From: an uncultured Candidatus Saccharibacteria bacterium
Lineage (GTDB): Bacteria > Patescibacteriota > Minisyncoccia > 2-02-FULL-40-12 > GWA2-44-9
NCBI GenBank assembly: GCA_964356795.1
Contig: CAYHIK010000004.1
Coordinates: 2,743 to 66,742, forward strand
Direction: 5' to 3'
DNA length: 64,000 nt
In this document: one piece after another, positions 1 to 64,000 of the stretch
Position numbering within the stretch: position 1 is the stretch's first letter
Layout of the letters: each line of letters begins with the position of its first letter
Notes under the pieces: model-generated
The model's database searches: none
The model's input: the letters and a program-made list of their open reading frames with translations, nothing else
Told to the model about the DNA's origin: nothing
Position numbers and translations under genes: made by a program

Positions 1-96
1 GATGAGCACGGCAAACCCAATACCACGTATTCGCTCGCGATGCATACGTTTTTATTATCGCACATGTATTCGAATTTATTGAATAAAAAGTGGATA

Positions 97-130
97 TCAA
101 AAGCACCGCGCATGCGGTGCTTTTGATATG
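97..130. terminator. Palindromic hairpin with flanking A/T runs (bidirectional terminator-like)
   Basis: aaaagcaccgc-gcat-gcggtgctttt is a perfect 11-bp inverted repeat with an A-run before and a T-run after. Confidence 0.4.
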
Positions 131-187
131 TATCACGCTCACAGTCCGCATCAGCGGTATACGCGCTCGTTCAGGGTGCGTAACGCA

Positions 188-235
188 CTACGGCCTACTG
201 GCCTTTAGTATTTCCTCGCTCTCGCTCGGTCATCG
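188..235. repeat. Partial third copy (C) of the conserved 5' block of repeats A/B
   Basis: cggcctactggcctttagtatttcctcgctctcgctcggtc matches cggcctactggcctcagtacttcctcgctcgcgctcggt at 60590-60628 and the block at 62318-62348. Confidence 0.45.
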
Positions 236-304
236 AAAAGCAGTGGGCTTTGGTACAGCAACTGAACATTGCGCATATCTAGGCTATTTTCTTGAACTTT
301 TGAA

Positions 305-410
305 ATCGAGTATGCCCATTCGAGCAGGCTTTCGGAGCGCGACGGCGCGAGAACGAGACGCCCCGCCAGTGAGGCGGGGACGTCGTACTGCTGGAGTGGG
401 TATGCTCGAT
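305..410 (+). repeat. Structured about 105-nt repeat element, copy 1 (candidate ncRNA)
   Basis: Core GGCTTTCGGAGCGCGACGGCGCGAGAACGAGAC, hairpin ccccgcc-AGTGA-ggcgggg, then GTCGTAC. A 14-bp outer stem (atcgagtatgccca/tgggtatgctcgat) has two G-T wobbles that pair only on the + strand. Confidence 0.5.
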
Positions 411-424
411 TGCAGAGCAACCAA

Positions 425-1942
425 CTAGCGAGCGTACTCCACGGAACGTGTCTCGCGGATGACGTTCACGCGGATTTCTCCAGGATACTTCATTTCCGTC
501 TCAATTCTCTGCGCAATATCACGTGCCAATTGAAGGGCAGCCATATCATCAATCTTACTTGGGGTCACAAAGACGCGAACCTCACGCCCCGCTTGAATGG
601 CATAGGACTTCTCCACTCCATCAAATGAGCCAGCGATGCGCTCCAAGTCCTCGAGACGCTTGAGGTAAATCTCAACCGTGTCGCGGCGAGCACCAGGGCG
701 TGCGCCAGAAATGGCGTCTGCGGCTTGCACGATGCGACTCTCCAGAGAACTGTATGGATATTCTTCGTGGTGCGCCTCCATGGCCTTGATAACTTTGTCA
801 TCGATGCCGAATTTGGCGAGAATCTTACGGCCAATTTCCACATGCGTACCCTGCACCTCATGGTCCACAGCCTTTCCGATATCGTGGAAGAGCGCGCCTT
901 TCTTGGAAACCATCACATCGGCGCCGACTTCAGCGGCGAGCATGCCGGCAACATGCGCCATTTCAGTGGAATGCACGAGCACATTCTGACCAAAGCTCGT
1001 TCTAAATGCGAGACGTCCGAGGAGATACACGAGCTTCGGATCTACCATACCCACACCACACTCGATGAGCGCAGCTTCTCCTGCCTGGCGAATCTTTTCA
1101 TTAATCTCAACGCGCGCCTTCTCGACGCACTCTTCAATCTTCGTCGGATGAATGCGGCCATCAGCGATGAGTTTCTCCAGCGCTATCTTTGCAATCTGTC
1201 GGCGCACTGGATCAAAGCCAGAGATAACCATCGTTCCTGGCGTATCATCGATGATGACATCAACACCGGTGAGGCGCTCGAGCGTCTTGATGTTTCTACC
1301 TTCTTTACCGATAATCTTTCCCTTCAATTCATCCGATGGCAAACTCACCACAGTCGTGGTGGCATCTGCAATATGTGAACCCGCGTATCGCTGAATAGAA
1401 AGCGTAAGAATTTCTTTTGCCTTCAGTTCGAGCTGTTCGCGATTCTCGCCATCAAGTTTTCGGAGCTGGTGATACAGGTCCTCGCGGTACTGCTCACTTA
1501 CTTTCGTCATGATTTGCTCCTTTGCCTGCTCTCGCCCCAAACCGCTCACCCGCTCGAGTTCAGTGATTTGCTTTGCGCGTACTTGCTCTAAGTCGGCCTT
1601 GATTGCTACGACCTCTTCGCCTTTTTGCTTGAGTGATGCTCGCTCGGATGCAACTTCTTTCGTGCGATCCTCGAGGTCGGTTTCTTTTTTCGTCAAAAGA
1701 TTCTCGATTCGGTCGAGTTGCTTTCGTCGGTCACCCTCTTCGCGCTTTGCATCCTCGAGCACTTTGAGTGCCTTATTGTTTGCTTCAAGCACAATATCTT
1801 GGGCTTTCGCCTTTGATTCGCTAATGAGTGTCTCTGCGCGAGACTCTGCTTGAGCTACCTTACGACTGGCGAGAAACTTCCTGAGAAAGAATCCTATAAG
1901 AAACCCGATGAGCACCGCGGGTATCGAGAGGGTCAAAGACAT
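425..1942 (-). CDS. rny: Ribonuclease Y (N-terminal TM helix, coiled coil, KH domain, HD domain)
   Basis: 505 aa. KH motif LKGKIIGKEGRNIK; HD domain HSTEMAHVAGMLAAE...HDIGK; N-terminal membrane anchor. Confidence 0.9.
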   Translation of the reverse strand: MSLTLSIPAVLIGFLIGFFLRKFLASRKVAQAESRAETLISESKAKAQDIVLEANNKALKVLEDAKREEGDRRKQLDRIENLLTKKETDLEDRTKEVASERASLKQKGEEVVAIKADLEQVRAKQITELERVSGLGREQAKEQIMTKVSEQYREDLYHQLRKLDGENREQLELKAKEILTLSIQRYAGSHIADATTTVVSLPSDELKGKIIGKEGRNIKTLERLTGVDVIIDDTPGTMVISGFDPVRRQIAKIALEKLIADGRIHPTKIEECVEKARVEINEKIRQAGEAALIECGVGMVDPKLVYLLGRLAFRTSFGQNVLVHSTEMAHVAGMLAAEVGADVMVSKKGALFHDIGKAVDHEVQGTHVEIGRKILAKFGIDDKVIKAMEAHHEEYPYSSLESRIVQAADAISGARPGARRDTVEIYLKRLEDLERIAGSFDGVEKSYAIQAGREVRVFVTPSKIDDMAALQLARDIAQRIETEMKYPGEIRVNVIRETRSVEYAR

Positions 1943-2089
1943 ACATTTGATACGCGATAAAATCCGCGGCGCTGATCACGCGAGTGTGCGCTGTCTCTTG
2001 AGAATGCTGAAGCGTGAGGATCATCGGAGATTTTTGCGTTCCATTACGTTACGTGCTTGCACTATACCAGAAAAGCGTGAAAAAGCAAC

Positions 2090-3139
2090 TTATGCCAGTG
2101 TAGCCCCGCCGATAACACGATTTCGTCGATAGAGTACCACTGATTGCCCTGGCGCAATCGCACGCACAGCCTTTGAGAATGTGAGTGTGCGCCCTGAAAG
2201 TGTTGCCGGCACCGCTGTCGTGCGGTATCGAATCTTTGCGCGCACGCGAAGTGGCAATGCGGGGCGAGGGATGAGCCAGTGCACATGAGAAATCCTCGCA
2301 GTTCGCTTCATGAGATCCGCCTCAGAACCCACGACAACTGTATTGCGCTGTATATTCTTTGAGACGACAAAATACGGACCAGCGCCATCTCGGATATTCA
2401 GACCATGCCGCTGACCGATCGTATAGTAGGCAGCTCCATCGTGCGTCCCGATATGCTTCCCATCAGTTCCGAGAATATTTCCCTGACGCGACGCAATTGA
2501 GCGCTTGAGAAATTCTTTGACATCAAGCTGTCCCACAAAGCAGACCCCTTGGCTGTCTTTTTTCTGTGCAACCGCAAGGCGCGCTCGCCTCGCAATGATA
2601 CGAACCTCTGGCTTCGTGAGATGTCCGATAGGAAAGAGTATGTGCTGAAGTTGCTGCGCCTGGATACCCCAGAGAAAGTATGTCTGATCTTTTTCAGTGT
2701 CTGCCGACGTAGTGAGCGCGTATCCGGTCTTACTTTTTGCGATTTGCGCGTAGTGTCCCGTTGCGATGAAATCCGCGCCCTCCGAGAGCGCACGGTCAAG
2801 GAATAATCCAAACTTAATTTGACGATTACATTCGACGTCAGGGTTGGGCGTAGTGCCCGTGCGGTACGCCTCAATCATGGGCTGCGCAACGCCAGCACCA
2901 TACTCCTTGGAGAAATCCCATGTCTTGAACGATATACCGAGATGCGCAGCAACACGAAGCGCGTCTGCGCGGTCTTGCTCCCAGAGGCAGCGCAATCCCT
3001 TCGGCTGCCACGGCTTCATGAATACGCCGACAACACGGTAGCCGCTCCGAAAAAGCAGATGTGCGGCAACAGCGGAGTCGACTCCGCCCGACATCGCAAC
3101 ATACACTAATTTCCCTGATTTCGCGGGCTTCATATGCAT
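2090..3139 (-). CDS. mnmA: tRNA-specific 2-thiouridylase MnmA
   Basis: 349 aa. PP-loop VYVAMSGGVDSAVAA; GVCFVG motif; typical MnmA length. Confidence 0.9.
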   Translation of the reverse strand: MHMKPAKSGKLVYVAMSGGVDSAVAAHLLFRSGYRVVGVFMKPWQPKGLRCLWEQDRADALRVAAHLGISFKTWDFSKEYGAGVAQPMIEAYRTGTTPNPDVECNRQIKFGLFLDRALSEGADFIATGHYAQIAKSKTGYALTTSADTEKDQTYFLWGIQAQQLQHILFPIGHLTKPEVRIIARRARLAVAQKKDSQGVCFVGQLDVKEFLKRSIASRQGNILGTDGKHIGTHDGAAYYTIGQRHGLNIRDGAGPYFVVSKNIQRNTVVVGSEADLMKRTARISHVHWLIPRPALPLRVRAKIRYRTTAVPATLSGRTLTFSKAVRAIAPGQSVVLYRRNRVIGGATLA

Positions 3140-3211
3140 ATAGTATGCAATAAAAATTCAATTATAGCAAATATTGTATCCCGAGTCTCATCAGCGTAGG
3201 ATGCATCCACC

Positions 3212-4057
3212 ATGCAGAAATCCAGCATCCGCACCGTACGCATCTTTCGTCGACCCGGTCATACGAAAGCGCTCGAATGGGAACGACGAATCATCGCGTG
3301 GCTTCGGAAACATCAGCCCAGCGTTCGCATCACGCACGACGCGGCCGATCTACTCATCGCACTTGGTGGCGATGGAACCATCATCGAAGCAACTCGTCGC
3401 CTCGCACCGGAATCATCACTCGTGCTCGGCCTCAATCTTGGCACGGTTGGATTTCTCGCGTCGGTTCGTGTGCCGTCACAGTTTCTTCGCGCGCTGCGTC
3501 TCGTCTTTGCGGGTAAGTTCCGCACCGTTCCTCGCATGATGCTCTCGATCACCGTCACCCGCGCGCATTCGGTTGTGTTCGAATCGCCCTGTATGAACGA
3601 GGTGTTTATTCAGCACCCCTTCGGCACGGTCGCAATCGATGTACTCATTGGCGTGACCCGTGTGCAGAGCATCCGCGGCACGGGCGTCATCGCCGCAACT
3701 CCCACCGGTTCAACGGGATACAATCTTTCCGCACATGGGCCGATTATCGATCCCGAATTGCAATGCGTGATTATCACCGAAGTGCTCGATCACAACGTGC
3801 CCACACCAAGCATGGTCATCCCCTCCGACAAACACATTCATTTTCGCATTAAGGATTTTCGAAAACGAAACACCATCCACATCGATGGCGCTCGCGGGCT
3901 CCACGACGTCATCCTCGCCATCGATGGGCAGGCATTGTTTCCTTTAGAGAAATCAGATACGATCACGGTCACAAATTCAGGTCGCTCATATTCCCTTGTT
4001 GAGTTGGAGTCGAGCTATTTCTATACCAGCCTCCATGAAAAATTCAGCCTCACCTAA
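3212..4057 (+). CDS. nadK: NAD kinase
   Basis: 281 aa. GGDGT motif (LIALGGDGTIIEA); NGTVGFL-like motif; ATPTGSTGY. Confidence 0.85.
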   Translation: MQKSSIRTVRIFRRPGHTKALEWERRIIAWLRKHQPSVRITHDAADLLIALGGDGTIIEATRRLAPESSLVLGLNLGTVGFLASVRVPSQFLRALRLVFAGKFRTVPRMMLSITVTRAHSVVFESPCMNEVFIQHPFGTVAIDVLIGVTRVQSIRGTGVIAATPTGSTGYNLSAHGPIIDPELQCVIITEVLDHNVPTPSMVIPSDKHIHFRIKDFRKRNTIHIDGARGLHDVILAIDGQALFPLEKSDTITVTNSGRSYSLVELESSYFYTSLHEKFSLT

Positions 4058-4841
4058 ACGGGTAAAGCTAGGGGTATTCGATATCGACGGAACTATCTTC
4101 CGCTCAAGTCTTGTGATTGAGGTGTTCAATGGCCTCGTTGATGCTGGCGTATTTCCCCACGAGGCGCGCGAGATAGTCTCGAAATCATTCGTACGGTGGC
4201 TCGATAGGAAGGGCCACTACAATGACTATCTTATGAAGTTAGTGCGCACCTATTATGAGTACCTCCCCGGCACCAATGCAGTACTCGTTGACGCAGTCAT
4301 CGCGCAAGTTGTAGATCGACAAAAAAATCGCGTGTATCGGTATACCCGCGACCTCATCCGAGACCTTCGCGCAAAGGGGCACCACCTCGTCGCAATATCC
4401 AATTCTCAAAATGTCATGGTGCAACACTTTGCGACCGCGCAAGGATTCGACGCCGCGATTGGCAGAAATCTGGAAGTTGCTGACGGCGTATACACAGGGA
4501 GAATTTTATTCGAAGGAAAGCCGTTCCCTATTTCTGCGCATCTCGATAAGGTTCACATCCTCAAGAGCTACCTCGCAGATGCGCACATCGAGGCCGACCT
4601 CGAACACTCCTACGCGGTAGGAGATTCAGAGGGTGACATTGAGCTCCTTCGCTCTGTCGGACACCCAGTCGCGTTCAACCCCTCACTTCCGCTCGCGCGC
4701 ATCGCACGACGGCATGGGTGGCAAATGATCGTGGAGCGCAAAGATGCCATCTACGACATCCACGATGCATCGTTCATCCACCACGATGAGCATCAAATTG
4801 TCCGCCTACGCTACGCAGCCATACCGAAACGCCCTCGGTAA
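4035..4841 (+). CDS. HAD-superfamily hydrolase (phosphoserine-phosphatase-like)
   Basis: DIDGT motif I (VFDIDGTIF) and GDSEGD motif IV. Start chosen at an internal ATG (4035) after the nadK stop. Confidence 0.6.
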   Translation: MKNSASPKRVKLGVFDIDGTIFRSSLVIEVFNGLVDAGVFPHEAREIVSKSFVRWLDRKGHYNDYLMKLVRTYYEYLPGTNAVLVDAVIAQVVDRQKNRVYRYTRDLIRDLRAKGHHLVAISNSQNVMVQHFATAQGFDAAIGRNLEVADGVYTGRILFEGKPFPISAHLDKVHILKSYLADAHIEADLEHSYAVGDSEGDIELLRSVGHPVAFNPSLPLARIARRHGWQMIVERKDAIYDIHDASFIHHDEHQIVRLRYAAIPKRPR

Positions 4842-4882
4842 GCGCACTGGCTCATTCATGCTTCCTAGGATACACTAGTCCC

Positions 4883-5518
4883 ATGTTTGATTTAGTAAAT
4901 CTTGTAAAAACAGCCGGCTATCTTGGTGTTGCGGGCATCGTATTCGCCGAATCAGGACTTCTCGTGGGACTCATCCTCCCCGGCGACAGCCTCCTCTTTA
5001 CTGCAGGTTTTTTGGCGTCGCAGGGATATCTCAATATTTTCGTGCTCTGCCTCGTCGCATTTGTGTCAGCTGTGGTCGGAGATAATGTTGGATACTATCT
5101 GGGAAATCGTTTTGGTCATTCGGTTTTTCGAAAAAAGGATTCGCTCTTGTTGAGTCCCGACCACATCACTCGTGCAGAAAAATATTTTGAACGCTGGGGA
5201 GCGAAGACCATCATTATCGCGCGATTTATTCCTGTCGTTCGCACAATCGCTCCCACACTCGCAGGAGTTGGCTCTATGAGATGGTCTGTGTTTGCGATCA
5301 ATAATATCATTGGCGGAATTCTCTGGGCAATCGGGCTGCCCGTGCTCGGATATGCCCTCGGATCTTCGATTCCGAATATCGATGCATACCTCCTTCCTAT
5401 TGTGGGTGGAATCATCCTCATCTCTGTTGCGCCCGGCATCATACATCTCCTCCGCGAGCCAGAGAGTCGTGCACACCTCATGCGTGGACTTCGCCACATG
5501 ATGCGCTGGGATCGATGA
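4883..5518 (+). CDS. DedA/SNARE-associated family membrane protein
   Basis: 211 aa, multi-TM. GYLGVAGIVFAESGLLVG...LPGDSLLFTAGFLA is characteristic of the DedA family. Confidence 0.8.
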   Translation: MFDLVNLVKTAGYLGVAGIVFAESGLLVGLILPGDSLLFTAGFLASQGYLNIFVLCLVAFVSAVVGDNVGYYLGNRFGHSVFRKKDSLLLSPDHITRAEKYFERWGAKTIIIARFIPVVRTIAPTLAGVGSMRWSVFAINNIIGGILWAIGLPVLGYALGSSIPNIDAYLLPIVGGIILISVAPGIIHLLREPESRAHLMRGLRHMMRWDR

Positions 5519-5733
5519 GAATCATCGTTGAAGCAAAAACAGCGCAACGCATAGAACGCATCACGCCAATCGGACCATCCCGATACGAGGTTCGCGTACA
5601 CGCCGAACCAAAAGAAGGGAAAGCGAACACTGCAATCATTTCCGCGCTTGCGAAGTATTTTAGCGTCCCACGCTCGCGCATCACGCTCAAGATGGGCGCA
5701 ACCGCAAAAACAAAGGTGTTCGAAGTGCTCTAG
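5515..5733 (+). CDS. DUF167/YggU family protein
   Basis: 72 aa. ...HAEPKEGKAN...L..F is typical YggU. ATGA overlap with the DedA gene. Confidence 0.55.
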   Translation: MRIIVEAKTAQRIERITPIGPSRYEVRVHAEPKEGKANTAIISALAKYFSVPRSRITLKMGATAKTKVFEVL

Positions 5734-5735
5734 AA

Positions 5736-5764
5736 AAAAACGAAGAGGCCCCGAAGGGCCTCAA
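5736..5764. terminator. Rho-independent terminator (serves the minus-strand gene 5766-6026; also follows the + gene)
   Basis: Hairpin gaggccc-cgaa-gggcctc with TTCGTTTTTTT on the minus strand. Confidence 0.55.
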
Positions 5765-5765
5765 T

Positions 5766-6026
5766 CTACGCGGTCGTCATCTTCGTCATCCAGCCACGCT
5801 CTCGCGCGATGGCGAACATTTGTCGCAGCAACTCAATGAACACATCGTTCGGAATGGATTCACGGCCAGATCCACCCCACGAGAACCGCCGGATCTCCCT
5901 GAAGCGCTGTGTCGCCTCATCGAGCCAGAACAGCCACTCCGTGCTCCCATACAGGACACAGATGGTTCCCCGCGTGTCATCGATTTCTCCGATGGTAATG
6001 CCGTTCTCCTGAACAGCCATACTCAC
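5766..6026 (-). CDS. Hypothetical protein
   Basis: 86-aa ORF with its own terminator; no motif recognised. Confidence 0.3.
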   Translation of the reverse strand: MSMAVQENGITIGEIDDTRGTICVLYGSTEWLFWLDEATQRFREIRRFSWGGSGRESIPNDVFIELLRQMFAIARERGWMTKMTTA

Positions 6027-6341
6027 CTCCTGTATTTATCATACTCCTATTTTATGTATTTGTCAATGACTCCCCTATTTCACGAAATTCTTTTTGAGAA
6101 AAACAATTTTAATTATTTTTTTGAAAATAATTTTTAAAGTTATCCACTTTTTTTCTATGCAATATCACTCTGCAATTTTATAATAGTGATGTCAGTCATT
6201 TACATGGTATTGGTATCTGTGATGGATAACTTGGTTGTCTCACGACATCCGGTGGTCGCCCATCACTCACCTATAAGGAGGAATACGAAGCAGGGCGTAT
6301 GCGCCGCGGCGCCTACGCATTGGTTCGTTGACCACCCAGCA

Positions 6342-6410
6342 ATGGTAAAGAAAAAGAAGAAAGTGGCCCCAAAGAAGAAAAAGGCCGCAGCAAAGAAGAA
6401 GAAGAGGTAA
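6342..6410 (+). CDS. Possible micro-ORF for a 22-aa lysine-rich peptide (MVKKKKKVAPKKKKAAAKKKKR)
   Basis: ATG 6342, stop 6408-6410; 16 of 22 residues are Lys/Arg. It follows an AT-rich promoter-like tract and a 10-aa uORF with an AAGGAGG site, and is directly followed by a hairpin terminator. Could be chance. Confidence 0.2.
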   Translation: MVKKKKKVAPKKKKAAAKKKKR

Positions 6411-6423
6411 TCTCGTCTTCGCT

Positions 6424-6452
6424 CCGATAAAAGCCCGAAAGGGCTTTTATCT
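6424..6452. terminator. Bidirectional hairpin terminator
   Basis: aaaagccc-gaaa-gggctttt is a perfect palindrome with A/T flanks. Confidence 0.55.
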
Positions 6453-6460
6453 TTATATAA

Positions 6461-6492
6461 GAAAAAACCGAGTCGTTGACCCGGTTTTATTC
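6461..6492 (-). terminator. Rho-independent terminator of gene 6487-7878
   Basis: Minus strand ccgggtc-aacga-gactcgg (one G-U pair) followed by TTTTTTCTTATAT. Confidence 0.55.
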
Positions 6493-7878
6493 GTTTCCGC
6501 TTCGAGCGTCTGCGAGTGCTGGCTCCCAATGATCCTTGAGAAACCGCAATTTCGCAATGTATCCTTTTGTTTCCGCGAGAAGACGCTCTCCCGATCGAGA
6601 CCCTCGAACTTCTGCCCAATCAGGACTCTTATTTTTCTTTGCGATGCGCACAATCTTGATAACTCTTCCGATGCCCGTGTTGTATGCAGCAGCAAGGTAC
6701 TCCTCGAGTCGCGGATCTGAAGTAATCGACTCCCCAAATGTACCCGTGAGCTGGGAGAGATTGTAGTCATGGAGGAGCACTGCGGCCTTCATGGCATTGA
6801 AGGGATCTCGCGCACCGTTCACAAAATCACCCGTAAGAAGCGCGGCAGGATAGAGTCTCTGCATCATCACATAGGTACCGGCAGTAAACTGCATGAGCCC
6901 ACACGCACTTGCAGGGCTACACGTGTAGGATGCGACGCGGTCACGATTTGCCGCAATCACAACTTGAATGCGTTCAGCAGTCCACAGTGGATCGAGGATG
7001 AACTCAGTCATATCCATGTGTTCGTTTGGCGCAAGACGCGCAAGGTATGATGGCTTCAGCGAAGACACATCGGCGACGCGAGCTCCTGGTGAGGCGAGCG
7101 ATTGCACATTGAGTCGGCGGAGCTCGTCATACGCGCGTTGCGCAAGCTGCTCAAGGTACGCACGCCCACCAAGTACGAGCTCGGGAGTGTGCAGGTCCTT
7201 CGTGTATCCAGTGTAGAACACGGGGACGGTAGTTTTCTCCGTCTTCGTTGTAGTAACTTTTTTGCCCGCTTTATTCTTCGTCGTTGTCTTGGTTGTGGTG
7301 ACCTTGATGTACGGATACGAATTCGCAATCACCGCAAAGCCCTCGGGACGATTGATCACAAACTCCGTGGCCCAGTTATTCCAACGAATACCATTCGCGC
7401 GGCGCACGACGTCGATGTCGTATTCGCGAGGAGTGATAAGAGTATCTCCGCGCTTGGTGACCACGACCGTGCGAAGTTCGCACGTCTCGAGGTTCATGAG
7501 CGCAAGTGCAATATCTTTTTCCGGGTCCTTAAACATCAGCGTCCTTCCCGCGCGAGCCTCCGTATACCGATACTCGTTCGAACCAACGTTCAGCGTGATC
7601 GGCTCGAGAAGAGAGCGAGACTCATCAATTTTTGCAGGAATGTCACATCCCGCTCGCTGAGGCTCTCGCGCATCTTCGGTATCGACGGCTTGCGCGATAC
7701 TCGGAAGCAAAAGCTCAGAAAACGAGAGCGGGCGAATTCGCAACTTCACAACGTCATCAACGGGCTCCATATGTTCTTGTGCGGCGGCCGGGGTGGGTGG
7801 TGACTGGAATCGTGCCGCGCACGCACCAGCCACGAGCGACATCACTATCACAAGCATCGTGGTTGTACGAGTGCGCAT
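6487..7878 (-). CDS. Secreted protein with a C-terminal lytic transglycosylase (SLT/lysozyme-like) domain
   Basis: Start set at MRTRTTTMLVIVMSLVAGACAA (signal peptide) with GGAGAT 6 nt upstream. SLT catalytic region CGLMQFTAGTY; central Thr/Lys-rich linker. Confidence 0.6.
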   Translation of the reverse strand: MRTRTTTMLVIVMSLVAGACAARFQSPPTPAAAQEHMEPVDDVVKLRIRPLSFSELLLPSIAQAVDTEDAREPQRAGCDIPAKIDESRSLLEPITLNVGSNEYRYTEARAGRTLMFKDPEKDIALALMNLETCELRTVVVTKRGDTLITPREYDIDVVRRANGIRWNNWATEFVINRPEGFAVIANSYPYIKVTTTKTTTKNKAGKKVTTTKTEKTTVPVFYTGYTKDLHTPELVLGGRAYLEQLAQRAYDELRRLNVQSLASPGARVADVSSLKPSYLARLAPNEHMDMTEFILDPLWTAERIQVVIAANRDRVASYTCSPASACGLMQFTAGTYVMMQRLYPAALLTGDFVNGARDPFNAMKAAVLLHDYNLSQLTGTFGESITSDPRLEEYLAAAYNTGIGRVIKIVRIAKKNKSPDWAEVRGSRSGERLLAETKGYIAKLRFLKDHWEPALADARSGNE

Positions 7879-7940
7879 GCCCAATCTCCATGAGTTATCA
7901 ACGGACTGGGCTGAAGATATCATACGCGTGCTGTTTGTCA

Positions 7941-9284
7941 TTATAAGTTCTTCTCAATTTCAGCTGCTTTCTGCTGAATGGTATTCGCGTATGAATTGCA
8001 CGTTGTCGTTGAGCAAGATCCATTCCCACTAATATAGGCCTTGGCGGCACGAATCTCCCCCGCGCGATCCTTGCTCGTTGCACCGCCGACTGCAAGCTTC
8101 ACCGCTGAAGCGGTGAATGCATCTTGGAAGTTCCAGGGGCTTACGGGATTGTTTCCCGTAATCTGAGCAACCTTCGCCTCGTAGCCAAGCCACGTTGATG
8201 GAATGAACTGCGCGGGCCCCATGGCTCCCCCACATCCATACGAGGGCTCCTTCGACACCTTTACCGAGTTTGGATCAAGTCCGAGCGCGCTCGTAATCTT
8301 CAAGAACGCATTTTTTTCAGTTTCAGATCGCTTAATGTAATATGCCTTCCGATCAGCAGTCTTTGCAATCTGTGAAAGTCGTAAATAACACTGCACCATA
8401 TCGTCTTGCCAGTTACCACTCCCAACATTTTTGCCGAGCCGCGATTCAACCTCGAGAAGTGCGAGCAAAAATGCGGGACGAATCCCCGCTCCAATAGCGG
8501 CAAGTTGAGCGTACTTCACCGCATCTTCAACGGTAATACCTCCTTGCAGTAAGAATGATATTTGCTCCTGAATTCTGGCAAGGTCTTGCTTCGTCTGCTT
8601 CACGAGTTGTTGATACTTCGCCTCTTCGCCTTTTGTTTGTTTTAATACGGTATTCTTTTGACCCTTTGCCGACGCAAGCTCGCGTTGTTGGAGTTCAGTC
8701 AGCCCCCGCATACGTTCAAGGTTTGAACGTTTCTCCTCAAGATCTCCTCGCTGAGCATCGAGCGCTTCCGCAAGCTCGCGCACAGAGCGGATTGTGAGTC
8801 GAAGATTGTCTTGGGTGCTCTGTACGCGATGAATATAATCGAAAAAATCCGAAAGCACCTCGTGGCGCAACAAGATTTGTGCAAGACTCATCTCGTCTGA
8901 AGCTGCGAGCTCGCGGAGATACTGCGCGAGCGCAGTTTGATAGAGACCTATCTTTCGCTGTGCCTCATCGATACTATCCGCTGTTTGCTGAATCTCGAGG
9001 CCAGTTTGATCAATCGAAGTGGAGAGCTGTTTTATCTGTGCCGTAATCTGCCCAATTTGCGCGTTCAGGCGAGCGATTTCGTTCTGCAGGGTAGCTGATT
9101 TTTGCCCAACAGCGTCCATCTGCGCCTGATATTCATCAATCTGTCGCTGCAACTCGTCTCTCAGTTGTTGCTTTTGTTGAATGTCCTCAGCGATTCCAGC
9201 AGATGCGGGCGCCACGCTCAATACGAACGATGAAAGAATCGCTCCGGAGAGTGCAATGATTTGGAATATGCGGCGCACGCTCAC
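7941..9284 (-). CDS. Secreted coiled-coil protein with a C-terminal lysozyme-like/transglycosylase domain
   Basis: 447 aa. Signal peptide; about 200 aa of Q/L/E-rich coiled coil; GAMGPAQFIPSTW (SLT-type motif). Confidence 0.6.
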   Translation of the reverse strand: MSVRRIFQIIALSGAILSSFVLSVAPASAGIAEDIQQKQQLRDELQRQIDEYQAQMDAVGQKSATLQNEIARLNAQIGQITAQIKQLSTSIDQTGLEIQQTADSIDEAQRKIGLYQTALAQYLRELAASDEMSLAQILLRHEVLSDFFDYIHRVQSTQDNLRLTIRSVRELAEALDAQRGDLEEKRSNLERMRGLTELQQRELASAKGQKNTVLKQTKGEEAKYQQLVKQTKQDLARIQEQISFLLQGGITVEDAVKYAQLAAIGAGIRPAFLLALLEVESRLGKNVGSGNWQDDMVQCYLRLSQIAKTADRKAYYIKRSETEKNAFLKITSALGLDPNSVKVSKEPSYGCGGAMGPAQFIPSTWLGYEAKVAQITGNNPVSPWNFQDAFTASAVKLAVGGATSKDRAGEIRAAKAYISGNGSCSTTTCNSYANTIQQKAAEIEKNL

Positions 9285-9733
9285 TCGACAATAATGGATG
9301 CCTCTCTGGCTTGCTCTGAGGAGCCTCCATGGTTATAGATGGTGCACGCTATGGGATGCGTAAATGAGATGGTGTATGAATCAGCGCGCATGAGCGGTCT
9401 CATTGAATTGATGTCTGCACAACCAGAACTTCCGAAACTATCACGCCCTACCACCCAGAAGGGTACGTCGGAAGTATTTCGAAAGATAATCGTGTCGCCA
9501 ACGCTTGCACGCAGTAATGCTGGGGTCACCCCTTCGTACGAAAATGTCATCGTGTGAGTCTGTGCAGCCTTGGCAGCGATTGTCGCAAGCGGCGTATTCA
9601 GCTGTTCATACGCGAGATACGTGGCCGTCGGCAGCGGGCTTGAATCTAGGGCGACACTATCGTCCGAATCATTCCATCGCGAACCAATCCAAAAAGACCC
9701 CGCCATCAATACAAGCGCAATCAATACACTCAT
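9281..9733 (-). CDS. Membrane-anchored/secreted hypothetical protein (possibly cupredoxin-like fold)
   Basis: Start set at MSVLIALVLMAG with AAGGGAG 5 nt upstream; N-terminal TM/signal; no metal-site motif confirmed. Confidence 0.4.
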   Translation of the reverse strand: MSVLIALVLMAGSFWIGSRWNDSDDSVALDSSPLPTATYLAYEQLNTPLATIAAKAAQTHTMTFSYEGVTPALLRASVGDTIIFRNTSDVPFWVVGRDSFGSSGCADINSMRPLMRADSYTISFTHPIACTIYNHGGSSEQAREASIIVE

Positions 9734-9841
9734 AATTCTCCCTTGTTTCTGATTCATAGATTCAGTATATCAAAAGCATACATTGGCAACAGTGCTCCAT
9801 GTGTATGCGCACCAGGCGCATGTGGTGTATACTATGATTAT

Positions 9842-10198
9842 ATGCGTACACGCCTACTCATTGGAATTATGTTAGTACTCCTACTCTCCCCCGCACTCGC
9901 ACTTGCGGCAAATGCGCCCGCCACTAACAGCCTCATCTCTCCCGTGGGAACGCTGGTCGCAGATCTGTATTCATTCTCCCTGAAAATTGTAGGCTTGTGC
10001 GTATTTGTTATGTTCTTGCTCGCAGGACTTTCAAAAATGATTCCCGCCCTTAAATCTCGTGTTGGCGACACAACCACCATTATTCAAAACGCAATCATCG
10101 GCACCGTACTCCTCTTCTCCGCGTATCTCATTCTCAATACAATCAATCCAGCGCTTGTGGGCAACCCGCCCGCCGTACTAAAGGTTCAGCGACCCTAG
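9842..10198 (+). CDS. Small membrane protein: signal peptide plus two TM helices (T4SS/conjugative pilin-like, VirB2/TrbC-like topology)
   Basis: MRTRLLIGIMLVLLLSPALALA|ANA signal, then two hydrophobic helices. Topology only, no sequence signature. Confidence 0.3.
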   Translation: MRTRLLIGIMLVLLLSPALALAANAPATNSLISPVGTLVADLYSFSLKIVGLCVFVMFLLAGLSKMIPALKSRVGDTTTIIQNAIIGTVLLFSAYLILNTINPALVGNPPAVLKVQRP

Positions 10199-10202
10199 TT
10201 GC

Positions 10203-10436
10203 ATGACCTACGCCATCCTTCTGGTGAGCGCACTCGGTCTCATCCTCTGGTCGGCGCCCATTCGAGACACAATTCAAAATCAATTCGGCAGTCTCGGAGC
10301 GCAACCCCAGATGATGACCCGCCTCCTCGAGCGTGCGAAAGAAGGCGTAGCACCACACATAGCAACCGCCCGAGACTATGCGATACGAACCACGAAAGCG
10401 CTTATTCGAGACGTCATCAATGACACGTTGAAATAA
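10203..10436 (+). CDS. Small membrane protein (hypothetical)
   Basis: 77 aa with an N-terminal TM helix; 4 bp downstream of the pilin-like gene; followed by a terminator. Confidence 0.3.
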   Translation: MTYAILLVSALGLILWSAPIRDTIQNQFGSLGAQPQMMTRLLERAKEGVAPHIATARDYAIRTTKALIRDVINDTLK

Positions 10437-10461
10437 TCAATACTTCGACACCGACACAAGA

Positions 10462-10490
10462 AAACCCCCGCTCAAGCGGGGGTTTTCTGT
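10462..10490. terminator. Bidirectional Rho-independent terminator
   Basis: aaaa-cccccgct-caa-gcggggg-ttttctgt. Confidence 0.65.
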
Positions 10491-10504
10491 ATGATGCCCT
10501 GACT

Positions 10505-11251
10505 CTAGAGCTTTGAATCGATGAGCGCCTTGAATGTAGAGTACGGCTGAGCCCCAACAAGCATTTCTCCGTTCACGAAGAAGCTTGGAGTTCCGCTCAC
10601 ACCAAATGTGGAAGCATCGGCGGTATCCTTATCCACGCGTGCTTCGTATTTCTTTGAGTCTAGGCACTGATTAAACTGTGCAGTCTTCACGCCAATCTGT
10701 GCAGCCCACTGCTTCAATTCTACAATGCCGTACTCAACAGTCCCGGTTCCTTTCTTTGCTTGCTCCTCATTTATCTTGTCATGAAATTCCCAGAATTTTC
10801 CTTGCTCCTGAGCGCACGCCGCGGCGAGCGCTGAAGGCTTTGCTGCGGCGTGAATTTGAAGAAGCGGAAAGTCGCGATAGATGAGGCGCACCTTACCGGT
10901 ATCGATGTAGTCCTTCTTTAGTTGTCCATAGGTCTCCGTCCAGAATCGCCGACAAAACGGACATTGGAAATCACTAAACTCAACGATGGTTACTTTTGCG
11001 TTTACATTCCCAAGCATTGGGTCATCATTACTAAACAACGTGCTCGGATCAGCAATCTTTACGGGCTCATCTTCGGCAATCTGATTATCCTGAGCCGCGC
11101 CATCAAGCGATGGAAGCCCCGACGCGAGCTGGCCATTTCCTGCGTACAATATAGATCCAGAAATCATAACGCCAGAAATGAGAACCGCCATCGGCACTGT
11201 CATCACAAAACTAGCTACGCGCGAGAGTGGTGTTTGTTCGTTTGAGTCCAT
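10505..11251 (-). CDS. DsbA-family thiol:disulfide oxidoreductase (membrane-anchored)
   Basis: CPFC active site in EFSDFQCPFCRRF; thioredoxin fold; N-terminal TM. Confidence 0.8.
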   Translation of the reverse strand: MDSNEQTPLSRVASFVMTVPMAVLISGVMISGSILYAGNGQLASGLPSLDGAAQDNQIAEDEPVKIADPSTLFSNDDPMLGNVNAKVTIVEFSDFQCPFCRRFWTETYGQLKKDYIDTGKVRLIYRDFPLLQIHAAAKPSALAAACAQEQGKFWEFHDKINEEQAKKGTGTVEYGIVELKQWAAQIGVKTAQFNQCLDSKKYEARVDKDTADASTFGVSGTPSFFVNGEMLVGAQPYSTFKALIDSKL

Positions 11252-11344
11252 GAAAGTATTCGTAATTACAGATACCAGTATATCGTGCTTTGAGCACTTC
11301 GCAAGCGTTACCGCGTCGACGTGAGTGACCCTGCCGCTGAAATG

Positions 11345-11770
11345 CTAATCGATACGCATAATATACACCGAAAGCGCGAAGAGAATACCGGTCATCGTTG
11401 CGGACACCAAGCAATACGGACACCACGCATTAATGATAAATGCCTGAACATAGATAAAGTAGAGCGTCGCAAGAACACCAGTGGTCACAATCCAACTCAT
11501 GACGTGCAAAATACGCCGATCACCCGTGTCGAAGAATGCAATAAGGAGAACGATGAGAAGTCCGTAGTAGAAGACGCCAAACGCAGCAACAGGAATTCCA
11601 GTAATCGTCGCATATGCGCTCGTAAGAACGGTTTCGCAGTTATTCAGGACTCCGCAGGGAGGAATCACACCTCGCACATGTTGCGCAGTAAGATACGCCG
11701 AGTCGGAGAAACCGACGAGAGCAGCGACCACGAAGAGCGTAAGCGCCCACTTAGGGAGTTTGAGCGGCAT
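11345..11770 (-). CDS. Vitamin K epoxide reductase (VKOR) family protein
   Basis: 141 aa, 4-5 TM. Conserved Cys pair in PPCGVLNNCETV and the CPYC redox motif. Confidence 0.75.
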   Translation of the reverse strand: MPLKLPKWALTLFVVAALVGFSDSAYLTAQHVRGVIPPCGVLNNCETVLTSAYATITGIPVAAFGVFYYGLLIVLLIAFFDTGDRRILHVMSWIVTTGVLATLYFIYVQAFIINAWCPYCLVSATMTGILFALSVYIMRID

Positions 11771-12554
11771 CGGGTGATGGGGTTACTTTTGCATTCACAA
11801 GGAACGCCTTGAACTCTTCATAGCTTGCAGGATGCGGCATTCGATTTCCATTTACAAAGAATGATGGCGTACTCGAAACGCCTGAGCGCTCACCAGCAGC
11901 ATACTGCTCCAATACACGCGCCTTTACAGCGCTACTATCGAGGTCGTCGGAAAACCGTGCGACATCTAAGCCAATATCCTTAGCGAATGCCATGAACCTT
12001 TCGCGAACTGCAGCGCTAGAGAGAGCAGACCATGCCTGCTGCTGCTCAAAAAGCACGTCGTGCATCTCCCAAAATTTACCCTGAAGTGCGGCGGCCTCTG
12101 AAGCCTGGGCAGCGAGCTGTGCGTGCGCATGAATACGCGCGGGCAATGGGAAGTTTCGATAGACTACGCGGAGAGAATCTTTAAGTTCAGGCTCATCGAG
12201 AAGTCGCTTCACGATGGGATAAAACGCAGCGCATGCCGGACACTGGAAGTCGCTATATTCAACGAGAGTCACCAGCGCATTCGATACACCCTTCGCGTGA
12301 TCATCCGCGCTCACGGGCACGCTCAACACACCATCGGTGACGGGAAGCTGAACCGAAGAGGAGAGACGAACCATTCCATAGGCAATAAGCGCAAGCGCCA
12401 GAAGTCCACCGCCCCATAGGAGAAATCTACGCACAGAACGGCTCCGTGACGGCGAGGAAACCCCGCGTTGTGAGCGTTCAAACTCTCGTCGCTCCCGCCG
12501 ACTCACATGGGTAGTAGATTTAGCGCTTCGATCCGATGGTGTATTCACATTCAT
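11751..12554 (-). CDS. DsbA-family thiol:disulfide oxidoreductase, second copy
   Basis: CPAC active site in EYSDFQCPACAAF; signal/TM N-terminus; 20-bp overlap with the VKOR gene. Confidence 0.75.
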   Translation of the reverse strand: MNVNTPSDRSAKSTTHVSRRERREFERSQRGVSSPSRSRSVRRFLLWGGGLLALALIAYGMVRLSSSVQLPVTDGVLSVPVSADDHAKGVSNALVTLVEYSDFQCPACAAFYPIVKRLLDEPELKDSLRVVYRNFPLPARIHAHAQLAAQASEAAALQGKFWEMHDVLFEQQQAWSALSSAAVRERFMAFAKDIGLDVARFSDDLDSSAVKARVLEQYAAGERSGVSSTPSFFVNGNRMPHPASYEEFKAFLVNAKVTPSPDAAQTP

Positions 12555-12650
12555 GATTTCGTAAATATACCATGACTTGTGAATCTGAACAGATACCTCC
12601 CAGCGGGCATGATGCTTTGTGAATTTACGATACAGAGCTACAATAGAAGT

Positions 12651-13652
12651 ATGAATATAGTTTTCTTTGAGACGATGCCAGGCGAGGCGGAGTTGCTCAC
12701 GCCGTTACTGCCTGAGGGTCACACAGTTTCCTTCTCTCCCGATACACTCTCCCTGGATACCCTATCGCAGGCAGCAGATGCTGACATCATTTCTGTATTT
12801 GTGAAGTCAGAAGTTCGCAAACCAATCATTGATGCCCTCCCGAATCTAAAACTCATCACCACACGCTCAATGGGCTTTGATCATATCGACGTAGCATACG
12901 CAAATACCAAGAACATCCACATCACCAATGTCTCCACATACGCGTCGCACCCCGTCGCTGAGTTTACCTTCGCGCTACTGCTCAGCGTTTCTCGGCGCAT
13001 TTACCACGCATACAACCAGCTCCGTGAGGGCACCAACTTCGATACTCGCGACTTGAAGGGGTTCAACCTCTACGGAAAAACGCTTGGCGTCGTAGGCACT
13101 GGTCGTATTGGAAAAAATGTCGTTCGTATCGCGCGTGGATTTGGAATGAATGTCATCGCCTTCGATACTCATCCCGATGAACAATTCGCCACAGAAACAG
13201 GCATTACCTACCATCCGCTCAATGAACTCGTCGCCGCATCAGATGTTATTTCAGTGCATGTACCCTACTCCAAAGAAACATTTCATCTGTTCGATGCTAA
13301 ATTATTTAGTTGCATGAAAAAAGGAGTTATCTTTATCAACACTGCTCGAGGTGAGGTCGTTGATACGCATGCGCTGATTATGGCACTTCGAAATGGCACC
13401 GTATGGGGTGCTGGCCTTGATGTCCTCGAAGAAGAACGTGCACTCCACGAAGAAGCACTCCGCATGGAGCGGCGTGATTCGAGTGTCGATTACGAACTCC
13501 TTACGGCAAACCACATCCTCATTGATATGCCCAATGTTATCGTGACACCCCATATCGCGTTCGAGACCCAAGAGGCAATGGAGGAAATTTGTCGCGTCAC
13601 CGCGAGTGCAATCCAGGCACACATCGCGGGATCACCTCAAGCATATCTCTAG
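12651..13652 (+). CDS. D-isomer-specific 2-hydroxyacid dehydrogenase (glycerate dehydrogenase/hydroxypyruvate reductase-like)
   Basis: NAD-binding GVVGTGRIGKNV; catalytic ...ARG..VD...L; start set at MNIVFFE. Confidence 0.8.
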   Translation: MNIVFFETMPGEAELLTPLLPEGHTVSFSPDTLSLDTLSQAADADIISVFVKSEVRKPIIDALPNLKLITTRSMGFDHIDVAYANTKNIHITNVSTYASHPVAEFTFALLLSVSRRIYHAYNQLREGTNFDTRDLKGFNLYGKTLGVVGTGRIGKNVVRIARGFGMNVIAFDTHPDEQFATETGITYHPLNELVAASDVISVHVPYSKETFHLFDAKLFSCMKKGVIFINTARGEVVDTHALIMALRNGTVWGAGLDVLEEERALHEEALRMERRDSSVDYELLTANHILIDMPNVIVTPHIAFETQEAMEEICRVTASAIQAHIAGSPQAYL

Positions 13653-13653
13653 C

Positions 13654-14910
13654 ATGCATCGCATACAAAACTACGAATCGCTCGCGCGGTCACCTGCTCG
13701 TCGCGATATGCTCGACATCGTCGAGGCGGGACTTACTGCAATTGATACTCGCCACATCATTCAGCAGTCAATTTCACGCGATGGAGACACGCTCCGCATC
13801 CTTGATCATACCTACGACCTCGCGAAATTTCGCCGTATCCATGTCATCGGATTTGGGAAAGCATCGTGCCAAGCAGCGGCAGAGCTTGAGCGCATCCTCC
13901 AAGATCGACTCTTCGGAGGTGTGGCGATAAGCAATCATCCGTCGGCATGCACCGTTGTAACCGTATGCGAAGCAACGCATCCGATGCCCTCGGCGCAAAA
14001 TGTTACACACTCGCAATCTCTGGTGGCATACTGTGAGCAAATCTCTACGGATGATCTCGTTCTTATTATTGTCTCAGGCGGTGGCTCGGCGATGCTCGCG
14101 TGGCCATCGTCGGAATGCGACCAGGGTATCACCCTCTACACAGCAGCGAATAAAAAGGGACTCCCCATTCTCGAGCTCAATACGGTACGAAAACATCTTT
14201 CATCGCTCAAAGGAGGCGGACTCGCGTCACTTCTTGCACCCGCACGCGTTGTAGGACTTATTTTCTCTGATGTGCCCGGTGCAACGCCAGATGTCGTTGC
14301 ATCGGGGCCAACGTTTATCGACCACACCACAGCTGAAGACGCACAGCACATCATCGATATGTATGATCTGGGCACCTACACCCTTACTGAAACACCGAAG
14401 AATCCAGACATCTTCAAGAATGTCGAGAACCTAATACTCCTTTCAAATGAAGCGGCATTGCAAGCAATGGCATCAAAGGCAAATTCACTTGGCTACGCAA
14501 CCAAAATCATTGCATCTGATATGTACGACACTCCGCAAGAGATGATCGGGCGATTTCTCAGTTCAGCTCAAACTCATACGGTTATCCTTGGTGGTGGTGA
14601 GGCGCGACTCATGGTATCCAAGAGTGGCACTGGAGGACGGAACGGACATGTCGCGCTCACCGCTGCTCAGCGAATCTCGGATGGTGCCATCTTTGCTTCA
14701 ATTGCGTCCGACGGTATTGATAATGGCTCGGATGCGGGGGCAATTGTTGATGCGTCAACGATACTTCGCGCATCTGACGCTGGATTTGATATTCAATTAG
14801 CACTGAAAGAATTCAATGAACGGCCCACACTCACCGCAACGAGTGACATCGTCATCACAGGACCAACAAACGCAAACGTGAGCGACCTCATGGCGCTTCT
14901 TATTCCATAA
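13654..14910 (+). CDS. Glycerate kinase (MOFRL/glycerate-2-kinase family)
   Basis: HVIGFGKAS, IVSGGGSAML, LKGGG motifs; starts 1 nt after the dehydrogenase stop (pathway pair). Confidence 0.7.
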   Translation: MHRIQNYESLARSPARRDMLDIVEAGLTAIDTRHIIQQSISRDGDTLRILDHTYDLAKFRRIHVIGFGKASCQAAAELERILQDRLFGGVAISNHPSACTVVTVCEATHPMPSAQNVTHSQSLVAYCEQISTDDLVLIIVSGGGSAMLAWPSSECDQGITLYTAANKKGLPILELNTVRKHLSSLKGGGLASLLAPARVVGLIFSDVPGATPDVVASGPTFIDHTTAEDAQHIIDMYDLGTYTLTETPKNPDIFKNVENLILLSNEAALQAMASKANSLGYATKIIASDMYDTPQEMIGRFLSSAQTHTVILGGGEARLMVSKSGTGGRNGHVALTAAQRISDGAIFASIASDGIDNGSDAGAIVDASTILRASDAGFDIQLALKEFNERPTLTATSDIVITGPTNANVSDLMALLIP

Positions 14911-14944
14911 AAATACCCCGACGCACATGCGCCGGGGTACACAA

Positions 14945-16900
14945 CTAGTCGTCGTCTTCAGGGCATCCGCAGTACACCGCGAAGCTTGCACCGCCACTGC
15001 CAGGAGTGCTCACCACCTGCCCATTCAGAGCATTCTGGACGAACTGGAAGTACTGAGCACCGCCCGAGCAATCCGCGCCGCCCCAGTGAATGACCGCCAA
15101 CCGAGCAGCCATCGTGAGTGTGTGCGAAGATCCGCTCAAGCTGTCATTCTTGCCAATATATTCCAGCCCATAGTGCCCGCAAATGTCCTCGGGATTGTTT
15201 CCGTTACCCCAGGGGTTTGGCTTGTAGCAACCGCTCACAGCCTGGCTGCCGTGATCGATTTCGCATGTTCGCTGAATCGTGAACGATTCGGTATCCGTGC
15301 ACGAAAGCTCGCCATCGTCGACCTTCAGCGTACAGCTGTGGCTTCCCGACGAGAGATCACTGAATGTGCGAAACCCGCCGTTACTGATAGCACCGTACGA
15401 TTCGCTGTCGCGCTTCATACTACCCGAACCGGGGTTTGTCCAGGTACCCGTGCACTTCGCACTCGTACCATCGACCGCTACCGAAACGGATGGGTTCACA
15501 TCGCCACACGAGCGCTCCTTTTGGGGAACTTCCTTGCTGAAATCCTTCTGAACAAAGCATTCAAGCTCCTCAGGACCATACCCCAATCGATACGTCGCGT
15601 TGAACATGGTGGAACCCGATCCATACGGCAGTCGATCCACCGTCGCAGGAAGCGTAGGAGTGAACGTACCGCCCGCAGGAGCAACCGTTCCACTCGTGAT
15701 CGACGCCTGTGTTGCGGTGAGCGACATGGCGATGTCACCGGTGATGACGGGGGCTTCGAAGTCTTCGCAGGTTGAGTCTCGAGGAGGAACCTTGATTGTG
15801 AGTTGCGCGGGGCAGCTCAACTGCCCGCGAACCACGTTCAGAGTAGCGGTAAAGGTCTGCGCGGTATTCTTCATCGTAAATTCATGCGATTTCGAGAACG
15901 GCGCACCGACCGACTCACTCGAGCCGTCGCCCCACTGAAGCGTCCCCGACGTCGGGGGCTCATTCCAGTTTCCCTGCAGACATGCATGGAACGTACTCGG
16001 CGCAACCGAAGTCGCGGAGTAGTCCCTACACGCACTAAGGCTCACGTTCAGATCAGCACACGAAGTCTGAATCTGATTCGAAACCTCTGCGCGCTGCTCA
16101 CAGTTCAAGCCACTCTGCTCGAACGTCGCGGTGACTTCGTACGTACCGTAGTCCCAGGTATGGCGAACGGATTCGCCGTTCTTGAGCTCCGCACTCGTAC
16201 CATCGCCGAAATTGACCGAGACCTTCTTGTTCGATTTGCCGTTTCGGAATGAAACGGAAACCGTTCTCGTCAGACCCTGTCCTTCGACGAAAAGCTGCAG
16301 GTCGTAGATATCGCACGATGGGCAGTCACGACCCGTGTCGATGACCTTTCCGATGACAGAAACCCCCAAGGGGCCCCAGGCATCGTCCAGCTGATACCGC
16401 CCGCACGCGTTCTCATCCGCCGTGAACGTGTACGTGGTCACACCGGTGTTGCCCACTGCAACAGACGTTGCGCCACTCACGAGCCCTGTGATGCCGCCAG
16501 GATTACTCCCAACCGCACCACAACCAGCCTGTGCTTCGTGGAAAATCGCGACGCGCGAGTAGATGTTGTCACTGGAGTTGTTGGCAAGGCCAACTTCGTA
16601 TTGAAGAACGTAGCCCTTTTCTCTCAACTCTTCCGGAGTCGTACACACCGTCTCACGATTGAAGTCGCTTCTGCGCTCGCAGATAGTAACTCCCTGATCA
16701 GTCCACGTGTGCACATTGCTCGGACACACGCTTTCTGCCGACACCGGAGTGGTAGTCGGCTTCACCGGCGAACTCGTCACCGCCTGAGAGGATGCGGAGG
16801 TATCAGGCGAGCTTGGCGTATCGAACGTCGAGCACGCCCACGTCGTCAGCATCGTGATCATCGTAAGGATCATCGCGATTCTGATATGTCGCGACCGCAT
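14945..16900 (-). CDS. Secreted Cys-rich protein with a PKD domain
   Basis: Signal peptide, then a Ser/Thr/Pro linker. PKD signature VNFGDGTSAELKNGESVRHTWDYGTYEVTA. More than 30 Cys. Confidence 0.5.
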   Translation of the reverse strand: MRSRHIRIAMILTMITMLTTWACSTFDTPSSPDTSASSQAVTSSPVKPTTTPVSAESVCPSNVHTWTDQGVTICERRSDFNRETVCTTPEELREKGYVLQYEVGLANNSSDNIYSRVAIFHEAQAGCGAVGSNPGGITGLVSGATSVAVGNTGVTTYTFTADENACGRYQLDDAWGPLGVSVIGKVIDTGRDCPSCDIYDLQLFVEGQGLTRTVSVSFRNGKSNKKVSVNFGDGTSAELKNGESVRHTWDYGTYEVTATFEQSGLNCEQRAEVSNQIQTSCADLNVSLSACRDYSATSVAPSTFHACLQGNWNEPPTSGTLQWGDGSSESVGAPFSKSHEFTMKNTAQTFTATLNVVRGQLSCPAQLTIKVPPRDSTCEDFEAPVITGDIAMSLTATQASITSGTVAPAGGTFTPTLPATVDRLPYGSGSTMFNATYRLGYGPEELECFVQKDFSKEVPQKERSCGDVNPSVSVAVDGTSAKCTGTWTNPGSGSMKRDSESYGAISNGGFRTFSDLSSGSHSCTLKVDDGELSCTDTESFTIQRTCEIDHGSQAVSGCYKPNPWGNGNNPEDICGHYGLEYIGKNDSLSGSSHTLTMAARLAVIHWGGADCSGGAQYFQFVQNALNGQVVSTPGSGGASFAVYCGCPEDDD

Positions 16901-16986
16901 GGGTTTCTCCTTTGTCTACTTGTGAATTGTGAATGAACAACATGCGCAACAGCACTACAATGTAGCGTCTTCGTGAATCACGTCAA

Positions 16987-18072
16987 GTGAAACTGTGCAA
17001 AAAAAGAAGTGATTATTCTCTCGATATGCGGTATACTCCCCCTATGAAGAGTAGCGTCCTAGAAACAGCGATTCTATCGGCGGCATTTATCGGAACGCTC
17101 ATTCTCGTCGGCATGATGATGCTTCCTTTTATCAACACGGTCTTTCTTGCCGCGATTTTTGCATTTCTTTTCTCAGGTTTATACCAACGACTCCTGCAGC
17201 ACATCCCCAATCGCACGCTCGCGTCACTCATCATCACAATACTCGTCCTCCTTGTCATCCTCATTCCACTCGCGCTTGTCGGATATCAAATCGCACAAGA
17301 AGCAACGAACCTCTACGCGTTTCTTCGCGAGCGCTCAGCGGGTGCCGATATTAGTCACATCCTCCAGCAATTCCAGGGCGTCACCGGCTCCCTCATACCC
17401 GCTTCGGCCATCGATGCATCCGCAGTGAGCGACCGCCTTCAACAGGTACTCGGATGGATTATCGGCAATCTCGGCACCGCATTCACGGGCATCACTCGAA
17501 TCATATTAAATTTCTTCTTTTTACTTCTCTTCTTTTACTATCTTACGAAAGATGGTGAATCAATGCTTGCGCGCCTCATAAAAGCATCCCCCATCACAGA
17601 CTCCCATGAACGTGAGATCCTCACGCGCATTCAAGGCTCAATCTCAGCGACAGTCCGAGGACAAGTGCTCGTTGCGGTCCTCCAGGGAATTGTGGGCGGA
17701 CTCGGGCTGGCATTCTTCAATGTGCCAAACCCTGCACTCTGGGGAACAATCCTTATGCTCGCATCGTTTATTCCTGTATTCGGAACGGGACTCGTACAAA
17801 TTCCCGCTATTATTTACCTTGTCGCAACACTCCAATACGCGTCTGCGGTCGGCCTCGGACTCTGGGCAATACTCGCGGTCGGACTACTCGATAATGTGCT
17901 TGGACCCAAACTCATGTCAAACGGCATCCACGTACACCCACTCCTCACCATGCTCTCCGTGCTTGGAGGTATCAGCATGTTTGGCCCCGTCGGCATCGTC
18001 CTCGGTCCCGTACTCACAAGCTTCCTCCTCGCCATCGGTGAAATTTTATTGACCCACGCACACCGGAGCTAA
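16987..18072 (+). CDS. AI-2E family transporter (PerM/YhhT-like)
   Basis: 361 aa, 8 TM. ...YLTKDGE...RGQ..VA..QG...G... is the family pattern. An internal start at MKSSVLE (17044) is possible. Confidence 0.8.
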   Translation: MKLCKKRSDYSLDMRYTPPMKSSVLETAILSAAFIGTLILVGMMMLPFINTVFLAAIFAFLFSGLYQRLLQHIPNRTLASLIITILVLLVILIPLALVGYQIAQEATNLYAFLRERSAGADISHILQQFQGVTGSLIPASAIDASAVSDRLQQVLGWIIGNLGTAFTGITRIILNFFFLLLFFYYLTKDGESMLARLIKASPITDSHEREILTRIQGSISATVRGQVLVAVLQGIVGGLGLAFFNVPNPALWGTILMLASFIPVFGTGLVQIPAIIYLVATLQYASAVGLGLWAILAVGLLDNVLGPKLMSNGIHVHPLLTMLSVLGGISMFGPVGIVLGPVLTSFLLAIGEILLTHAHRS

Positions 18073-18161
18073 CGACAAACATCATCCGGCCCGCCAAGCT
18101 TTGGCGATTTTTGTATGCGATTCTAGACATTTTATGAATTTTGTGGCATACTTAAACCCTC

Positions 18162-18866
18162 ATGGATTCTCCCACATTCCCGATGCGCATCAATAAATAT
18201 CTCGCTCTCAACCGCTATTCGACGCGTCCTGGAGCAGATGACCTTATCAAAGCTGGTAAGGTATTTATCAACGGAAAGCGCGCAGTACTTGGAGCAAAGG
18301 TTATGGAGCACGATACCGTTGAAGTTCGTGGTGCACCACAAAAGAGCTATACCTACATCGCGTACCACAAACCAATCGGAGTCATCACGCATTCTCCGCA
18401 ACTTGGAGAAGACGATGTTCAAACCGCAATCGGAAGATCAGACGTGTTTCCCGTTGGGCGGCTCGATAAAGGCTCGCATGGGCTCATGCTGCTCACCAAC
18501 GACGGCCGCGTTACTGACCGCCTCCTCAATCCCGCCTTCGCGCACGATAAAGAATACCTCGTCCGAACAACGGATGAATTACCTGCAAATTTCAAGCGAC
18601 GCATGGAGTCTGGTGTGAATATCGAGGGATACATGACGAAGCCCTGCAAGGTCCACATTATCGGAGAGCGCACATTTAAGGTGGTCCTCACCGAAGGAAA
18701 GAAACACCAAATTCGCCGTATGTGTTCGGCGCTCGATCAAACCGTCCGCGACCTCAAGCGCATTCGCATACTTAACATCGAGCTCGGCGAGCTCCCCTCT
18801 GGTCAGTATCGCCCTATTCAGGGAGCGGAATTAGAACGATTCCTGAAAAGTATCGGACTCGCGTAA
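18162..18866 (+). CDS. Pseudouridine synthase, RsuA/RluB family (S4 domain plus catalytic domain)
   Basis: S4 MRINKYLA...; catalytic VFPVGRLDKGSHGLMLLTNDG; HQIRRM. Confidence 0.85.
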   Translation: MDSPTFPMRINKYLALNRYSTRPGADDLIKAGKVFINGKRAVLGAKVMEHDTVEVRGAPQKSYTYIAYHKPIGVITHSPQLGEDDVQTAIGRSDVFPVGRLDKGSHGLMLLTNDGRVTDRLLNPAFAHDKEYLVRTTDELPANFKRRMESGVNIEGYMTKPCKVHIIGERTFKVVLTEGKKHQIRRMCSALDQTVRDLKRIRILNIELGELPSGQYRPIQGAELERFLKSIGLA

Positions 18867-18898
18867 TTACTGGAGGAGATATTTTACTATCCTCTCAA

Positions 18899-19309
18899 TC
18901 ATTGCAACGGCTTCTTCAAAAGACATACTGAATTGATGCAGTAGCGCTTTCCGCCCTTCTCTTTGGGACCATCATCGAATACATGCCCGAGATGCGAGCC
19001 ACACTTCTTACAACGAACCTCAGTGCGATGCATACCCAGCGTCGTGTCGGGAATAAGTTCTATGTGCTGAGTATTGAGAGGATCCGTAAAGCTTGGCCAT
19101 CCAGTTCCAGAATCAAATTTTGTATCAGATGAGAACAACTCTTGCCCGCATGCGGCGCACGCATACACACCACGTCCGTGGTCATTCCAGTATTCACCAG
19201 AAAACGGAGCCTCGGTTCCTCCTTCTCGCATAACCCGAACCTGCTCCTCGGTCAGTTTTGGTAGTGTCTCTGTATTACCCAAGGAATTCCAATAACTTAT
19301 ACACAACAA
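18899..19309 (-). CDS. msrB: Peptide-methionine (R)-S-oxide reductase MsrB
   Basis: SelR fold: two CxxC Zn motifs (CAACGQELF, CKKCGSHLGHVF) and the catalytic RYCINS. Confidence 0.9.
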   Translation of the reverse strand: MLCISYWNSLGNTETLPKLTEEQVRVMREGGTEAPFSGEYWNDHGRGVYACAACGQELFSSDTKFDSGTGWPSFTDPLNTQHIELIPDTTLGMHRTEVRCKKCGSHLGHVFDDGPKEKGGKRYCINSVCLLKKPLQ

Positions 19310-19483
19310 ATGCGGGCCATACGAATGCCTTCAAGAGACCGACAACTCCCGCGCCAAATGAGCTCGCCTGCCCGATAAAGTATACCGCCGCACCAATAAG
19401 TCCCATCCCATACACCGCGTCTGCAGGATTGTTTTTCATAACTCAGAGTATACCACTTAGGAATCCCAATGTTCAATAAAAAA

Positions 19484-19512
19484 AGCGGTGAGACTCAAGA
19501 GTCTCACCGCCC
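19484..19512 (-). terminator. Rho-independent terminator of the 19519-19878 gene
   Basis: Minus strand gcggtgagactc-ttga-gagtctcaccgc followed by TTTTTTTATT. Confidence 0.65.
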
Positions 19513-19518
19513 CCGCAA

Positions 19519-19878
19519 CTAGTCGTCCCTACGCTCGTCGACCTCCTTCAGGCCGAAGTTCTTACAGAACCCGCCCGTGAGGTAGGTGCTCCCGTAGAAC
19601 GTTCCAGTTCCTTCGGCATCCACCATCCCGCCGACCTGCGCGCGTCCCGTGAGACGAACCCCGTCCTTCAAACGAGCGGTCCCGAACACACGCGAACCCG
19701 CGCCCACATGAACCGATGGTTCGACATTGGCATCCTGACCGACCAACCCACCGCCGTTCTCATGCTTCCGGTACCACGTTCCATCCGGACCACGGTACCG
19801 ATACGGGCTATTCGCTCCAACGACGTAGCGATACGTCACTCCATCGATGACAACGTCTTCGTTCTTCTCGCTGCTCAT
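19519..19878 (-). CDS. Hypothetical protein with beta-helix/hexapeptide-like repeats
   Basis: 119 aa. VHVGAGSRVFGTARLKDGVRLTGRAQVGG; ATGA overlap with the upstream Fe-S gene (translational coupling). Confidence 0.35.
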   Translation of the reverse strand: MSSEKNEDVVIDGVTYRYVVGANSPYRYRGPDGTWYRKHENGGGLVGQDANVEPSVHVGAGSRVFGTARLKDGVRLTGRAQVGGMVDAEGTGTFYGSTYLTGGFCKNFGLKEVDERRDD

Positions 19879-21818
19879 GACTTCTCCTTCTGAATGCGTT
19901 GCGCAACGATGGTCGCGATGTCCATGATGGGCACCGACGAACCACGCGCGCTCGCCGCATCAGCCAACATGACAGGACAGTGCGGACACGCGGTCGCGAT
20001 GATATCCGGCTTCGTCTCCATTAGTGCATCGAATCTCGCATAGTTCATGCGCAACTCTGCGGGACGCGACTCATCGAGCACCACCGACTGTCCACCACCC
20101 GCACCGCAACACGTCGAATGACGACCGTGTTCAACTGGCTCACGAACATCAGAGCTCACCTGATGCAAGATATCCCGCGGAGGCTGTGTGACATCGAGTC
20201 CACGACCCAACTTACAGGGATCATGATACGCAATGGCAATCGCCTCTGGAGTAATCCGAAGCTGTGCCATATGTTCAGCGATGAACACCGTGTGAGGAAT
20301 CACTTCGATGTCGAGCTTAGGGTACTCGGGATGTTGTCGGGCATGATCGATGCCAATCATGCCTGCACAGTGCGGATCGCATACGATGATATGGTAAACT
20401 CCTTGTTCAACAAACAGCTCGATGAGTCGAGGCGCAATCTCCAGCATCGGCTCCGCAGCGTTTCCCAGTTGGTGCTGTGTCTCGCCACAGCATATCTCCG
20501 TCTCGAGAACGCCCCACGAAACTCCAAGCGTATCGAGAATCACCTTCATGCTCCGAGCAATCTCTGGCTTGTTGTATCCGACGCCACAGCCGAGCCATAG
20601 AAGATACTGCATCCCCTCTACAAACAGTGGGAATGCCCCACCCTCCACCAACTCTTGCCGCGACTTCGCAAACGGCCACGCAGAGTACGGGGGCTTCTTC
20701 ATGGGACCGAGACGCTTTGCAACACGCTCAAGCGTGAGCTCGTCGTTGTTTATAAGTCCGTGGCGGAGATCGAGAATTATGCCCACGTGCTCGATACCGA
20801 CCGGGCACGCCTCTTCGCATGCACCGCACGTCGTACAATCCATGAGGTCGCCCTCACGGATGAAATCGAGAATACGACCATCACCACGCGCGAGTCCATG
20901 TTGCATATCGAGGATGATACGCTTCGGGTCCAACGAACTTCCTGAGCGGTTTGCGGGACACACCGTTGTACACCGACCACACTCGACGCACGACTGCAGG
21001 TCGAGCAGATTCTTCCGTGAAAGCTCACTGAATTGAGTGAGCCCCAATTCAGTAGGAGCACCATCTTCGTCTACATCAAGTGGACGCATCCGGCTCGTCG
21101 TAAACGAACGGAAGAAAATCGCAATAGGTGCGAGCACCAGGTGAAGATGCTTCGATCGAACGATGACGGGCGGAAACGCAACGAGTGCGAGGGTATGAAT
21201 CCACCACACTGCGAGTGACCCGAATGACCCAGGTTCATAGACCTGAACCCAATCCATCAGATACGTCGCCATGAGCGCCACGATGAGAGCCGTGACAATT
21301 GCGGACGACACAGACACCTCGCCCAAGACAGTAGGGCGCAGCACGAATCGCCTGAATGCGAGAGAAGCCATCGCCGCGATAACTAGCATCGCAAACAATG
21401 CAACTCCTACACGATACACGCTATCGAAGTGCACCTCGGTGATGCTTCCTGTGAGCCCCGACCAGAGATGCATGAGGCTCACGCCGCTGAATGCGACGAA
21501 GCCCCACATGACAACGCCGTGCAAGAGCCCCACAATCGGCCGATTTCGAATCACCCGCGATTGAAAGAGCACCTCACCAACGGTCCGGAGAATCCGGCGA
21601 CCCACGTCGGTGAAATCGAGGTCATTCCGACTCGGCATCCTGAAGTACGGGATGCGAATCGAAACCCCGAAAGGCTTACTGGACGGCTCCCAGATGCCCT
21701 GAAAAGGCCCCAGGCGAGCCAATATTCCACGATAGGTAGCATACGCGCTCACCACGCAAAGCGTTACGACAATGATGCTTACCAGCATGTACAAGACTCC
21801 TTGTAAAAGGACGCACAA
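19875..21818 (-). CDS. Membrane-bound Fe-S oxidoreductase, HdrED/DsrMK-like fusion (NarI-type membrane domain, 4Fe-4S dicluster, two CCG domains)
   Basis: N-terminal about 5 TM helices; CVECGRCTTVCP and CTTCGACEEACP (2x[4Fe-4S]); CCG motifs CCGETQ and CCGAGGG plus CDPHC/CPHCP. Confidence 0.65.
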   Translation of the reverse strand: MCVLLQGVLYMLVSIIVVTLCVVSAYATYRGILARLGPFQGIWEPSSKPFGVSIRIPYFRMPSRNDLDFTDVGRRILRTVGEVLFQSRVIRNRPIVGLLHGVVMWGFVAFSGVSLMHLWSGLTGSITEVHFDSVYRVGVALFAMLVIAAMASLAFRRFVLRPTVLGEVSVSSAIVTALIVALMATYLMDWVQVYEPGSFGSLAVWWIHTLALVAFPPVIVRSKHLHLVLAPIAIFFRSFTTSRMRPLDVDEDGAPTELGLTQFSELSRKNLLDLQSCVECGRCTTVCPANRSGSSLDPKRIILDMQHGLARGDGRILDFIREGDLMDCTTCGACEEACPVGIEHVGIILDLRHGLINNDELTLERVAKRLGPMKKPPYSAWPFAKSRQELVEGGAFPLFVEGMQYLLWLGCGVGYNKPEIARSMKVILDTLGVSWGVLETEICCGETQHQLGNAAEPMLEIAPRLIELFVEQGVYHIIVCDPHCAGMIGIDHARQHPEYPKLDIEVIPHTVFIAEHMAQLRITPEAIAIAYHDPCKLGRGLDVTQPPRDILHQVSSDVREPVEHGRHSTCCGAGGGQSVVLDESRPAELRMNYARFDALMETKPDIIATACPHCPVMLADAASARGSSVPIMDIATIVAQRIQKEKS

Positions 21819-21854
21819 AGTCTACATATTTATTGACAAAGTGTCAATTCTTTT

Positions 21855-23087
21855 TCAGGCATTGCTTCCCGCCACAAACCCCGTTGTCCAGCACAGTTGG
21901 AGGGAGTACCCGCCCGATGGGCGAGTGATGTGGAGTAAATCCCCTGTTACGAATACATTGGGAACTCGAAGCGATCGCATTGTTTTCATATCAATCTCTT
22001 CAAGCGAGACTCCACCGTCCGCGATAACCGCACGATCACTCCCCATAAGGCCAGAAATTGATACGGGGAGCGCCTTGAGCGTGTCGATAATCTTCCGTCG
22101 CTGTTCTTTTGTGATGCTATGCACCTTGGCATCAGATTGAATATCGCCCAAGAGCGGCAGTATCGCGGGCCCCGACCCTTCGGGCGCAATCTCATTCCAC
22201 ACATTCTTCAGTTCTTTATTTTTGTTTGCATCAAATACGGCCACGATACGCGCATCATACGCTCCGATATCCTCACGCGGATACGCATCAATAACCGCCG
22301 TCACCTCCCCCGCGTGAAGCAGGTCAGCAATTACTCCAGCCGAATTCAGTATGCGTGGGCCCGAGAGGCCAAAATGCGTGCAGAGGATATCTCCATCTAT
22401 TGAGATGTTCTTTATGCCATCGAGGAATACGTTCATCCGCACACCTCGGAGCACCACGCCCGCAAGGCGGTGTATCCATTCATCAGTGGTTGCAAGGGGC
22501 ACAATAGTTGGAGTCGATTCTCGCACCGTGTGGCCAAGCATCGCAAGCCACGAGAATCCATCGCCCGTGGAACCCGTCTCCGGATGAGAAGTTCCACCAG
22601 TTGCGAGTATGTATGAATCCGCCTCGAGACGCTCCCCATTCACCATGACCGCCGAAATACGTCCGTCGAGCATGTTCACACGCTCAACCCGAGCATTCGT
22701 GCGCACCTCAACACCCTGGCGTTTCATGTACTGCTTCAGCGCCTCGACAACATCACCCGCCTGCTCTGATACGGGGAATACGCGCCGATGAGCCTGTGTG
22801 ACGAGCGAGACTCCCAGTGATTCGAAAAATGAAAATGTCTGCTCAACTCCAAATTGCGCAAATGACGAATACAGAAATGGCTTCGCTACACCGTAGTGCC
22901 CAAGAAGTGCATGAATATCGGGCTCATGATTCGTAATATTACACCTTCCGCCACCGGTAATGCTTAACTTCGCGCCGACATCGGCGTTCTTTTCTAGGAG
23001 AAGCACGCCCCGCCCACGTTCAGCTGCGCGCCCAGCCGCTATCATACCAGACGCGCCACCCCCAATGACAATAACGTCAAATTTCAT
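21855..23087 (-). CDS. FAD-dependent oxidoreductase, BaiN/YhiN (HI0933) family
   Basis: MKFDVIVIGGGASGMIAA (Rossmann GxGxxG); GGGRCNITN motif is diagnostic for HI0933-like proteins. Confidence 0.8.
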   Translation of the reverse strand: MKFDVIVIGGGASGMIAAGRAAERGRGVLLLEKNADVGAKLSITGGGRCNITNHEPDIHALLGHYGVAKPFLYSSFAQFGVEQTFSFFESLGVSLVTQAHRRVFPVSEQAGDVVEALKQYMKRQGVEVRTNARVERVNMLDGRISAVMVNGERLEADSYILATGGTSHPETGSTGDGFSWLAMLGHTVRESTPTIVPLATTDEWIHRLAGVVLRGVRMNVFLDGIKNISIDGDILCTHFGLSGPRILNSAGVIADLLHAGEVTAVIDAYPREDIGAYDARIVAVFDANKNKELKNVWNEIAPEGSGPAILPLLGDIQSDAKVHSITKEQRRKIIDTLKALPVSISGLMGSDRAVIADGGVSLEEIDMKTMRSLRVPNVFVTGDLLHITRPSGGYSLQLCWTTGFVAGSNA

Positions 23088-23141
23088 ATGTATATTCTAT
23101 CAAGTTATAGAAATGGCGACCACGAATGGTCGCCACTGCAT

Positions 23142-23774
23142 TTACTGAATCCTCTGTGCAAAGAACGTAAGCCACGTCGTGCTATCTTCCGGAGAAAGCT
23201 TTCTGCGACAACTATCGAGGACGTAGAATCCCTGCGCGCGCAGCGTCGCTACGAACTCACCCTGCTGCCAGAACGAGAAGAAACGGTCGGTCCCTGGAAG
23301 TGGGCCGGGAACCATCCGCTCGCCGACCCCCTCTTTCATTGCGATGAATCCGACTCCGCTCGGGCGCAGTACCCGGTGCACTTCACTCAACACTCTTCCG
23401 ATGTAATACCTCGGAATGTGCAGGAGCGAAGCAGCCGCCCAGAACCCATCGAACATGCCGCCCGCAAACGGGAGTGTATACACGTCGCCACGCGTGAATG
23501 ACGCATCGGGCGCAAGCTTCCGCGCCTCTGCGAGCATCTCGCACGAGATGTCGACGCCAGTGTATCTGAAGCCCACACTTGGGAGAAGTACCGCATCACG
23601 CCCAGCACCGCACCCGATATCCAATACGCGTCCACGGCGCGGCACATACCACGAGAGATCCCGCGCCTCGGACTCCCACCTCTCCGGATTCCCTGCGACG
23701 ATGTTGCGCTCGTGCGCAAGTACTCCGTATGCACGCGCGAGCTCGCCTGTGTAGCGCAATGGCCTAGCGGACAC
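23142..23774 (-). CDS. Class I SAM-dependent methyltransferase
   Basis: VLDIGCGAGRD (motif I), acidic motif II GVDIS, motif III LRPSGV. GTG start, overlapped by the stop of a 16-aa uORF. Confidence 0.7.
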   Translation of the reverse strand: MSARPLRYTGELARAYGVLAHERNIVAGNPERWESEARDLSWYVPRRGRVLDIGCGAGRDAVLLPSVGFRYTGVDISCEMLAEARKLAPDASFTRGDVYTLPFAGGMFDGFWAAASLLHIPRYYIGRVLSEVHRVLRPSGVGFIAMKEGVGERMVPGPLPGTDRFFSFWQQGEFVATLRAQGFYVLDSCRRKLSPEDSTTWLTFFAQRIQ

Positions 23775-23905
23775 GGGTCACCATGGAGCGCATGCCGATC
23801 GATATGAGACACATATTGCCTCCTCAAAAAAAGAGCACAAGTAATTATTGTACATTATTTTATGTCAATGTCAAATAATAGAGCCTCGGGGGTACCCTCT
23901 CTTTT

Positions 23906-24397
23906 TTACGGCTGCTCGACTTCAGTGAGCGCCCCATCGATAAGGCGGAGATACCGCGAGACTCCGCGCGATGGGCGCGTCGTAAACGGCTCCCCTGGAT
24001 TTCGCTCTGCATAGTTCGCAATCAATATGCCGTCTCGAATCTCGACGGTCTGTGGTGCGATGCGGTCACCCATGAGAAATGAATTCGTGCCATACCATTT
24101 CCCCTCATCGTATATCGCGGCGGTAATATAGTAGAACGTACCCGAACCCTCACTTGCGCGCACAAGCACGACACCCGCATCATTCGTACCATCACCATTC
24201 AAATCTCCGTACGTTGGCTCACCGAACATGGCGACATCGCCCAATGACCCGTCGCTCAAAGAAGTATCAACTCCTTCGATTTGATATGTAGCATTCTTTG
24301 GATTCCACGCACCGATGCGTGAATCATCAGTCATCTGCCAATACGCAACCCCGCCAATCACAGCTACGAGAAGGAGGAAAATAATGATTCGTTTCAT
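23906..24397 (-). CDS. Secreted hypothetical protein
   Basis: Signal peptide MKRIIIFLLLVAVIGGVA; Gly/Asp-rich; no catalytic motif. Confidence 0.4.
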   Translation of the reverse strand: MKRIIIFLLLVAVIGGVAYWQMTDDSRIGAWNPKNATYQIEGVDTSLSDGSLGDVAMFGEPTYGDLNGDGTNDAGVVLVRASEGSGTFYYITAAIYDEGKWYGTNSFLMGDRIAPQTVEIRDGILIANYAERNPGEPFTTRPSRGVSRYLRLIDGALTEVEQP

Positions 24398-24470
24398 ATA
24401 TCTATGCTACTCTGTTCGTAACTATTTTACAAAAAAGTCCCCCGCCAAAGCGGAGGACTCGCTCCTACCA

Positions 24471-24665
24471 CTACTCTTTCTTCTCGAGCACCCACTCGTG
24501 CTGCGGATCGGCGATGAATGTCTGAGTCATTCTCACATCCGCAAGATAGGATCCTTCAAGAATACTTCTGACAAGCCATCCTCCAGGCACCTTCATTCGG
24601 GATGTCAACGCCATATTTTTCCGTCCACAATTCAAAGGAAATATGGACGAATCAATCGTTTCCCA
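24471..24665 (-). CDS. Small hypothetical protein (64 aa), coupled to the upstream ORF
   Basis: ATG 2 nt after the upstream TAG, with GGAGGAGGGG inside the upstream stop region; terminator hairpin downstream (24418-24445). Confidence 0.3.
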   Translation of the reverse strand, partial: WETIDSSIFPLNCGRKNMALTSRMKVPGGWLVRSILEGSYLADVRMTQTFIADPQHEWVLEKKE

Positions 24666-24670
24666 CATGA

Positions 24671-24907
24671 CTACCCCTCCTCCTGTGCCAGATCCGTCCA
24701 GAACCACTCGATCATCTCGGTGACACCCTCGCCGGTCACTCGAGGCCGATATTCGCTCTTCTCCCACGTGTCGCGATTCGTGAAGTTCGCGACTTCCAGA
24801 GGAAGAGCCTTGAAACCGGGAATGAGTGGTGCATTCGAGAACACGCGAAGCATCCGTGCCTTGTTGTCGAATATCACCAGCAGCCCATCGCCCACCGGGT
24901 TGAGCAT
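24671..24907 (-). CDS. Small hypothetical protein (78 aa)
   Basis: Start MLNPVGDG with GGAGGT 6 nt upstream; sits between two coupled ORFs. Confidence 0.3.
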   Translation of the reverse strand: MLNPVGDGLLVIFDNKARMLRVFSNAPLIPGFKALPLEVANFTNRDTWEKSEYRPRVTGEGVTEMIEWFWTDLAQEEG

Positions 24908-24966
24908 CGCGTACCTCCATTGCGATAATACCACGTTTTTATCGCAATGTAAATAATCACCCGCTC

Positions 24967-25431
24967 CTACCCCTTGAGAAACTTTAGCCGCATCAGCGGG
25001 AAGTGGCACACATAGAACGCGGGGTGCTCCTCGCCAATCGCCTCGACGACTTCTTGCGTCTCTGCCTCCCAGCGCGAATCACAGCACATGAGGTCCGATT
25101 GTGCGAGACATGCCATCGCCTCATCTCTTGTCCGGAAGAGCCCCACGATGCACGACGTGCGCCCACCCCAGTACTGCATATTCACGAATTCGATGCGCTG
25201 TTCAAACGACGTCAGTCCGCCGCCTTCGGGAACGTAGACAGTGAGAAAATCACAGATAGCAACGCGTGTGCCACCGCGCAGGTACACGCCCACATCCACT
25301 TTGCTCTCGCTTTTCACCGAGATTTTCTGCACGCTCGGATAGCCATTCCGCGCAGAATCCGAGGCACGCACGTGATACACCGACGTCCGCGTGACCGCAA
25401 AAAACTCCTGTAATGCTTCGCTCACAGGCAC
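24967..25431 (-). CDS. Hypothetical protein (154 aa)
   Basis: Long ORF co-directional with and tightly spaced from the SelO-like gene; no motif recognised. Confidence 0.35.
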   Translation of the reverse strand: MPVSEALQEFFAVTRTSVYHVRASDSARNGYPSVQKISVKSESKVDVGVYLRGGTRVAICDFLTVYVPEGGGLTSFEQRIEFVNMQYWGGRTSCIVGLFRTRDEAMACLAQSDLMCCDSRWEAETQEVVEAIGEEHPAFYVCHFPLMRLKFLKG

Positions 25432-25477
25432 CTCCGCCGATGGTATACACCATTATAGGTCACCGAGCAATTGCGCA

Positions 25478-26776
25478 CTAGATCTGAATATCCCAATCTT
25501 CAACCTCATTATGGAGCAATGGCGGAAGACTCCCCCCTTTTACGATAACCACATCAAAAATCTTCTCCATCCAAAGATGTGTGTGCTCAGGTTCCGCCTC
25601 CTCAGTGGCAATTTTTTCTGGATTGAATACTTGGTCGAATCCCTCAAAAAATGCTCGGCGAAGCTGCTCAGCATCTCCCCAATGAAGACCGGCACGCTCT
25701 CCAGCGCGAATAAGCATCCGGAGGCCATAGCACATGTCGCGCATATCTTTGAGTGATTCGCGTCGCACGCCACTGTACTTTCTAATCTTTGCCGCATCAT
25801 CTTCTTCGCTCCAGTGACTAATGGTGCCAATATCTACAATTTCCGCGGCAAGCGTGACATTTGCGGAATGCATTGCACCGTGCGCAAATCCATCGTTCAG
25901 TAATACCGCCATATTTCTACCCATGCTCTTATAAAACTCAGCGAAGAACGCCTCCTCATGCTCGGGATTTCCAATACTAAGATTAATCATGGATCTTCTC
26001 GTATCTTGACTCTCGAGATTAAAAATCTGAAACGCCCGTTCAAAGAGTGCCCGACTACGCTCAGAGTCTGATTGCGCAGCCTCTGCAATTCTATTATTCA
26101 TCTTCAACAACCGGACAGCTTGACTGGGTTCGAAGTCTTCGCGCGGGGAAATAATTCCACGCGCCCGAAGTTCTGGGACGGTCAGCATAACCCCACGGAA
26201 AGGGAGTCGCTTCACGCTTGCAACCGCCCAATATAATTCACAGCGCAATCCTCGCCCAAGGAGCATCTCTGATTTCGCCATAATATCTCCCCGACTATTC
26301 TCCCCGCTTGAGACGAACCCAAGTACACGGTATCCGTGGTCCTCAACGCTCTCCTTGTTTTTGATTGTCCATGTATCGTATTCCTCAAAGGGAAGGCCTT
26401 TCGCAGAAATCTTCGTGTACCCAACACCCTTCGTGTTCACCGTATAGAAGTGTACGGGGTGCGAGCTACCGCTATCAGACGGAATTTCAACGTGAGCATG
26501 CACACCATGCTCGCTAATAACCCTCCAGTGAGGCGCCTCCACCACTCGAGTCACCGATCCAGCACTCGGACTTATAAACACAAAAAAATCATGAATGTCT
26601 CGATCGGAGTGCACCCGCTCGTTTTTTTGCTCAATAGCATAATCGTCCCCCTCTTTCAGCACCATAAACCGCTCAGGCCGTGGTTCAATGCCAGCTATTT
26701 CACGCCCCACAAAACCATCGAGCTCTTTTAGTGCGGGTCGCGGCGCCTGGCGCTCTCGTTGCATACGTTCATTCAT
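25478..26776 (-). CDS. Divergent SelO/YdiU (UPF0061)-like kinase-fold protein, a putative AMPylase-like enzyme
   Basis: TKGVGYTKISAKG resembles the SelO LKGAG.TPYSR motif; FAHGAMHSANVTLAAEIVDIGT resembles SelO [22 protein letters not shown]. Weak, motif-level only. Confidence 0.4.
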   Translation of the reverse strand: MNERMQRERQAPRPALKELDGFVGREIAGIEPRPERFMVLKEGDDYAIEQKNERVHSDRDIHDFFVFISPSAGSVTRVVEAPHWRVISEHGVHAHVEIPSDSGSSHPVHFYTVNTKGVGYTKISAKGLPFEEYDTWTIKNKESVEDHGYRVLGFVSSGENSRGDIMAKSEMLLGRGLRCELYWAVASVKRLPFRGVMLTVPELRARGIISPREDFEPSQAVRLLKMNNRIAEAAQSDSERSRALFERAFQIFNLESQDTRRSMINLSIGNPEHEEAFFAEFYKSMGRNMAVLLNDGFAHGAMHSANVTLAAEIVDIGTISHWSEEDDAAKIRKYSGVRRESLKDMRDMCYGLRMLIRAGERAGLHWGDAEQLRRAFFEGFDQVFNPEKIATEEAEPEHTHLWMEKIFDVVIVKGGSLPPLLHNEVEDWDIQI

Positions 26777-26790
26777 AGTATAGATGCGTA

Positions 26791-27609
26791 TTATCTCAAA
26801 AATCCTTTTCGCTGAATCTCGGACTGTAGCTCTACATCCTCTTTCGGTGCAAGCCTCATAATCTTTGTAGGAGCGATATCTTGAAACAGCTCACGACCCC
26901 GATCTAGGCGAACCTCCTCCGCGCGAAGTTCTGGATCAAGAGCAATCACGTCAGTTAATGCTCCATCTTCATACAATAATGACACACCACGCGGCACCGC
27001 AATACCACTCGGAAGCTCATTATTACGAATTGCATCCGCGAGGACTGCTCGACGATATGTATCCTCCGGCTCAAAGTGGGGAATGTAGCTCCCCTTCAAA
27101 AATCCGAGCGTATTGCGAATAGGCGAAAGCTCAGGACCAAACGAATCCGTAAGACCACCCTCGAACCAACACATCGCCCCCGCACTCTTTCCACTCAATA
27201 CAATCCCCGATTCATACGCCTCTTTGAGCATGGGGCGTAGTCTATGCGTATCCCAAACGGCAAGCATGTTGGCGGTATTCCCACCGCCAACATAAATGAG
27301 GTCATGCGACAAGATAAATGCTCGCATGCGCTCTTCGGAAAGCTGTCGATCAAAGAGAGAGAGCACGTTTACATGGCAATGACGCTCCATGTTTGCATAC
27401 TTCATCCCTAAAATATCATCGAGACTCTCCCCGCTTGCAGTCGGCACATATAAGACCTCTGGATATGGGACACCCGTACGCGACAAAAGCCAATTATTGA
27501 ACTCCCGCGAATCAGCATTCTCAAGCCCCATCCCACTCCCGACACAGATAATTTGTTGCTTAGCTAATGTGCTCATGTGGTTTTCTGTAGCGTCCAGTCG
27601 CCGTGCCAT
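26791..27609 (-). CDS. Peptidase family S51 (peptidase E/cyanophycinase-like)
   Basis: YVGGGNTANML and the nucleophile motif SGKSAGAM; His in YIPHFEPE. Confidence 0.65.
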   Translation of the reverse strand: MARRLDATENHMSTLAKQQIICVGSGMGLENADSREFNNWLLSRTGVPYPEVLYVPTASGESLDDILGMKYANMERHCHVNVLSLFDRQLSEERMRAFILSHDLIYVGGGNTANMLAVWDTHRLRPMLKEAYESGIVLSGKSAGAMCWFEGGLTDSFGPELSPIRNTLGFLKGSYIPHFEPEDTYRRAVLADAIRNNELPSGIAVPRGVSLLYEDGALTDVIALDPELRAEEVRLDRGRELFQDIAPTKIMRLAPKEDVELQSEIQRKGFLR

Positions 27610-30600
27610 GTCTCATTGCCATCAGCATCCATCTCCCAAATAACGACCGCTGGCGTATCCCCCCGCTTGTCATGTACCATATAGCTATTGAAAGTCGTCT
27701 CGTTGGTTCGCACCAATCCCATAGGACGACAATGTTTAAATCGTGCGCGATATACATCATTGATCGGTTGTCGATTTGTAGACGCCATGCCACGCATGTC
27801 CATCGGAATTGCTACGACGGCATGCGAATCCCACAGAGTAACGCTCCCACCCGCTCGCATGCGCTCCGCCCGCATACGTCGCGCCGTGGCAATCGCCTCC
27901 TTCAGCGAGCTCAACACGAACGCGTCAGCGTCGAGCGTTCGGATAAAGTTTTCCGTTGGATTATTCGCGCGCACCACAAGCACGGGCACTTTTGATTCTT
28001 TAGATTTCGCCATAATTGCGAGCACCGAACCACGAAGCTCCTCGTTGTCCTTACCTCGGTTTGATGCATACACCCACGTTCGTAGATTGGGGTACTCGCC
28101 CTCTGCGATTTCTCGATGCCGTGAAGTGTGGCACGAATCACCTAAATCGCCTGAAAAAATATGGAGCAAGCCAGAAACGGGCACCAGTGAAACTGAAACT
28201 GATTTCACTGGCTGACTAGTTCCGACCCCAAGGATGTCATCGAGCTTTCGCTTGAGAGCAGTAATCGGCAGATAGCCAGTACGCGGATCGAGTTTTTGAA
28301 GCCACACCTGATTAAGCTTCTCGAGTAGTGCAGGAGAGAATGGCGTGTGCTCAGTATGGTCTGGGTCCTGGAAGTGGTGCAAATAATGCTCTTCGATATA
28401 ATCCTTAGAAAGCGCGTGGACGCCGTATATCCTTTCTGCTGTTGGTTCATCATCCCTCCAAAGCGCGAGCGTCGCTACAACATCTCCCCAATTTGTACTC
28501 TCCATAGTCTGTAACGCATGAACCGCGGAAAGCGCGCGAATGTCCTTAGCGAGCGAGATGGGTCCGTCGAGCTCAGCCATTGACTCTAAGGCTGCGACGA
28601 TATCGGGCTCTCCTTGCTCGCTTTCATACAACACATCCAGAATCGTTTGGATGTTTTTACTCATCTCCTTGAGCGCACCAGCCTGCCGCTCGATACCGAT
28701 ACGGCCTCTTGGATTCTGCAACGCCTTTGACTTCCGAATAAGCTCCTGTTTCTTTTTTAGGTCCCCCTCGTCACGAATAGCTATCTCGATTTCTTCAGGG
28801 GCACTCGCAAGAAGCGAACGGAGTGTGTTTTCTTCATCAAGAAGACGATGATGCGCGGAATCAAGTAAATCCAAAACAGAAAATAACCCGGCATCACCCC
28901 ATGCTTCTGCAAGTGGCTCGTACACATCGACCACCTCTTGGCTTACCAGGAATGCAGAGAGCGCCTCTGACTGGTCTTTGGATTTCTCCCGCGCTTGGCG
29001 TGCGAGCGGAATATCCATGCTCGCCTCCTGGAATCCGATGGGAAGCTTCGCGAGCGCCGGACGAAGGCGCACCGTTTTGCGATACGCATCAAGAATATCG
29101 GACACGCTATCGCCTCGCTCAAACTGTGTCGTCCCCTTGAGCCGACTGAACAATTCCTCCCCAAGTGAAGACTCGATACCCCCAGGAATCTCGTCCTTCA
29201 ACATCGTAGACTGCATGGTTCCGAGCGATTTATATACAGCATTAAACAGCTCAAGTGAGTCCTTGAAGCGCCATCCTCCGCTTTTTCGCCTCGCTTCTAT
29301 CCCAAATTCGGAGCACTCCTCCAGAGACTCCCCAGAGAGCGAGTCGAGATTGCGATGCCTTTGACAGTCTGCGTAGAATCGAAAGAGTGCGGGGGTGTTG
29401 CGCATCCCAACTAATTCCACAAACGATACGAGCATCGCCATATCGTCCTTGTTCTCCACACGAACCACGCCACTGCTGGTGAGCTCCTTCAGGAGTGGTA
29501 TGAATTCAGAAGTCCACGGATCATTCGCAACATTCTGAGCAAAGCCCTGTATGTTCGCTATCCTAGAAAGGGCGCCAAAGAACGGATCATGCTGAATGGC
29601 GCTCCGTATCAAAGACATCTCATCGGGGTACTCGCGCGACAACGTATCGTCGTTGAGATTTTTTAATATAGCGACCGCCTGCCCTGGATCGCTATATGCC
29701 GATTTTAGAACCGCCGAGCCGAGGCTATCAATGCGAGCTCGAGATCCGAGCAGTTTCAGTTTTCCAAACGCAGAAGCAAGGAGATTACTCTTAGTACCTG
29801 GGAGTTCGTACGCGATAATCTTCCCTACAATGCAAGTCATGAGCTCTGGCGAAGGGACGTATTGGTCTACTTCTAACAGGCCCGCGATGTGGCCATCGCC
29901 ACGCGCGCGGTCAAATAGTTCAGTCGCAAGAGTCTCGAACTCTGCGTCTGTCGAGGCAAACCCAGCGGAAACCACGTTATGAAATGCCTTGAGGCGCTCA
30001 AGGGTGGGGTAGAATCCCAACGTACGCATACCCCGTATCAGCGCGATATATGCATGCTGCATTTCACCGCTGTGCTTTGTAAAGTCAGGGCGAATGGAAG
30101 TCACGCGCCGTACGACATCTATCGGATTCGGCATACTCGAGAAACGACATAGAGAAATAATAAGCTCCACAACCTGTTTCTCGCTAAAGTCTGACTCGAT
30201 GCCAGAAACATCCCGAAGCGCAATGAGGTCTTGCGGTGTGTTGGGTATTTCTTTTCGAATGCCCTCACGAAGCCGTGAATATCGCTCATGAATCGCATCT
30301 TTGTAGAGAGAAAAATCAGGCTCGATACCCGTAAGTTCTGCGGCTAATCGAATGACGTCAGTCATCCGTAGATTCGGCGAGCGAAGCCATGTCTTATAAC
30401 GCGCATGCATCTTTGACGCTTCGATACGCGGGCGGATAGCAGTTGCCTCAAGGAGCCGCACTGCAGCATCGAGCTGTAGTTGTCGTCCGTAATGGTACTG
30501 ATACGTAAGCCCCTCCGCCTGAAGAATAATGTCCTCGTATTGCTGTTGAATTGCTGGCTCAATAGCTTCGAAATTCGGCTCAATGCCCGTAATTTCCTGG

Positions 30601-32132
30601 AGTAAATGAATGCCTTTTCGCGAGCGCTCAGTTATATCAAGCGCGAGTTTCATATACGCGCTCTGGAGAAGTTCTGGCGCGATTTCGTATCGCACACCTG
30701 TCAGATGCTTCACATTCAACGCGAATTGAAGTGCTGGTGGATCAAATGATTCGTCGCTGAGCAAGGAGTAATACATGTCCTGAATCTGCATCGAGAAATC
30801 TGTGTACTCCATACGCACGCCCGACATACGCTCCAATTGCGGAATAATGGAGAGGACCTCTCGGCGGTTCTCATGTGAATCCCCTCGACACGCACTTAGG
30901 GTCAATTCCCAATACGCGAAGCGCATAAGCGACGGCAAGCGTTCCGTTTCTGTGTAGCGCTCCAATGCATTCATGACCCGCTTCATCGACGCGAGCATCG
31001 CTGAGTGTTGATGCTCGCGCCCACTGAAATAGCGCCAGCCACCTATAAATTCAATCATGGAAGCTTGCACCCCTGGATGCAGAAAGGATTCGGCATCACC
31101 TGCTTGAATTCCCGCAAAATCAAGAGGAGTGATTTCTGTGCCACCATACGGCGAGCGAGCAGCCTTATTAAGATACGAAATGTGATGATCAATCTTCGCA
31201 ATTTCTTGCTGGTCAGATGCACGCACCCGGAGAGCGCGGAATAGACGCACGAAGTCAGTCGCAATCGCATGCGTCCTATACCGATCCCCGTACTCACCTA
31301 CTTTGAGTTTATATGCGTGAAATAATTCTAGGATTGCATCGGCATCATGCGCTGATCCGATTCGCGTGAAGATAGTCCTAAACACCTCAGACGATGCAGG
31401 GCGAGCCATGACAGTATCGAGCGAAAAAAGATTCATAATACGCCCTGCGAGCGCAGGGGTTGCCATGTAGGGAACCATCCTGATGCACGTAGTGAGCCGG
31501 TCCACGTCCACGGCACCGGATTGAGCATATGCGATCACGTGCTCGAGTGCTTGAGCTCCGTTATCACGAAGTCGACGACGAAGCTCGACAATATACTCCG
31601 CTTCCCGATTCTCGCGTTCATGTCCCGCCCCGTAGTACTCATCACTGGGATCAATATAGGGGGGATCGTAGAAAGCCCGGTGGTCCACGCACGCCTGTAA
31701 GAGCTTGGCAACGCGCTCTCCCTCCTCTTCTTGCGTAGCGCGCTCAAGCTTTGCAGTGTCTCGACGACGCAAAGCCTCGCGCCCCCACTCAAAAACATCG
31801 AAATCATGTATATCATCGGGTACAAGCTCCGCAATAAGCTGACCCTCCATGGGATTGTCTGGATCGGTATCGGTAAGAATGACGACGCGATACGCTACAC
31901 CCTCCTTAAGTGCTTCGCCACCTGGAGGCGGTGTGTACGTAATAATCTTCCGGTCAGGCGCGCTACTCTTGTATATGACGCCTCCGTGCTTTGTGGTAAA
32001 TCGTCGGAATGTAACGTCAAGAAACACTCGCCCCTCCAGCCCAAGAGGGCTCACCTCATGTGATGGTTGAGATTCTGGCTGATGTTCTGTATGAGAGTGC
32101 CCCTGCGCGCCTTCTGTCATGCCTATTGACAA
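27573..32132 (-). CDS. Very large (1519 aa) hypothetical protein with internal about 60-aa tandem repeats
   Basis: Uninterrupted 4.56-kb ORF. Four repeats carry the [LV][TS]GIEP[DN]F motif at about aa 520-760; no P-loop, nuclease or TM motif seen; its 3' end overlaps the S51 peptidase gene by 37 bp. Confidence 0.6.
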   Translation of the reverse strand: MSIGMTEGAQGHSHTEHQPESQPSHEVSPLGLEGRVFLDVTFRRFTTKHGGVIYKSSAPDRKIITYTPPPGGEALKEGVAYRVVILTDTDPDNPMEGQLIAELVPDDIHDFDVFEWGREALRRRDTAKLERATQEEEGERVAKLLQACVDHRAFYDPPYIDPSDEYYGAGHERENREAEYIVELRRRLRDNGAQALEHVIAYAQSGAVDVDRLTTCIRMVPYMATPALAGRIMNLFSLDTVMARPASSEVFRTIFTRIGSAHDADAILELFHAYKLKVGEYGDRYRTHAIATDFVRLFRALRVRASDQQEIAKIDHHISYLNKAARSPYGGTEITPLDFAGIQAGDAESFLHPGVQASMIEFIGGWRYFSGREHQHSAMLASMKRVMNALERYTETERLPSLMRFAYWELTLSACRGDSHENRREVLSIIPQLERMSGVRMEYTDFSMQIQDMYYSLLSDESFDPPALQFALNVKHLTGVRYEIAPELLQSAYMKLALDITERSRKGIHLLQEITGIEPNFEAIEPAIQQQYEDIILQAEGLTYQYHYGRQLQLDAAVRLLEATAIRPRIEASKMHARYKTWLRSPNLRMTDVIRLAAELTGIEPDFSLYKDAIHERYSRLREGIRKEIPNTPQDLIALRDVSGIESDFSEKQVVELIISLCRFSSMPNPIDVVRRVTSIRPDFTKHSGEMQHAYIALIRGMRTLGFYPTLERLKAFHNVVSAGFASTDAEFETLATELFDRARGDGHIAGLLEVDQYVPSPELMTCIVGKIIAYELPGTKSNLLASAFGKLKLLGSRARIDSLGSAVLKSAYSDPGQAVAILKNLNDDTLSREYPDEMSLIRSAIQHDPFFGALSRIANIQGFAQNVANDPWTSEFIPLLKELTSSGVVRVENKDDMAMLVSFVELVGMRNTPALFRFYADCQRHRNLDSLSGESLEECSEFGIEARRKSGGWRFKDSLELFNAVYKSLGTMQSTMLKDEIPGGIESSLGEELFSRLKGTTQFERGDSVSDILDAYRKTVRLRPALAKLPIGFQEASMDIPLARQAREKSKDQSEALSAFLVSQEVVDVYEPLAEAWGDAGLFSVLDLLDSAHHRLLDEENTLRSLLASAPEEIEIAIRDEGDLKKKQELIRKSKALQNPRGRIGIERQAGALKEMSKNIQTILDVLYESEQGEPDIVAALESMAELDGPISLAKDIRALSAVHALQTMESTNWGDVVATLALWRDDEPTAERIYGVHALSKDYIEEHYLHHFQDPDHTEHTPFSPALLEKLNQVWLQKLDPRTGYLPITALKRKLDDILGVGTSQPVKSVSVSLVPVSGLLHIFSGDLGDSCHTSRHREIAEGEYPNLRTWVYASNRGKDNEELRGSVLAIMAKSKESKVPVLVVRANNPTENFIRTLDADAFVLSSLKEAIATARRMRAERMRAGGSVTLWDSHAVVAIPMDMRGMASTNRQPINDVYRARFKHCRPMGLVRTNETTFNSYMVHDKRGDTPAVVIWEMDADGNETWHGDWTLQKTT

Positions 32133-32239
32133 TTATGCTGTTATATGCTATACTTAATCCAGAATTTAGTGTAATTTCCGTACCGAGTCGCCGGGGGCAA
32201 AGCTACCTAGCCATGGAAGCGCCAACGGATCTCGGCCTA

Positions 32240-32263
32240 CCCCTCTTATATATAAGAGGGGTA
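32240..32263. terminator. Perfect 24-bp palindrome (bidirectional terminator-like)
   Basis: ACCCCTCTTATATATAAGAGGGGT. Confidence 0.5.
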
Positions 32264-32334
32264 TTTTGTATCTTGTCCTCCCCGAATCTAGATTAAGTAT
32301 ACCAAACAAAAAGAAAAACTACATTTGATGAATA

Positions 32335-32360
32335 AACCCCCGAGCATGCTCGGGGGTTTG
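32335..32360 (-). terminator. Rho-independent terminator of the PurA-like operon
   Basis: aaaccccc-gagcatgctc-gggggttt; the minus strand is followed by a T-rich tract. Confidence 0.6.
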
Positions 32361-32384
32361 GCTTATGGGAAAGCCGGAATTTCA

Positions 32385-33698
32385 CTACACACAGAAGCGT
32401 TTTTCATCTGCCGACGGACCCGCTGACTCGATACGAATCGGCACGCCCACTATGTGCGCCAACTCGTCCAGATACGCGGGCATATGTGACGCTGCATCCT
32501 CGTACACGGGCGCGACTCGCGTGAGGAGTGACGTCAGGTTCGATTGGTATTCGAGATCGGTGAGCTCCTGCTTCGGCGCAAGGTCAGTCTCCCGCCCCCA
32601 ATCAGGAATGTCGTAGGCAGTACAAATCTTCCGCGATGGCACAGATGCGAATCGATCCGTGTTCGTGATGACCAGCGCATCGATACCACGACTGACGGCA
32701 ATCGCATATCGCGCGAGCACTGCATCGAACCATCCAACCCTGAACCCACGTTGCCACTGATTCGATGTGTTACACGGGTCAGGAAGTTGATCGGTAAGGT
32801 GTTCACACTCCGTCGGGAATGGCCCAGCCCCGTGACGCGTGAAGTACGCGCGGAGCAGTCCATACTTCAGAACGTCGCCCGCGTAGCCGACCTCAGACAA
32901 GAGCGTCATCGCATTCGCCGGCGTTGTCGTGCTCCACGTCGTGTACGGATGAAATCCGTACCATTCATCGAGCAACACCCCCTGCGCACCCTCGAACACG
33001 AGATTCTGCCGTTCCGCAATTGTTCCAAGGTATGAGCCAGGAACAATCGTAAACGGCGATGCGTATTCATGCATCAACCGAGCAATCCGATCGGGAGCAT
33101 CGGCATCTTCGAATGCCTCGAGCGCATACTCCAATCGCTTATCCTCGACACCAACACCGACGATCTTCAGCCGGTCGCGAATCGCATACAGCTTCTCACG
33201 AAGCACCACTGGATACTTGAGATCACGCGCATGAATAGCAGTATCGGGAAATGCGATGCTATCGGCCATTGTCTCGCCGATACCCATCCCGCAACTGCCA
33301 TGGCGTCCATTGCCACGCAACGATTCACGAATCTGATTTGCATATGCGTGGAACGGCGTAATCACGAGCGCGCCTTCATCAATCGTCAGCCGCTCGAACA
33401 CGTTCGAGCATCCCGCCTCCTGCAACTCATGCGCCTCACTCACCAGCCCTGATGGCTCGACGAGCATGAACCGCGAAAGATGCGTCCGCACACTAGGCAT
33501 AAATGTCCCGCTCCCGAACTGCGAGAACACGTGCTCCCGACCGTCAGGCGTCACTACGCGATGCGCAGCCTGCGCACCTCCGTTGAATCGCACAACAGTG
33601 CCAACAGCGTGCATGCGACACAGGAAGTCAACAATCGTACCCTTTCCCGCATCTCCGAATCCAAGGTCAACGACAATCGTTGCCGTGTGATTATTCAT
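32385..33698 (-). CDS. Adenylosuccinate synthetase (PurA)-family protein, divergent
   Basis: GFGDAGKGTIVD (PurA QWGDEGKGK), RFNGGAQAAHRV (GGHNAGHT), FEGAQGVLLD, YTTWSTTT (SSNTT), GAGPFPTE. The IMP-loop GTTGRGIGP is replaced by GSCGMGIGE. Confidence 0.7.
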   Translation of the reverse strand: MNNHTATIVVDLGFGDAGKGTIVDFLCRMHAVGTVVRFNGGAQAAHRVVTPDGREHVFSQFGSGTFMPSVRTHLSRFMLVEPSGLVSEAHELQEAGCSNVFERLTIDEGALVITPFHAYANQIRESLRGNGRHGSCGMGIGETMADSIAFPDTAIHARDLKYPVVLREKLYAIRDRLKIVGVGVEDKRLEYALEAFEDADAPDRIARLMHEYASPFTIVPGSYLGTIAERQNLVFEGAQGVLLDEWYGFHPYTTWSTTTPANAMTLLSEVGYAGDVLKYGLLRAYFTRHGAGPFPTECEHLTDQLPDPCNTSNQWQRGFRVGWFDAVLARYAIAVSRGIDALVITNTDRFASVPSRKICTAYDIPDWGRETDLAPKQELTDLEYQSNLTSLLTRVAPVYEDAASHMPAYLDELAHIVGVPIRIESAGPSADEKRFCV

Positions 33699-33770
33699 AC
33701 GCGCCTCCGCGTGCAGAAAAAAAGAAATGGCGGTGCCCGAGTACCATATCGGACACCGCCAGAGAGCTAC

Positions 33771-34784
33771 CTAGATACGACTGACACCGCGACCCTTGCG
33801 GGAGTGCGCGGCAGGGAGAGTTCCCTTCGCCGTCTTCGCCGGCAGACCACCTGCGCCGATGTGAACCAGCGCGTTCTTCACGGTGGTAGCGTCGCGACCC
33901 GTGAGGCCGATGTCGCCAACGACCGCGTCGACGTCACGAGCGCTCTCGATCGAGTGAATGATGCCTGCGATGACTTCGCAGACGAGCGAGGAATCCTCCA
34001 CTCTCACGAAGCGTTCACCCAGCAACTTCTTCCACCGATTCTGGATGGTCGCATCGTTCGGATAGCCCCCATCGACTGAGAAGAGGTGGAACACTTCCCA
34101 CTGCTCCTTCACCCGTTCGAGGAGTGCCTCGACTGTTTCGTCTTTCTGAGCCGTCACACCGAAGATATCCTTCACTTCGCTTCGGGTGATCTTCGGCCAG
34201 AGCGATTCGTCGCCCATGGTGAAGAGGTACCCCTTCTTACCGCGCTTCTCGAACGAGTCGGTCGCCGTGTGGTACGCAGCGAAACGCCACGCCAGTCCGT
34301 ACGACTCCTGAACCTGACCACCACCACCGCCCTCGACGATGATGTTGCGCAGCTGTTCGTCGAATCGGTTGTCCGACTCGAACTGACCAACCTGGAACGG
34401 GTACTGGTCGCAATGCGAGTCGCCGATGGCGCCGACCAAGATCTGCGGATCCTTGATGCCAGCCTTCTCGCGAATGACGTCCATCAACTTGACCAACTTC
34501 GTCTGCAGGGTACGAGGGATTGCTCCCATCGAACCCGTCACGTCGAAGAGGATAGCGATGGGCAACGATTCGGGATGCTCGTCGCTGTCGCGACTCTCAC
34601 GAATCGGCTTGCCCGCCACCGGACTGGTCGGTCCAGCCACCTTCTTCGGGTCCAAGTCCGGATGGATTCCGTGCGCGACACCCGCGCGAATTCTCGCATC
34701 GTGGCCAAAGTCGGGCACACCGGTACTTCTCCGCGTCGTCGTTGCGCGCGCGTATGCGTCCGAGTCGAAGCTTCCACCGCCCAT
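33771..34784 (-). CDS. von Willebrand factor type A (vWA) domain protein
   Basis: MIDAS motif LPIAILFDVTGSMG (DxSxS) plus downstream Thr/Asp ligand positions; low-complexity N-terminus. Confidence 0.7.
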   Translation of the reverse strand: MGGGSFDSDAYARATTTRRSTGVPDFGHDARIRAGVAHGIHPDLDPKKVAGPTSPVAGKPIRESRDSDEHPESLPIAILFDVTGSMGAIPRTLQTKLVKLMDVIREKAGIKDPQILVGAIGDSHCDQYPFQVGQFESDNRFDEQLRNIIVEGGGGGQVQESYGLAWRFAAYHTATDSFEKRGKKGYLFTMGDESLWPKITRSEVKDIFGVTAQKDETVEALLERVKEQWEVFHLFSVDGGYPNDATIQNRWKKLLGERFVRVEDSSLVCEVIAGIIHSIESARDVDAVVGDIGLTGRDATTVKNALVHIGAGGLPAKTAKGTLPAAHSRKGRGVSRI

Positions 34785-34799
34785 GACACTACTCCTTGA

Positions 34800-35954
34800 T
34801 TATGATCCCGCGCTCGAATCCGGCACAACCATCGGCCGATATTCTCGCTTCCACTCCGTCCGGACGATGCGGGTAAACTCGTCCAGAAGGTCTCGCCCAT
34901 CAGTGGGCCTTTTCTGTGAATCTTCGTTGACGCATCGGATGATGCAGTCCGCCATGGCCGCAGGCGTACTCCGAGGAACCGTATTACGCTGCGTGTCGCC
35001 ACCCAAGAGCCATATCAGCGTCTTCCCGACCATGAACAAATCGGTGTGATGACTCGGCGACTTCTTATCGATAACTTCCGGCGGATACCAATCCTTCCAT
35101 CGATCGATCATCATGGTGATACGATCACCAGAATCACGATCAACCGCATGGAGCCAACCAATGTGCTGCGGTTCCCGTGTGATGGGGTGTACGAGCACAT
35201 GATCGGGAGTAATCGCCCCGTGAATGGCGTGTATCATGCGTGCGGCAATTGCCTGTGCAATCACGCGTCGCCCAACCCACGCAACTTCATTTGGCTCCAA
35301 TGACCTACTCAGTCGAGTACGAATATCCGCGAGTGACAGCATCCCATCGTAGGGAGTCATCACGATCGCTCGATATCGCCGACCGCCATCAACCACGCTG
35401 AACGCATCTCGAATCGGTGGAAGGTAGGGCAACAATTTCGGAAACTTCTCAAACCGCTTCAGGATCATAAGCTCATGATCGAACAGCGGATTGAACGTAG
35501 GATCGGCCGAAAGCTTGATGAGTACCGGCCCCGACGCACCCGTAATCTGTGTCGCACGGTAGAGCACCGAGAAGTCGCCCGAGTGATACGGAGTATGCTC
35601 GAGCCGATACGTGGCACTCGCAGACTGGAGAATTCCACCATCGTTCACGGCTGCACGTGATGCCGTCGGGGCAGCACCGACCCTAAACGGAGTAGCGTAT
35701 ACTCCATTATCCAGAGCGGCCTCCGCGGACTTCCATAATTCGTTCAGGCGCTGGAATACTTCTCCCGCGAGAGCGGCTGCATGAGCCGGAGCAACATCGG
35801 GGTGCACCTGCCGAGCAAGATAGCTAAAACTCTTACGGAGTTCGCGCTTTCGCTCGAGCACATCAACTCCAGGCACGGCACCGAAAATTGCTTCGAATGT
35901 CGTTGCCGTTCGCAGTACCAACGATACAGCCTCGATATCACTTACGGACGACAT
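34800..35954 (-). CDS. J-domain protein fused to a protein-kinase-like (probable pseudokinase) domain
   Basis: J-domain HPD motif in YLARQVHPDVAP; kinase-like VLIKL (beta3 Lys), catalytic-loop-like IHGAITPDHVLV (Asp to Ala) and WYPPE (APE-like). Confidence 0.5.
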   Translation of the reverse strand: MSSVSDIEAVSLVLRTATTFEAIFGAVPGVDVLERKRELRKSFSYLARQVHPDVAPAHAAALAGEVFQRLNELWKSAEAALDNGVYATPFRVGAAPTASRAAVNDGGILQSASATYRLEHTPYHSGDFSVLYRATQITGASGPVLIKLSADPTFNPLFDHELMILKRFEKFPKLLPYLPPIRDAFSVVDGGRRYRAIVMTPYDGMLSLADIRTRLSRSLEPNEVAWVGRRVIAQAIAARMIHAIHGAITPDHVLVHPITREPQHIGWLHAVDRDSGDRITMMIDRWKDWYPPEVIDKKSPSHHTDLFMVGKTLIWLLGGDTQRNTVPRSTPAAMADCIIRCVNEDSQKRPTDGRDLLDEFTRIVRTEWKREYRPMVVPDSSAGS

Positions 35955-36030
35955 AGCTCCCTCCGCTTTTGTGAGCGTGTCCCTTCAATTTTCAACGTCC
36001 TTGCCGCCACTCTACACCCTTCTTATTTAG

Positions 36031-36076
36031 TGTCAATAGTACACCTAACACCGTGTGCATAAGTGTACATTTGACA
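36031..36076. promoter_or_regulatory. Candidate operator: 14-bp inverted repeat TGTCAATAGTACAC-N18-GTGTACATTTGACA in the divergent promoter region
   Basis: 12 of 14 arm positions are complementary; lies between the divergent NrtR-like gene and the J-domain/vWA/PurA-like operon. Confidence 0.3.
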
Positions 36077-36106
36077 AGAAGTACCGAGGTGCGGTAGAGT
36101 TATAAT

Positions 36107-36802
36107 ATGCATCAAAAAGGCAATTTAGTCAAGAATCTTCGCTTTGCCACCATCGCTACCGACGTGGCCCTTTTTACGATTCATAATCAAGAATTATTGG
36201 TTCGCGTGATTCCCGTTCACCGCCCACCTCACTATCATAATGCTCGTGGCCTCCCCGGCGGGCTCATTCTCCCCCATGAAACAGCAGAAAATGCCGCACG
36301 AAGACTCCTCATCGAAAAAGGAGGCATCACATCGTCAGCGGTATACCTAGAGCAACTCGCGACATTCAGCGCACTCGATCGCGATCCACGCGGACGCGTT
36401 ATCGCAGTTGCACACATCGGACTTGTGTCATGGAGCGAACTCACCGATGCGGAGCGAAGTACAAGTGATGCCGCATGGGTTACCGCGCGCGAAGCGCGCA
36501 ACCTCGCCTATGACCATGATGAGATGCTCACGATGGCGCACGCACGACTCGCGTCTCGCATCGGATACTCCACGATTATCCGTGGCCTCATACCATCCGA
36601 ATTCACGCTCACCGAACTCGAGCAAGCCTATGAGTGCGTTCTTGGACGCCCCATGGACAAGCGCAATTTCCGGAAAAAAATATTGAAACTCGATATTATT
36701 CGACCCCTTCACCGCACCCGCCAAGGCGCGAAAGCACGTCCAGCGCAACTCTATGCATTCGCGAAGAACTCGATTCAGATGATCGATCTCTTCCGCACAT
36801 AA
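36107..36802 (+). CDS. Nudix hydrolase domain fused to a C-terminal winged-helix domain (NrtR-like transcriptional regulator)
   Basis: Nudix box GLPGGLILPHETAENAARRLLIEKGG; C-terminal about 80 aa basic helix-rich region as in NrtR. Confidence 0.6.
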   Translation: MHQKGNLVKNLRFATIATDVALFTIHNQELLVRVIPVHRPPHYHNARGLPGGLILPHETAENAARRLLIEKGGITSSAVYLEQLATFSALDRDPRGRVIAVAHIGLVSWSELTDAERSTSDAAWVTAREARNLAYDHDEMLTMAHARLASRIGYSTIIRGLIPSEFTLTELEQAYECVLGRPMDKRNFRKKILKLDIIRPLHRTRQGAKARPAQLYAFAKNSIQMIDLFRT

Positions 36803-36865
36803 TCAATCCGCTCAATAAAAAACCCGCTCGGAATGGCACGGTGCCAAACAAAGCGGGTGTCCTCA

Positions 36866-37384
36866 CTACTTACTGATCTTGACGGCAACCATGGAGCTCG
36901 GCACGCCGCGCTCCCAGAGGAGGTTACCCCAGACAGTCACCTTTCCGCGGGTGACACCGATTTTGACGCCATCCCCGAGAAACGTTTGATGGTAGTAACC
37001 AACGGTCCAGTCCTTGTACACCGTACAGTCACCAACGACGCGATACCACGTATCGCTCGCACCATGCTCTCGCATGACCGACAACGAAAAGCGGTTGCGT
37101 CCGAGCCACAGCGTCTCGGCGTATCGAGCGCCACCGCTCTCCACGCCGACATTCACGCCGAGCTCACTCCACGACGTGAGGGCCAGCGTTGGCCCCGCAT
37201 ACGCCTGTGCCCAATCCTGGTTGATCAGCGCGAACGATGACCACCCCAGCTTGCCACGCACCTTACCCGAGAGATACAGCTCGAATTCCGGACTTCCGCT
37301 GAGAAGCTTGAATTCGGCGAAATCTCCCGCGAACGCCGGCGTAGCCATGGACAACAGCAGAATCACCAACATGAGACGCTTCAT
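36866..37384 (-). CDS. Secreted hypothetical protein
   Basis: Start set at MKRLMLVILLLSMATPAFA (signal peptide); beta-rich. Confidence 0.4.
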   Translation of the reverse strand: MKRLMLVILLLSMATPAFAGDFAEFKLLSGSPEFELYLSGKVRGKLGWSSFALINQDWAQAYAGPTLALTSWSELGVNVGVESGGARYAETLWLGRNRFSLSVMREHGASDTWYRVVGDCTVYKDWTVGYYHQTFLGDGVKIGVTRGKVTVWGNLLWERGVPSSMVAVKISK

Positions 37385-37746
37385 ACTTCCTCCTCGCGGT
37401 CTGGATAGATGAGCTCTGCATCTTCGCCCATTTCGGCGTAGATGCATTCCTCGCCGATATCCTTGCACAGTGTGGCCAGAAATTCGCGAAGACGTGGCAC
37501 CTTCGTGCGACGCTCGTCCTCTTTGAACGCGACCCGGAATTCACGCAACTCGTCGTATTCGGCAGCACCTGAGCCGAAGTACCCGTAGATATTACCCGAT
37601 GCGCACGTGTACCCGCCAAATGTGCCTCGCAGAAAGTCGTGAACGACCTTCGCAACGGATTGGCGTGAAGCGCTGTACTTCGGGTTGTACACCTTTACCG
37701 ACGGGATGAGAAACAACGCCCGCTTTCCAAGACTCTCGACTCGCAT
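37381..37746 (-). CDS. Hypothetical protein
   Basis: 121-aa ORF, ATGA-coupled to the downstream gene. Confidence 0.3.
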   Translation of the reverse strand: MRVESLGKRALFLIPSVKVYNPKYSASRQSVAKVVHDFLRGTFGGYTCASGNIYGYFGSGAAEYDELREFRVAFKEDERRTKVPRLREFLATLCKDIGEECIYAEMGEDAELIYPDREEEV

Positions 37747-37848
37747 GCCTCACCTCAGTCAATATTATACCACAATAAATATTTATAGCAACTTCCCCGC
37801 AATAATCTCTTCATTGAAGATGCCGGGCCCAAGTGCTACGCTTGGCCC

Positions 37849-38601
37849 ATGGAATACCTCATCTACGCCGTGGTAGCGCTTGTACTCGCAAGCCTCCGGC
37901 AAATCAACCAGTATCAACGCGGAGTCCGCTTCACCATGGGACGCTACTCCGGCATCATGCACCCTGGATGGCGCATCGTATGGCCTATTTTCCAGACATA
38001 CCGAAAAGTCGATATTCGCGTCAAAGCAGTTGATGTGCCTGACCAGAAAGCAATTACGCGCGACAACGTATCGGTCACGGTAAACGCGGTGCTCTACTAC
38101 AAAGTCGCTGATGCAGCAAAGGCAACAATCGAAGTAGAAGATTTCCGCTATGCAATCTCACAGTACGCACAGACCACGATGCGCAACATCATCGGCGAGG
38201 CAACGCTCGATGAACTTCTCGCCGGTCGTGAACAGATCGCAGAACGCATCCGCGACATCGTCGATAAAGAAACGGACGAATGGGGGCTCAAGGTAAGCAA
38301 CGTTGAGCTCAAGGACGTATCACTCCCCGGAGACATGGAGCGCACGATTGCAAAACAAGCGGAAGCAGAACGTGAAAAGCGTGCCGTCATCATTAATTCA
38401 GAAGGAGAGCTTGGCGCAGCACAAAATATGGCAAAAGCTGCTGAAATTCTCTCTGCAGTACCGGGCGCACTCCACCTGCGCACACTACAGAGCATCAATG
38501 ACATCTCATCTGATCAATCCAACACGGTCGTATTCGCTGTCCCCCTCGAGACGCTCAAAGCGCTCTCCGGTTTCGTAGAAAAGATAAAGAAAGTCGAGTA
38601 G
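37849..38601 (+). CDS. SPFH/Band-7 (stomatin/HflC-like) family protein
   Basis: N-terminal TM; SPFH core VKAVDVPDQKAITRDNVSVTVNAVLYYKV; C-terminal coiled coil AKQAEAEREKRA. Confidence 0.8.
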   Translation: MEYLIYAVVALVLASLRQINQYQRGVRFTMGRYSGIMHPGWRIVWPIFQTYRKVDIRVKAVDVPDQKAITRDNVSVTVNAVLYYKVADAAKATIEVEDFRYAISQYAQTTMRNIIGEATLDELLAGREQIAERIRDIVDKETDEWGLKVSNVELKDVSLPGDMERTIAKQAEAEREKRAVIINSEGELGAAQNMAKAAEILSAVPGALHLRTLQSINDISSDQSNTVVFAVPLETLKALSGFVEKIKKVE

Positions 38602-38618
38602 CTTCGACATGGCGAAAT

Positions 38619-38724
38619 GAATCCTAATACCCCTATGAGGGGCTTTCGGAGCGCGGCGGCGCGAGAACGAGACACTCCGCCAGTCAGGCGGAGATGTCGT
38701 ACCCGAAAAGGGGTATTAGGATTC
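38619..38724 (+). repeat. Structured about 105-nt repeat element, copy 2
   Basis: Perfect 16-bp outer stem gaatcctaatacccct/aggggtattaggattc; same core GGCTTTCGGAGCGCGGCGGCGCGAGAACGAGAC; hairpin ctccgcc-AGTCA-ggcggag; GTCGTAC. Confidence 0.55.
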
Positions 38725-38740
38725 ACTTCGCCTATCTCTG

Positions 38741-39331
38741 CTACTTCTTGATGAATTCCAAGGTGTCCTGCCAGGGAATGTTATCGTGCCCTAGAATGGC
38801 ATACTGACCGATACTCACAAACGCGAATCGATCAGGAAACTTCGGATTGTAGAGGAAATACCGAATACCATTCACCTGGTCATACTTTGGATTGCACAGC
38901 TCGTAGTTCGCGAACCATGACTCTTCGTCATTAGTTGAACGAGGATAGGTAATTTCTGCGACCTCATATCCGCCGATGATGTTCGAGGGAGTAACTTCAA
39001 TCTTGCACTGATTCGATGGGTACTCTGCAAGAATCTGTCGTCGAATAGACGTCCCAAACGTCTCATCGGTTCGCTTCGTGAACATCTCAATTGACTGCCC
39101 CGTCTCAATCGCTGCATCGCCCGCCGCGAGATACACTTTATTCCCGATTTCCTGCACCTTCAGCGTTGCGCCCTCGTAGGGGTTAATGACGTATTGAAAT
39201 CGAATGCCGAGCGCTTTGGAGGTAAATACCGCAACACCCTCCGCGGGCGCATTTGCGTACTGCGTAGATACATAGAATCCAACAGCTACGGCTATGACAG
39301 AGAGAACGATAACTCCAAGTACTTTTTTCAT
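38741..39331 (-). CDS. Membrane-anchored/secreted hypothetical protein
   Basis: N-terminal TM MKKVLGVIVLSVIAVAVGFYV; no motif. Confidence 0.4.
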   Translation of the reverse strand: MKKVLGVIVLSVIAVAVGFYVSTQYANAPAEGVAVFTSKALGIRFQYVINPYEGATLKVQEIGNKVYLAAGDAAIETGQSIEMFTKRTDETFGTSIRRQILAEYPSNQCKIEVTPSNIIGGYEVAEITYPRSTNDEESWFANYELCNPKYDQVNGIRYFLYNPKFPDRFAFVSIGQYAILGHDNIPWQDTLEFIKK

Positions 39332-39400
39332 AGAGATGGCAAAAAAGTTAGTACGTATAGGCGCAGTATGCCACGAAAAAAAGAGAATGGCTAGGAAGCC

Positions 39401-40852
39401 CTACACCGCAAGATCAAGCGTTTCATCGATGCGTATCTGGCTCACAAATTCAGGGACGTGACTCACGAGAATCATCGCCCCCTGATAGGCGCTCAGGGCA
39501 CTCGCAATGACGGGAATATGTCGGAAGTTTATATGATTTGTCGGCTCGTCGAGAATCAAGAGCCCCGGTCGCTGGAGCACGAGCCGTGCGAATGCAACGA
39601 GTCCCTTCTGCCCCTCCGAAAGATTTCCAATGTTCGTCTTCATCGCTTCAGATGTAAGAAGAAATCCAGCGGCAATCGAGCGAATCTCCTCCTCGCCAAG
39701 ACTCGGCGCCACAGAGCGAAGCGACGCATATACCGTATCTTCGAAATTGAGCGTCGAAAAATCTTGACGGTAGTATCCCACCGTCACCCCCGAAGCGAGC
39801 GTAGCCCCTGATGCACTCCCCGTCGCGATTGATCCAAGGAGCGTGCTCTTGCCAATACCATTTGGCCCAGAAAGAAGCAGATGTCTATTCTTCTGGAGCG
39901 CAATCTTCACCTTCTTCTTCGCTGGCTTATGATGTTTAAATACCGACACCGACGACAGCGTGAGAATGTCGCCCGTTAATCCCTCCTGTACGGGAATAGT
40001 GAATGGACGAATCGTTTTGTCTTCTTTCCGCACATCAACCTGAGCCTCTTCCATTTCCTCCGCCGCTTCGCGCATCTTTTTCGCAAGTAGACGCAATCGT
40101 CCACCCTTCATCGCAAAAAAGTTTGCTTTCTCCTTCTTCTCAATCGCCTCTTTTGCGAGACGAGCATTCGCGCTGTTCTCCTTTTGAATACGCGCAGCCA
40201 CCTGCTCAACAACATCGAAATAATTTCCCTGATATTGCTCGACACTTCGCGTGCGCGCATCAAGGTACAACACTCCCTGCGTAAATGCATTCAAGAAGTC
40301 TGCATCGTGCGAGATGACCAAGCACGTCTTCGGATATTCAATCAGAAACTGGCGCAGATGAGCGATGCCAGCAACGTCGAGATTGTTGGTCGGCTCATCG
40401 AGTAAGAGTACATCGGCATCCTGAATAAGCGCAGACGCCAGCAAGAGCCGCGCCTGCTGACCGCCCGAAAATGAGCGGACGATGCGGTCGTGGGGCGCAT
40501 GAAGGTTCACAACCTCGAGCACCGCATCGATGCGCGGATCGATATCGTAGACCGTCTCCGAAAAACATTTCTGAAAAAACTCCCGAACCGTAAGGTCGAG
40601 CTGGTCTCGTGGCATCACCTGTCGAGCAAGCGCAACCGTCAAACGTGGATGCACGTGCACCTCTCCAGATTCAGGTCGCAATCCGCCAGTGATCAGTTGG
40701 AAAATAGTACTCTTACCTGCACCATTCTGTCCCATGATGGTCATCTTTGCTCCCCGTCGAATCGAAAAATCCACCTCCGAGAGGATTGGCTTGGCGTGGC
40801 CGTATTCAAACGACACGCCTTTGAACCGAATAATAGCTTCCTGGTGAGTCAT
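39401..40852 (-). CDS. ABC-F family ATPase (translation-associated; two ABC domains, no TM)
   Basis: Two Walker A motifs (GQNGAGKST, GPNGIGKST), two signature/Walker B regions (LLLDEPTNNLD, LILDEPTNHIN), inter-domain linker. Confidence 0.85.
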   Translation of the reverse strand: MTHQEAIIRFKGVSFEYGHAKPILSEVDFSIRRGAKMTIMGQNGAGKSTIFQLITGGLRPESGEVHVHPRLTVALARQVMPRDQLDLTVREFFQKCFSETVYDIDPRIDAVLEVVNLHAPHDRIVRSFSGGQQARLLLASALIQDADVLLLDEPTNNLDVAGIAHLRQFLIEYPKTCLVISHDADFLNAFTQGVLYLDARTRSVEQYQGNYFDVVEQVAARIQKENSANARLAKEAIEKKEKANFFAMKGGRLRLLAKKMREAAEEMEEAQVDVRKEDKTIRPFTIPVQEGLTGDILTLSSVSVFKHHKPAKKKVKIALQKNRHLLLSGPNGIGKSTLLGSIATGSASGATLASGVTVGYYRQDFSTLNFEDTVYASLRSVAPSLGEEEIRSIAAGFLLTSEAMKTNIGNLSEGQKGLVAFARLVLQRPGLLILDEPTNHINFRHIPVIASALSAYQGAMILVSHVPEFVSQIRIDETLDLAV

Positions 40853-40917
40853 GGTGTACGCAAAGAGAGTAAGAATAACACATTTTCTCTCTTTCGTACA
40901 GCCGTCCTGCGAGGCGA

Positions 40918-41370
40918 CTACCGCATAAGCACAGGCGGCGGAACCATCCTTCGCATAAACCCGCGACGCATGAGCGCGTCATTGAATCCAAGTGCATCAA
41001 AGAGCCAGCCCGAGAGCACCACAAGCGCCACAAAGATTGCTACCACAATCCATGGATTTACCTTGTATGAGAAATCGTACGCTCGGAGGAGCCTCACGCC
41101 AATCACAAGTCCGACCACTGCCACCACGGGAAGCCACCACGGGAAGCTCGAGAGTATCTGCTCGAGTCGGACGCTTGCCATGGGTCCATGTGCGCGAAGT
41201 GAGAATCGAATGAGCCCCACAAAAAATATTGAAACAACACTCGTTGCCACGAGGCCAATGAACGTAAGAATAGAGCCCCCAATGAAATACAGTCGCGGGC
41301 GCATCTTAATGTGGCCCGTACGAATCTGGCTCATCACGCTGTCTGACATAGAATTTAGTTCGTTGGACAT
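40918..41370 (-). CDS. Membrane protein, putative anti-sigma factor
   Basis: 150 aa, 3-4 TM; overlaps the end of the upstream ECF sigma gene by 16 bp. Confidence 0.35.
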   Translation of the reverse strand: MSNELNSMSDSVMSQIRTGHIKMRPRLYFIGGSILTFIGLVATSVVSIFFVGLIRFSLRAHGPMASVRLEQILSSFPWWLPVVAVVGLVIGVRLLRAYDFSYKVNPWIVVAIFVALVVLSGWLFDALGFNDALMRRGFMRRMVPPPVLMR

Positions 41371-41897
41371 AGAAGTTTCATCATTGCTTTCGCTCGCCGA
41401 ATGCGCGTCGCAACCGTTCCCATGGGCACCCGCAAAATATCGCTTATCTCTTCGTACGACTTATCTTCAATATAATACAGCGTAAGAGGCTCTGAGTAGA
41501 GTATCGGCATCTTCGAGAGGCAGGATGCCACCATACGCACGAGCGCTCCTTTATCATACGCATCTTCTAAATTTTCATCACTCCGGATATCGAAATCTTC
41601 AGGCAGAGGAATTTCTTTCTCGTGTTCTGTTGCCTTGTTGATGACCTGATTGTGGACGATTCGGTAGATCCAGCTCGAAAACTTCTTTGACGTATCAAAT
41701 CCTCGTAAGTTAACAAACGCGTTTATAAACCCCTGCTGAACGGCATCAACAGCCGCATGCTCATCATGCGTTAAGTGCGATGCGTATCGCATAAGCTTGT
41801 CTTGGTATCGACGAACCACCTCGGCATACAGCTCGGGGTCATTCGTACGCACGCGCGTTACGAGCTCTTCGTCGGACATATCCGAGAACTGGTGCAT
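41355..41897 (-). CDS. RNA polymerase sigma-70 factor, ECF subfamily
   Basis: Region 2 (FINAFVNLRGFD...FSSWIYRIVHN) and region 4 HTH (SYEEISDILRVPMGTVATRIRRA). Confidence 0.8.
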   Translation of the reverse strand: MHQFSDMSDEELVTRVRTNDPELYAEVVRRYQDKLMRYASHLTHDEHAAVDAVQQGFINAFVNLRGFDTSKKFSSWIYRIVHNQVINKATEHEKEIPLPEDFDIRSDENLEDAYDKGALVRMVASCLSKMPILYSEPLTLYYIEDKSYEEISDILRVPMGTVATRIRRAKAMMKLLCPTN

Positions 41898-41966
41898 GAA
41901 TGTAGTATATCAGGTGCGGGACGCGAGCATACCACCCCGAATTTCGGGGTGGTATGCGATGCGAAC

Positions 41967-42335
41967 TTACCGATGCATCCCTCTGCCCATCCCGCGCATG
42001 CCAGCTCCTGAACCATCGCGCATGCCGAGTCCGAGCTCTTGGCGGATCTTCTGCGCCTCGTCGGTCTTTCCCTCGAGCGCCAAGGCGTGTGCCTGTGCAA
42101 ACTTCGCGAAATTCTGTTCTGTTACAACCTGCGCAGCACGGCCCTGTGCGAGATTCTTCCACGCAGCATAGTCATTCTTCTCAAATGCCTTCGTCATCGC
42201 CTCATGACGCTCAGGTGAGTATCGTGGGCCCTTTACCGAAGCATCTCCGCGATACGCCAACGCATCGCTTGCAAATACACCAACAACTCCTAGTGCGAGC
42301 ACCAACGAACCCAATCCGATAGCAGTTTTATTCAT
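41967..42335 (-). CDS. Small secreted hypothetical protein
   Basis: Signal peptide MNKTAIGLGSLVLALGVVGVFA; helical, Ala/Lys-rich; Gly/Met/Arg-rich tail. Confidence 0.35.
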   Translation of the reverse strand: MNKTAIGLGSLVLALGVVGVFASDALAYRGDASVKGPRYSPERHEAMTKAFEKNDYAAWKNLAQGRAAQVVTEQNFAKFAQAHALALEGKTDEAQKIRQELGLGMRDGSGAGMRGMGRGMHR

Positions 42336-42414
42336 AGGTGATACGTAGTTATACTTCTATAGTGAGACGTCGCGACGCCTCTATAGGTAATACAACTGCG
42401 GACCCCATTTTCTT

Positions 42415-42660
42415 TCACATCTGCCCCGCAAAGGCTTTCGCCATCTCTTTCTGGAGTTGTTCACGCGCTTCCCGCATGAGCGCCATGATAATGCCCGACT
42501 GCGTGCGTCCATCGAGTTCGTCGTTGAGCTCCAGGCTGGTCACCTCAAAATCGCCCCGCATCGAGAGCCTCACCCCGCGCTGTTCCACCGAAACCGTGTG
42601 CTTCTTTATCTGGTCCTGCATCTTCCGCAGCTCCATAATTTGCTTCAATTGATCAAACAT
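42415..42660 (-). CDS. ybaB: YbaB/EbfC family nucleoid-associated protein
   Basis: 81 aa. MFDQLKQIMELRKMQDQIKK...V.V..G has the family pattern and length. Confidence 0.7.
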   Translation of the reverse strand: MFDQLKQIMELRKMQDQIKKHTVSVEQRGVRLSMRGDFEVTSLELNDELDGRTQSGIIMALMREAREQLQKEMAKAFAGQM

Positions 42661-42680
42661 ATGGGAAATATGGTATCACA

Positions 42681-43823
42681 CTACTCTTTCTTCCGCTTCC
42701 AATAGACCCGGCCATGGAGAGCTTCTGGCCGCATATCACGGTCGGTGTATTTTTCATATCCTTTTCCATACCCCAACTCCTTCATGAGATTTGTGGGTGC
42801 ATTCCGCACCTCAAGCGGTATCGGTAAATTTCCATACGTCTCTACGTCTGCCTGCGCGGCACGAAATGCGTCATACGCACTCCGGTCTTTCGATGCATTC
42901 GCGAGATACACCACGCCATGCGCGAGATTGATTCCCGCTTCAGGAAATCCAATCGTCTCAACGGCACGAAAGACTTCGTTGGCGACCACGAGCGCCGTAG
43001 GGAGTGCCATGCCAATATCTTCCGACGCAAAAATCACCATGCGTCGGGCGATGAACTTTGGATCCTCTCCCGCCTGCACCATGCGCGCGAGATAGTAGAG
43101 CGCGGAATCAACTTGGCTTGCGCGCATGCTTTTGATGAATGCGCTGATGGTATTGAAGTGCTCCTCACCCTTCTTATCGAATCGTAAAAACGCGTGCTGT
43201 ACCGTATTCTTGAGTGATTCAATCGTCACAGTGGTATACAGCGATCGCGCCGCTTCGAGCACCGTAATCGCCTGTCGCGCATCACCGTTCGCCATGCGAA
43301 TGAGCCACTCTATCGATTCTTCATCCACCGGAATCTCAGTGCGCGCGATGATGCGCCGCATCTGTACGTCGTCGAGCTCTCGCAACACAAATACTCTGCA
43401 TCGTGATAATAATGCCGCAATCACTTCGAAGCTTGGATTCTCTGTGGTCGCACCGATGAGCACAATATCTCCGCGCTCCACATAGGGGAGTAGGAAATCT
43501 TGCTGTGCTTTGTTGAATCGATGAATCTCGTCTAAAAATAAAATCTTCGGGCCAATCCGTAGTGAGCCATCTTCGATAATCTCCCGAATATCGGCCTTCC
43601 CTGCCGATACCGCAGAAAGCTCGTAGAGTTTTCCCTGCACTGATGATGCGTAAATCTTCGCGAGAGTAGTTTTCCCCACTCCCGGTGGCCCCCACAAAAT
43701 AAATGAAAAGATATGCCCACGCTCAATGGCGACACGCAGTGGCTTCCCCGCGCCAACCAAGTGTTCCTGCCCCACGAACTCTTCGAGCGTGGTGGGGCGT
43801 ATATGCGATGCGAGTGGCTCCAT
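42681..43823 (-). CDS. rarA: Replication-associated recombination protein A (AAA+ ATPase RarA/MgsA)
   Basis: Walker A GPPGVGKTT, Walker B ILFLDEIHRF, sensor motifs, MgsA C-terminal helical domain. Confidence 0.85.
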   Translation of the reverse strand: MEPLASHIRPTTLEEFVGQEHLVGAGKPLRVAIERGHIFSFILWGPPGVGKTTLAKIYASSVQGKLYELSAVSAGKADIREIIEDGSLRIGPKILFLDEIHRFNKAQQDFLLPYVERGDIVLIGATTENPSFEVIAALLSRCRVFVLRELDDVQMRRIIARTEIPVDEESIEWLIRMANGDARQAITVLEAARSLYTTVTIESLKNTVQHAFLRFDKKGEEHFNTISAFIKSMRASQVDSALYYLARMVQAGEDPKFIARRMVIFASEDIGMALPTALVVANEVFRAVETIGFPEAGINLAHGVVYLANASKDRSAYDAFRAAQADVETYGNLPIPLEVRNAPTNLMKELGYGKGYEKYTDRDMRPEALHGRVYWKRKKE

Positions 43824-43864
43824 GCGCTCATCCTACCGCCTCCCCCACAGGAGTAAAGCGGATT

Positions 43865-44164
43865 TCACTTCGCCCCGCCTTTTGGCGGCCCCCACTGCCA
43901 ACGAGGCTTTTCTCCAGTTTTGTAGCAGATACGAATGAGCGTCATCGTCAGGAACAATGTGGGCAATATAAATGTAAAGAAAATCTCGCGTGGTGGCGAC
44001 GCCTCGTCAACGGTGAGCGCGAATAACAAAACGCCTACTATGTAGAGTCCTGTAATCAGCCACCCTTGCCAGGTGACCGGTGTCCATCCCCACCCGTAGA
44101 GCTTGGCCTTAAACCAATACCTCTTGGGGTTGTCTTTTAGATATGCGATGTGTCGCTCAAACAT
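43865..44164 (-). CDS. Small membrane protein (hypothetical)
   Basis: 99 aa, 2 TM. Confidence 0.3.
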   Translation of the reverse strand: MFERHIAYLKDNPKRYWFKAKLYGWGWTPVTWQGWLITGLYIVGVLLFALTVDEASPPREIFFTFILPTLFLTMTLIRICYKTGEKPRWQWGPPKGGAK

Positions 44165-44191
44165 ATACCGCCCATACTACTCCGAATATCC

Positions 44192-44551
44192 CTACGCGGC
44201 CACACGCACAGATACATGCAACAAGCAGTCACACGGCTTACCCTTCAGAATCTCTTTCTGCTCACTCACAGTATTGATAAATACCTCCTGACTTCCCTCG
44301 CCAGTGGCGAGCGCCTCATCAAGCGGCGTATGGTGATTGTATCCACGGCGCGCAAATTCATGCACCAGTGCCTCGTGGCGCGCGTAGAGTGCTTTCTGCT
44401 TTCCAATCCATCGAATTGTCTCCGGATGGCGCGAATACCCGCCCACGCCTCCGTGTTTGGTGAGAATATTCCAAAGCCCATGCAACTCGCGATGTTCAGC
44501 GAGTAAGTGCTTCCGACATAAATGTTGTGGATGTATATCCCAGACTCTCAT
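44192..44551 (-). CDS. Pyrimidine dimer DNA glycosylase (T4 endonuclease V/DenV-like) family protein
   Basis: MRVWDIHPQHLCRKHLLAEHRELHGLW resembles T4 EndoV ...SELADQHLMAEYRELPRVF. Confidence 0.5.
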   Translation of the reverse strand: MRVWDIHPQHLCRKHLLAEHRELHGLWNILTKHGGVGGYSRHPETIRWIGKQKALYARHEALVHEFARRGYNHHTPLDEALATGEGSQEVFINTVSEQKEILKGKPCDCLLHVSVRVAA

Positions 44552-44591
44552 AGCAATATTCTTAATCTTTATTCATAAAAATAAAAGCCCT

Positions 44592-44713
44592 GCGAAGATA
44601 GATTCCCGTGCCCATACAAGAGGCTTTCGGAGCGCGACGGCGCGAGAATGAGACGGCTCGGCAGTAAGCCGAGAACGTCGTACCCGAGAATGGGTATGGG
44701 AATATATCTTCGC
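44592..44713 (+). repeat. Structured repeat element, copy 3
   Basis: Core GGCTTTCGGAGCGCGACGGCGCGAGAATGAGAC; hairpin ctcggc-AGTAA-gccgag; GTCGTAC; 13-bp outer stem attcccgtgccca/tgggtatgggaat with two G-T wobbles (+ strand), extended by gcgaagata/tatcttcgc. Confidence 0.5.
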
Positions 44714-44722
44714 TAAGATTCG

Positions 44723-44908
44723 CTAAGACGATTTCTTTCGACGGAGACGCGTGACACCGTACACTGCGATGAGGAGTCCCAGCCCCTGCCCGCCAGGGCT
44801 ATCGTCGTATCCGCCATACACGAAGAAAAAGATACCCGACGCCACGAGAAACCCCGCGAGCGCGATTCGCCCCACGCCAATCCGTGAGATGTAATCAGCG
44901 ATTTTCAT
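44723..44908 (-). CDS. Small membrane protein (hypothetical)
   Basis: 61 aa, 2 TM. Confidence 0.3.
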   Translation of the reverse strand: MKIADYISRIGVGRIALAGFLVASGIFFFVYGGYDDSPGGQGLGLLIAVYGVTRLRRKKSS

Positions 44909-44920
44909 ATAGATAGTTTA

Positions 44921-44952
44921 GCATAAAAAAGCCCCACACAGCGTGTGGGGCG
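44921..44952 (-). terminator. Rho-independent terminator of the 44960-45391 gene
   Basis: Minus strand gccccacac-gct-gtgtggggc followed by TTTTTTAT. Confidence 0.6.
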
Positions 44953-44959
44953 TACGGCA

Positions 44960-45391
44960 CTAGGAAAAGATGGTAAATCCATCCCACGGACAATCGGGGC
45001 ACTCCAACTTGTGAAGCGCCTCGATCTCAGTTCTGCACACGCAGAGTTCACCGACATAGACTGCTTGTGCATTCTCGAGCACATCCCCAGCCTTACCGAG
45101 AACTCTCCACGCCTCTATGAAAGCTTCCGACGCCCTTTCAAATGCGTCACGAGCTTTTTCGAGAGATCGTGACGCCTCATCATGCGCCTCGCGAGCAGTG
45201 TCGAGCGCCTCACCCGCGAGGAGTAATGCATCGGGCAATGCACCCCTGACGGACTTGAACAGGCGGATACGAAGCTCCCGCTCGCGCTTCGGCTTCGACG
45301 TCATGATGTAATGAGCGCGTTCGTTATAGCTATAACACCACTCCAGAAGCACTTCGTGATGCACGTGCCAGAAGAAACCCTTCTCCTGCAT
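44960..45391 (-). CDS. Hypothetical protein; member of a two-copy family (paralog at 60096-60527) with heptad repeats and a C-terminal CPxCPW motif
   Basis: 143 aa; conserved FWHVHH..LLEWC.SY.ERA.YI, RELRIRLF, EIEALHK.ECP.CPW.G.TIF shared with the paralog. Confidence 0.4.
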   Translation of the reverse strand: MQEKGFFWHVHHEVLLEWCYSYNERAHYIMTSKPKRERELRIRLFKSVRGALPDALLLAGEALDTAREAHDEASRSLEKARDAFERASEAFIEAWRVLGKAGDVLENAQAVYVGELCVCRTEIEALHKLECPDCPWDGFTIFS

Positions 45392-45427
45392 GTCCCACCT
45401 CCGTACAGTATCTAGCGATGCCCCGTC

Positions 45428-45631
45428 TTAGGCGTCGCGTGGACTTACCTTGAGATTGAGCGCACTCGCGAGAAGCTCTTCGAGCTTCGTTCGGATGAAT
45501 GCCGCACGCTCGCGCATGGGCTTCACCTGATGAGTGGACCATCCACCGCTAATGCTCTCCTCAGCCCAGCGATCGAGCAGTATCTCCTCTTGCTCCAGAA
45601 GCAGGAGCGCCGTTCGCAGTTCTTCGGTCAT
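45428..45631 (-). CDS. Small protein resembling a putative addiction-module antitoxin component (Unstab_antitox-like)
   Basis: 67 aa; LRTALLLLEQEEILLDRWAEESISGGW matches the ..E.lLa..W.eE..sG pattern; no cognate toxin recognised. Confidence 0.3.
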   Translation of the reverse strand: MTEELRTALLLLEQEEILLDRWAEESISGGWSTHQVKPMRERAAFIRTKLEELLASALNLKVSPRDA

Positions 45632-45690
45632 AACCACCTCCAACATGAACAGAATGATTATACTGAAAAGTTGTCTAAAGTCAATATCTC

Positions 45691-45939
45691 TTAGCGATGC
45701 CCGCACCCCGCCCAACAACACGGGCGACGCATGCCACCTTTGAGCTTTGAGAGTGCTTTTGCAATGCGAATGCCTCGCGTCTCTGCCTTCTTTCCAGAAA
45801 TGACCCAGCAAATCCACTCGTTACGAGCGAGGGGTGTAATATCGTCCCACATCGCCCGCACCGAAGGTGTTGCGATAATGGCGTTTCGTAAATCTTCTGG
45901 CATGGCATGTACCACGCCACCAGCGAGAGCTTTATTCAT
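45691..45939 (-). CDS. YdeI/OmpD-associated (DUF1801-like) family protein
   Basis: 82 aa; ...MPEDLRNAI...W..ITPLARNEWICWVISGKKAETRGIRI.KAL..L is the family pattern. Confidence 0.4.
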   Translation of the reverse strand: MNKALAGGVVHAMPEDLRNAIIATPSVRAMWDDITPLARNEWICWVISGKKAETRGIRIAKALSKLKGGMRRPCCWAGCGHR

Positions 45940-45956
45940 TTCGATGTGTAATTCAC

Positions 45957-46442
45957 CTACGGCTGAAACAGCTCCTCGGGCATAAAGCGGACTGAAGTTA
46001 CCGTCGGAAACTGGCGTGCCGTTGCCTCAATCTGTGCCCACAAAATAGCTACTCTGCACGACCCACCACCGGTCTTGTAGAGCGGATCATCAAACGTCAG
46101 CGTTGCGACGCCGTTTGTTATCGAAGCGCTCTTGAGCGCGACTCCCGCAAGCGGAAACTCAGTCGTTGCACCTCGAGACTGCTCCTCTGGCAGTATCTCT
46201 CCGCGCAACAAAAGCCGAATCGTGTCTGCAAGTGGCGTGGCAGTGTTCGGAATAATCCGCTCCACGGGCACTAAGCCATCTTTACTGCACCGCACTCCGC
46301 CAGGACCCTGGTCCAGTAATGCATTGTAGTAATACAATCTGACAGAGATTCCATCCTCCGCTGGTTTTGGTTTGGTGCCATACCAAATCCCCACACCCAC
46401 CAAGACAACCATCACCCCAGCAACAACATAACGCCAGTTCAT
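45957..46442 (-). CDS. GerMN-domain lipoprotein-like protein
   Basis: N-terminal TM; VRLYYYN...VPVERIIPNTATPLADTIRLLLRG is typical GerMN. Confidence 0.5.
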   Translation of the reverse strand: MNWRYVVAGVMVVLVGVGIWYGTKPKPAEDGISVRLYYYNALLDQGPGGVRCSKDGLVPVERIIPNTATPLADTIRLLLRGEILPEEQSRGATTEFPLAGVALKSASITNGVATLTFDDPLYKTGGGSCRVAILWAQIEATARQFPTVTSVRFMPEELFQP

Positions 46443-46510
46443 GGCTTCATTGTACTACGAAAGGCAGTATGAGCTAGCTGGCACCGCGGCGGAATGATGA
46501 GCCGTTTGAA

Positions 46511-47080
46511 TTACGCGAGCATCGCGTCTACCAGTTGCTTGATGCCGATACCATCGAGAGCGGAGAACGGGATGATGAGGTGTCCGGGGGCGTCGTCAGC
46601 GAATCGCTTCAGTTGGGTGGCGAGCTCCTGACGTTTGAGCTTATCGATTTTGTTGGCGACGATGACGACATGCTTCTGTCGTGATTCCAGAAGATGCAGC
46701 ATATCAAAATCTGTTTCCGTAAAGCCGACCTTCGCGTCGATGATAAGGATGACGACTTTCTGATTGTACGGAGAGTTGAAGAAATACCAGTCGATGATTT
46801 CCTGAAGACGATTTCTGGCGTCGTGAGATGCCTGCGCATACCCATATCCGGGAAGGTCCACGAGATACGTATTCCCGTTGATGAGAAAGAGATTGATTTC
46901 CTGTGTACGTCCCGGAAATGCGCTCGTGCGCGCCAAGTCCTTCACGCCGGTGACCGCGTTTATGACGCTGGATTTGCCGACATTTGAGCGACCAATAATG
47001 GCTACCTGTGGTATGCCGTTTTCGAGCAACTCATTGGTCCCCTGCAGACCGGCGATAAACTTTGCTGAGGTGATATTCAT
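46511..47080 (-). CDS. engB: Ribosome biogenesis GTP-binding protein YsxC/EngB
   Basis: G1 GRSNVGKSS, G2 PGRT, G3 DLPGYG, G4 NKIDK. Confidence 0.85.
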   Translation of the reverse strand: MNITSAKFIAGLQGTNELLENGIPQVAIIGRSNVGKSSVINAVTGVKDLARTSAFPGRTQEINLFLINGNTYLVDLPGYGYAQASHDARNRLQEIIDWYFFNSPYNQKVVILIIDAKVGFTETDFDMLHLLESRQKHVVIVANKIDKLKRQELATQLKRFADDAPGHLIIPFSALDGIGIKQLVDAMLA

Positions 47081-47150
47081 GCGTACCCCATTCTGCCCTT
47101 ATTGCCTTATTTTCACAATGTATTCTTGCAACGCATGCAGCCGCCTAAGC

Positions 47151-47624
47151 CTACCGCTCCCCCGCACTCCGCAAAATTCGCTCGAGGGTTGAGGATACGG
47201 CACTGACGATGAGGGAGCCGAAAATGATGAAGACGCCCATAGCAACTCCGCCCGCGGAATCATCGCTACCGCTGAAAAACCGAATGAAGAATAATCCGGG
47301 CACGACGAAACCAATGATGGCTACTGCGCAGTATCGTATCGTGCGCACGGCTTTCATAGCTGATGACGAGAACACCGTATCCGACCCGACGTATCCCAAC
47401 AACTTAAATGCCTGCACAAGTGCGATGAAGAATGGGATAGATGCGATGTATGCGTATACCAGAAATGGGTCTTTGAAATAAATCTCAAAGAGCGTGGCGT
47501 TCACATTTCTACCTTCAGCAGTCGGCTCCCACAGCAAGAATGCAACCGCGCCAATACCGATGAGCACCGTGACCGCTTGGAGAAATAGTACGGAGTATTT
47601 TTTCATAGCCCTAGACTTGAACAC
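47151..47624 (-). CDS. Membrane protein (hypothetical, 4 TM)
   Basis: 157 aa hydrophobic. Confidence 0.35.
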   Translation of the reverse strand: MFKSRAMKKYSVLFLQAVTVLIGIGAVAFLLWEPTAEGRNVNATLFEIYFKDPFLVYAYIASIPFFIALVQAFKLLGYVGSDTVFSSSAMKAVRTIRYCAVAIIGFVVPGLFFIRFFSGSDDSAGGVAMGVFIIFGSLIVSAVSSTLERILRSAGER

Positions 47625-47628
47625 CCTC

Positions 47629-48366
47629 TTAGCGGCGCTTCAATTCTTCGCGATAATCTTCGAGAGCCTTCTTGAGCGCTGGTTTTGCTTTTTTGATTGC
47701 CTTGTTGCCAATGAGTGCGGCGGTGATACTCCCGATAGCATCGAGAGCTCGCCCATTGTTGGCGTAGAGCTTCGCTGCCTGCATTTCGACATCAATGAGT
47801 GCCTGTGCACCAGTCCCAACTTCTGCCAGTTGAGCAGACTTCCAATCCATAATCATGGCATGCGCTTCCATGGGCAGGCGACCCGGTTGTCGCAGTGCCT
47901 CCCCGATGCGCTCGACGGTGGGGATTTCTGGTGCTGATTGCTTGGGAAGCAGCTGCTCAAGCTTGTCTGCGATTGCTTGGAGACGGTCTACTTCTGCGGT
48001 GTTGCCCGCATCCTTTTCCTCCCATAGATTTTCATTCAAAAATTCAAGCTGTTCTTCGATGAGACTTGGTTCGGTATATCCTGCGTTGAAAAACAAAAGC
48101 GCTCGCCACGCAGGGTATTCGTTGCGTTCATTCTGAGGGAGATGATCAACTGATTCGTCGAGCTCTGCCAGAACATTCTGAAATTGCGACGCCCGCTCAT
48201 CTTCTGTGAATTCCGGCTCTTCAATTCCGAGCGCTTTGAGCTTCCGAAGCTCTTCACCTGCGCGCTCAAAAGTAGCAGGGGCGTGCTCTTGACTATCCTG
48301 ACTTGGCTCGGGAGTTGATTCAGGAGGTTGTTCAGACATAGCGAGAGTATACCACACTTCACTCAC
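47629..48366 (-). CDS. Acidic helical hypothetical protein
   Basis: 245 aa, Glu/Asp-rich N-terminus; ATGA-coupled to the upstream SelO-like gene. Confidence 0.35.
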   Translation of the reverse strand: MSEVWYTLAMSEQPPESTPEPSQDSQEHAPATFERAGEELRKLKALGIEEPEFTEDERASQFQNVLAELDESVDHLPQNERNEYPAWRALLFFNAGYTEPSLIEEQLEFLNENLWEEKDAGNTAEVDRLQAIADKLEQLLPKQSAPEIPTVERIGEALRQPGRLPMEAHAMIMDWKSAQLAEVGTGAQALIDVEMQAAKLYANNGRALDAIGSITAALIGNKAIKKAKPALKKALEDYREELKRR

Positions 48367-51300
48367 GCTCGGTCGCCGGATAGGCGCTCGGCTAGCTGTG
48401 ATGCGAGAGAACCACGTTCATCGTCCGATTCGATATAATCACTCATATTCTCGAGACAGTTTCGGAGAAGCTGTGGATGCTCATGAAGTAACTGGGAGAA
48501 GTCTCGCTTACGAATAAAGAGCATGCTCACCTCATTATTCGCGATGACACTACAGACGGCACCCTGACCTGTGATTATGGACCGCTCTCCAAATAGACCG
48601 CGCTCCAATGGTTTGTCATATAATTCCAAGGGACTCACCCGCATATCGGCAATATCCTGACGAAGAGTAACGGAACCACGCACAAGCAGAAATACTCCCG
48701 CGGTCTGCTGGCCTTGTTGAATAATCGACTCGCCCGAAGTAAACGCAACGGGTACTGCCTTATCGGCGAGAAATAGACGCACCTCCTCGGGATTAATCTC
48801 CCGAAAGATACCCAATCCACGCACACGATCAAAAACACCGGTCGTTCGTTGGAGGAGAATACTCCTGATGATATTTTCCATCCTCGGATACATCGAAGAG
48901 AGTTCTTGCAAATTATCCCGAGTAATTCGAAGCAATCTGGCAGGGGTTTCTGTAGCCACGGTTGCCGTCCGCTTGTGTCCCGCCTCCAATACGCTCGCCT
49001 CCCCGAGAATGGCGCCCCTGTTGCTGATTTTATTGATGACACGGCCATCAACCACTACCCTGCATGTACCCTGCACAAGTATATAGAGTGCGTCGGCGTT
49101 CTGACCTTGCGTCATCACCTCTTTCCCCTGCTCAACATCAACCGTGGTGAGAAGTTTCGCTATCGTTCGAAGCCTTGCTTTCGATGGACGCAAGTACCTA
49201 AAGAGTGGCACCTCTGCATACCGGAACTCCCTACCAGTCGGGTAGCGAGGCAGTTGGCAGAGCTGATCAATCTCCACCTCCAGCGTCTCGGCGTCAATCT
49301 TGCCAGACCGATACTCTTCGACCCAATAGCGTAATTTTCCGTTAAGCTCTGACATCGTCGGAAAGTTCTGATTCGCGGCAATCAGTCGATCGCACCAATA
49401 ATCCTTTGGTGGCAACATCCCTTGTGCATCAATGCTATCAAGGAAGGAGAAGAGTTGCAGGACGAACGCTTCGGCATCCATAGTAAATGCCGGCAACCCC
49501 TCTCTATCGACGACCGCATGATCTCTGATGAAGTACTCGCCCTGATTGACCTCGCCCTTAGACGTGAGTTGTGGCTCATAATGAATATGCGCACGAGCCG
49601 AAGCAAACGCCTTCTTTCTCTTGAGGATGCTCATTGCCTTCAGTATTCGCGCCGGGGTGTGTAAGAGTTTCGAGAGTCGTCGGAATAGGGCGGACATATC
49701 TACCAAAGCCGGATCGTCATCATCGGATATTTCATCGTATAGATTCATTGAAACCCTCTTGGGACTAATCTTTTTAGAGAGCGATTCGAACTGATTGGTA
49801 AGCGATAGGACCACCTCTCCTTGGCGCGCCATCAACTGCTCGATATATACCTCTTCGATGCCCAGTAATTCGAGCAATAAACAGGACAAGTGCGTGCGTC
49901 GGAGAATAGAGAATTTTTCACTAAGTCCAGCAGCTGAAATCTTCTTCACAGTCGCAAGCTGTTCGAGCACATTCAGAAAACCAAAGCCCTCATATCCAAA
50001 GTAATTATGATAGTACTTTGTTGAGGTCGTGTTGTACGGCCCTCGGTACGGGACAAACGAAACCGTCTCGAGATCAATCATGCGCCCGTCCAACGAGTAG
50101 TTTCCAGTCGACCAAGCCCCTAACATAAATCGATAGGCAAAAAATTGAGCATCAAGCTTTGCATACGCAGCAACCACCGTATCGAAATCGATATTGATAG
50201 TAGGATCAAACTCAACGTGACTCGGCCTGTCCAGCGCGCCATCGTCAGCGCGAACGAGGAGCGAGAGCGGGACGGGGTACGGATTCCATTTGAATTCTTC
50301 TTGAGCCTTCAATGCAATAACAACGGGATGCTCGACAACGCTCTTGGTGAAATGGCCAATCCATCGCGACAGAATCAATCTCCGCAGAGATCCGATGAGC
50401 TCCATCTTACCAGTGCTATGACTGGGGGTGGCGCTGGTACACAGCGTCGTCTTGCCCACGCCCATCACGTTAAACTTCTTACCGTAGTAGACGGCACGGC
50501 CAGACCCCTGGTTTCCGCTGAGCCCGATGTTTGTCATGTCCTGCTGGCGATCGGCGTATGTATTGATTGACACGTCTGCTGATGCAGAGTCCGCAAGAAC
50601 AACGGCAAAACGAGATGCATGCGCGTGCGCATCACCCGAATACCCCATCCGTTCAAAGTACTCGCGATCGGCATATACCACCTCGTACTCCTCGGGCTCC
50701 AGCCTTCGTGTATGCTGGCGGACAAACACCCGCTCTCCAAGCCTCTGTACCGCACTGGGTTGCGCAGTAAGATCCGTACCCAAGTCAATATATGGCATCA
50801 TCGCAATAATCCACCACGCAGGATCACCCTTCTGTCCAAATGATCGCTCTTGGTATTGATCGCGCAGGTAGCTGTCGTAGTAATCACGGAGTAGCTCAAC
50901 AATGATAAACCCGCTGTTTTGTCGTTTTGATAGCTTCTTCAGTGTAAGCTTTCGGCTCGGATACTGACTAGCGATGAACAATGTTGGTTTTAGTTCGCGT
51001 ATGAAATCTTTCCAGATGACAAGTGTTGCCAAAATGCTGTGCACATAATCGCGGTCGCTAATACTGTCGTACACTTGGCGAATGCGCTCCGACAAGCCTG
51101 TCCCGTCACCATGTTCCTGCGTAAAAAAAGTTGGATCTTTTCCCTGCATAGCCAACGCGATAGCCATATCGTCGAATGGATGATTTGCGAGCAGCGCATC
51201 AACCCGAGGGGGAAGGTCCGTACCAATACGAACATCCTGAAGTAATTTCGTCACACTCCGGATGGTTGCCTTGGGCAAAATACGCTCATAGAGCGCTTTT

Positions 51301-51503
51301 GTATGCTGGGCGGCGAGAGCGTCCGGCTCAATAAGAATAACCGTCCCCTTGAAACCAATCATTGCCAACGCGTCTCCTATCTTTTTCTCATACCCAGGCG
51401 CGACTTCAACAACAACCCCGTCGAGCGGAATCGGGTTCTTCTCTAGGAGACTCCTCCAGATGTATGAAACCGGTTTTACTGGTGACAGAGTTTCATGCGC
51501 CAT
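48363..51503 (-). CDS. Large protein: N-terminal SelO/YdiU-like kinase-fold region fused to two C-terminal cyclic-nucleotide-binding (CAP-family) domains
   Basis: SelO-like GSGRAVYYGKKFNVMGVGKTTLCT...GKMELIGSLRRLILSRWI and GNYSLDGRMIDLETVSF; cNMP-binding GEASVLEAGHKRTATVATETPARLLRI and GERSIITGQGAVCSVIANNEVSMLFI. Confidence 0.5.
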   Translation of the reverse strand: MAHETLSPVKPVSYIWRSLLEKNPIPLDGVVVEVAPGYEKKIGDALAMIGFKGTVILIEPDALAAQHTKALYERILPKATIRSVTKLLQDVRIGTDLPPRVDALLANHPFDDMAIALAMQGKDPTFFTQEHGDGTGLSERIRQVYDSISDRDYVHSILATLVIWKDFIRELKPTLFIASQYPSRKLTLKKLSKRQNSGFIIVELLRDYYDSYLRDQYQERSFGQKGDPAWWIIAMMPYIDLGTDLTAQPSAVQRLGERVFVRQHTRRLEPEEYEVVYADREYFERMGYSGDAHAHASRFAVVLADSASADVSINTYADRQQDMTNIGLSGNQGSGRAVYYGKKFNVMGVGKTTLCTSATPSHSTGKMELIGSLRRLILSRWIGHFTKSVVEHPVVIALKAQEEFKWNPYPVPLSLLVRADDGALDRPSHVEFDPTINIDFDTVVAAYAKLDAQFFAYRFMLGAWSTGNYSLDGRMIDLETVSFVPYRGPYNTTSTKYYHNYFGYEGFGFLNVLEQLATVKKISAAGLSEKFSILRRTHLSCLLLELLGIEEVYIEQLMARQGEVVLSLTNQFESLSKKISPKRVSMNLYDEISDDDDPALVDMSALFRRLSKLLHTPARILKAMSILKRKKAFASARAHIHYEPQLTSKGEVNQGEYFIRDHAVVDREGLPAFTMDAEAFVLQLFSFLDSIDAQGMLPPKDYWCDRLIAANQNFPTMSELNGKLRYWVEEYRSGKIDAETLEVEIDQLCQLPRYPTGREFRYAEVPLFRYLRPSKARLRTIAKLLTTVDVEQGKEVMTQGQNADALYILVQGTCRVVVDGRVINKISNRGAILGEASVLEAGHKRTATVATETPARLLRITRDNLQELSSMYPRMENIIRSILLQRTTGVFDRVRGLGIFREINPEEVRLFLADKAVPVAFTSGESIIQQGQQTAGVFLLVRGSVTLRQDIADMRVSPLELYDKPLERGLFGERSIITGQGAVCSVIANNEVSMLFIRKRDFSQLLHEHPQLLRNCLENMSDYIESDDERGSLASQLAERLSGDRA

Positions 51504-51619
51504 ATGTCACAACAAAAAATCTAGCATCCACGACTTCTACTGAAAAATACTAGCATAAACTGCGGAGATTTTCCTTGCTGGCCGCGTGGAACGTAGAGGG
51601 AATGAATTCTTCCTGTCAG

Positions 51620-51655
51620 AAAAAAGAAAAGCGGCCATTGCTGGTCGCTTTCTGC
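51620..51655 (-). terminator. Rho-independent terminator (module shared with 58923-58960)
   Basis: Minus strand gcgaccagcaatggccgc hairpin followed by TTTTCTTTTTTCTG. Confidence 0.5.
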
Positions 51656-51668
51656 ACGAAGGCACTCC

Positions 51669-52037
51669 TTACAGAGGACCACCGGATTCGCGCAGGAATT
51701 CACTCATGAATTCACTCACGCCCTTCGCCCGACGCGCCTGACGCTTGCGTTCGTCGCGTGCCATCTCCTCGTCTGCGAGAGCGGACTTCGGGTAGGGGCC
51801 GATGTTCTTCCTGATGCATCCATCCACCGCCCGTGTCCAATCGCGAAGGATGAGGACGGGATTGGAATCCGAGCGCACACAGACAGTCACGCCGTTGAAC
51901 AGGAATCTGACGGTGCGACTCTTCTTACGCTTCGGCCGCTGCGCCGAAAGCACGATTGCTTCAGCGATGACCTCATGGATGAAGAAGCCACATTTGACAT
52001 CAAAGATGCCATGCTTTTCTCGCACCAAACTTCCCAT
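51669..52037 (-). CDS. Hypothetical protein; paralog of the N-terminal domain of 60915-61706
   Basis: About 45% identity over about 100 aa (GIFDVKCG..IAEAI.LSA...SDSNP.LI.RDW.RA....I.K..GP.PK.AL). Confidence 0.4.
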   Translation of the reverse strand: MGSLVREKHGIFDVKCGFFIHEVIAEAIVLSAQRPKRKKSRTVRFLFNGVTVCVRSDSNPVLILRDWTRAVDGCIRKNIGPYPKSALADEEMARDERKRQARRAKGVSEFMSEFLRESGGPL

Positions 52038-52071
52038 GGTTCCGCTCCTTCTTCAGATTGAAACGTGCGAT

Positions 52072-52263
52072 CTACGAGGCAAACCGCTCCGCGTGCTGCT
52101 TGGCCATCTTCTTGGCATCCTGCTGGCACTTCTTCTTGTCACAGCACCGAATAGCCGAAGAGGCGTTCTTCTTTCTGTAGCAGGCCTCGTGGACGGCGAC
52201 ACCTCCGCAGAACAGGCAGTCATCCTTCTGATACGAAGACTTGGGCCGAATTTTTGGCTCCAT
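52072..52263 (-). CDS. Small Cys-rich basic protein (63 aa)
   Basis: GGAAGGAG RBS then ATG; 7 Cys (CLFCGG...CYRKK...CCDKKKC). Confidence 0.35.
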   Translation of the reverse strand: MEPKIRPKSSYQKDDCLFCGGVAVHEACYRKKNASSAIRCCDKKKCQQDAKKMAKQHAERFAS

Positions 52264-52297
52264 CTCACACTCCTTCCCCAGACTTCGGGGTACTCTT

Positions 52298-52327
52298 AAT
52301 ATGCCATATTAATATGGCATATGTCAA
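52298..52327 (-). promoter_or_regulatory. Promoter-like element with a 20-bp perfect palindrome ATGCCATATTAATATGGCAT next to a TTGACA -35
   Basis: Same architecture as the cassette promoters at 59269-62294; the -10 is weak (CATATT). Confidence 0.35.
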
Positions 52328-52363
52328 GTCTACGGGCGAAGCAGAGAAGACCTGCGGAACGGA

Positions 52364-52699
52364 TTAATTGCCGGGCAGTGCGGTTGGGATGGGTCTCATC
52401 TGAATTGACTGCGCTGTTACGCTACCGTCGGAATTTGTGCTCCCCGTGGCCGTGACCGTTTCGCCTATGTTGAGATCAGCTAGTGAGCCCCTCGTGAACT
52501 TTCCAATCTCGGTTGTGCTGGAATAGAATACAATCTTCGACCCACCACTGCGCATCTTAATGGTGATGCTGGTGTCATCCTTGGAGATAATCTCCCCCGA
52601 AACAAGCCCAGCGCCTGCGCCACCGAGTCGCTGACCATCTCCGCCCCTCAATCCAGCGCCCGCATTTGCGGTGAACTGTTGCCGTTGCTCTGGCGTCAT
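52364..52699 (-). CDS. Hypothetical Gly-rich protein; preceded by an overlapping 38-aa signal-peptide-like ORF (52696-52812), possibly a frameshifted secreted protein
   Basis: The upstream ORF MNKLLSVAVTVAVVVGSGAFYGG... ends in TGA overlapping this ATG (ACATGACG). Confidence 0.35.
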   Translation of the reverse strand: MTPEQRQQFTANAGAGLRGGDGQRLGGAGAGLVSGEIISKDDTSITIKMRSGGSKIVFYSSTTEIGKFTRGSLADLNIGETVTATGSTNSDGSVTAQSIQMRPIPTALPGN

Positions 52700-52822
52700 G
52701 TTGGCAAAATCCGCTCGACTCGAACTACGTCCTTGGGCATCATGCCTCCGTAGAATGCGCCACTCCCGACAACCACCGCAACCGTCACCGCTACTGATAA
52801 AAGTTTGTTCATACTTTTTTTA

Positions 52823-54046
52823 TTATTCGAAACGCAACGCTTCTATGGGATTTAATTTGGACGCCCTGCTGGCAGGGTAGTAGCCAAATACAATACCAAT
52901 AGCAGCTGAAACGCCGAACGCTAATACAATTGAATACAGGGAAACCGAAGTTGCGATGCCCCCAAAATGCGAAACCAATAAACTCACAGCCCACCCGAGC
53001 GCAATTCCCATGACACCTCCGGAGAAAGTCAGCAACACGGCCTCAGCCAAAAACTGGCGATTGATATCTTTACGCTTTGCTCCGATTGCTTTGCGCAAGC
53101 CAATCTCTCGGGTTCTTTCGGTGACGGTGGTGAGCATCATATTCATGATACCAATACCACCCACCACGAGCGAAATACCCGCAACCGCAGCCAAGAGAAT
53201 AGTGAACGTGTCGGTGACCGAAGAAGCCGTCGCTACAATATCTGCCTGGTTGAGCGTGCTGAAGTCCGCCTGCTGGGGATCTGATATGTTATGCCGTTGA
53301 AGCAGGAGTCCGGTAATTTGAGCCTGCAAGTCCGTCATAGAATTCTGGTCAGCTGCCTGAACGCTAATCTGGCTTACCGATGTATTTCCCGCGAGAAATC
53401 GCTGCGCGGTAGCGAGTGGGATGTACACCGAATTATCTGGATTGTTAAATCCACTCCCTCCCTTGGATTTGGTGACCCCAATCACCTTGAACGTAATCGA
53501 GCGGATACGAATCGACTGCCCGATGGGGCTCACCCCTTCACCAAAGAGGTCATCTCTGACCGTTGACCCAAGCACCACCACCTTTGCCAAGCTTCGCGTA
53601 TGTTGATCGCTGATAAATGACCCGTCTTCGATTTCAATATTCCGCACCGTGGAATAATCAGACACCGTTCCAATCACCTGCGTATTGGTATTTGTGCCCC
53701 GAGCGGTGAGTTGGTATCGGCCAGTGAGCTCCGGAGCAACTGCAGCTGCCAAATCTATATCGGTTTTCAGTGCATCGGCATCTTCTTGAGTAAGCGTCTG
53801 CGCACTCCCCCGACCAGCATTCACCTGAATACCGACGCCTCGTTGAGCGCCCGGCATCACAATCACCAAATTAGAACCCAACGATTGGATACTCGCCTCG
53901 ATGGTACCCTTCGCTCCCTGACCAATCGAAATCATGGCGATTACCGAACCAATACCGATAACGATGCCAAGCACCGTAAGGCCGGATCTGGCCTTATTCA
54001 CCAGCAAGGCCGAATATGTTTCTTCAAATAAATCGGAAATAATCAT
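52823..54046 (-). CDS. ABC transporter permease, MacB/FtsX-like
   Basis: 407 aa; N-terminal TM, large periplasmic domain, 3 C-terminal TM (FtsX fold). Confidence 0.8.
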   Translation of the reverse strand: MIISDLFEETYSALLVNKARSGLTVLGIVIGIGSVIAMISIGQGAKGTIEASIQSLGSNLVIVMPGAQRGVGIQVNAGRGSAQTLTQEDADALKTDIDLAAAVAPELTGRYQLTARGTNTNTQVIGTVSDYSTVRNIEIEDGSFISDQHTRSLAKVVVLGSTVRDDLFGEGVSPIGQSIRIRSITFKVIGVTKSKGGSGFNNPDNSVYIPLATAQRFLAGNTSVSQISVQAADQNSMTDLQAQITGLLLQRHNISDPQQADFSTLNQADIVATASSVTDTFTILLAAVAGISLVVGGIGIMNMMLTTVTERTREIGLRKAIGAKRKDINRQFLAEAVLLTFSGGVMGIALGWAVSLLVSHFGGIATSVSLYSIVLAFGVSAAIGIVFGYYPASRASKLNPIEALRFE

Positions 54047-54750
54047 GATAAATTTGCGTGACGCTTATTTTTATTTTTCTTGTCCTCGACAATCAAACCA
54101 TCTTTGATGGTGATGATTCTATCGGCGTGCTCCGCTACCTCGCGCTCATGGGTAATGAGTACGATAGTTCTATGCTGTTTCTCATTCAGTGTCTGGAACG
54201 TATTGAGCACTATTTCTCCCGTTTTTGTATCCAGATTCCCCGTTGGCTCATCAGCTAAAATTAATGCTGGATTATTTACTAACGCTCGAGCGATGGCAAC
54301 ACGTTGAATTTGTCCTCCAGAAAGTTGATTTGATTGATGGTAAAAATGGGACTCATCCATGCCTGCGTTCAGGAGTGCAGCCCGAGCCTTTGCCTCGCGC
54401 TCTTCTTTGGGAATCCCCGCATACACCAATGGAAGCATAACGTTCCGTAGTACGGTAGCTCTTGGTAGCAAGTTGAATGACTGGAACACAAAGCCAAGCT
54501 TATCTTTTCTGGTGTCGGCCAGCTCATCATCGGTCAGATGGGAAACATCATGACCATCCAGCATGTACGTGCCACTTGAAGGAGTATCGAGTGCCCCAAT
54601 GATGTGCATCAGCGTTGATTTCCCCGAGCCAGAAGGGCCCATGATTGCCACGAACTCGCCAGCATTAATTCCAAAACTCACTCCCTTGAGTGCCGTGGTT
54701 TCCACGTCACCGCTTTTGTAGGTTTTGGAAATATTGTTGCACGCAATCAT
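54043..54750 (-). CDS. ABC transporter ATP-binding protein (MacB/LolD-type)
   Basis: Walker A GPSGSGKST, signature LSGGQIQRVAIARAL, Walker B ILADEPTGNLD; start set at MIACNN. Confidence 0.85.
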   Translation of the reverse strand: MIACNNISKTYKSGDVETTALKGVSFGINAGEFVAIMGPSGSGKSTLMHIIGALDTPSSGTYMLDGHDVSHLTDDELADTRKDKLGFVFQSFNLLPRATVLRNVMLPLVYAGIPKEEREAKARAALLNAGMDESHFYHQSNQLSGGQIQRVAIARALVNNPALILADEPTGNLDTKTGEIVLNTFQTLNEKQHRTIVLITHEREVAEHADRIITIKDGLIVEDKKNKNKRHANLS

Positions 54751-54760
54751 CGTGGGCGTA

Positions 54761-56491
54761 TTAACGAACCTGAAGTCCACCCCTTGATCCGCCTCCTGTT
54801 CCCCCGCCAACCGGAAACAAGCTATTTGTCTGAGTTGTAGCGCTTGAAGTGGTCACCGTTCGCACCACCACGATATCCCCCTCATTGAGACCACCCATGA
54901 CCTCGGATACAGAATCATTCACCAAGCCAACTTCAACTAGTTTGCGCTGAGGCGGAGTCCCCAAGGCAACTCCCGAAGCATTCATTGCGCTCGCCACTAG
55001 CTGACTCGCGGCCGCAACATCTCCCGGCATTTCAACGTACCTCGTTTCTCCAGAAGATTTCACTGCCGAATTTGGCACGAGCAACACGTCCTGCTTCGCG
55101 CCCGTAATGACCGCGGCGGATGCACTCATCCCGGGCTTCACCCGTTCGTCTTGGGTATCAAATCCGATACTTACTCCATAGGTAACAACACCCTGGCTTA
55201 CCGTTCCCAAGGGGTCCACCTCTACAACGTTCCCCGTAATCGTTAACTCCTCCACCGCATCAAACGTCAGCGTAACCTTCTGCCCAATCTTCACTTGGGC
55301 AATCTCGACTTCGTTGAGCGATATTTGCGCGATACTTTGCTTTGTGAGCAGCGTCGCAATCACAGTACTACCCGACACTGAATCTCCCGCCTTCATTTCT
55401 GATTTCGCGACAATACCAGCAAACGGAGCGCGAATGACGTAGTTCGCCAAGTTCGCTTGAGCATCTTGGAGCGCAGCCTTTCTTTGAGCGACGGTGTTCT
55501 CCTGACTTCTCATATCAATGGGATTCGTCAGTTGCGTATCATCAAGAGATCTCTGCGATGATTCGATAGCTCGTCGAGCATTCCCCAAGCTTGAAAGGAT
55601 GCTATTCAAGTTGCTCAACGCACTCCCGATACTGTTTTGATAAGTTGTCACCTGCTGAGGTATCCGAGCCGTATCGCCCTGCTTTGACGCTTCACTCTTC
55701 ATATTGCTCACGAGCGCATCGAGCATATTCTGTTCGCTTTTAACGGCCTGCGCTATGAGCTCGGTCGTTTTCTCGGTGGTCTTCAGGACTGCAGTGACTT
55801 CCTCGGGAGAAGCATCAAATCGTAGACTTCTGTAGGTCGTAAAGTTTGGATCAAACGCATCTTTGGCTATTTTGTAATCACTCTCGGATCGAGACGTGAG
55901 AGACCGAAGCTCGTCTCTAAAATCCTGACCGGCTAAATTGCCGTACTCGCACACATTACCGCAACCGCCCGCAGGAGATACCGTGTTGTCATACAACACG
56001 CCTCGCGCCAGCTCCACCACGTTGGGCAAATCAAGGAATGCGTCAGACACCTTATTGTATGCATCGCGATATGATTGCTCGAGACTTTCGACGGTGGTCT
56101 CGGAGCTCACCTGCTGATTGCGCTGCATTTTTTCCAAAGATATCTGCGCGCTCTCAAGACTTATCTGAGCATCTCGGACTGATCGCTGAGCTTCGCGCGC
56201 ATCCAGATAGGCAAGAATCTGACCTCGATAGACCTGTTGTCCGGTTTTAACGCCAACATAGGTAAGCGTCCCGGAAGCCTTCGGTTTTACATCAATCTGC
56301 TGGGAAGCTGCGACCTGACCACTGCCCGTAATTGAGCTGATAATAGTTCCCTTGGTAACAGTCGCTAAGACGTACGTTGCCTCCGCGGTACCGCCTCCAC
56401 GAAAAACAAAGTAGGAACCAAGAACAATCACTGAGAGCACAACGCCCGACACAATCTTCCGCCGTACCATTGTCTGAAGTATATAGTGCAT
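54761..56491 (-). CDS. Periplasmic adaptor (membrane fusion protein, HlyD/MacA-like)
   Basis: N-terminal TM; long coiled-coil hairpin (RSVRDAQISLESAQISLEKMQRN...); lipoyl/beta-barrel-like C-terminus. Confidence 0.7.
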   Translation of the reverse strand: MHYILQTMVRRKIVSGVVLSVIVLGSYFVFRGGGTAEATYVLATVTKGTIISSITGSGQVAASQQIDVKPKASGTLTYVGVKTGQQVYRGQILAYLDAREAQRSVRDAQISLESAQISLEKMQRNQQVSSETTVESLEQSYRDAYNKVSDAFLDLPNVVELARGVLYDNTVSPAGGCGNVCEYGNLAGQDFRDELRSLTSRSESDYKIAKDAFDPNFTTYRSLRFDASPEEVTAVLKTTEKTTELIAQAVKSEQNMLDALVSNMKSEASKQGDTARIPQQVTTYQNSIGSALSNLNSILSSLGNARRAIESSQRSLDDTQLTNPIDMRSQENTVAQRKAALQDAQANLANYVIRAPFAGIVAKSEMKAGDSVSGSTVIATLLTKQSIAQISLNEVEIAQVKIGQKVTLTFDAVEELTITGNVVEVDPLGTVSQGVVTYGVSIGFDTQDERVKPGMSASAAVITGAKQDVLLVPNSAVKSSGETRYVEMPGDVAAASQLVASAMNASGVALGTPPQRKLVEVGLVNDSVSEVMGGLNEGDIVVVRTVTTSSATTQTNSLFPVGGGTGGGSRGGLQVR

Positions 56492-56495
56492 AGAT

Positions 56496-56999
56496 TTATC
56501 TTTGCATGGGTACGCGAGCGGGCTCGCCTCGCTGAAGCGCGGGCGAAGCGGGCATCGGCATGACACGAATAAACTTTGCCTCAATCTGGCCCTGATCATT
56601 TGGCTCACCAATGACAACAATGGGCTCAGTCGGCTTCAAATCTGAGGCCTGAATAGCATCTCGAAATCGTCTAATATCAGTCTCACTCGTTACCGTAATT
56701 ATTTTTTCAATATTATCCTTACCACGAACCACCAATTCAGAATCAGCGATGCTGATAATCTGGCCAAAGGCGCCATGTCCACCAATGAAATCTCCTCCGC
56801 TAAAATCTTGATTCATATTGTTCATGAACCCCGCGCGAGGGCCTGCAAAATTTTTATGATAATTCTCACTCCATGCATATGAGAATCGCGCCTTTCGGTA
56901 GCCAGCTGCCATGCCAACGCTAAAGGTTCCGATTAATATCGCTAACCCGAAGAGTACGAGGATAAGAATCGTTACCTCTTTAGACCGAATAGACTTCAT
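56496..56999 (-). CDS. Membrane-anchored hypothetical protein
   Basis: Start set at MKSIRSKEVTILILVLFGLAIL. Confidence 0.3.
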   Translation of the reverse strand: MKSIRSKEVTILILVLFGLAILIGTFSVGMAAGYRKARFSYAWSENYHKNFAGPRAGFMNNMNQDFSGGDFIGGHGAFGQIISIADSELVVRGKDNIEKIITVTSETDIRRFRDAIQASDLKPTEPIVVIGEPNDQGQIEAKFIRVMPMPASPALQRGEPARVPMQR

Positions 57000-57003
57000 G
57001 ATG

Positions 57004-57414
57004 TTATTTGTATCCATATGTTTGTTTGTGTATTGATTTTGTAATCGCAAGGAATCGCTCCACGGATGCGGCGGCAAGCCTGATGCAGAGCAGGAGAAAT
57101 GCTATTGAGAACAACAATCCCGCAGCTATCATGCCCGGCATGGACTCGAACGTCGCGAATAGAAAACTTTGCCAGTATTTGATAACGATACTCGGATCAG
57201 AAAAGATGAGCGCTACAAACGGTCCAAAGCTAGACTCCGCCAGAACGTGTCGTACGCCTATGAATGCAAATATGGAAAGGACGCAAAATATCACCAAAAG
57301 AGTACTGAAAAACGTTAGATTCCCCCGCACCAATGCCAGCTCCTTTTCAAGCCCCAATCGTTGGATAATCCTTGAAAATAGGTCTTTCGGCTGATTATTG
57401 TTCTCGTCCTGCAT
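57004..57414 (-). CDS. Membrane protein, putative anti-sigma factor
   Basis: 136 aa, 3 TM; immediately downstream of the ECF sigma gene. Confidence 0.3.
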   Translation of the reverse strand: MQDENNNQPKDLFSRIIQRLGLEKELALVRGNLTFFSTLLVIFCVLSIFAFIGVRHVLAESSFGPFVALIFSDPSIVIKYWQSFLFATFESMPGMIAAGLLFSIAFLLLCIRLAAASVERFLAITKSIHKQTYGYK

Positions 57415-57461
57415 ATATACTTATACGAATACGGGGTGCACTTTGGTGCACCCCGTATAAG

Positions 57462-58010
57462 CTAGACGAGTTTCTTGAGGAGGGCGATTGCGCGCCTATA
57501 TCTGCTCTTGATTGTATTGAGTGGCTCATGGAGCCGGGCAGAAATCTCCCTGAAATTTAGTTCACCCTGGGTGTAGAGCTCTACAACGGAGCGATAATTC
57601 TTCGGAAGTTGAGCAACTGCGGTTGCCAATTCGCGATATTGTTGTTGCGCGAATATCTGATCTACAACGGATGGCGCCGTGTCGATGAGCGACTCGCTAA
57701 AATCTTCCTCGCCCCCTAACGCCGAAAATGGCAGAGCTTGTTTCTTCTTGAGCTCATCAATAGCTGTTCGCTGGGCAATTGTGAAAATCCACGTTCGAAA
57801 AGATTTGGCCCGATCAAACTTGGTGAGGTTTTTCCAAACTTTAACAAACACCTCTTGTGTTATATCAGCGGCGACGCTTTGATTTCCGGTATATCGCTTC
57901 GTAAAACCGAATATGAGAGGCATATAGCGCCTCACGAGCTCTTCGAGAGCCTGCTCATGTTTTCCTTCTAGATACTGCCCAACCAGCTGTTCATCGGTAA
58001 AACTGTTCAT
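57462..58010 (-). CDS. RNA polymerase sigma-70 factor, ECF subfamily
   Basis: Region 2 ITQEVFVKVWKN...FRTWIFTIAQRTAID; region 4 NFREISARLHEPLNTIKSRYRRA. Confidence 0.8.
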   Translation of the reverse strand: MNSFTDEQLVGQYLEGKHEQALEELVRRYMPLIFGFTKRYTGNQSVAADITQEVFVKVWKNLTKFDRAKSFRTWIFTIAQRTAIDELKKKQALPFSALGGEEDFSESLIDTAPSVVDQIFAQQQYRELATAVAQLPKNYRSVVELYTQGELNFREISARLHEPLNTIKSRYRRAIALLKKLV

Positions 58011-58056
58011 ACGACAGCCATAGAGTAGCATAAAATACGGAAAATGACAGAGTTAG

Positions 58057-58086
58057 AAAAACCGCCCACATGGGCGGTTTTTCTGT
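58057..58086. terminator. Bidirectional hairpin terminator
   Basis: aaaaccgccca-catg-tgggcggttttt. Confidence 0.55.
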
Positions 58087-58089
58087 GTT

Positions 58090-58153
58090 AGCTGGGGCTC
58101 CTAGACGAAGTTAGAACTATACTACTGGGCGGAATGTCGTCGTTTGCATACCA
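58090..58153. repeat. Conserved about 60-nt cassette motif (copy 1 of 4)
   Basis: agctggggctcctagacgaagttagaactatactactgggcggaatgtcgtcgtttgcatacc; similar copies at 59299, 59992 and 60799. Confidence 0.5.
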
Positions 58154-58162
58154 TTTTGCATT

Positions 58163-58765
58163 CTAATCAGAAGCACTTTGCTTACACGAAAACTCCTCAA
58201 CTTCCGAGTTTCGTATCAAAATCGTCCGGTTGGTCGTAAAGCTGAGACCTTTGTTAGGTTGCGTTTCAAAACCTAGATAGATGCGCTCCACACCCTGACT
58301 GCGCAGTTCTCGTACTGCTGACTGAAGGTCGGAGTCGGAACTGGCAACGATTGCCATTGAGATTGCCTTCTGGCAAGCCAGAGTAATCATGTCAACGGCA
58401 ATACGAACATCTACACCCTTTTCCTTGAATGTGAGTGTCTCGTGGCCCTTGGGACACGTTTCCTTGTGTCCGCGAACATGGCCCGCAAGCACCACCTCAA
58501 ATCCCTGAGCCTCCAAATGTACCTTGAGCAAGCGCTGTTCTTCAATCAGTTCTTTGGACTTCTTTGTCGTCTCCTCGTGTACGGTCAGCTTCCCAAGATA
58601 AAATAGCTTCTTATCAACCGAGATACCGGCAAGCACCTTATTGAGGAGGCTGTTGAAGTCATATTCGGCAAAATCAACTTTCTTTTCTTTGACCCTTTCT
58701 GGGTTCAAAATGAAGCTCATTTTGCTCATCAGATTGCGACCATCAACAAAGAGAATGTTTGGCAT
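58163..58765 (-). CDS. NYN/LabA-like (PIN-fold) domain protein
   Basis: ILFVDGRNL N-terminal Asp motif; later acidic residues (D...D.D). Confidence 0.55.
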   Translation of the reverse strand: MPNILFVDGRNLMSKMSFILNPERVKEKKVDFAEYDFNSLLNKVLAGISVDKKLFYLGKLTVHEETTKKSKELIEEQRLLKVHLEAQGFEVVLAGHVRGHKETCPKGHETLTFKEKGVDVRIAVDMITLACQKAISMAIVASSDSDLQSAVRELRSQGVERIYLGFETQPNKGLSFTTNRTILIRNSEVEEFSCKQSASD

Positions 58766-58922
58766 AAATACGGAAACCCCAGCGGGCCTTGCGGCTGGCT
58801 GGGGCGTTGATGTTTCTATAGTACTCCTATAGGCCCTCGCCTGTCAACACCCCTATTTGAGGCCAATTCTGAACCTTTTTAGAACAATATCAACATCTGT
58901 CCCACCCTGCGTTTTACTATAT

Positions 58923-58960
58923 CAGAAAAAAGAAAGGCGGCCATTACTGGTCGCCTCATT
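58923..58960 (-). terminator. Rho-independent terminator (module shared with 51620-51655)
   Basis: cagaaaaaagaaaggcggccattactggtcgcc nearly matches cagaaaaaagaaaagcggccattgctggtcgc; the stems differ by compensating changes. Confidence 0.5.
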
Positions 58961-58973
58961 TCCTCTCTCCCTG

Positions 58974-59246
58974 TCACCACGAAAGCGGAATCTTGTACTG
59001 ACAGACGACGTGGGGATTGGGAAGAACATCGTCGAAGACGGCATTCGGTGGATGGGCCCAGATTACCTTCTGCTGTTCCCACCGAGCAGTTGCTTCGGCG
59101 ACGAGAACGGCCCACCTTGCCTTCGCCTCCTTGACCGCCCCTTCTTCCGTAGTGGCGCTCAGAAGAATCTGCACCGTTTCGATGTCGTGTACGTTCTCCA
59201 TCCAGTTCTTGGATGTGTACACGAGGTACCATTTTCCACTGTGCAT
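58974..59246 (-). CDS. Hypothetical protein (cassette gene)
   Basis: RBS GGAAGGTGG then ATG (MHSGKWYLVY); own promoter P2 and terminator. Confidence 0.35.
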   Translation of the reverse strand: MHSGKWYLVYTSKNWMENVHDIETVQILLSATTEEGAVKEAKARWAVLVAEATARWEQQKVIWAHPPNAVFDDVLPNPHVVCQYKIPLSW

Positions 59247-59268
59247 AACCACCTTCCCTACAAATATA

Positions 59269-59298
59269 AGCGTACCACATTATTGTGGCATCTGTCAA
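59269..59298 (-). promoter_or_regulatory. Promoter P2: TTGACA–18 bp–TACGCT with palindrome CCACATTATTGTGG in the spacer
   Basis: Read on the minus strand; positioned about 25 bp upstream of the RBS and ATG of gene 58974-59246. Confidence 0.5.
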
Positions 59299-59362
59299 GC
59301 TTGCTGGGGGTACTGGGCGAAGTTAGAACCGCATTGATAGTGGGCGCTTCGTCGTTTGCATT
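59299..59362. repeat. Conserved cassette motif (copy 2)
   Basis: gcttgctgggggtactgggcgaagttagaaccgcattgatagtgggcgcttcgtcgtttgcattgc; the stem gcgaag/cttcgtc covaries with gacgac/gtcgtc in copy 4. Confidence 0.5.
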
Positions 59363-59372
59363 GCAAGTATAG

Positions 59373-59415
59373 CAAAAAGCCAAATGAAAAGGGGCGAATC
59401 TTTCGATTGCCCCTT
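59373..59415 (-). terminator. Rho-independent terminator of gene 59441-59923
   Basis: Minus strand ggggcaatcgaaagattcgcccc followed by TTTTCATTTGGCTTTTTG. Confidence 0.55.
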
Positions 59416-59440
59416 CGGTGAACTGCTTCAAGATGTAGCG

Positions 59441-59923
59441 CTACAAGTCGATGATGTCTTCGTGGCCGTGCATCATCGCCATCGCCATCGCGCCGCTCTT
59501 CATCACGAGACCACCGAGGCCTCGCACCAACTCCCGCACTTCCCTTCCGGTCGCATCGTCGGGAATGGTGGTGCGCAGAGCGATGTCGCCGTATGGGTAG
59601 CCCAGCTCATCGCGAAGCCGTTGCTGCACCTCGGCCTCCGAAGAAGATGAGCTGATGATGTGTCGCGCAGCGACCTCGATTTCGACATCGGTCATCTCGT
59701 CATAGGACTTGTGCCGTGCCACGAGCTCTCCGAGCTGACCGATGAAATCGGCGTGCTTGGCACCAGCGATGACGGCTTCAGCAACCGACAGCGCCTTGCG
59801 CGGGTTCCGCTGGCCCACGAAGGGCATGGAGGGATTTCGACCCCTCGAGTGACACCACTTGGCGTGAGCCACGACTTCTTCGGCGGAACCTTGTGCATGC
59901 TGGGAAAGGGCGTACTTCTTCAC
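59441..59923 (-). CDS. Hypothetical protein (cassette gene), GTG start
   Basis: RBS AAAGGAGG, 6 nt, GTG; 160 aa, no motif. Confidence 0.35.
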   Translation of the reverse strand: MKKYALSQHAQGSAEEVVAHAKWCHSRGRNPSMPFVGQRNPRKALSVAEAVIAGAKHADFIGQLGELVARHKSYDEMTDVEIEVAARHIISSSSSEAEVQQRLRDELGYPYGDIALRTTIPDDATGREVRELVRGLGGLVMKSGAMAMAMMHGHEDIIDL

Positions 59924-59960
59924 GTGTGACCTCCTTTTCCTGCAAAATCAGGATAGTCTA

Positions 59961-59990
59961 ATTATACCATATTTCTATGGTATAAGTCAA
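59961..59990 (-). promoter_or_regulatory. Promoter P3: TTGACT–18 bp–TATAAT with palindrome TATACCATA-gaaa-TATGGTATA in the spacer
   Basis: Minus strand CTTGACTTATACCATAGAAATATGGTATAATTAGAC, then the RBS. Confidence 0.55.
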
Positions 59991-59991
59991 G

Positions 59992-60045
59992 TTAGCTGGC
60001 GCTCCTAGACGACATTAGAACTGCGCTACTCAATGAAGGGGCGAT
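59992..60045. repeat. Conserved cassette motif (copy 3, 3' half diverged)
   Basis: gttagctggcgctcctagacgacattagaactgcgctact... Confidence 0.4.
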
Positions 60046-60095
60046 ATTTGTACTTAGTATAGAAATCCCCCGCCGGTAAAAGCGGGGGTGTGGGA

Positions 60096-60527
60096 TTACG
60101 GAAAGATGGTCTCTCCATTCCACGGACAGTTGGGACACTCCTGCTTGTGGAGCGCCTCGATTTCGGAGAGGTGCGCTGCGATCTCCCTATCGAGGGTGAT
60201 ACATGCCTTGTTGTAGGCATTGCCCGCCTCGTTGTAGGCGGTGCGGGCCTTGTCGAAGGCGGTGTGGGCCTTGTCGAAGGCGGTGTGGGCCTCGTTAAAG
60301 ACGTCGCCTGCCTCGTTGTAGGCGGTGCGGGCCTTGTTGTAGGCGTCGCCTGCCTTCAGCACGGCTTCGGGCAATACACCCTTCACGGGCTGGAAGAGAC
60401 GGATGCGAAGCTCGCGCTCCTCCACGGCCTTCTGCGTGTTGATGTACGCGGCTCGTTCATCGTAACTGTCGCACCATTCGAGAAGTATGAGATGGTGCAC
60501 GTGCCAGAAGAGACCTCTCTGCTTCAT
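60096..60527 (-). CDS. Hypothetical protein; paralog of 44960-45391, containing 7 tandem heptad repeats
   Basis: RBS GGAGGT then ATG; the shared FWHVHH..LLEWC and CPNCPW motifs. Confidence 0.4.
   Translation of the reverse strand: MKQRGLFWHVHHLILLEWCDSYDERAAYINTQKAVEERELRIRLFQPVKGVLPEAVLKAGDAYNKARTAYNEAGDVFNEAHTAFDKAHTAFDKARTAYNEAGNAYNKACITLDREIAAHLSEIEALHKQECPNCPWNGETIFP
60210..60356. repeat. Seven tandem 21-bp repeats inside the CDS (encoding 7-aa A[YF][ND][EK]A[GRH][TDN] repeats)
   Basis: gttgtaggcggtgcgggcctt and variants repeated x7 head-to-tail. Confidence 0.8.
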
Positions 60528-60544
60528 GTGTTACCTCCGATGAG

Positions 60545-60574
60545 AGTATACCACTATATTGTGGTGCGTGTCAA
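60545..60574 (-). promoter_or_regulatory. Promoter P4: TTGACA–18 bp–TATACT with palindrome CCAC-aatatag-TGG in the spacer
   Basis: Minus strand CTTGACACGCACCACAATATAGTGGTATACTCTCATCGGAGGTAACAC-ATG. Confidence 0.5.
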
Positions 60575-60798
60575 GTTTGCTGCACATTCGGCCTACTGGC
60601 CTCAGTACTTCCTCGCTCGCGCTCGGTTGCGGGACTTGGATTCACCGTCGGTCAAGGCGTCGTCAGTCACTCCGCCTCGCCTCACGGCTCCGGCCCTCAC
60701 GGTATCATTTACTAATGATACATCGTTCCGGGCTTCGAATCCAAGCCCTCCATCAACCAGCGAATATAAAACACCCGAAGTGGGTGTTTTATATTCGT
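60571..60798. repeat. Repeat A (about 230 bp): conserved blocks, a 17-nt copy of the tRNA-Gln 3' end, a covarying hairpin and a palindromic terminator
   Basis: About 85-90% identical to 62291-62521 outside two variable hairpins; contains tgcgggacttggattc (the tRNA 3' end) and gaatataaaacacccgaagtgggtgttttatattc. Confidence 0.7.
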
Positions 60799-60862
60799 AG
60801 CTGGGGGTACTAGACGACGTTAGAACTATACTACTGGGCGGAATGTCGTCGTTTGCATACGT
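60799..60862. repeat. Conserved cassette motif (copy 4)
   Basis: agctgggggtactagacgacgttagaactatactactgggcggaatgtcgtcgtttgcatac. Confidence 0.5.
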
Positions 60863-60866
60863 TTTA

Positions 60867-60909
60867 GCATAAAAAAGACCCCGGACAGCGTTGTGTTGCT
60901 GCCGGGGCC
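60867..60909 (-). terminator. Rho-independent terminator of gene 60915-61706
   Basis: Minus strand ggccccggcagcaacacaacgctgtccggggtc followed by TTTTTTATGC. Confidence 0.55.
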
Positions 60910-60914
60910 GTGAC

Positions 60915-61706
60915 TTACTTCGGAGAGATAGACAGGAGTGCGGGATTGAGAACCCCACCCGACTCGTTGGCTTTTTCGCCCTCGTTTCCGAGCTGAGTCT
61001 TGACGTTGTGCCAGCGGCGAAGCTGTTCGCCGTACTTCCAGCACTGCGAGAGCATTGAGACGGCGCATCCGTACATGAAGCCCGTGATGCCCTCGAGGTC
61101 AGCCTCGGAAGATGCTGCGTCCGCAACATCTTCCAGTCTCTTCCCTTGAGCCATCTCGATCTGCATGAGACGCGCCCAACGTTCCGCGTAAGCGAGCACC
61201 GCGCTGCCGTAGCCGTCCTGGTTGCTTTCTCTGAACTTGAGCCAGCCGCGCCAGCCACTCGCGCTCTCAATTGCAAGGCCTGGATCGTTGAGCAGCTTGG
61301 CCTCGACGGCTTCGCGGTGGGCACGAGCCTTCTTCTCGTACTCCGCCCCTCGCCTCTGTCGCTTGCGCTCGTTCTCGGCTTCGATGCGAGCGTCGTTCGC
61401 CTTCTCTGTGTCTGTGAGAGCGGGCTTCGGATGGGGACCAACACTCTTGCCGATGTAGCCACTCAACGCTCGCGACCAGTCGCGGTAGATGAGCTCGGGA
61501 TTGGAGTCCTCGCGCACCGACACGACCACATCGTTGAACTCGAACTTGATGACCCGCTTCTTCTTCGCCGAGAGCGCGATTGCTTCGGCGATGGTCGGCC
61601 CGATACTTGAGCCGCACATCACGTCGTACACGCCACCCTTCTCTCGCCACAGATTCTCCACGTTCTCCTCCCTTTCTCTTTGCTTCTCAGAACTTGGTTG
61701 CCCCAT
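60915..61706 (-). CDS. Hypothetical protein; N-terminal domain paralogous to 51669-52037, basic coiled-coil middle
   Basis: Start set at MGQPSSEKQ (8 bp after the upstream stop); the longer ORF in the track overlaps the 61714-62229 gene. Confidence 0.4.
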   Translation of the reverse strand: MGQPSSEKQREREENVENLWREKGGVYDVMCGSSIGPTIAEAIALSAKKKRVIKFEFNDVVVSVREDSNPELIYRDWSRALSGYIGKSVGPHPKPALTDTEKANDARIEAENERKRQRRGAEYEKKARAHREAVEAKLLNDPGLAIESASGWRGWLKFRESNQDGYGSAVLAYAERWARLMQIEMAQGKRLEDVADAASSEADLEGITGFMYGCAVSMLSQCWKYGEQLRRWHNVKTQLGNEGEKANESGGVLNPALLSISPK

Positions 61707-61713
61707 CGTTGTG

Positions 61714-62229
61714 TCAGTTGACTGAGTGGTGGAGTCCCTCGACTCCGCTGACGAGCCCGTTGCCCGCACTGACTGCACTTGGGGCCCAGCCCTGCCTGAT
61801 GGTGGCGAGCCACTGTTCGTAGGTCGCGCCCATGTCTGCGAAGGCAGGAGCGTTGTTGTCGGCGAGCCAGCGAGCGAGAGCTTCCGGCGTCTCCATGACT
61901 GGAGAAATCGGCGTGCCCTCGGAGGTGGATTCGTACATCTGGTAGTGAGTGCGCTCCGCCTCCGGCCAATCCGGCATGGAGTCTTCCTTCTTAGGAATGG
62001 GGCCGTTCTCCTCTTCGAAGGTCCTACCGTCGGTCGAAGCGTCACGAGGCACGAAGCTGGGCGGTTGCGTTGCGTAGCTGAGCTCGTTACCCAGGGCCCA
62101 CTGACACGCTTCGATCTTGTAGGCTTCGAGCCTCTCCTTGAAGCTGTCGCTCAACAGCGGAATGAAGTAGCCCCTCGCGTCCCTGGGATGCTCCCAGTTC
62201 GCGGAAACTCTGCGAACTTCTCTGCTCAT
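61714..62229 (-). CDS. Hypothetical protein (cassette gene)
   Basis: RBS AGGAGG then ATG (MSREVRRV); 171 aa. Confidence 0.35.
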   Translation of the reverse strand: MSREVRRVSANWEHPRDARGYFIPLLSDSFKERLEAYKIEACQWALGNELSYATQPPSFVPRDASTDGRTFEEENGPIPKKEDSMPDWPEAERTHYQMYESTSEGTPISPVMETPEALARWLADNNAPAFADMGATYEQWLATIRQGWAPSAVSAGNGLVSGVEGLHHSVN

Positions 62230-62264
62230 CTCGACCTCCTTGTAGTGTCAAGAACTCAAACAAT

Positions 62265-62294
62265 AGCATACCACATTTATATGGAATAAGTCAA
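62265..62294 (-). promoter_or_regulatory. Promoter P5: TTGACT–18 bp–TATGCT with a partial palindrome CCATATAAATGTGG
   Basis: Minus strand CTTGACTTATTCCATATAAATGTGGTATGCT, about 30 bp upstream of the RBS. Confidence 0.5.
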
Positions 62295-62521
62295 GTTTGC
62301 TGCACATTCAGTCTGCTAGCCTCAGTACTTCCTCGCTCGCGCTCGGTCGCGGGGCTTGGATTCACCCGCCACTCTCGATGCCACCAGTCGTGGCATCTCG
62401 GTTCTGGGCTCCGGCCCTCACGGCCACATCAGCTGATGTGGCATCGTTCCGGGCTTCGAATCCAAGCCCTCCATCAAACAGCGAATATAAAACACCCGAA
62501 GTGGGTGTTTTATATTCGTAG
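62291..62521. repeat. Repeat B (about 230 bp), abutting the 3' end of tRNA-Gln
   Basis: See repeat A; contains gcggggcttggattcacc (tRNA 3'-end-like) and the covarying hairpin ccacatc-agc-tgatgtgg, where A has tatcatt-tact-aatgata. Confidence 0.7.
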
Positions 62522-62592
62522 CTGCGGGACTTGGATTCGAACCAAGATAGGCGGATCCAAAATCCGCAGTCCTACCATTAGACGACCCCGCA
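62522..62592 (-). tRNA. tRNA-Gln (anticodon UUG)
   Basis: Minus strand TGCGGGG-TC-GTCT-AATGGTA-GGAC-T-GCGGA-TTTTGGA-TCCGC-CTAT-CTTGG-TTCGAAT-CCAAG-TCCCGCA-G. U1:A72 as in bacterial tRNA-Gln; T-loop TTCGAAT; anticodon loop with U33 then UUG. Confidence 0.8.
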
Positions 62593-62713
62593 ATGTCCTA
62601 CCATTAGACCCGCCTCGACTTGACGTCTTCGGCGAGGCGGGCGATCCCGCAATGTGAAATACTAACGGGGAAATAATACAGGAAAAATAGGTTTATGTCG
62701 ACTTTTCGAAGAT

Positions 62714-63148
62714 GTGGTGTATCATGCGGGAGGCCACACAGAGGAGGCTTCGATGTCGAGTCCTACATGGGTGAAAACGTTCCTTGCATCAAGCGATCGA
62801 AAGGCGCATGAGTCGCACGAACTCCTCAACGAACTCGTGCGACTCAACACCATCACCATCGGCGACCTGTCGGTGACGTGCGTAGCCTGCTGGGAGGTTC
62901 ACCCGCTTCGCGAGTGGACGTTCATCCAGAACCGCTACTACGTCTACTCCACGGGATGCACGGGTGGCGACTACTGGGTTGACTGTAAAGTCGAGAGCTG
63001 TCACATTCAGTGCCCTTCGTGTCATGCGAAGAGCTATCTGTATAATCGCCACGACCGAGATGTGCTCGTCGCGCTTCTTTCGCGAAAAGATATTTCTCGA
63101 GAAAAGATTTTCGTGAATCCCATCATCATCACGGAGAACCGCAGTTGA
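62714..63148 (+). CDS. Cys/His-rich hypothetical protein
   Basis: 144 aa; CxxC...C...C.H.QCPSCH pattern suggests Zn binding; the start may lie at an internal Met. Confidence 0.3.
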   Translation: MVYHAGGHTEEASMSSPTWVKTFLASSDRKAHESHELLNELVRLNTITIGDLSVTCVACWEVHPLREWTFIQNRYYVYSTGCTGGDYWVDCKVESCHIQCPSCHAKSYLYNRHDRDVLVALLSRKDISREKIFVNPIIITENRS

Positions 63149-63184
63149 AGAATACTCACACCCCCGCCACGGCGGGGGCTTTTC

Positions 63185-63607
63185 TTACTTCCCTGTGGAG
63201 CCGAATCCACCGGAGCCTCGAATTGTGGATGAGAGTTTTTTGACCTCTTTGATGTGCGCTTGGTGCACACGCTGAATGAGCATCTGTGCGATTTTGTGCC
63301 CTACCTCCAGCGCAACTTTTTTGCGACCAAGATTCATGAGCGCAACCTTGATTTCACCTCGATAGCCGGCGTCGATGACGCCCCCCATGACTTTCAGTCC
63401 ATGCTTGCTGGCGAGTCCGCTTTTGTCCCAAATCAGTCCGACGCATCCCCTCGGAATCTCCATCGCCAGACCCGTGGCAATCAATGCCATGCGGCCCGCA
63501 GGGATGCTTACACGCTCGACGGTGCACATATCCATACCTGCGTCATGCTTCTGCGCGTACGACGGCACCTGCGCTGACGGATGAAGTTTCATAATTTTTA
63601 TATTCAT
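63185..63607 (-). CDS. dut: dUTP diphosphatase
   Basis: All five dUTPase motifs, including AGMD, RSGL, GVIDAGYRGEI and the C-terminal RGSGGFGSTG; start set at MNIKIMKL. Confidence 0.85.
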   Translation of the reverse strand: MNIKIMKLHPSAQVPSYAQKHDAGMDMCTVERVSIPAGRMALIATGLAMEIPRGCVGLIWDKSGLASKHGLKVMGGVIDAGYRGEIKVALMNLGRKKVALEVGHKIAQMLIQRVHQAHIKEVKKLSSTIRGSGGFGSTGK

Positions 63608-64000
63608 ACCGCGTACCATATCAAAACGAAAGCCGAGTGGATACGCCACCTCTCCCCTCATCCCCCGCGAGACCATACCCCGACTCATCTCTCGCTACAC
63701 ACGAATAGCGCACGGCCAATTCCATACGACGCATCAAACCAAGATGATGCGTCTGGAGGAATCGACTACGTGCGCTACTTATTTCTCGCGAGCCGCTTCG
63801 CTACGATTTCGCTGGGATATGGTCTCGCAATGAATGCGCCTGCCCTCGGAGCGATCCCCTTGGGCCAGAGAGCCATCGTGAGCACCAAGCTATAGCAATG
63901 GCATCCGAGATGAGTGCCCGGAATCATCCGCATGACCGGAGCCTAAAGACGGAGTCGACGGCGGAGATTCGGATGATTCCGTGGCACGAAGAGGATGCCG

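Follow-up and report, generated by a model that had tools for sequence, protein, structure and literature searches.

A widely mobile gene cassette pairing a vWA/MIDAS protein with a divergent PurA-family enzyme in CPR bacteria, actinomycetes and large phages

Adenylosuccinate synthetase (PurA) works on IMP, aspartate and GTP, and its Asp13/His41/Gln224 machinery phosphorylates the 6-oxo group of the purine. PurZ and PurZ0, the 2-aminoadenylosuccinate synthetases of Z-genome phages, are phage-borne PurA paralogues whose substrate choice is altered, and they set a precedent for neofunctionalisation within the family. The TerY-P triad and ArnA/ArnB/ArnC each combine a vWA protein, a Hanks kinase and a phosphatase. 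In GAK/auxilin-type proteins, which carry a kinase and a J-domain, and in phage J-proteins such as RB43 Rki, the J-domain directs Hsp70 to a client, while NrtR, to which Bacteroides AraR is related, is an ADP-ribose-responsive Nudix-wHTH repressor of NAD metabolism. A survey of the Lmac_3114 family found PurA-like genes sharing operons with DarT-like ADP-ribosyltransferases, AAA and NUDIX genes (PMC12522546). Our search of the literature found no published description of a cassette joining a vWA protein, a PurA-like protein and a J-domain pseudokinase.

Here we analyse such a cassette in a 64-kb stretch of DNA (64,000 nt, hereafter the window) from an uncultured Candidatus Saccharibacteria bacterium. 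We interpret it, with about even confidence, as a horizontally mobile cassette with a nucleotide-centred role, built on a core of a vWA/MIDAS protein and a neofunctionalised PurA-family enzyme, usually accompanied by a J-pseudokinase and, in cells, by an NrtR-family repressor.

Four genes and their control regions

Three genes lie on the minus strand, encoding a J-domain/pseudokinase protein (34800–35954; 384 aa), a vWA-fold protein (33771–34784; 337 aa) and a GTP-dependent ligase from a separate clade of the PurA family (32385–33698; 437 aa); a Nudix-wHTH regulator gene of the NrtR family (36107–36802; 231 aa) diverges from them on the plus strand. The four reading frames, the HPD and MIDAS motifs and the terminator are all present where the preliminary description had placed them, and the close spacing that it reported also holds, with gaps of 15 nt (J-pseudokinase/vWA) and 72 nt (vWA/PurA-like) rather than 16 and 73. 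It had further proposed a single tight operon closed by one terminator. The end terminator is there, a hairpin CCCCCGAGCATGCTCGGGGG followed by UUUAUU 3' of the PurA-like gene (32334–32359, minus strand; dG -19.9, z = -4.0), but a second, terminator-like hairpin that it had not listed lies inside the 72-nt gap (33728–33761, minus strand), with a 13-bp stem followed by UUUCUUUUUUU, and this internal hairpin is the stronger of the two (dG -26, z = -5.7). A hairpin plus U-tract of differing sequence sits at the equivalent spot in 9 of 10 CPR loci; with a terminator thus conserved ahead of the PurA-like gene in CPR loci, a single tight operon is too simple a picture.

The intergenic region, previously described as carrying a 14-bp inverted repeat (36031–36076), is indeed palindromic and is better read as two operator-like 21-bp palindromes, as judged from a pattern search, a promoter scan and a CPR footprint. 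Palindrome 1, TTAGTGTCAATAGTACACCTA (36027–36047), overlaps the -35 hexamer (36036–36031) of the minus-strand promoter of the J-pseudokinase and vWA genes, and palindrome 2, TAAGTGTACATTTGACAAGAA (36060–36080), overlaps the -35 hexamer (36071–36076) in the regulator gene's plus-strand promoter. The pattern TWAGTGTA-N5-TACACTWA has two matches in the window against 0.2 expected, and both are these palindromes. The footprint is kept across five CPR loci, although, since the palindromes contain the -35 hexamers, this may in part reflect conservation of the promoters. We regard the palindromes as candidate NrtR-type operators over both divergent -35 boxes.

The regulator itself bears out the earlier assignment of a Nudix domain plus a winged helix as in NrtR: its Nudix-like N-terminal part and NrtR-type C-terminal winged helix match NUDIX (PF00293, 8e-9), NrtR_WHD (PF21906, 1e-21) and AraR_C (1e-10) in Pfam. 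Its Nudix box is degenerate in alignment (RLLIEK for REUxEE), whereas the Micromonospora and Frankia versions keep an intact box. It thus shares with NrtR and AraR a degenerate Nudix domain, an NrtR-type wing and, judged by sequence only, palindromes of about 21 bp over candidate target promoters, together with a divergent gene that is probably autoregulated. It differs from NrtR in scoring 129 bits against the NCBIfam NtrR equivalog (NF050029, cut-off 400) and in the genes beneath the putative operators; the neighbouring genes are not NAD biosynthesis genes, so neither equivalog-level identity nor control of NAD genes is found here.

The vWA protein, the pseudokinase and the PurA-like enzyme

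The vWA protein has a Rossmann-like vWA fold with an intact MIDAS (the DxSxS...T...D metal site), located where it had been claimed, yet neither the Pfam vWA nor the TerY models match it. It does match phrog_2971, of unknown function (3e-73), and belongs to a family of about 600 clusters at 50% identity. Its 119 best-scoring relatives, several CPR lineages among them, are 58–75% identical to it. The N-terminal Met-Gly-Gly-Gly is invariant and GGGGQ and KRGKKGY motifs are conserved; a Met-Gly start is almost universal, in the pattern Met-Gly-small-small-x-aromatic. To us the unusually high identity among the best-scoring relatives looks more like that of a core cellular function than of a conflict system.

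The J-domain (approximately residues 25–88) stands at the N-terminus, fused to a Hanks-type kinase fold. The HPD motif that the preliminary description had noted, together with a kinase-like core, occupies residues 51–53 between predicted helices 32–50 and 57–82, as in a J-domain hairpin; it is invariant in 25 of 25 CPR homologues, and at least 90% of the 62 family members have it. The Pfam DnaJ match is weak (19.6 bits, cut-off 27.8), but the profile matches solved J-domains (E = 4e-5). The kinase domain, which has a PHROG 'kinase' match (1e-22), reads HGAITPDH instead of HRDLKPEN and IGW instead of DFG. The HRD aspartate is alanine family-wide and DFG is lost across CPR and many actinomycetes, so that the two aspartates of an active Hanks-type Ser/Thr kinase are missing and, judging from these motifs, the canonical catalytic base is not available to the domain; the nucleotide-binding pair of the ATP site, Lys147 and Glu161, is invariant. 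Like GAK/auxilin and RB43 Rki, the protein couples a J-domain to a kinase-fold module, a likeness at the domain level alone; the domain order is reversed relative to GAK/auxilin, the kinase is a pseudokinase and the context is bacterial and phage.

The third protein is a PurA homologue, as previously stated (PF00709, full-length, 5.7e-70), 30% identical to E. coli PurA (b4177) with the fold shared end to end. It nonetheless scores well below the models for canonical PurA (199.7 bits against a cut-off of 402 for NF002223; 180 against 395.6 for TIGR00184) and for PurZ (56.6 against 300 for NF038379). Compared by model score with canonical PurA and phage PurZ, it falls below both NCBIfam cut-offs, and it has a clade signature of its own, which we computed from 200 sequences. 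The clade shares with PurA the P-loop GDxGKG, the GAGPFPTE loop and the residues D13, K16, H41, Q224, T239 and the guanine-specific D333; Asp13, His41, Gln224, the GTP P-loop and Asp333 are retained in 199–200 of the 200 members. Against this stand N38Q, T129C, R131M/L, P135E, V273H, T300W/Y, T301Q, deletion of R303 and R305F, together with deletion of the R143 dimer-arm region. The roles of Thr300 and Thr301 are those known for the E. coli adenylosuccinate synthetase. All of the aspartate-holding residues and half of those holding the IMP phosphate have thus given way to Gln, His, Trp and Phe that are invariant within the clade, and the ligand set for the IMP 5'-phosphate/ribose and aspartate sites (Asn38, Thr129, Arg143*, Arg303, Arg305, Thr300/301) is absent; the canonical IMP/anion-site roles are taken from the H. 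pylori AdSS structure (PMC11571797).

PurZ presents the reverse. Its position 13 is Ser in 100% of phage sequences (PMC12884076) and its aspartate site is retained; the partner genes differ too. By these sequence features the protein belongs to a divergent clade whose substrate pocket has been remodelled, distinct from both canonical PurA and PurZ, and it also departs from PurA in being always paired with the vWA gene and in occurring on plasmids and in phages.

Spread of the cassette

The preliminary description had set synteny in relatives beforehand as a test: the vWA and PurA-like genes are adjacent in essentially all informative loci (>95%), and the J-pseudokinase gene accompanies them in about 75%. 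About 80 bacterial loci hold the pair, in Patescibacteria, Nocardia, Micromonospora, Rhodococcus and Frankia. Of the 80 genome loci that the vWA profile recovered, every one reaching beyond vWA has the PurA-like gene next to it; most also have the regulator, and about 55 have the J-pseudokinase. All four genes recur, with differing flanks, in three CPR relatives of the PurA-like protein, and in Micromonospora the cassette genes overlap stop-to-start. Megaplasmids of Rhodococcus and Tsukamurella and plasmids of Agrobacterium and Acetobacter carry the cassette.

Both core genes occur in the same phage records (202 from Mycobacterium, 10 from Rhizobium and 6 from Vibrio), and about 200 Bxz1-type mycobacteriophages hold the pair. 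Among 80 vWA loci on large uncultured viral contigs of IMG/VR, 76 contain a PurA-like gene that shows the clade signature; 60 have the J-pseudokinase and 6 the regulator, which is almost exclusive to cellular copies. The J-pseudokinase is missing from a Nocardia/Kutzneria subgroup and from about 25% of viral copies and is therefore a dispensable component. These results establish the four genes as a genuine co-conserved module and not chance neighbours; the cassette is widely mobile, most abundant in large phages and not particular to the source organism.

Alternative readings and a possible mechanism

A housekeeping adenylosuccinate synthetase that has simply diverged, as is frequent for CPR proteins, and sits among regulators or unrelated genes would account for the full-length family match, for the retained Asp13, His41, Gln224 and GTP-specificity Asp333, and for the name 'adenylosuccinate synthetase' that relatives bear in databases; CPR genomes are also reduced, and no second purA is seen within the 64-kb window. 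We consider this distinctly unlikely, given a score half of the NCBIfam equivalog cut-off, replacements at Arg303, Arg305, Thr300, Thr301, Thr129, the Arg143 region and Asn38 that are clade-invariant and not random drift, and a gene locked to vWA, with the same clade on plasmids and in phages, whose hosts have their own purA. Because the enzyme lacks the aspartate-binding residues, and because the plasmid and phage genes are additional copies, ordinary purine salvage is improbable, and the cassette is probably an undescribed nucleotide-linked system; in CPR bacteria, which lack de novo purine synthesis, the protein could still be the sole PurA homologue, making adenylosuccinate via a rebuilt pocket. 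A PurZ-like route to a non-canonical purine base for phage or cell DNA or RNA has its precedent in PurZ itself, a phage paralogue whose nucleotide specificity differs from that of PurA, and PHROG and RefSeq call the phage homologues '2-aminooxy adenylosuccinate synthetase'. It is nevertheless very improbable, since the clade keeps Asp13 (199/200) where phage PurZ has Ser, fails the PurZ model and has destroyed the aspartate site that PurZ keeps; moreover, none of the loci inspected showed DatZ/MazZ/DpoZ-type partners, and the cassette is common among cellular genomes.

Anti-phage defence or phage counter-defence, tied to depletion of NAD+/ADP-ribose or of adenine nucleotides, would have an ADPR-sensing repressor switch on an enzyme by which adenine nucleotides are restored or altered. 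This reading is unlikely, although it overlaps our favoured explanation instead of excluding it. The abundance of the cassette in large phages and the NrtR architecture of the regulator are consistent with it, as is the company that the cassette keeps: an AbiEii toxin gene beside one plasmid copy, a T6SS VgrG and a MoxR-like AAA/DUF5682/DUF4132 cluster beside another, and PRTase-like and NMNAT/Nudix genes beside that of Rhizobium phage RHph_TM30. The pseudokinase also weakly matches the mad6 (2e-7) and PD-T4-6 (3e-5) kinases of PADLOC. The Lmac_3114-survey PurA-like genes, linked with DarT-like ARTs and NUDIX (PMC12522546), are likewise non-housekeeping homologues in putative conflict or regulatory operons, but their partner is an ART-like domain where ours is a vWA/J-pseudokinase, and the comparison is by gene context, not clade. 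This island evidence is anecdotal, however; PADLOC v2 has no hits for the vWA, PurA-like and regulator proteins and so no catalogued system, no toxic effector is recognisable in the cassette, and CPR chromosomes show apparent vertical conservation with shared flanks (an ABC-F gene). The preliminary description had also likened the locus to TerY-P modules, in which a Ser/Thr kinase would phosphorylate the vWA protein. With TerY-P and ArnA/ArnB/ArnC the locus has in common a vWA/MIDAS gene beside a Hanks-fold gene; here, though, the kinase is degenerate and bears a J-domain, and the constant partner is a PurA-family enzyme. The analogy fails because no locus has a phosphatase (PP2C) and the kinase lacks its catalytic Asp in every lineage, so that two members of the triad of vWA protein, active kinase and PP2C phosphatase are wanting, and the vWA protein is without a Pfam vWA or TerY match. 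Phospho-signalling of this type has a very small chance of being correct. The broader claim of a novel nucleotide or signalling module, as opposed to plain salvage, thus gains from the divergent enzyme and the co-conservation and loses its TerY-P link.

For the mobile, nucleotide-centred cassette that we favour, we propose that a repressor dimer sits on both 21-bp operators until a nucleotide-type ligand resembling ADP-ribose releases it. Derepression would yield mainly J-pseudokinase and vWA transcripts, with attenuated read-through into the PurA-like gene. The enzyme would activate an IMP-like oxopurine with GTP and couple it to an amine other than L-aspartate, acting on or alongside the vWA protein, and the J-domain would recruit DnaK/Hsp70 to the enzyme/vWA complex. 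The role would most likely lie in nucleotide-centred stress or phage-host conflict, serving large phages and cells alike, and not in housekeeping AMP synthesis.

A more specific version, which we hold to be a long shot, is that the enzyme releases no free metabolite; at the expense of GTP it would activate an IMP-type nucleotide and link it through C6 to the vWA protein, at the alpha-amino group of the invariant N-terminal glycine, which would replace aspartate and give a covalent N6-linked protein-AMP adduct, while the J-pseudokinase and Hsp70 deliver or remodel the vWA protein. Several observations fit such a conjugation: Trp, Phe, His and Gln stand where the aspartate-binding Arg and Thr residues were, the vWA and PurA-like genes are strictly paired, the Met-Gly-small-small-x-aromatic start is near-universal, and the internal terminator would yield vWA protein in excess over enzyme.

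In PurZ, a single change in a phage PurA paralogue rewrote DNA chemistry. The PurA-like clade is a second such paralogue clade, far more widespread and with a pocket that has been rebuilt differently, and the literature has apparently not asked what its activity is. Carriers include more than 200 cultured phages, many jumbo-phage contigs, soil actinomycetes and CPR bacteria, and tractable systems exist in Bxz1-type phages on M. smegmatis and in plasmid pRHL1 of Rhodococcus jostii RHA1. From the fixed partnership with a MIDAS protein, a putatively Hsp70-recruiting pseudokinase and a putatively nucleotide-sensing repressor we predict a novel enzyme activity; conjugation to the vWA glycine, if true, would be a new type of nucleotide-protein conjugation common to jumbo phages, actinomycetes and CPR bacteria. 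The cassette may also point to a further level of conflict over nucleotides between phages and their hosts, or to a trait central to CPR physiology.

Genes and regulatory signals of the cassette

ORF calling recovered all four genes of the cassette with the coordinates, strands and lengths of the preliminary description: on the minus strand, a J-domain/kinase-like gene (34800-35954; 384 aa), a vWA gene (33771-34784; 337 aa) and a PurA-like gene (32385-33698; 437 aa), separated by 15 and 72 nt, and, divergently on the plus strand, a Nudix-wHTH regulator gene (36107-36802; 231 aa). In Pfam, the 437-aa protein matched Adenylsucc_synt (5.7e-70), the 384-aa protein gave weak matches to DnaJ and protein kinase, and the 231-aa protein matched NrtR_WHD (1e-21) and NUDIX (8e-9), which upholds its assignment as an NrtR-like Nudix-wHTH protein, with a score under the NCBIfam NrtR equivalog cut-off (129 vs. 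400 bits). The vWA protein had no match in Pfam, NCBIfam or PADLOC, and its profile found none among PDB sequences, so that its fold had to be recognised by a fold search; PADLOC recognised the kinase domain alone among the cassette proteins, and weakly. By context annotation, which covers the window in part, the gene content is typical of ultra-small bacteria (CPR), and neither purB nor other purine genes were seen; the stretch looks like part of a Patescibacteria genome of groundwater origin. The window also encodes a product with a precomputed match to PF25186 'Tad4' (~60915-61503, minus strand; locus L093 1-589) and, within a run of small hypothetical genes, a 1046-aa protein with cNMP_binding as its sole recorded domain (48363-51503, minus strand).

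A promoter scan placed divergent sigma-70-like promoters with TTGACA boxes at 36036 (minus strand) and 36071 (plus strand). At five orthologous CPR loci, whose proteins are only ~50% identical, the intergenic regions match without a difference over long stretches about the two -35 boxes, and several of the five carry an additional perfect palindrome, TAAGTGTA-N5-TACACTTA, downstream. Searching the whole window for TWAGTGTA-N5-TACACTWA with up to three mismatches returned exactly two matches (vs. 0.2 expected), at 36027-36047 and 36060-36080, so that either -35 hexamer lies under a palindrome of its own. An inverted repeat suited to a dimeric wHTH regulator had been proposed here; the suitability stands, the single repeat does not, and the paired palindromes fit a dimeric wHTH repressor that would close both promoters. 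Regulators of CPR and Nocardia have a degenerate Nudix box, those of Micromonospora and Frankia an intact one. At four loci from Micromonospora, Frankia and Streptacidiphilus (L018, L020, L030, L038), the intact box reads GX5EX7RELAEETGL and the regulator gene is translationally coupled to that of the J-domain pseudokinase (Jpk); the proteins of these loci may therefore be active hydrolases besides regulators.

The strong terminator past the PurA-like gene held up (hairpin at 32334-32359, minus strand; dG -19.9, z -4.0). An internal terminator-like hairpin (33728-33761, minus strand; 13-bp GC-rich stem plus U-tract; dG -26, z -5.7) sits in the 72 nt that part the vWA and PurA-like genes, and an equivalent hairpin and U-tract of unrelated sequence occurs in 9 of 10 CPR loci; in actinomycete loci, the vWA and PurA-like genes overlap where CPR have the hairpin. 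The promoter scan showed no promoter in the ~30 nt between this hairpin and the PurA-like start codon, and the simplest reading would be attenuation, yielding more Jpk and vWA protein than enzyme.

A mobile cassette in cells, plasmids and phages

In CPR relatives whose PurA-like protein is ~53% identical, all four genes recur together, although the surroundings otherwise differ. We scanned one genome per species with a vWA profile, identified neighbours by tblastn and HMM searches, and obtained 80 loci; in every one that reaches far enough, the next gene downstream of vWA is the PurA-like gene; most also have the Nudix-wHTH gene, and about 55 have Jpk. Hosts include CPR (e.g. Saccharibacteria and Kaiserbacteria) and large-genome actinomycetes (Nocardia, Micromonospora, Rhodococcus erythropolis, Frankia, Kutzneria, Streptacidiphilus and Actinomadura), whose high-GC loci were read by frame-anchored extraction, since longest-ORF calling gave antisense or fused artefacts. 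The regulator is divergent in CPR loci; the order is regulator-Jpk-vWA-PurA-like with overlapping stop and start codons in Micromonospora, and Jpk-vWA-PurA-like-regulator in Nocardia and Rhodococcus, and Jpk is missing from a Nocardia/Kutzneria subgroup. The cassette also resides on megaplasmids of Rhodococcus (including R. jostii RHA1) and Tsukamurella and on plasmids of Agrobacterium vitis and Acetobacter.

Among phages, vWA and PurA-like genes occur together in 202 Mycobacterium (Bxz1-type, ~155 kb), 10 Rhizobium and 6 Vibrio phage records; phage Gizmo has the order 'ser/thr kinase' (with HPD), vWA, small ORF, 'PurA-like'. In IMG/VR, 80 viral contigs, mostly 100-437 kb, carry the vWA gene, with a PurA-like gene bearing the clade signature in 76, a J-pseudokinase in 60 and the regulator in only 6. 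The proposal that the linked genes form a true module is thus borne out across CPR, actinomycetes, plasmids and phages, and a failure of co-conservation, set beforehand as the refuting outcome, is firmly rejected. The cassette is mobile, with a constant core of vWA and PurA-like genes, Jpk as a usual companion, and a Nudix-wHTH regulator added in cells and dropped in phages.

Several variants and flanking features were also recorded. A 1519-aa ORF directly downstream of the cassette (27573-32132, minus strand; 1484 aa in public-contig gene calls) was rejected as a fifth component, being absent from all other cassette loci and having no Pfam, NCBIfam or PADLOC match. The spacer between it and the PurA-like gene holds a palindromic hairpin (32238-32263; TACCCCTCTTATATATAAGAGGGGTA), and public gene calls put a 78-aa ORF there on the opposite strand; at 32126-32154 the plus strand has a promoter-like site close to consensus (TTGACA-17-TATACT, extended TG, 11/12). 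Rhodovulum plasmid pRSMBA (L095 4101-7029) bears a decayed copy: it retains a NUDIX gene and a homologue of vWA, the latter wrongly annotated as 'TonB-dependent receptor', but no PurA-like gene comes after them, and an IS3 transposase is close by. A variant CPR cassette (L003 1918-5732) has an extra 388-aa gene without a family match, a longer vWA protein (479 aa), and a kinase-fold protein above the Pfam Pkinase threshold with LDP in place of HPD.

The three proteins and a remodelled PurA pocket

The J-domain HPD motif and kinase-like core of the 384-aa protein were confirmed. Across 25 aligned homologues, HPD is invariant, as are K147, the beta3 Lys of the kinase fold, and E161, the Glu of alphaC; the catalytic loop is HGAITPDH rather than HRDLKPEN, and IGW replaces DFG. 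With the family profile, solved J-domains were matched at E = 4e-5 and kinases of bacteria at 4e-8. In a set of 62 family members, taken from CPR and actinomycetes as well as one plasmid and one phage, Ala stands in place of the HRD Asp without exception, and only some lineages keep the Mg-binding Asn and a DWC form of DFG. Because HPD, K147 and E161 are invariant and the HRD Asp is lost, a J-domain pseudokinase that probably still binds nucleotide is a fair description.

The vWA family (598 clusters at 50% identity, E <= 1e-30) has D81-x-T-x-S85, T173 and D192 invariant, so the MIDAS reported for the 337-aa protein is indeed intact. Members from CPR, actinomycetes, proteobacteria and phages begin with Met-Gly-(small)-(small)-x-(Trp/Tyr/Phe), as do nearly all of the full-length sequences that represent 150 diverse clusters; a start codon immediately precedes the Gly in 70 of 72 motif-bearing viral loci, with 8 more viral loci lacking the motif. 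No family member is fused to a PurA-like enzyme; long members contain an intein or no identifiable extra domain. Some mycobacteriophage copies are interrupted by an intein/HNH element just past the MIDAS GDE motif, a position located from Hint/intein matches at residues 184-274 of a 595-aa member (P0340). Intein insertion sites usually mark functional importance. In many Bxz1-type mycobacteriophages (H19-H30; e.g. MN062707 Grungle and NC_054717 CharlieB), the vWA match is broken into two parts by ~750 bp, where annotation gives an 'HNH endonuclease'.

The PurA-like protein shares 30% identity with E. coli PurA and falls far under the NCBIfam cut-offs for the PurA equivalog (200 vs. 402 bits) and PurZ (57 vs. 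300 bits); its naming as an adenylosuccinate-synthetase homolog stands at the Pfam level, short of equivalog status. We aligned 200 members of its clade, set apart from canonical PurA and PurZ, to E. coli PurA (reference numbering). G12-D13, K16, H41, Q224, T239, R272, G274 and D333 are kept in essentially all members. By contrast with E. coli PurA, N38 is Q (199/200), T129 is C (175), R131 is M, L or K, P135 is E (199), S240 is W, V273 is H (200/200), T300 is W or Y, T301 is Q (200/200) and R305 is F (184), while R303 is deleted in all 200 and the segment carrying R143 is absent in 191. Thr300/301 of the E. coli enzyme contribute to aspartate recognition. In H. pylori AdSS, the equivalents of D13, N38, G127, T129, T239, V273, R303 and partner-subunit R143 bind IMP, and those of R303 and R305 bind an anion in the aspartate region (PMC11571797). 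Set against these ligand roles, the chemistry half of the site (GTP, general base/acid, and the Gln reading the 6-oxo group) is preserved, and the half recognising aspartate and the 5'-phosphate is rebuilt, its new uncharged and aromatic residues being invariant in their turn. Since the replacements are invariant and the chemistry half is kept, this pattern indicates a putative new specificity rather than decay. RefSeq and PHROG name Bxz1-type PurA-like genes '2-aminooxy adenylosuccinate synthetase' (L086 gp270; phrog_1211), a term used in none of the papers searched, and we found no tested activity matching it.

Possible function and alternatives

We reasoned that the enzyme could carry out a PurA-type, GTP-driven activation of an oxopurine nucleotide and couple it to something other than aspartate, acting on or together with the vWA protein; the J-domain would bring in DnaK, a nucleotide ligand would relieve repression by the regulator, and the internal terminator would keep Jpk and vWA protein in excess over enzyme. 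That the nucleotide is joined to the vWA protein at its N-terminal glycine is a specific version that we hold to be very unlikely. An ordinary PurA, the sole housekeeping enzyme of its host, is quite unlikely given the extra copies on plasmids and in phages, the score far below the PurA cut-off and the rebuilt half of the site. Identity with PurZ is ruled out: Asp13 is Ser in all phage PurZ sequences (PMC12884076), whereas the clade retains Asp13, and PurZ-like base modification is highly improbable on the same ground. TerY-P-like phospho-signalling likewise has very little probability in our judgement.

Several observations hint at a role in stress or conflict. Plasmid copies have an AbiE toxin gene and T6SS/MoxR-like genes as neighbours; Rhizobium phage RHph_TM30 (L090 1-1239) has phosphoribosyltransferase-like and bifunctional NMN adenylyltransferase/NUDIX genes, both of NAD-salvage type, ~3 kb upstream of its vWA/PurA-like pair, which may connect functionally with the NrtR-type regulator of cellular copies; and PurA-like genes with DarT-like ARTs and NUDIX were reported independently in a Legionella ART survey (PMC12522546). 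Speaking against a conflict role, the cassette is very highly conserved in CPR and appears to be inherited vertically there. A narrower reading, in which it serves defence or counter-defence linked to NAD/ADPR, overlaps our main one and is unlikely.

Full-text literature searches found no description of the cassette or of the clade's activity, the nearest items being a genome-announcement label 'PurA-like', the Legionella survey and the PurZ phylogeny; phage annotators label the parts 'PurA-like adenylosuccinate synthetase', 'kinase' or 'hypothetical protein'. As far as these searches reach, no counterpart of the entire module has been described, and we rate its enzyme a PurA-family paralogue with a putative new specificity, predicted to be governed by an NrtR-type regulator. 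The composite explanation, to which we give an even chance, is that of a mobile cassette in which a non-aspartate PurA-type enzyme would work with a vWA protein, with DnaK recruited and repression lifted by a nucleotide, and which probably serves in nucleotide-centred stress or phage-host conflict.

Follow-up and report, generated by a model that had tools for sequence, protein, structure and literature searches.

The window, that is, the whole stretch of 64,000 nucleotides that was analysed, belongs to a cellular contig and carries a conserved gene module that begins with an NrtR-like regulator, continues with a J-domain kinase-like protein and a MIDAS vWA protein, and ends with the gene of a PurA-like enzyme. 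The features of the locus are as follows.

32385-33698, minus strand: PurA-like open reading frame of 437 aa, matching PF00709 end to end (residues 8-432, E 5.7e-70)
33728-33761, minus strand: terminator-like hairpin with a 13-bp stem and a U tract, in the spacer between the vWA and PurA-like genes
33771-34784, minus strand: vWA-fold partner of 337 aa, with the MIDAS motif DVTGSM, a GGGGGQ loop and an N-terminal Met-Gly within MG[GSYH][GS]x[WYF]
34800-35954, minus strand: fusion of a J domain with a Hanks-type kinase-like domain; HPD (residues 51-53) invariant, VAIK Lys and alpha-C Glu kept
36028-36078, no strand assigned: pair of NrtR-type operator candidates between the divergently transcribed genes, each promoter-like site being overlapped
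36028-36046: predicted operator Box 1, TAGTGTCAATAGTACACCT
about 36060-36078: predicted operator Box 2, which contains GTGTACATTTGACA
36107-36802, plus strand: NrtR-like regulator combining a winged helix with a Nudix domain (PF21906, E 1e-21; PF00293)
39401-40852, minus strand: soluble ATPase with two ABC domains (PF00005 twice), ABC-F-like

The enzyme gene lies directly downstream of the vWA gene, with 72 nt between them, and this pairing, which distinguishes the gene from canonical purA, recurs far beyond the window: the two genes are adjacent in 79 of 80 genomes (CPR, Actinomycetota and Planctomycetota), and in 76 of 80 viral contigs the PurA-like gene is found inside the ±6 kb flank of the vWA gene, mostly directly adjoining it. 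In the flanks of these 80 viral loci, the vWA, PurA-like and J-kinase families are the only ones conserved. The vWA partner was counted in 521 or more species genomes and in 119 or more IMG/VR contigs, the latter mostly of 100-437 kb, and the module is common in CPR bacteria and in large phages. The PurA-like proteins linked to it include members from free-living Actinomycetota (Nocardia, Rhodococcus, Micromonospora and Streptomyces) and from phages of M. smegmatis, and form the commonest group of PurA homologues in sequenced phages (201 of the 248 phage records matched).

The high-GC actinobacterial loci were searched by tblastn, given that naive clustering of open reading frames yielded spurious antisense frames there, among them a 299-aa Nocardia frame that was discarded. 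A Pfam scan of 11 neighbouring proteins in the window identified a flavoprotein, a methyltransferase, an S51 peptidase, the NrtR-like regulator and the ABC ATPase, the others being unmatched. A 1519-aa frame, the S51 peptidase and a 432-aa frame, all downstream, were assigned to the outside of the module, as they are absent in all other loci. Megablast of the window locus against phage genomes returned no match. No publication on the module was found in the literature, where genome announcements mention the gene without a function, and papers of the Aravind laboratory that deal with NAD-ADPr systems, with jumbo phages or with vWA-NTPase systems contain no reference to it; NARP3 is an unrelated pair of PnuC and NadR.

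Solved PurA structures share about 30% identity with the PurA-like protein of the window (E 1e-39), and no structure is closer; across 155 loci, the median identity of E. coli PurA to the clade is 29.7%. The protein remains below both PurA equivalog cutoffs, with 180 bits in TIGR00184 (cutoff 395.55) and 199.7 bits in NF002223 (cutoff 402), and it reaches 56.6 bits in the PurZ model NF038379, for which the cutoff is 300, while solved PurZ structures align with it over the first ~90 residues only. Scores below the cutoffs of both families, together with the low identity to solved PurAs, would place it outside PurA and PurZ. The clade is defined here as the vWA-linked PurA-like clade, including the phrog_1211 members of Bixzunavirus, and its signature combines Q38, H126, H273, Q301 and the deletion of R303 with the retention of D13, H41 and Q224; the protein of the window carries this signature in its entirety.

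For the comparison of individual residues, the protein was aligned to E. coli PurA, whose numbering is used unless stated, and to 153 vWA-linked orthologues (77 from genomes and 76 from viral contigs), following an earlier set of 120 database homologues. The motifs lie at the following positions, the residue numbers in the list being those of the window protein.

33639-33662, minus strand, residues 13-20: GFGDAGKG
33561-33584, minus strand, residues 39-46: NGGAQAAH
33273-33302, minus strand, residues 133-142: HGSCGMGIGE, the remodelled loop for the IMP 5'-phosphate and ribose (IGTTGRGIGP in E. coli), with I126H, T129C, R131M and P135E, and also T128S
32979-32996, minus strand, residues 235-240: FEGAQG
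32808-32840, minus strand, residues 287-297: TRHGAGPFPTE, which carries His in place of V273
32724-32762, minus strand, residues 313-325: NQWQRGFRVGWFD, aligned to the L-aspartate loop of E. coli (GATTGRRRRTGWLD)

All of the motifs quoted in the earlier note are present in the 437-aa frame, and the changes that it had described can be assigned to T128S, T129C and R131M in the phosphate loop and to E14A in the first glycine-rich motif. The remodelling that it had seen in the Arg-rich loop is likewise as quoted, with NQWQR-GFRVGW in place of GATTGRRRRTGW, which in the alignment corresponds to T300W, T301Q, the deletion of R303 and R305F. In addition to these, N38Q and P135E are found, and the alignment adds I126H, V273H, D231W, S240W, K331N and the loss of the trans-subunit R143, all of which were absent from that note. 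In E. coli PurA, V273 lines the ribose and aspartate site.

The catalytic core is kept, with D16, K19, H46 and Q239 of the window protein corresponding to E. coli D13, K16, H41 and Q224, and so are the ligands of the GTP guanine, D348 (D333) and S425 (S414). Among the orthologues, D13, K16 and H41 occur in 153 of 153 and Q224 in 152, while K331 is replaced by Asn, His or Cys, although D333 and S414 are retained. As judged from the alignment, then, the predicted machinery with which the C6 carbonyl of a purine would be phosphorylated by GTP has been preserved, from the P-loop, the Asp13 base and the His41 acid to Gln224 and the pair of Asp333 and Ser414, and the use of GTP is likely.

The substrate side presents a different picture. 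The IMP 5'-phosphate is bound in PurA by Asn38, Thr239, Thr129 and the Arg143 in trans, and T239 alone is kept across the 153 orthologues, given that N38 becomes Gln, T129 becomes Cys or Val, and R143 gives way to Asp, a gap or a variable residue. The changes N38 to Q, V273 to H, T301 to Q and the deletion of R303 are each found in 153 of 153 orthologues, with H126 in 147, C129 in 134 and E135 in 133, and in the same set position 300 is aromatic (W, Y or F) and position 305 hydrophobic (F, L or W). Three of the four phosphate ligands and the whole cationic L-aspartate loop thus appear in the alignment to be exchanged for a new, strictly conserved set made up of Gln38, His126, Cys129, Glu135, His273, an aromatic residue at 300, Gln301 and a hydrophobic residue at 305. 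Because the same replacement residues are fixed, first across the 120 database homologues and then across the 153 vWA-linked orthologues, the substitutions indicate purifying selection on what would be a new pocket, and neither drift nor decay. An ordinary nucleoside 5'-monophosphate may still be a substrate, given the conservation of T239 and of the backbone position of G127. Mutagenesis of E. coli AdSS (Honzatko and Fromm) reportedly showed that T301, R303 and R305 are needed for the use of aspartate, and an enzyme with its aspartate loop disabled is said to react nevertheless with small nucleophiles such as hydroxylamine.

These observations bear directly on the possibility that the gene encodes a genuine, lineage-typical adenylosuccinate synthetase, which would convert IMP, L-Asp and GTP to adenylosuccinate in CPR purine salvage and bind aspartate and phosphate through other residues. 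The full-length match to PF00709 and the intact D13, K16, H41, Q224, T239 and D333 are compatible with such an enzyme, as are the annotation of homologues as adenylosuccinate synthetase in the source databases, the proximity of some of them to genes of nucleotide salvage (dNK, TK, HD nucleotidase and RNR), and the lack of a second purA within the 64-kb window. This explanation is nonetheless very unlikely, given that the scores are about half of the equivalog cutoffs, that T301, R303 and R305 are missing in 153 of 153 orthologues, in a loop with no remaining positive charge, and that the obligate vWA partner is left without a role. The presence of the clade in free-living Actinomycetota and in phages of M. 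smegmatis points in the same direction, as these bacteria and phage hosts are generally known to possess a canonical PurA already.

The earlier note had taken another path, attributing such changes to enzymes of the PurZ or PurZ0 type, which form dSMP from dGMP and Asp as a precursor of 2-aminoadenine. A PurA homologue with altered substrate loops would suit this suggestion, and phage relatives are indeed named "2-aminooxy adenylosuccinate synthetase" by PHROG 1211 and RefSeq. However, the hallmark of PurZ and PurZ0 is the exchange of Asp13 for Ser, which 147 phage sequences carry without exception (PMC12884076), whereas the GDAGKG of the window keeps the Asp, and true PurZ retains both the tip of the aspartate loop, which it needs, and the Arg in trans (PMC8342488), whereas the protein of the window has a different loop and no R143. 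Residues N38, T129, V273, T300 and R305 are all unchanged in the PurZ of Acinetobacter phage DMU1 as aligned here. PurZ is moreover a short enzyme of archaeal type that is accompanied by DatZ, MazZ, DpoZ or DutZ/DmtZ (PMC8342488, PMC12884076), whereas the protein of the window has the full bacterial length and is encoded on a cellular contig, and no domain of the DatZ, MazZ or DpoZ type was detected by Pfam among the 11 neighbouring proteins. Together with the low score in the PurZ model and the partial match to PurZ structures, this makes a PurZ-type activity extremely improbable. The interpretation in the earlier note is thus supported in part: its general conclusion of a probably non-canonical substrate is borne out by the replacement of the phosphate ligands and the aspartate loop by strictly conserved residues with the catalytic residues intact, while the argument from PurZ, whose pattern is the opposite one, fails.

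The reading preferred here, held with somewhat better than even confidence, assigns the PurA-like frame to an orthologous clade of its own within the adenylosuccinate synthetase superfamily, widespread, as yet uncharacterised and neither PurA nor PurZ, whose members are probably GTP-dependent purine-C6 ligases which use a nucleophile other than aspartate and work with the vWA partner.

This partner, which corresponds to phrog_2971 (E 2.9e-73), has a mean pLDDT of 84.5 in its AF2 model, for which Foldseek returns integrin beta-I and vWA domains. Its family comprises 598 clusters at 50% identity (E<=1e-30), it is 60-74% identical across CPR, and Gly2 is found in 152 of 152 loci; the extra parts of long homologues, examined as possible fusions, contained no Pfam domain. 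The hairpin that follows its gene folds at -33.1 kcal/mol (z -4.5), and hairpins of other sequences occupy the equivalent position in seven of seven other CPR-type loci; the element is probably an internal attenuator.

The J-domain protein (phrog_3043) is modelled with a mean pLDDT of 90.3 by AF2, with Foldseek matches to PknB, VRK and MST2, and its profile search against the PDB retrieves DnaJ J domains and Ser/Thr kinases. Its HRD motif reads HGA and its DFG motif reads GW, with the catalytic Asp absent, which by its motifs is a pseudokinase-like pattern. The protein is detected in 52 of 80 genome loci and 55 of 80 viral loci, which leaves roughly a third of the loci with no detected copy. 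Of the 28 genome loci in this latter group, mostly from Nocardia, 19 carry an equivalent ABC ATPase gene upstream of that of the vWA protein, sometimes directly adjacent to it (several loci); a copy 64% identical to the ATPase of the window is found at positions 835-2337 of locus L003, and this protein possibly serves the module as an accessory.

Such a composition raises the further possibility of an effector or sensor of biological conflict, on the side of defence or of counter-defence, in which a vWA co-chaperone and an ATPase input (Hsp70 through the J domain, or the ABC ATPase) would control a PurA-derived protein whose output is the depletion or binding of GTP or IMP and not the making of one particular product. 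In joining an enzyme to a vWA protein and to a part that recruits chaperones or is itself an ATPase, the module is similar to the MoxR-vWA and GTPase-centred systems (PMC7159879), the ABC ATPase of Nocardia stands where the J-kinase would be, and the module is frequent in large phages; sensing of an ADPR-type ligand would also suit a response to NADase immunity. In PADLOC, the kinase has weak matches to mad6 and PD-T4-6, but there is none for the PurA-like protein or the vWA protein, nor for the regulator or the neighbouring proteins. The components are also unusually conserved, as seen in the vWA identities across CPR, unlike those of fast-diversifying systems, neither variable effector domains nor fusions turned up, and the strict D13, H41 and Q224 with a new ordered pocket argue for a defined chemistry on a defined substrate. 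A conflict system is accordingly regarded as unlikely, if less so than a canonical synthetase.

NrtR-like genes are found in the flanks of 70 of 80 genome loci, and at the sequence level the protein of the window has the features of the NrtR family, with a C-terminal winged helix, candidate GT-N7-AC operators, and a degenerate Nudix box (RLLIEK against REUxEE), the last of which suggests that its Nudix domain is a sensor and not a hydrolase. NrtR-family regulators sense other ligands too, such as arabinose in the case of AraR. The operator-like palindromes lie beside the regulator gene and upstream of the bacterial operon, and although the one match in the window lacks statistical significance when taken alone, an exact TAGTGT-N7-ACACTA is present between the regulator and J-kinase genes in loci L003, L012 and L013; the core of the NrtR consensus is GT-N7-AC (PMC2330246). 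As a raw count, 14 of 80 viral loci have a gene for Nampt, NadM-type NMNAT-Nudix or NADAR at a distance of up to 6 kb, and NAD genes are also found near the module in phages TM30 of Rhizobium and Va1 of Vibrio. The link of the module to NAD or ADPR is thus circumstantial.

Returning to the GTP-dependent ligase, the mechanism proposed is that the enzyme would use GTP to activate a 6-oxopurine-type, IMP-like substrate, and that the activated carbon would then be coupled to a nucleophile other than free L-aspartate, either an amine that is neutral or small or one that belongs to a peptide. During the coupling the enzyme would be bound to the vWA partner, which would either fill in the missing binding groups or be itself the acceptor, and the J domain would bring in the host DnaK. 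Expression would answer an ADP-ribose-like ligand, linking the module to NAD+ and nucleotide stress, a link that would account for its carriage by large phages, frequently next to genes for NAD+ salvage.

In the boldest variant of this mechanism, the amine of Gly2 of the vWA protein, exposed after the removal of Met, would replace L-aspartate as the nucleophile, attacking C6 of an IMP-like nucleotide after its activation by GTP, which would leave an N6-linked purine at the N-terminus of the protein ("protein purinylation", +330 Da for IMP). This is a speculative variant with rather little probability assigned to it, and it would fit the replacement of all cationic residues of the aspartate loop by Gln and aromatic residues, the obligate adjacency of the two genes, the conserved internal terminator, which should raise the vWA protein above the enzyme, and the availability of a J-domain pseudokinase to handle the modified protein. 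If true, it would represent a new post-translational nucleotide-tagging system in CPR bacteria, actinomycetes and large phages, tied to the sensing of ADP-ribose and NAD+.

The PurA superfamily is now treated as consisting of two types, PurA for AMP and PurZ/PurZ0 for the Z base, and from its sequence pattern the vWA-linked clade looks like a third functional type. Its members are annotated as ordinary adenylosuccinate synthetases or, wrongly, as of PurZ type, and this misannotation corrupts both the metabolic reconstructions of CPR bacteria, in which the clade is common and nucleotide metabolism is poorly understood, and the screens for phages with Z genomes. The three-gene module is small and sharply defined, and M. 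smegmatis with its Bxz1-type phages offers a tractable pair that carries it, so that direct tests are feasible both for the chemistry and for the apparent connection with NAD+ and ADP-ribose stress.

Among known systems, bacterial PurA (E. coli AdSS) shares with the enzyme the fold, the full length and the motifs GDxGKG and GxGPFPTE, together with Asp13, Lys16, His41, Gln224, Thr239, Asp333 and Ser414, and differs from it in the phosphate site (N38Q, T129C, R143 in trans), the aspartate loop (T300W, T301Q, R303 deleted, R305F) and the residues V273H, I126H, P135E and K331N. PurZ and PurZ0 are, like the present clade, phage-carried paralogues of PurA with a changed specificity, but their residue pattern is the opposite one, in that Asp13 is exchanged and the aspartate loop and phosphate ligands stay. 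A third group is formed by the "PurA-like adenylosuccinate synthetases" of cluster C1 mycobacteriophages (Bxz1 gp250 and Tonenili gp104; phrog_1211), which belong to the same clade at 37% identity and share its signature in the HGSCGKGIGE-type loop, H273 and the WQG-xFR loop. The Bxz1-type phage Tonenili has the same gene order of J-kinase, vWA and PurA-like genes, with identities of 28%, 39% and 37%, respectively. E14 is kept in 57 of 76 viral orthologues, Tonenili having Ala as in the window, and its kinase-like domain has Asp-Trp at the DFG position, where the window has Gly-Trp; the phage copies are without the NrtR-like regulator, unlike the window.

The regulatory part resembles the NrtR regulons (Rodionov et al. 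2008, PMC2330246) in its divergent or adjacent Nudix-wHTH gene, its degenerate Nudix box and its palindromic GT-N7-AC operator; the known regulons hold genes for NAD biosynthesis and salvage, pentose or DraG, and a PurA-like operon is not among them. Finally, the chaperone-type NTPase-vWA systems (Kaur et al. 2020, PMC7159879) share the tight coupling of a MIDAS-vWA protein to an NTP-using partner, with Hsp70/DnaJ or ATPase variants. The present module, which is absent from that paper, differs in having no MoxR AAA+, variable effector domain, STAND or EAD modules, and its NTPase is a SIMIBI-class enzyme of the PurA type with an intact catalytic site.

The PurA-like gene of the window encodes a protein of 437 aa that is covered end to end by the Pfam family Adenylsucc_synt (E 5.7e-70), and all of the motifs quoted for it in an earlier note were found at their positions in the ORF:
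32385-33698, minus strand: PurA-like ORF

Alignment to E. coli PurA, whose numbering is used here, confirmed the substitutions reported in that note (E14A, T128S, T129C, R131M and the rewritten Arg-rich loop) and added N38Q, I126H, P135E, V273H, D231W, S240W and K331N. Arg143, supplied in trans by the other subunit, is also lost, and one residue is deleted at Arg303. Asp13, Lys16, His41, Gln224, Thr239, GAGPFPTE and the guanine ligands Asp333 and Ser414 are kept, so that the GTP-type P-loop and the Asp13/His41 machinery are intact, and the aspartate-binding cations are lost. In the E. coli enzyme, the 5'-phosphate of IMP is bound by N38, T129, T239 and R143', and the aspartate site is shaped by T300, T301, R303, R305 and V273; judging from the alignment, three of these phosphate ligands are swapped in the PurA-like clade, as is the entire aspartate site. 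R143 and D231, which lie at the subunit interface, are gone as well, and this suggests a different quaternary arrangement.

The replacement residues are common, nearly without exception, to the 120 closest database homologues, which are 47-58% identical and come mainly from metagenomes of Patescibacteria and Chloroflexota. The signature was counted in 153 vWA-linked PurA-like enzymes, all of which have D13, K16 and H41, with Q224 and D333 in 152 each and T239 in 151. Q38, H273, Q301 and the R303 deletion are likewise found in 153/153, H126 in 147 and C129 in 134, and an aromatic residue occupies position 300 and a hydrophobic one position 305. On this alignment evidence, the changes are not drift, and the near-invariance of both residue sets indicates that the catalytic residues of PurA and the new pocket residues are both under selection.

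In the window, which derives from a Hainich groundwater metagenome (0.1-µm filter), the PurA-like gene comes last in a row of three genes read in one direction, after first a J-domain kinase-like gene (J-kinase) and then a vWA gene. The J-kinase (384 aa) combines the invariant HPD motif of the J domain with a Hanks-type kinase fold in which HRD reads HGA and DFG reads GW, the VAIK Lys and the alpha-C Glu being retained. The vWA protein (337 aa) has the vWA fold, a complete DxTxS MIDAS motif and a GGGGGQ loop, and its family comprises 598 clusters (50% identity, E<=1e-30), for which no solved structure was found. Its N-terminus, M-G-[GSYH]-[GS]-x-[WYF]-[DS]-x-x-x-[YW], is kept from CPR bacteria to phages, and Gly2 is present in all 152 bacterial and viral loci with an alignment starting at residue 1. 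The spacer between the vWA and PurA-like genes contains a strong terminator-like hairpin, and hairpins with a U tract, differing in sequence, occupy the equivalent position in 7/7 other CPR-type loci (L numbers denote collected homologous loci, each with its own coordinates):
34767-34784, minus strand: conserved N-terminal motif of the vWA protein, codons 1-6
33728-33761, minus strand: GC-rich terminator-like hairpin with U tract, window
L003 7906-8000, L004 5733-5832, L006 7919-8000, L011 9009-9121, L012 7212-7299, L013 9018-9105, L015 9036-9113: spacer hairpins of other loci

Such a hairpin may act as an attenuator within the operon and so fix how much vWA protein is made relative to the enzyme, and it implies that the vWA protein is the more abundant of the two.

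Three genes lie directly downstream of the module:
27573-32132, minus strand: ORF of 1519 aa, with no match in Pfam, PHROG or PADLOC
26791-27609, minus strand: S51 peptidase
25478-26776, minus strand: ORF of 432 aa, unknown

They were rejected as module members, since apart from the near-identical contigs L001 and L002 no other locus has them. The sole tRNA gene within the window is tRNA-Gln(TTG) (62521-62592, minus strand).

The equivalent arrangement occurs in four other metagenomic loci, and the mycobacteriophage Tonenili (Bixzunavirus, cluster C1) carries the three genes in unchanged order, with identities to the window of 28% (kinase-like), 39% (vWA) and 37% (PurA-like); the vWA and PurA-like pair is also present in Rhizobium phage TM30 and Vibrio phage Va1. 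When the vWA alignment was searched against one genome per GTDB species, at least 521 genomes matched. Among the best 80, 79 have the PurA-like gene next in line after the vWA gene and in the same orientation, and the one exception is a contig end. These 80 are Saccharibacteria, Kaiserbacteria, Planctomycetota and many Actinomycetota (Nocardia, Rhodococcus, Micromonospora, Frankia and Streptomyces among them), and their flanks hold an NrtR-like gene in 70 cases and the J-kinase in 52. Of the 28 loci, mostly from Nocardia, that lack the J-kinase, 19 have a gene for a two-domain ABC ATPase 5' of the vWA gene, several times directly adjacent:
39401-40852, minus strand: soluble two-domain ABC ATPase (ABC-F-like), window, 3.5 kb upstream of the module
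L003 835-2337 and Nocardia locus L060 6288-7859: copies elsewhere

Free-living actinomycetes and M. smegmatis are generally known to carry a PurA of their own. In IMG/VR, at least 119 viral contigs, most of 100-437 kb, have the vWA gene. Of 80 of these, 76 hold a PurA-like gene within ±6 kb of it, as a rule right beside it, and 55 hold the J-kinase, and no other conserved gene family was found in these flanks. The module is thus sharply conserved and common to bacteria and phages, and no publication describing it was found in literature searches.

Upstream of the operon, a divergent gene encodes an NrtR-like Nudix-wHTH regulator with a degenerate Nudix box, RLLIEK. The operator core of NrtR is GT-N7-AC (PMC2330246), and two palindromes with this core, overlapping promoter-like hexamers, are located between regulator and operon:
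36028-36046 and about 36060-36078: TAGTGT-N7-ACACTA-type palindromes, window
L003 5580-5598, L012 4918-4936, L013 6724-6742: exact TAGTGT-N7-ACACTA sites at the equivalent position

These palindromes probably serve the NrtR-like regulator as operators. Table 1 of PMC2330246 (Rodionov et al.) also lists the unexplained genes nrtX and nrtY of Streptomyces and Frankia. Given both the family of the regulator and the NAD+ genes near the viral and phage loci, a circumstantial but recurring link of the module to NAD+ emerges: Nampt, NadM-type NMNAT-Nudix or NADAR genes lie within 6 kb of the module in 14/80 viral loci (raw count), and among isolated phages, the neighbourhood holds a NadM-like gene in TM30 and a NADAR gene in Va1:
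L095, L111, L119, L121, L142, L149, L156, L166-L169: Nampt near the viral triad
L101, L135, L152, L156 and L010 2242-2892: NADAR near the module
L009 1-239: NadM-like gene near the module

The vWA gene is obligately coupled, genetically, to the PurA-like gene, which is often coupled to the J-domain pseudokinase-like protein or the ABC ATPase, in an operon beside an NrtR-type regulator gene with operator-like palindromes upstream. In the mechanism that we propose, the PurA-like enzyme would still phosphorylate the C6 oxygen of an IMP-like purine, and the activated carbon would then be passed to a nucleophile other than free aspartate. The vWA protein may be a subunit whose MIDAS metal and GGGGGQ loop provide the missing ligands, or may itself be the acceptor, the J domain would bring in DnaK, and the operon would answer to an ADP-ribose-like signal. 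That the nucleophile is the N-terminal amine of the vWA protein would fit the invariance of Gly2 and the excess of vWA protein implied by the spacer hairpin, and we consider it improbable.

With respect to known enzymes, the window protein reaches 180 and 199.7 bits with the purA equivalog models (cutoffs 395.55 and 402) and 56.6 bits against the PurZ model (cutoff 300), and the curated models thus place it outside both known functional types. The nearest solved structures are bacterial PurAs (about 30% identity), and PurZ structures align with the first ~90 residues only. Within the PurA superfamily, the gene falls into a third clade, which is large and uncharacterised. Bixzunavirus RefSeq records (e.g., NC_031080.1 157315-158643) and PHROG 1211 bear the name "2-aminooxy adenylosuccinate synthetase", which is a PurZ-type name in garbled form. 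As the phage proteins so named retain Asp13 and do not show the PurZ signature, it is probably a misannotation, which could mislead screens for Z-genomes.

The earlier note had likened the enzyme to PurZ and proposed a non-canonical substrate; the broader suspicion stands, such a substrate being likely from the altered pocket residues, whereas the comparison with PurZ does not hold. PurZ and PurZ0 have Ser rather than Asp at position 13 in 147/147 phage sequences (PMC12884076), PurZ conserves the trans Arg and the tip of the aspartate loop (PMC8342488), and the PurZ of Acinetobacter phage DMU1 retains N38, T129, V273, T300 and R305 in our alignment. A PurZ-like enzyme was rejected because the window protein presents the reverse of this pattern, with Asp13 kept and the pocket loops changed.

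Follow-up and report, generated by a model that had tools for sequence, protein, structure and literature searches.

The window, as we call the whole 64,000-nucleotide stretch that was analysed, contains three copies of a hairpin element, which lie among housekeeping genes at distances of 38 kb and 6 kb from one another. As the initial annotation had noticed, the copies have a common core and the same orientation; a 33-nt core, GGCTTTCGGAGCGCGRCGGCGCGAGAAYGAGAC, is found at 327-359, 38641-38673 and 44622-44654, in all three cases on the + strand and with 0 mismatches, and it had 0 matches in 100 dinucleotide-preserving shuffles. A covariance model built from 41 family members recovered exactly these three copies in the 64-kb window and none besides, with scores of 89.3 bits for copy 1, 90.3 bits for copy 2 and 82.1 bits for copy 3. 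A fuzzy search of the window, allowing up to 3 substitutions, showed no further true copy; the sole extra match, at 36897 on the - strand with 3 substitutions, is without the flanking P2a and P3 features that are described below. Direct reading, folding and the covariance model give the elements the following extents:

304-411, + strand: copy 1, whole hairpin element
38611-38732, + strand: copy 2 (the focal copy), whole hairpin element
44592-44713, + strand: copy 3, whole hairpin element

Copy 2 fills the convergent gap between an SPFH gene (+ strand, stop codon 38599-38601) and a gene of 196 aa (- strand, stop codon 38741-38743), 10 nt after the stop codon of the former and 9 nt from that of the latter. 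It is the only copy for which the position at a gene 3' end, originally given for all three, could be maintained. Copy 1 is found 15 nt beyond the stop codon of rny (425-1942, - strand) on the opposite strand, and is thus antisense within the rny 3' UTR, upstream of the rny terminator, which is a separate hairpin at 94-129. The DenV-like gene (44192-44551) is on the - strand, and copy 3 precedes its start codon by 41 nt; copy 3 is also downstream of the next - strand gene and antisense to both neighbours. Spurious ORF calls arise over the element stems, for instance 90-428 on the + strand and 38514-38726 on the - strand.

All copies have the same plan, a long outer stem (P1) capped by a three-way junction with the two hairpins P2 and P3, and the whole element measures about 105-190 nt. 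P1 is free in sequence and always paired, typically over 20-30 bp and up to about 55 bp, and the joining strands between P1, P2 and P3 are very short. P2 is made up of a 3-bp helix (P2a), a purine internal loop of GGA opposite GA, a GCGC/GCGC stem (P2b) and a GNCG loop. P3 has 4 + 7 bp (11 bp) with a bulged A that is nearly invariant, and its loop is C-AGYA-G in most cases. The conserved unpaired nucleotides at the junction are the A before P3, the bulged A in P3 and the G after P3. In the window the parts are, by copy:

304-326, + strand: copy 1, 5' arm of P1, pairs with 389-411 (23 positions, 3 G-T pairs, 1 mismatch)
389-411, + strand: copy 1, 3' arm of P1, preceded by the junction bases GUA at 385-387
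331-353, + strand: copy 1, P2 module, with P2a formed by UUC 331-333 and GAA 351-353
334-336 (GGA) and 349-350 (GA), + strand: copy 1, P2 internal loop
337-340 (GCGC) and 345-348 (GCGC), + strand: copy 1, P2b, with the loop GACG at 341-344
357-384, + strand: copy 1, P3 hairpin of 4 bp, bulged A 380 and 7 bp, loop AGUGA
38611-38641, + strand: copy 2, 5' arm of P1, pairs with 38702-38732 (31 nt, 87% complementarity)
38619-38634 and 38709-38724, + strand: copy 2, perfect 16-bp block of P1
38702-38732, + strand: copy 2, 3' arm of P1, preceded by the junction bases GUA at 38699-38701
38645-38667, + strand: copy 2, P2 module, with P2a formed by 38645-38647 and 38665-38667
38648-38650 (GGA) and 38663-38664 (GA), + strand: copy 2, P2 internal loop
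38651-38654 and 38659-38662, + strand: copy 2, GCGC stems, loop GGCG
38671-38698, + strand: copy 2, P3 hairpin with bulged A 38694, loop AGUCA
44592-44615 and 44690-44713, + strand: copy 3, P1 arms (direct reading)
44626-44648, + strand: copy 3, P2 module, with P2a formed by 44626-44628 and 44646-44648
44629-44631 (GGA) and 44644-44645 (GA), + strand: copy 3, P2 internal loop
44632-44635 and 44640-44643, + strand: copy 3, GCGC stems, loop GACG
44652-44679, + strand: copy 3, P3 hairpin, loop AGUAA

The + strands of copies 1, 2 and 3 fold with -74.4, -73.2 and -65.6 kcal/mol, and with z-scores of -8.4, -7.9 and -7.4 against shuffled sequences. Together with the reading of the sequences, these values confirm the first impression that the internal hairpins differ from copy to copy and yet stay paired. 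The outer stem was also correctly described as varied and paired, but its length, given as 13-16 bp, was too short (the arms are 23-31 nt). The errors in the initial annotation, that is the understated stem length and the gene-end assignment of copies 1 and 3, are secondary. A pairing of UCG with CGA that was predicted by single-sequence folds was rejected, as it is not kept in other copies.

The element does not belong to any catalogued RNA family that we could find. When the whole window was compared with Rfam 15 (4227 models), only tRNA-Gln passed the gathering score, and in the region 38560-38780 the best match at E ≤ 10 reached 12.3 bits against a threshold of 50. Neither at the gathering score nor at E ≤ 10 was there a family for the element in the window and 20 related loci, which agrees with the earlier statement that it is unlike RNase P, SRP, tmRNA, 6S and the common ribozymes and riboswitches. 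The models compared also covered Y RNA, 5S and the hammerhead, twister, pistol, hatchet and HDV ribozymes. ARAGORN also reported only tRNA-Gln in the window, so by detection the element is not tRNA- or tmRNA-like. No paper was found when the literature was searched for the core sequence in both strands and in RNA and DNA spellings, and keyword searches gave no description of the element.

The alignment of 41 copies gives strong support to the fold. Standard pairs occupy 91.2% of the pair cells, as compared to 38-56% when the partners are slid by 1-3 columns, and both partners have changed in 26 of the 31 pairs. Covariation scores 0.73, as compared to 0.13-0.23 in controls, and covariation is strong in P1, P3 and P2a. 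That selection acts on the structure, as was first proposed from the three window copies, is thus upheld by the excess of paired cells over the slid controls.

To settle the register of P2 a second, independent sample was used, a metagenome scan for the 18-mer GGAGCGCGNCGGCGCGAG. It gave 120 loci, about half of which are low-GC true members while the rest are chance matches in high-GC DNA. P2a is formed by the three bases 5' of the 18-mer, whose partners are the final G of the 18-mer and the next two bases; the middle pair of P2a is Watson-Crick in 95% of 59 distinct copies, with all four pair types, and the next pair is Watson-Crick in 85% and G-U in another 7%, as compared to 17-44% in shifted controls. 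In 809 kb of CPR DNA the structural pattern of P2 occurs 82 times with the GCGC stem and once with GCCU/AGGC, and as the latter is a bona fide member with a double compensatory change it supports the P2b stem. The 18-mer of P2 is near-invariant from Saccharibacteria to Parcubacteria, an invariance that is partly imposed by the search patterns. Diverged true copies were seen neither in the window nor in 380 kb of related loci with the covariance model and a fuzzy search of up to 3 substitutions.

A canonical kink-turn in P2 was considered and rejected once the covariation of P2a had fixed the register, with GGA opposite GA and hence a one-base asymmetry; 3 nt opposite 2 nt do not make a canonical three-base-bulge kink-turn. 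Tandem G-A pairs are possible in the internal loop, and the positions concerned are invariant.

The pairs in P1 also tell which strand is folded. When the 5' arm is compared with the complement of the 3' arm, G:T is found 49 times and A:C 15 times, both being scored alike, as mismatches, and the + strand is therefore the folding strand. The folding energy is lower on the sense strand in most copies. In the window, copies 1 and 3 owe to G-T pairs a fold that is far more stable on the + strand (-74.4 and -65.6 kcal/mol) than on the - strand (-53.5 and -57.6 kcal/mol), and these pairs, pointed out in the initial annotation as wobble pairs on the + strand only, are real. Whether the selected form is RNA or single-stranded DNA, it is the strand with TTCGGAGCGCG that folds.

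The family is multi-copy, patchily distributed and without match to known ribozyme families, and its three-way junction has unpaired nucleotides that are conserved, next to an internal loop that does not vary. By pure analogy this brings to mind a small self-cleaving ribozyme of a new type, borne by a repeat, in which the junction and the GGA/GA loop would be the active site. Hammerhead and twister motifs are often repeat-borne. We find such a ribozyme very improbable, as nothing indicates a cleavage site, there is no covariation of tertiary contacts, and the conserved part is a simple hairpin and not a junction core.

The orientation of the 41 copies relative to their neighbours is mixed: 13 are antisense to both, 12 are sense to both, 12 are in convergent gaps and 4 in divergent ones. 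A stop codon is usually near, within about 10-30 nt. This nearness, taken with the surplus of convergent over divergent gaps, shows a preference for, or survival at, gene 3' ends. The neighbours are unrelated housekeeping genes; two Pfam surveys of flanking ORFs gave 123 families from 80 ORFs and 170 families from 141 ORFs, each family being seen 2-3 times at most. Integrases, transposases and reverse transcriptases are missing from the 25 most recurrent families that were listed per survey. No candidate for a partner enzyme was found. Direct repeats of at least 11 nt do not flank any class I copy, the three window copies included; on the scale of short target duplications (2-9 bp) the stem ends are ambiguous. 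As regards a replication-strand bias, in 28 of 40 loci the C-rich strand is the one that carries the element. The copies are not independent of each other, and the direction is opposite to what is expected of an IS200/IS605-type element.

This setting raises the question of a cis-acting hairpin at the 3' end of mRNA and tRNA transcripts, where it would stop read-through or 3' exonucleases, the symmetric P1 working in either orientation. A role of this kind has been proposed for the REP/BIME and ERIC repeats. It would agree with the 12 convergent against 4 divergent copies and their usual closeness to a stop codon, with copy 2 exactly filling its convergent gap, with the very stable stems of up to about 55 bp, and with the location of the class II relatives, described below, after tRNA genes. 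Nevertheless there is no U-run after the stems, and separate canonical terminators are present near several copies (94-129 in the window, and at loci L075 and L163). Copy 3 is situated upstream of a gene start, and the asymmetric, ultra-conserved junction and the wobble bias of one strand would be left unexplained. We therefore hold a 3'-end function of this type to be unlikely.

Neither a sigma-70 promoter nor an intrinsic terminator adjoins the window copies, and no common upstream motif appeared when the copies were aligned at the stem base. The genome of the window does have good consensus promoters and hairpin-plus-U terminators elsewhere, for example at 32126-32270. An independent sRNA gene with its own sigma-70 promoter was rejected on these grounds.

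Another possibility is an expressed, trans-acting family of structured small RNAs, where the GA-type loop of P2 would bind a conserved CPR protein, the RNA being a scaffold, a sponge or part of a guide-like particle, and P1 would be a processing or stabilising stem, such as a substrate of RNase III. The strong covariation in P1, P3 and P2a, the asymmetry of G:U over A:C and the near-invariant 18-nt hairpin with its purine internal loop are what such an RNA would show. Against it are the missing promoters and terminators beside the window copies and the position of copy 1, antisense within the rny 3' UTR. An opposite-strand gene is found on the upstream side of the element in 17 of 41 copies, and 13 are antisense to both neighbours. 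The number of copies, which as described below goes from none to eight or more in a genome, is also difficult to reconcile with it. On balance we regard a small RNA of this kind as the main rival of the insertion reading given below, possible but less probable.

The distribution of the family was followed with an exact 23-mer, TTCGGAGCGCGNCGGCGCGAGAA, in 185,579 bacteria and archaea, each species being represented by one genome. This search gave 42 loci, 30 of which are in named Patescibacteria (Niyogi-, Colwell-, Zambryski-, Yanofsky-, Pacei-/Parcubacteria and Saccharibacteria) and 12 in unclassified 'bacterium' MAGs; no other named phylum was hit. Saccharibacteria MAGs carry the family at loci L003, L004, L012 and L030. 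What had been suspected to be a REP/MITE-like repeat or a small RNA family has turned out to be a large multi-copy family. The copy number varies from 0 to at least 8 per genome, with 8 copies on one 645-kb Colwellbacteria scaffold and 3 in the 64 kb of the window. There was no true copy in 2.9 million viral contigs, and since the single match is a chance one, inside high-GC DNA and missed by the covariance model, the element is not phage-borne. The fold, the strand polarity, the breadth of the family and the absence from Rfam are solid observations.

The RNase Y of the window also occurs on a contig from Hainich groundwater filtered at 0.1 um, and its closest relatives are annotated as Yanofskybacteria, Paceibacteria or Patescibacteria. 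Four syntenic relatives, in which RNase Y is 82-89% identical and the order mnmA-rny-HU is kept, have no copy in 86 kb according to both the model and the fuzzy search, the site downstream of rny being among the copy-less regions, which implies that the element is not a housekeeping RNA. At locus L167 a terminator comes directly after the rny stop codon. In a more distant genome, whose RNase Y is 75% identical, rny is followed after 16 nt by a copy that is likewise antisense, and the gene downstream is a different one. For the rny site this leaves two histories, loss on repeated occasions or gains that took place there independently. No empty site at rny could be aligned at the base level, the intergenic DNA of the relatives being too diverged, and the neighbourhood of copy 3 has a single relative at 98% identity, on a contig of 2.5 kb which ends short of the element. 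Because no empty site was aligned base for base, we infer insertion from presence and absence.

Comparisons between copies show that the parts of the element can be combined. In Colwellbacteria there are P1 types A, B and C and P3 types 1 and 2 in mixed combinations, and copies within a genome share arm families. At L023:2386-2552, type-B arms with the same polarity enclose a different structured insert, which has no match in Rfam. The P1 arms of the window copies differ at 3-10 of 15 paired sites with the pairing kept, and P2 is identical; the window copies are old, not recent. Two orthologous pairs from sister genomes gave 2 double compensatory changes, 6 single changes that kept the pairing and 4 that broke it, which are small numbers, and the breaks are confined to the outer stem. 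The two P1 arms are not unequally conserved among paralogues (97 vs 104 differences). Pairing that is preserved during change in place, in the orthologous pairs as well as between the old and diverged window paralogues, is a further argument in favour of the small RNA discussed above.

Many of the metagenome members, and a second copy in locus L003, form a separate class of relatives, class II. These have the same P2 18-mer, a similar P3 and a short P1, and they are found 28-100 nt downstream of tRNA genes, with at least 9 identities and always co-oriented. Their settings are tRNA clusters, the vicinity of RNase P RNA, or the space between 16S rRNA and tRNA-Ile, and Rfam reports in the class II loci only the neighbouring tRNAs, tmRNA, RNase P, 5S and a group I intron. 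The parts come in the order tRNA end (T), spacer, inverted copy (T'), P2, P3 and direct copy of T. In L003, L071, L084, L127 and L147 the 3' arm of P1 is an exact 19-20-nt copy of the end of the tRNA gene, running from C56 of the T-loop to the discriminator, and the 5' arm is an imperfect inverted copy, in some cases interrupted by a small side hairpin. P1 of class II reproduces the acceptor plus the 3' strand of the T-stem of the adjacent tRNA. L098 has the same duplication with one mismatch and L047 a more diverged version, whereas L072 and L130 differ in that it is the 5' part of the following tRNA which has been duplicated. The window copies do not have the duplication of target, inverted target, loop and target.

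The topology of class II may be read in two ways. It is the one that would be left by integration of a hairpin-borne attachment site, and it could alternatively be an RNA stem that mimics the acceptor/T-arm helix of the neighbouring tRNA. The second reading belongs with the small RNA family, whose class II members would then be co-transcribed and processed with the tRNAs, and it is favoured by their co-orientation immediately 3' of tRNA genes and by the RNase P RNA or rRNA that adjoins at some loci.

Taken together, we tentatively prefer to see here a non-autonomous insertion element, one that would spread in the form of a folded single strand and have P2 as its putative recognition module. 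This reading is based on the variable copy number, the absence in close relatives, the independence of orientation, the lack of expression signals and of a linked gene, the shuffling of modules and the duplications of tRNA ends. The element would multiply and move within and between CPR genomes as the folded single strand carrying TTCGGAGCGCG; an enzyme whose gene is located elsewhere in the genome would recognise P2 and might also cut it, and P1 would need only to be a helix. Copies would survive where they are harmless, in the very short gaps at gene ends and in either orientation. Movement at all, a single-stranded intermediate (DNA, like attC or the attP hairpin of the CTX phage, or RNA) and P2 as a protein site are what we infer here. 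Speaking against insertion are the missing empty-site alignment, the lack of flanking repeats of at least 11 nt and the lack of a candidate enzyme. A purine-rich internal loop beside a short GC hairpin is a typical protein-binding motif of RNA, which also counts against it, and clusters of tRNAs and other stable RNAs, where class II resides, are likewise the place to expect a real small RNA gene. Moreover, the old and still paired copies in the window and the structure-preserving change between orthologues fit a function at the locus as well as, or better than, pure selfishness. An insertion element and an expressed RNA are compatible, since an element that has spread can be domesticated.

A more specific version of the insertion reading includes both classes. 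It is conceivable, if rather unlikely, that this is a new kind of gene-less, CPR-specific mobile element or tRNA mimic, a hairpin of about 110-190 nt whose stem is rewritten with a copy and an inverted copy of the target, which for class II would be the last 19 nt of the tRNA gene alongside. A host recombinase would recognise the GGA/GA hairpin and integrate the element while it is single-stranded and folded, so that it would amount to a minimal attachment site that matches its target and has no genome attached; the class I copies of the window would then be spread or domesticated descendants. A route by way of a retro-element was given less weight, because no reverse transcriptase was seen nearby and group II introns are reported to be absent from Patescibacteria (PMC13011429).

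The element was previously uncatalogued and is missing from Rfam, and it is Patescibacteria-wide. The genomes of CPR bacteria are among the smallest and most tightly packed known, and to our knowledge almost nothing is known about their non-coding DNA. Two things are possible for the element: that it parasitises minimal genomes with great success, or that it is a piece of unrecognised CPR RNA biology. The duplication of the adjacent tRNA 3' end in class II offers a concrete and testable handle on the mode of insertion, and the element could also be used as a marker for CPR contigs.

Several known systems resemble the element in part. As regards P2, the kink-turn and GA-motif modules (box C/D, L7Ae/L30e) likewise place potential tandem sheared G-A pairs between short helices, but the canonical kink-turn has a 3-nt bulge where P2 has 3 nt opposite 2 nt. 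CPR genomes hold box C/D-like guide arrays, and TIGR-Tas consists of tandem repeat-spacer arrays beside a Tas gene with a Nop domain (PMC12045711). A TIGR array was rejected for the element, whose copies are single and dispersed and have no recurrent neighbour gene. An intrinsic terminator has its hairpin followed by a U-run, unlike the element.

Integron attC sites, for instance the repeats of about 125 nt in Vibrio cholerae, are a related case of strand-specific hairpin recombination. They are similar in size, they are imperfect hairpins conserved in structure and not in sequence, only one strand is the folding strand, and their apex is variable or branched. In the element it is the apex that is conserved. 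The RYYYAAC/GTTRRRY core sites of attC are not found at the stem bases of the three window copies, and instead of a cassette array beside intI there are dispersed copies with no integrase among the neighbours examined. The CTX phage is the established case of a hairpin-borne attachment site that is recombined from single-stranded DNA into a duplex target. The integrated arrangement of the CTX attP hairpin and other Xer-exploiting elements matches that of class II, with target, inverted copy, a loop of about 75 nt and target, but the target of the phage is dif and that of class II is the stretch from the T-loop to the 3' end of tRNA genes. The element is also only about 110-190 nt and gene-less, the class I copies of the window are without the target duplication, and the recombinase and the single-stranded form are unobserved.

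The REP/BIME repeats with their RAYT transposases are likewise intergenic palindromes at gene ends, have been proposed to be mobilised in trans as single-stranded hairpins, and may affect mRNA ends. REPs are 20-40 nt long, species-specific and marked by a GTAG or CGTC tag, whereas the element has 105-190 nt, no tag at the stem base and a core that is common to CPR classes. MITEs, ERIC/IRU, the Correia elements and the Rickettsia palindromic elements have in common with the element that they do not code for protein, measure about 100-170 nt and are scattered in many copies between housekeeping genes; all of them are also long imperfect hairpins that occur in either orientation and patchily among relatives. 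A MITE has sequence-conserved terminal inverted repeats and a related autonomous IS; the arms of the element differ even within the window, no parent IS and no flanking direct repeat of 11 nt or more is seen, and the 221 flanking ORFs have no transposase in the listed 25 most recurrent families. A MITE is conserved at its termini and free in its centre, whereas here the central P2 is near-invariant across the superphylum and the arms vary with compensation. The element resembles MITE, ERIC, REP and attC in size and behaviour, but its logic is inverted, with a conserved centre and free arms.

At 28 of 40 loci, among them all Colwellbacteria copies and the window, the strand of the element that is selected to fold is the C-rich one within the 8 kb around it, a preference that may reflect a replication-strand bias, the copies not being independent of one another. 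The relatives of the element that are linked to tRNA genes (class II) were found just downstream of those genes, at the following genome and metagenome loci:

L084:5096-5214, class II relative
L003:519-660, - strand, class II relative
L071, L098, L127 and L147, one class II locus each

The 5' arm of the stem is in each case an inverted copy of the 3' end of the tRNA gene. The 3' arm is an exact direct copy, 19-20 nt long, of the same gene end in L084, L003, L071, L127 and L147, and the arm copy in L098 has one mismatch. Another locus, L075:3790-4080, holds a tandem pair of class II units after tRNA-Ile, the first of them preceded by a canonical terminator hairpin. GTGACCACAAAA comes after each unit, and the second unit has arms derived from the 3' end of tRNA-Ile despite the fact that this gene does not adjoin it. 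Downstream of a 16S rRNA 3' end, L072:1000-1280 shows a partial tRNA-Ile copy (acceptor 5' strand and D-arm), then a hairpin, the core of hairpins P2 and P3 and part of an anticodon arm, with an intact tRNA-Ile about 60 nt beyond.

A different apex was observed on arms of the kind seen in type B Colwellbacteria copies:

L023:2386-2552, - strand, 165-nt hairpin with outer arms as in type B copies, Colwellbacteria scaffold JACOWZ010000003.1

Its apical insert differs from that of the element and is structured (-89 kcal/mol, z = -7.7), it was found only once among the loci fetched, and it matched no Rfam family. Directly after this hairpin lies a type A copy.

In the window itself, the surroundings of the copies and some further stretches contain these features:

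94-129, hairpin with a perfect stem of 16 bp (ATATCAAAAGCACCGC-ATGC-GCGGTGCTTTTGATAT), an A-run on one side and a T-run on the other
90-428, + strand, mechanical ORF of 112 aa across copy 1
38514-38726, - strand, mechanical ORF of 70 aa across copy 2
60761-60797 and 62482-62518, identical perfect 16-bp hairpins (CGAATATAAAACACCC-5 nt-GGGTGTTTTATATTCG)
about 32126-32154, + strand, near-consensus promoter (TTGACA, 17 nt, TATACT)

The hairpin at 94-129 is likely a bidirectional terminator at the end of the rny transcript, and the 3' UTR of rny would therefore include the antisense of copy 1. Both ORFs are almost certainly spurious, and the element will provoke such calls in automatic annotation; in one relative, an 81-aa ORF is among the called genes in the equivalent gap after rny. 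The hairpins at 60761-60797 and 62482-62518 are terminator-like. These exact duplicates are spaced 1.7 kb apart, the second directly downstream of a tRNA-Gln gene (62521-62592, - strand).

After the promoter come about 110 non-coding nt, then a hairpin of 11 bp and its U-run (cccctcttatatataagagggg-tattttgt). The whole unit (32126-32275), which matched no Rfam family at the gathering score, is placed in a 250-nt gap between two genes on the - strand and has the appearance of a small RNA gene in its own right.
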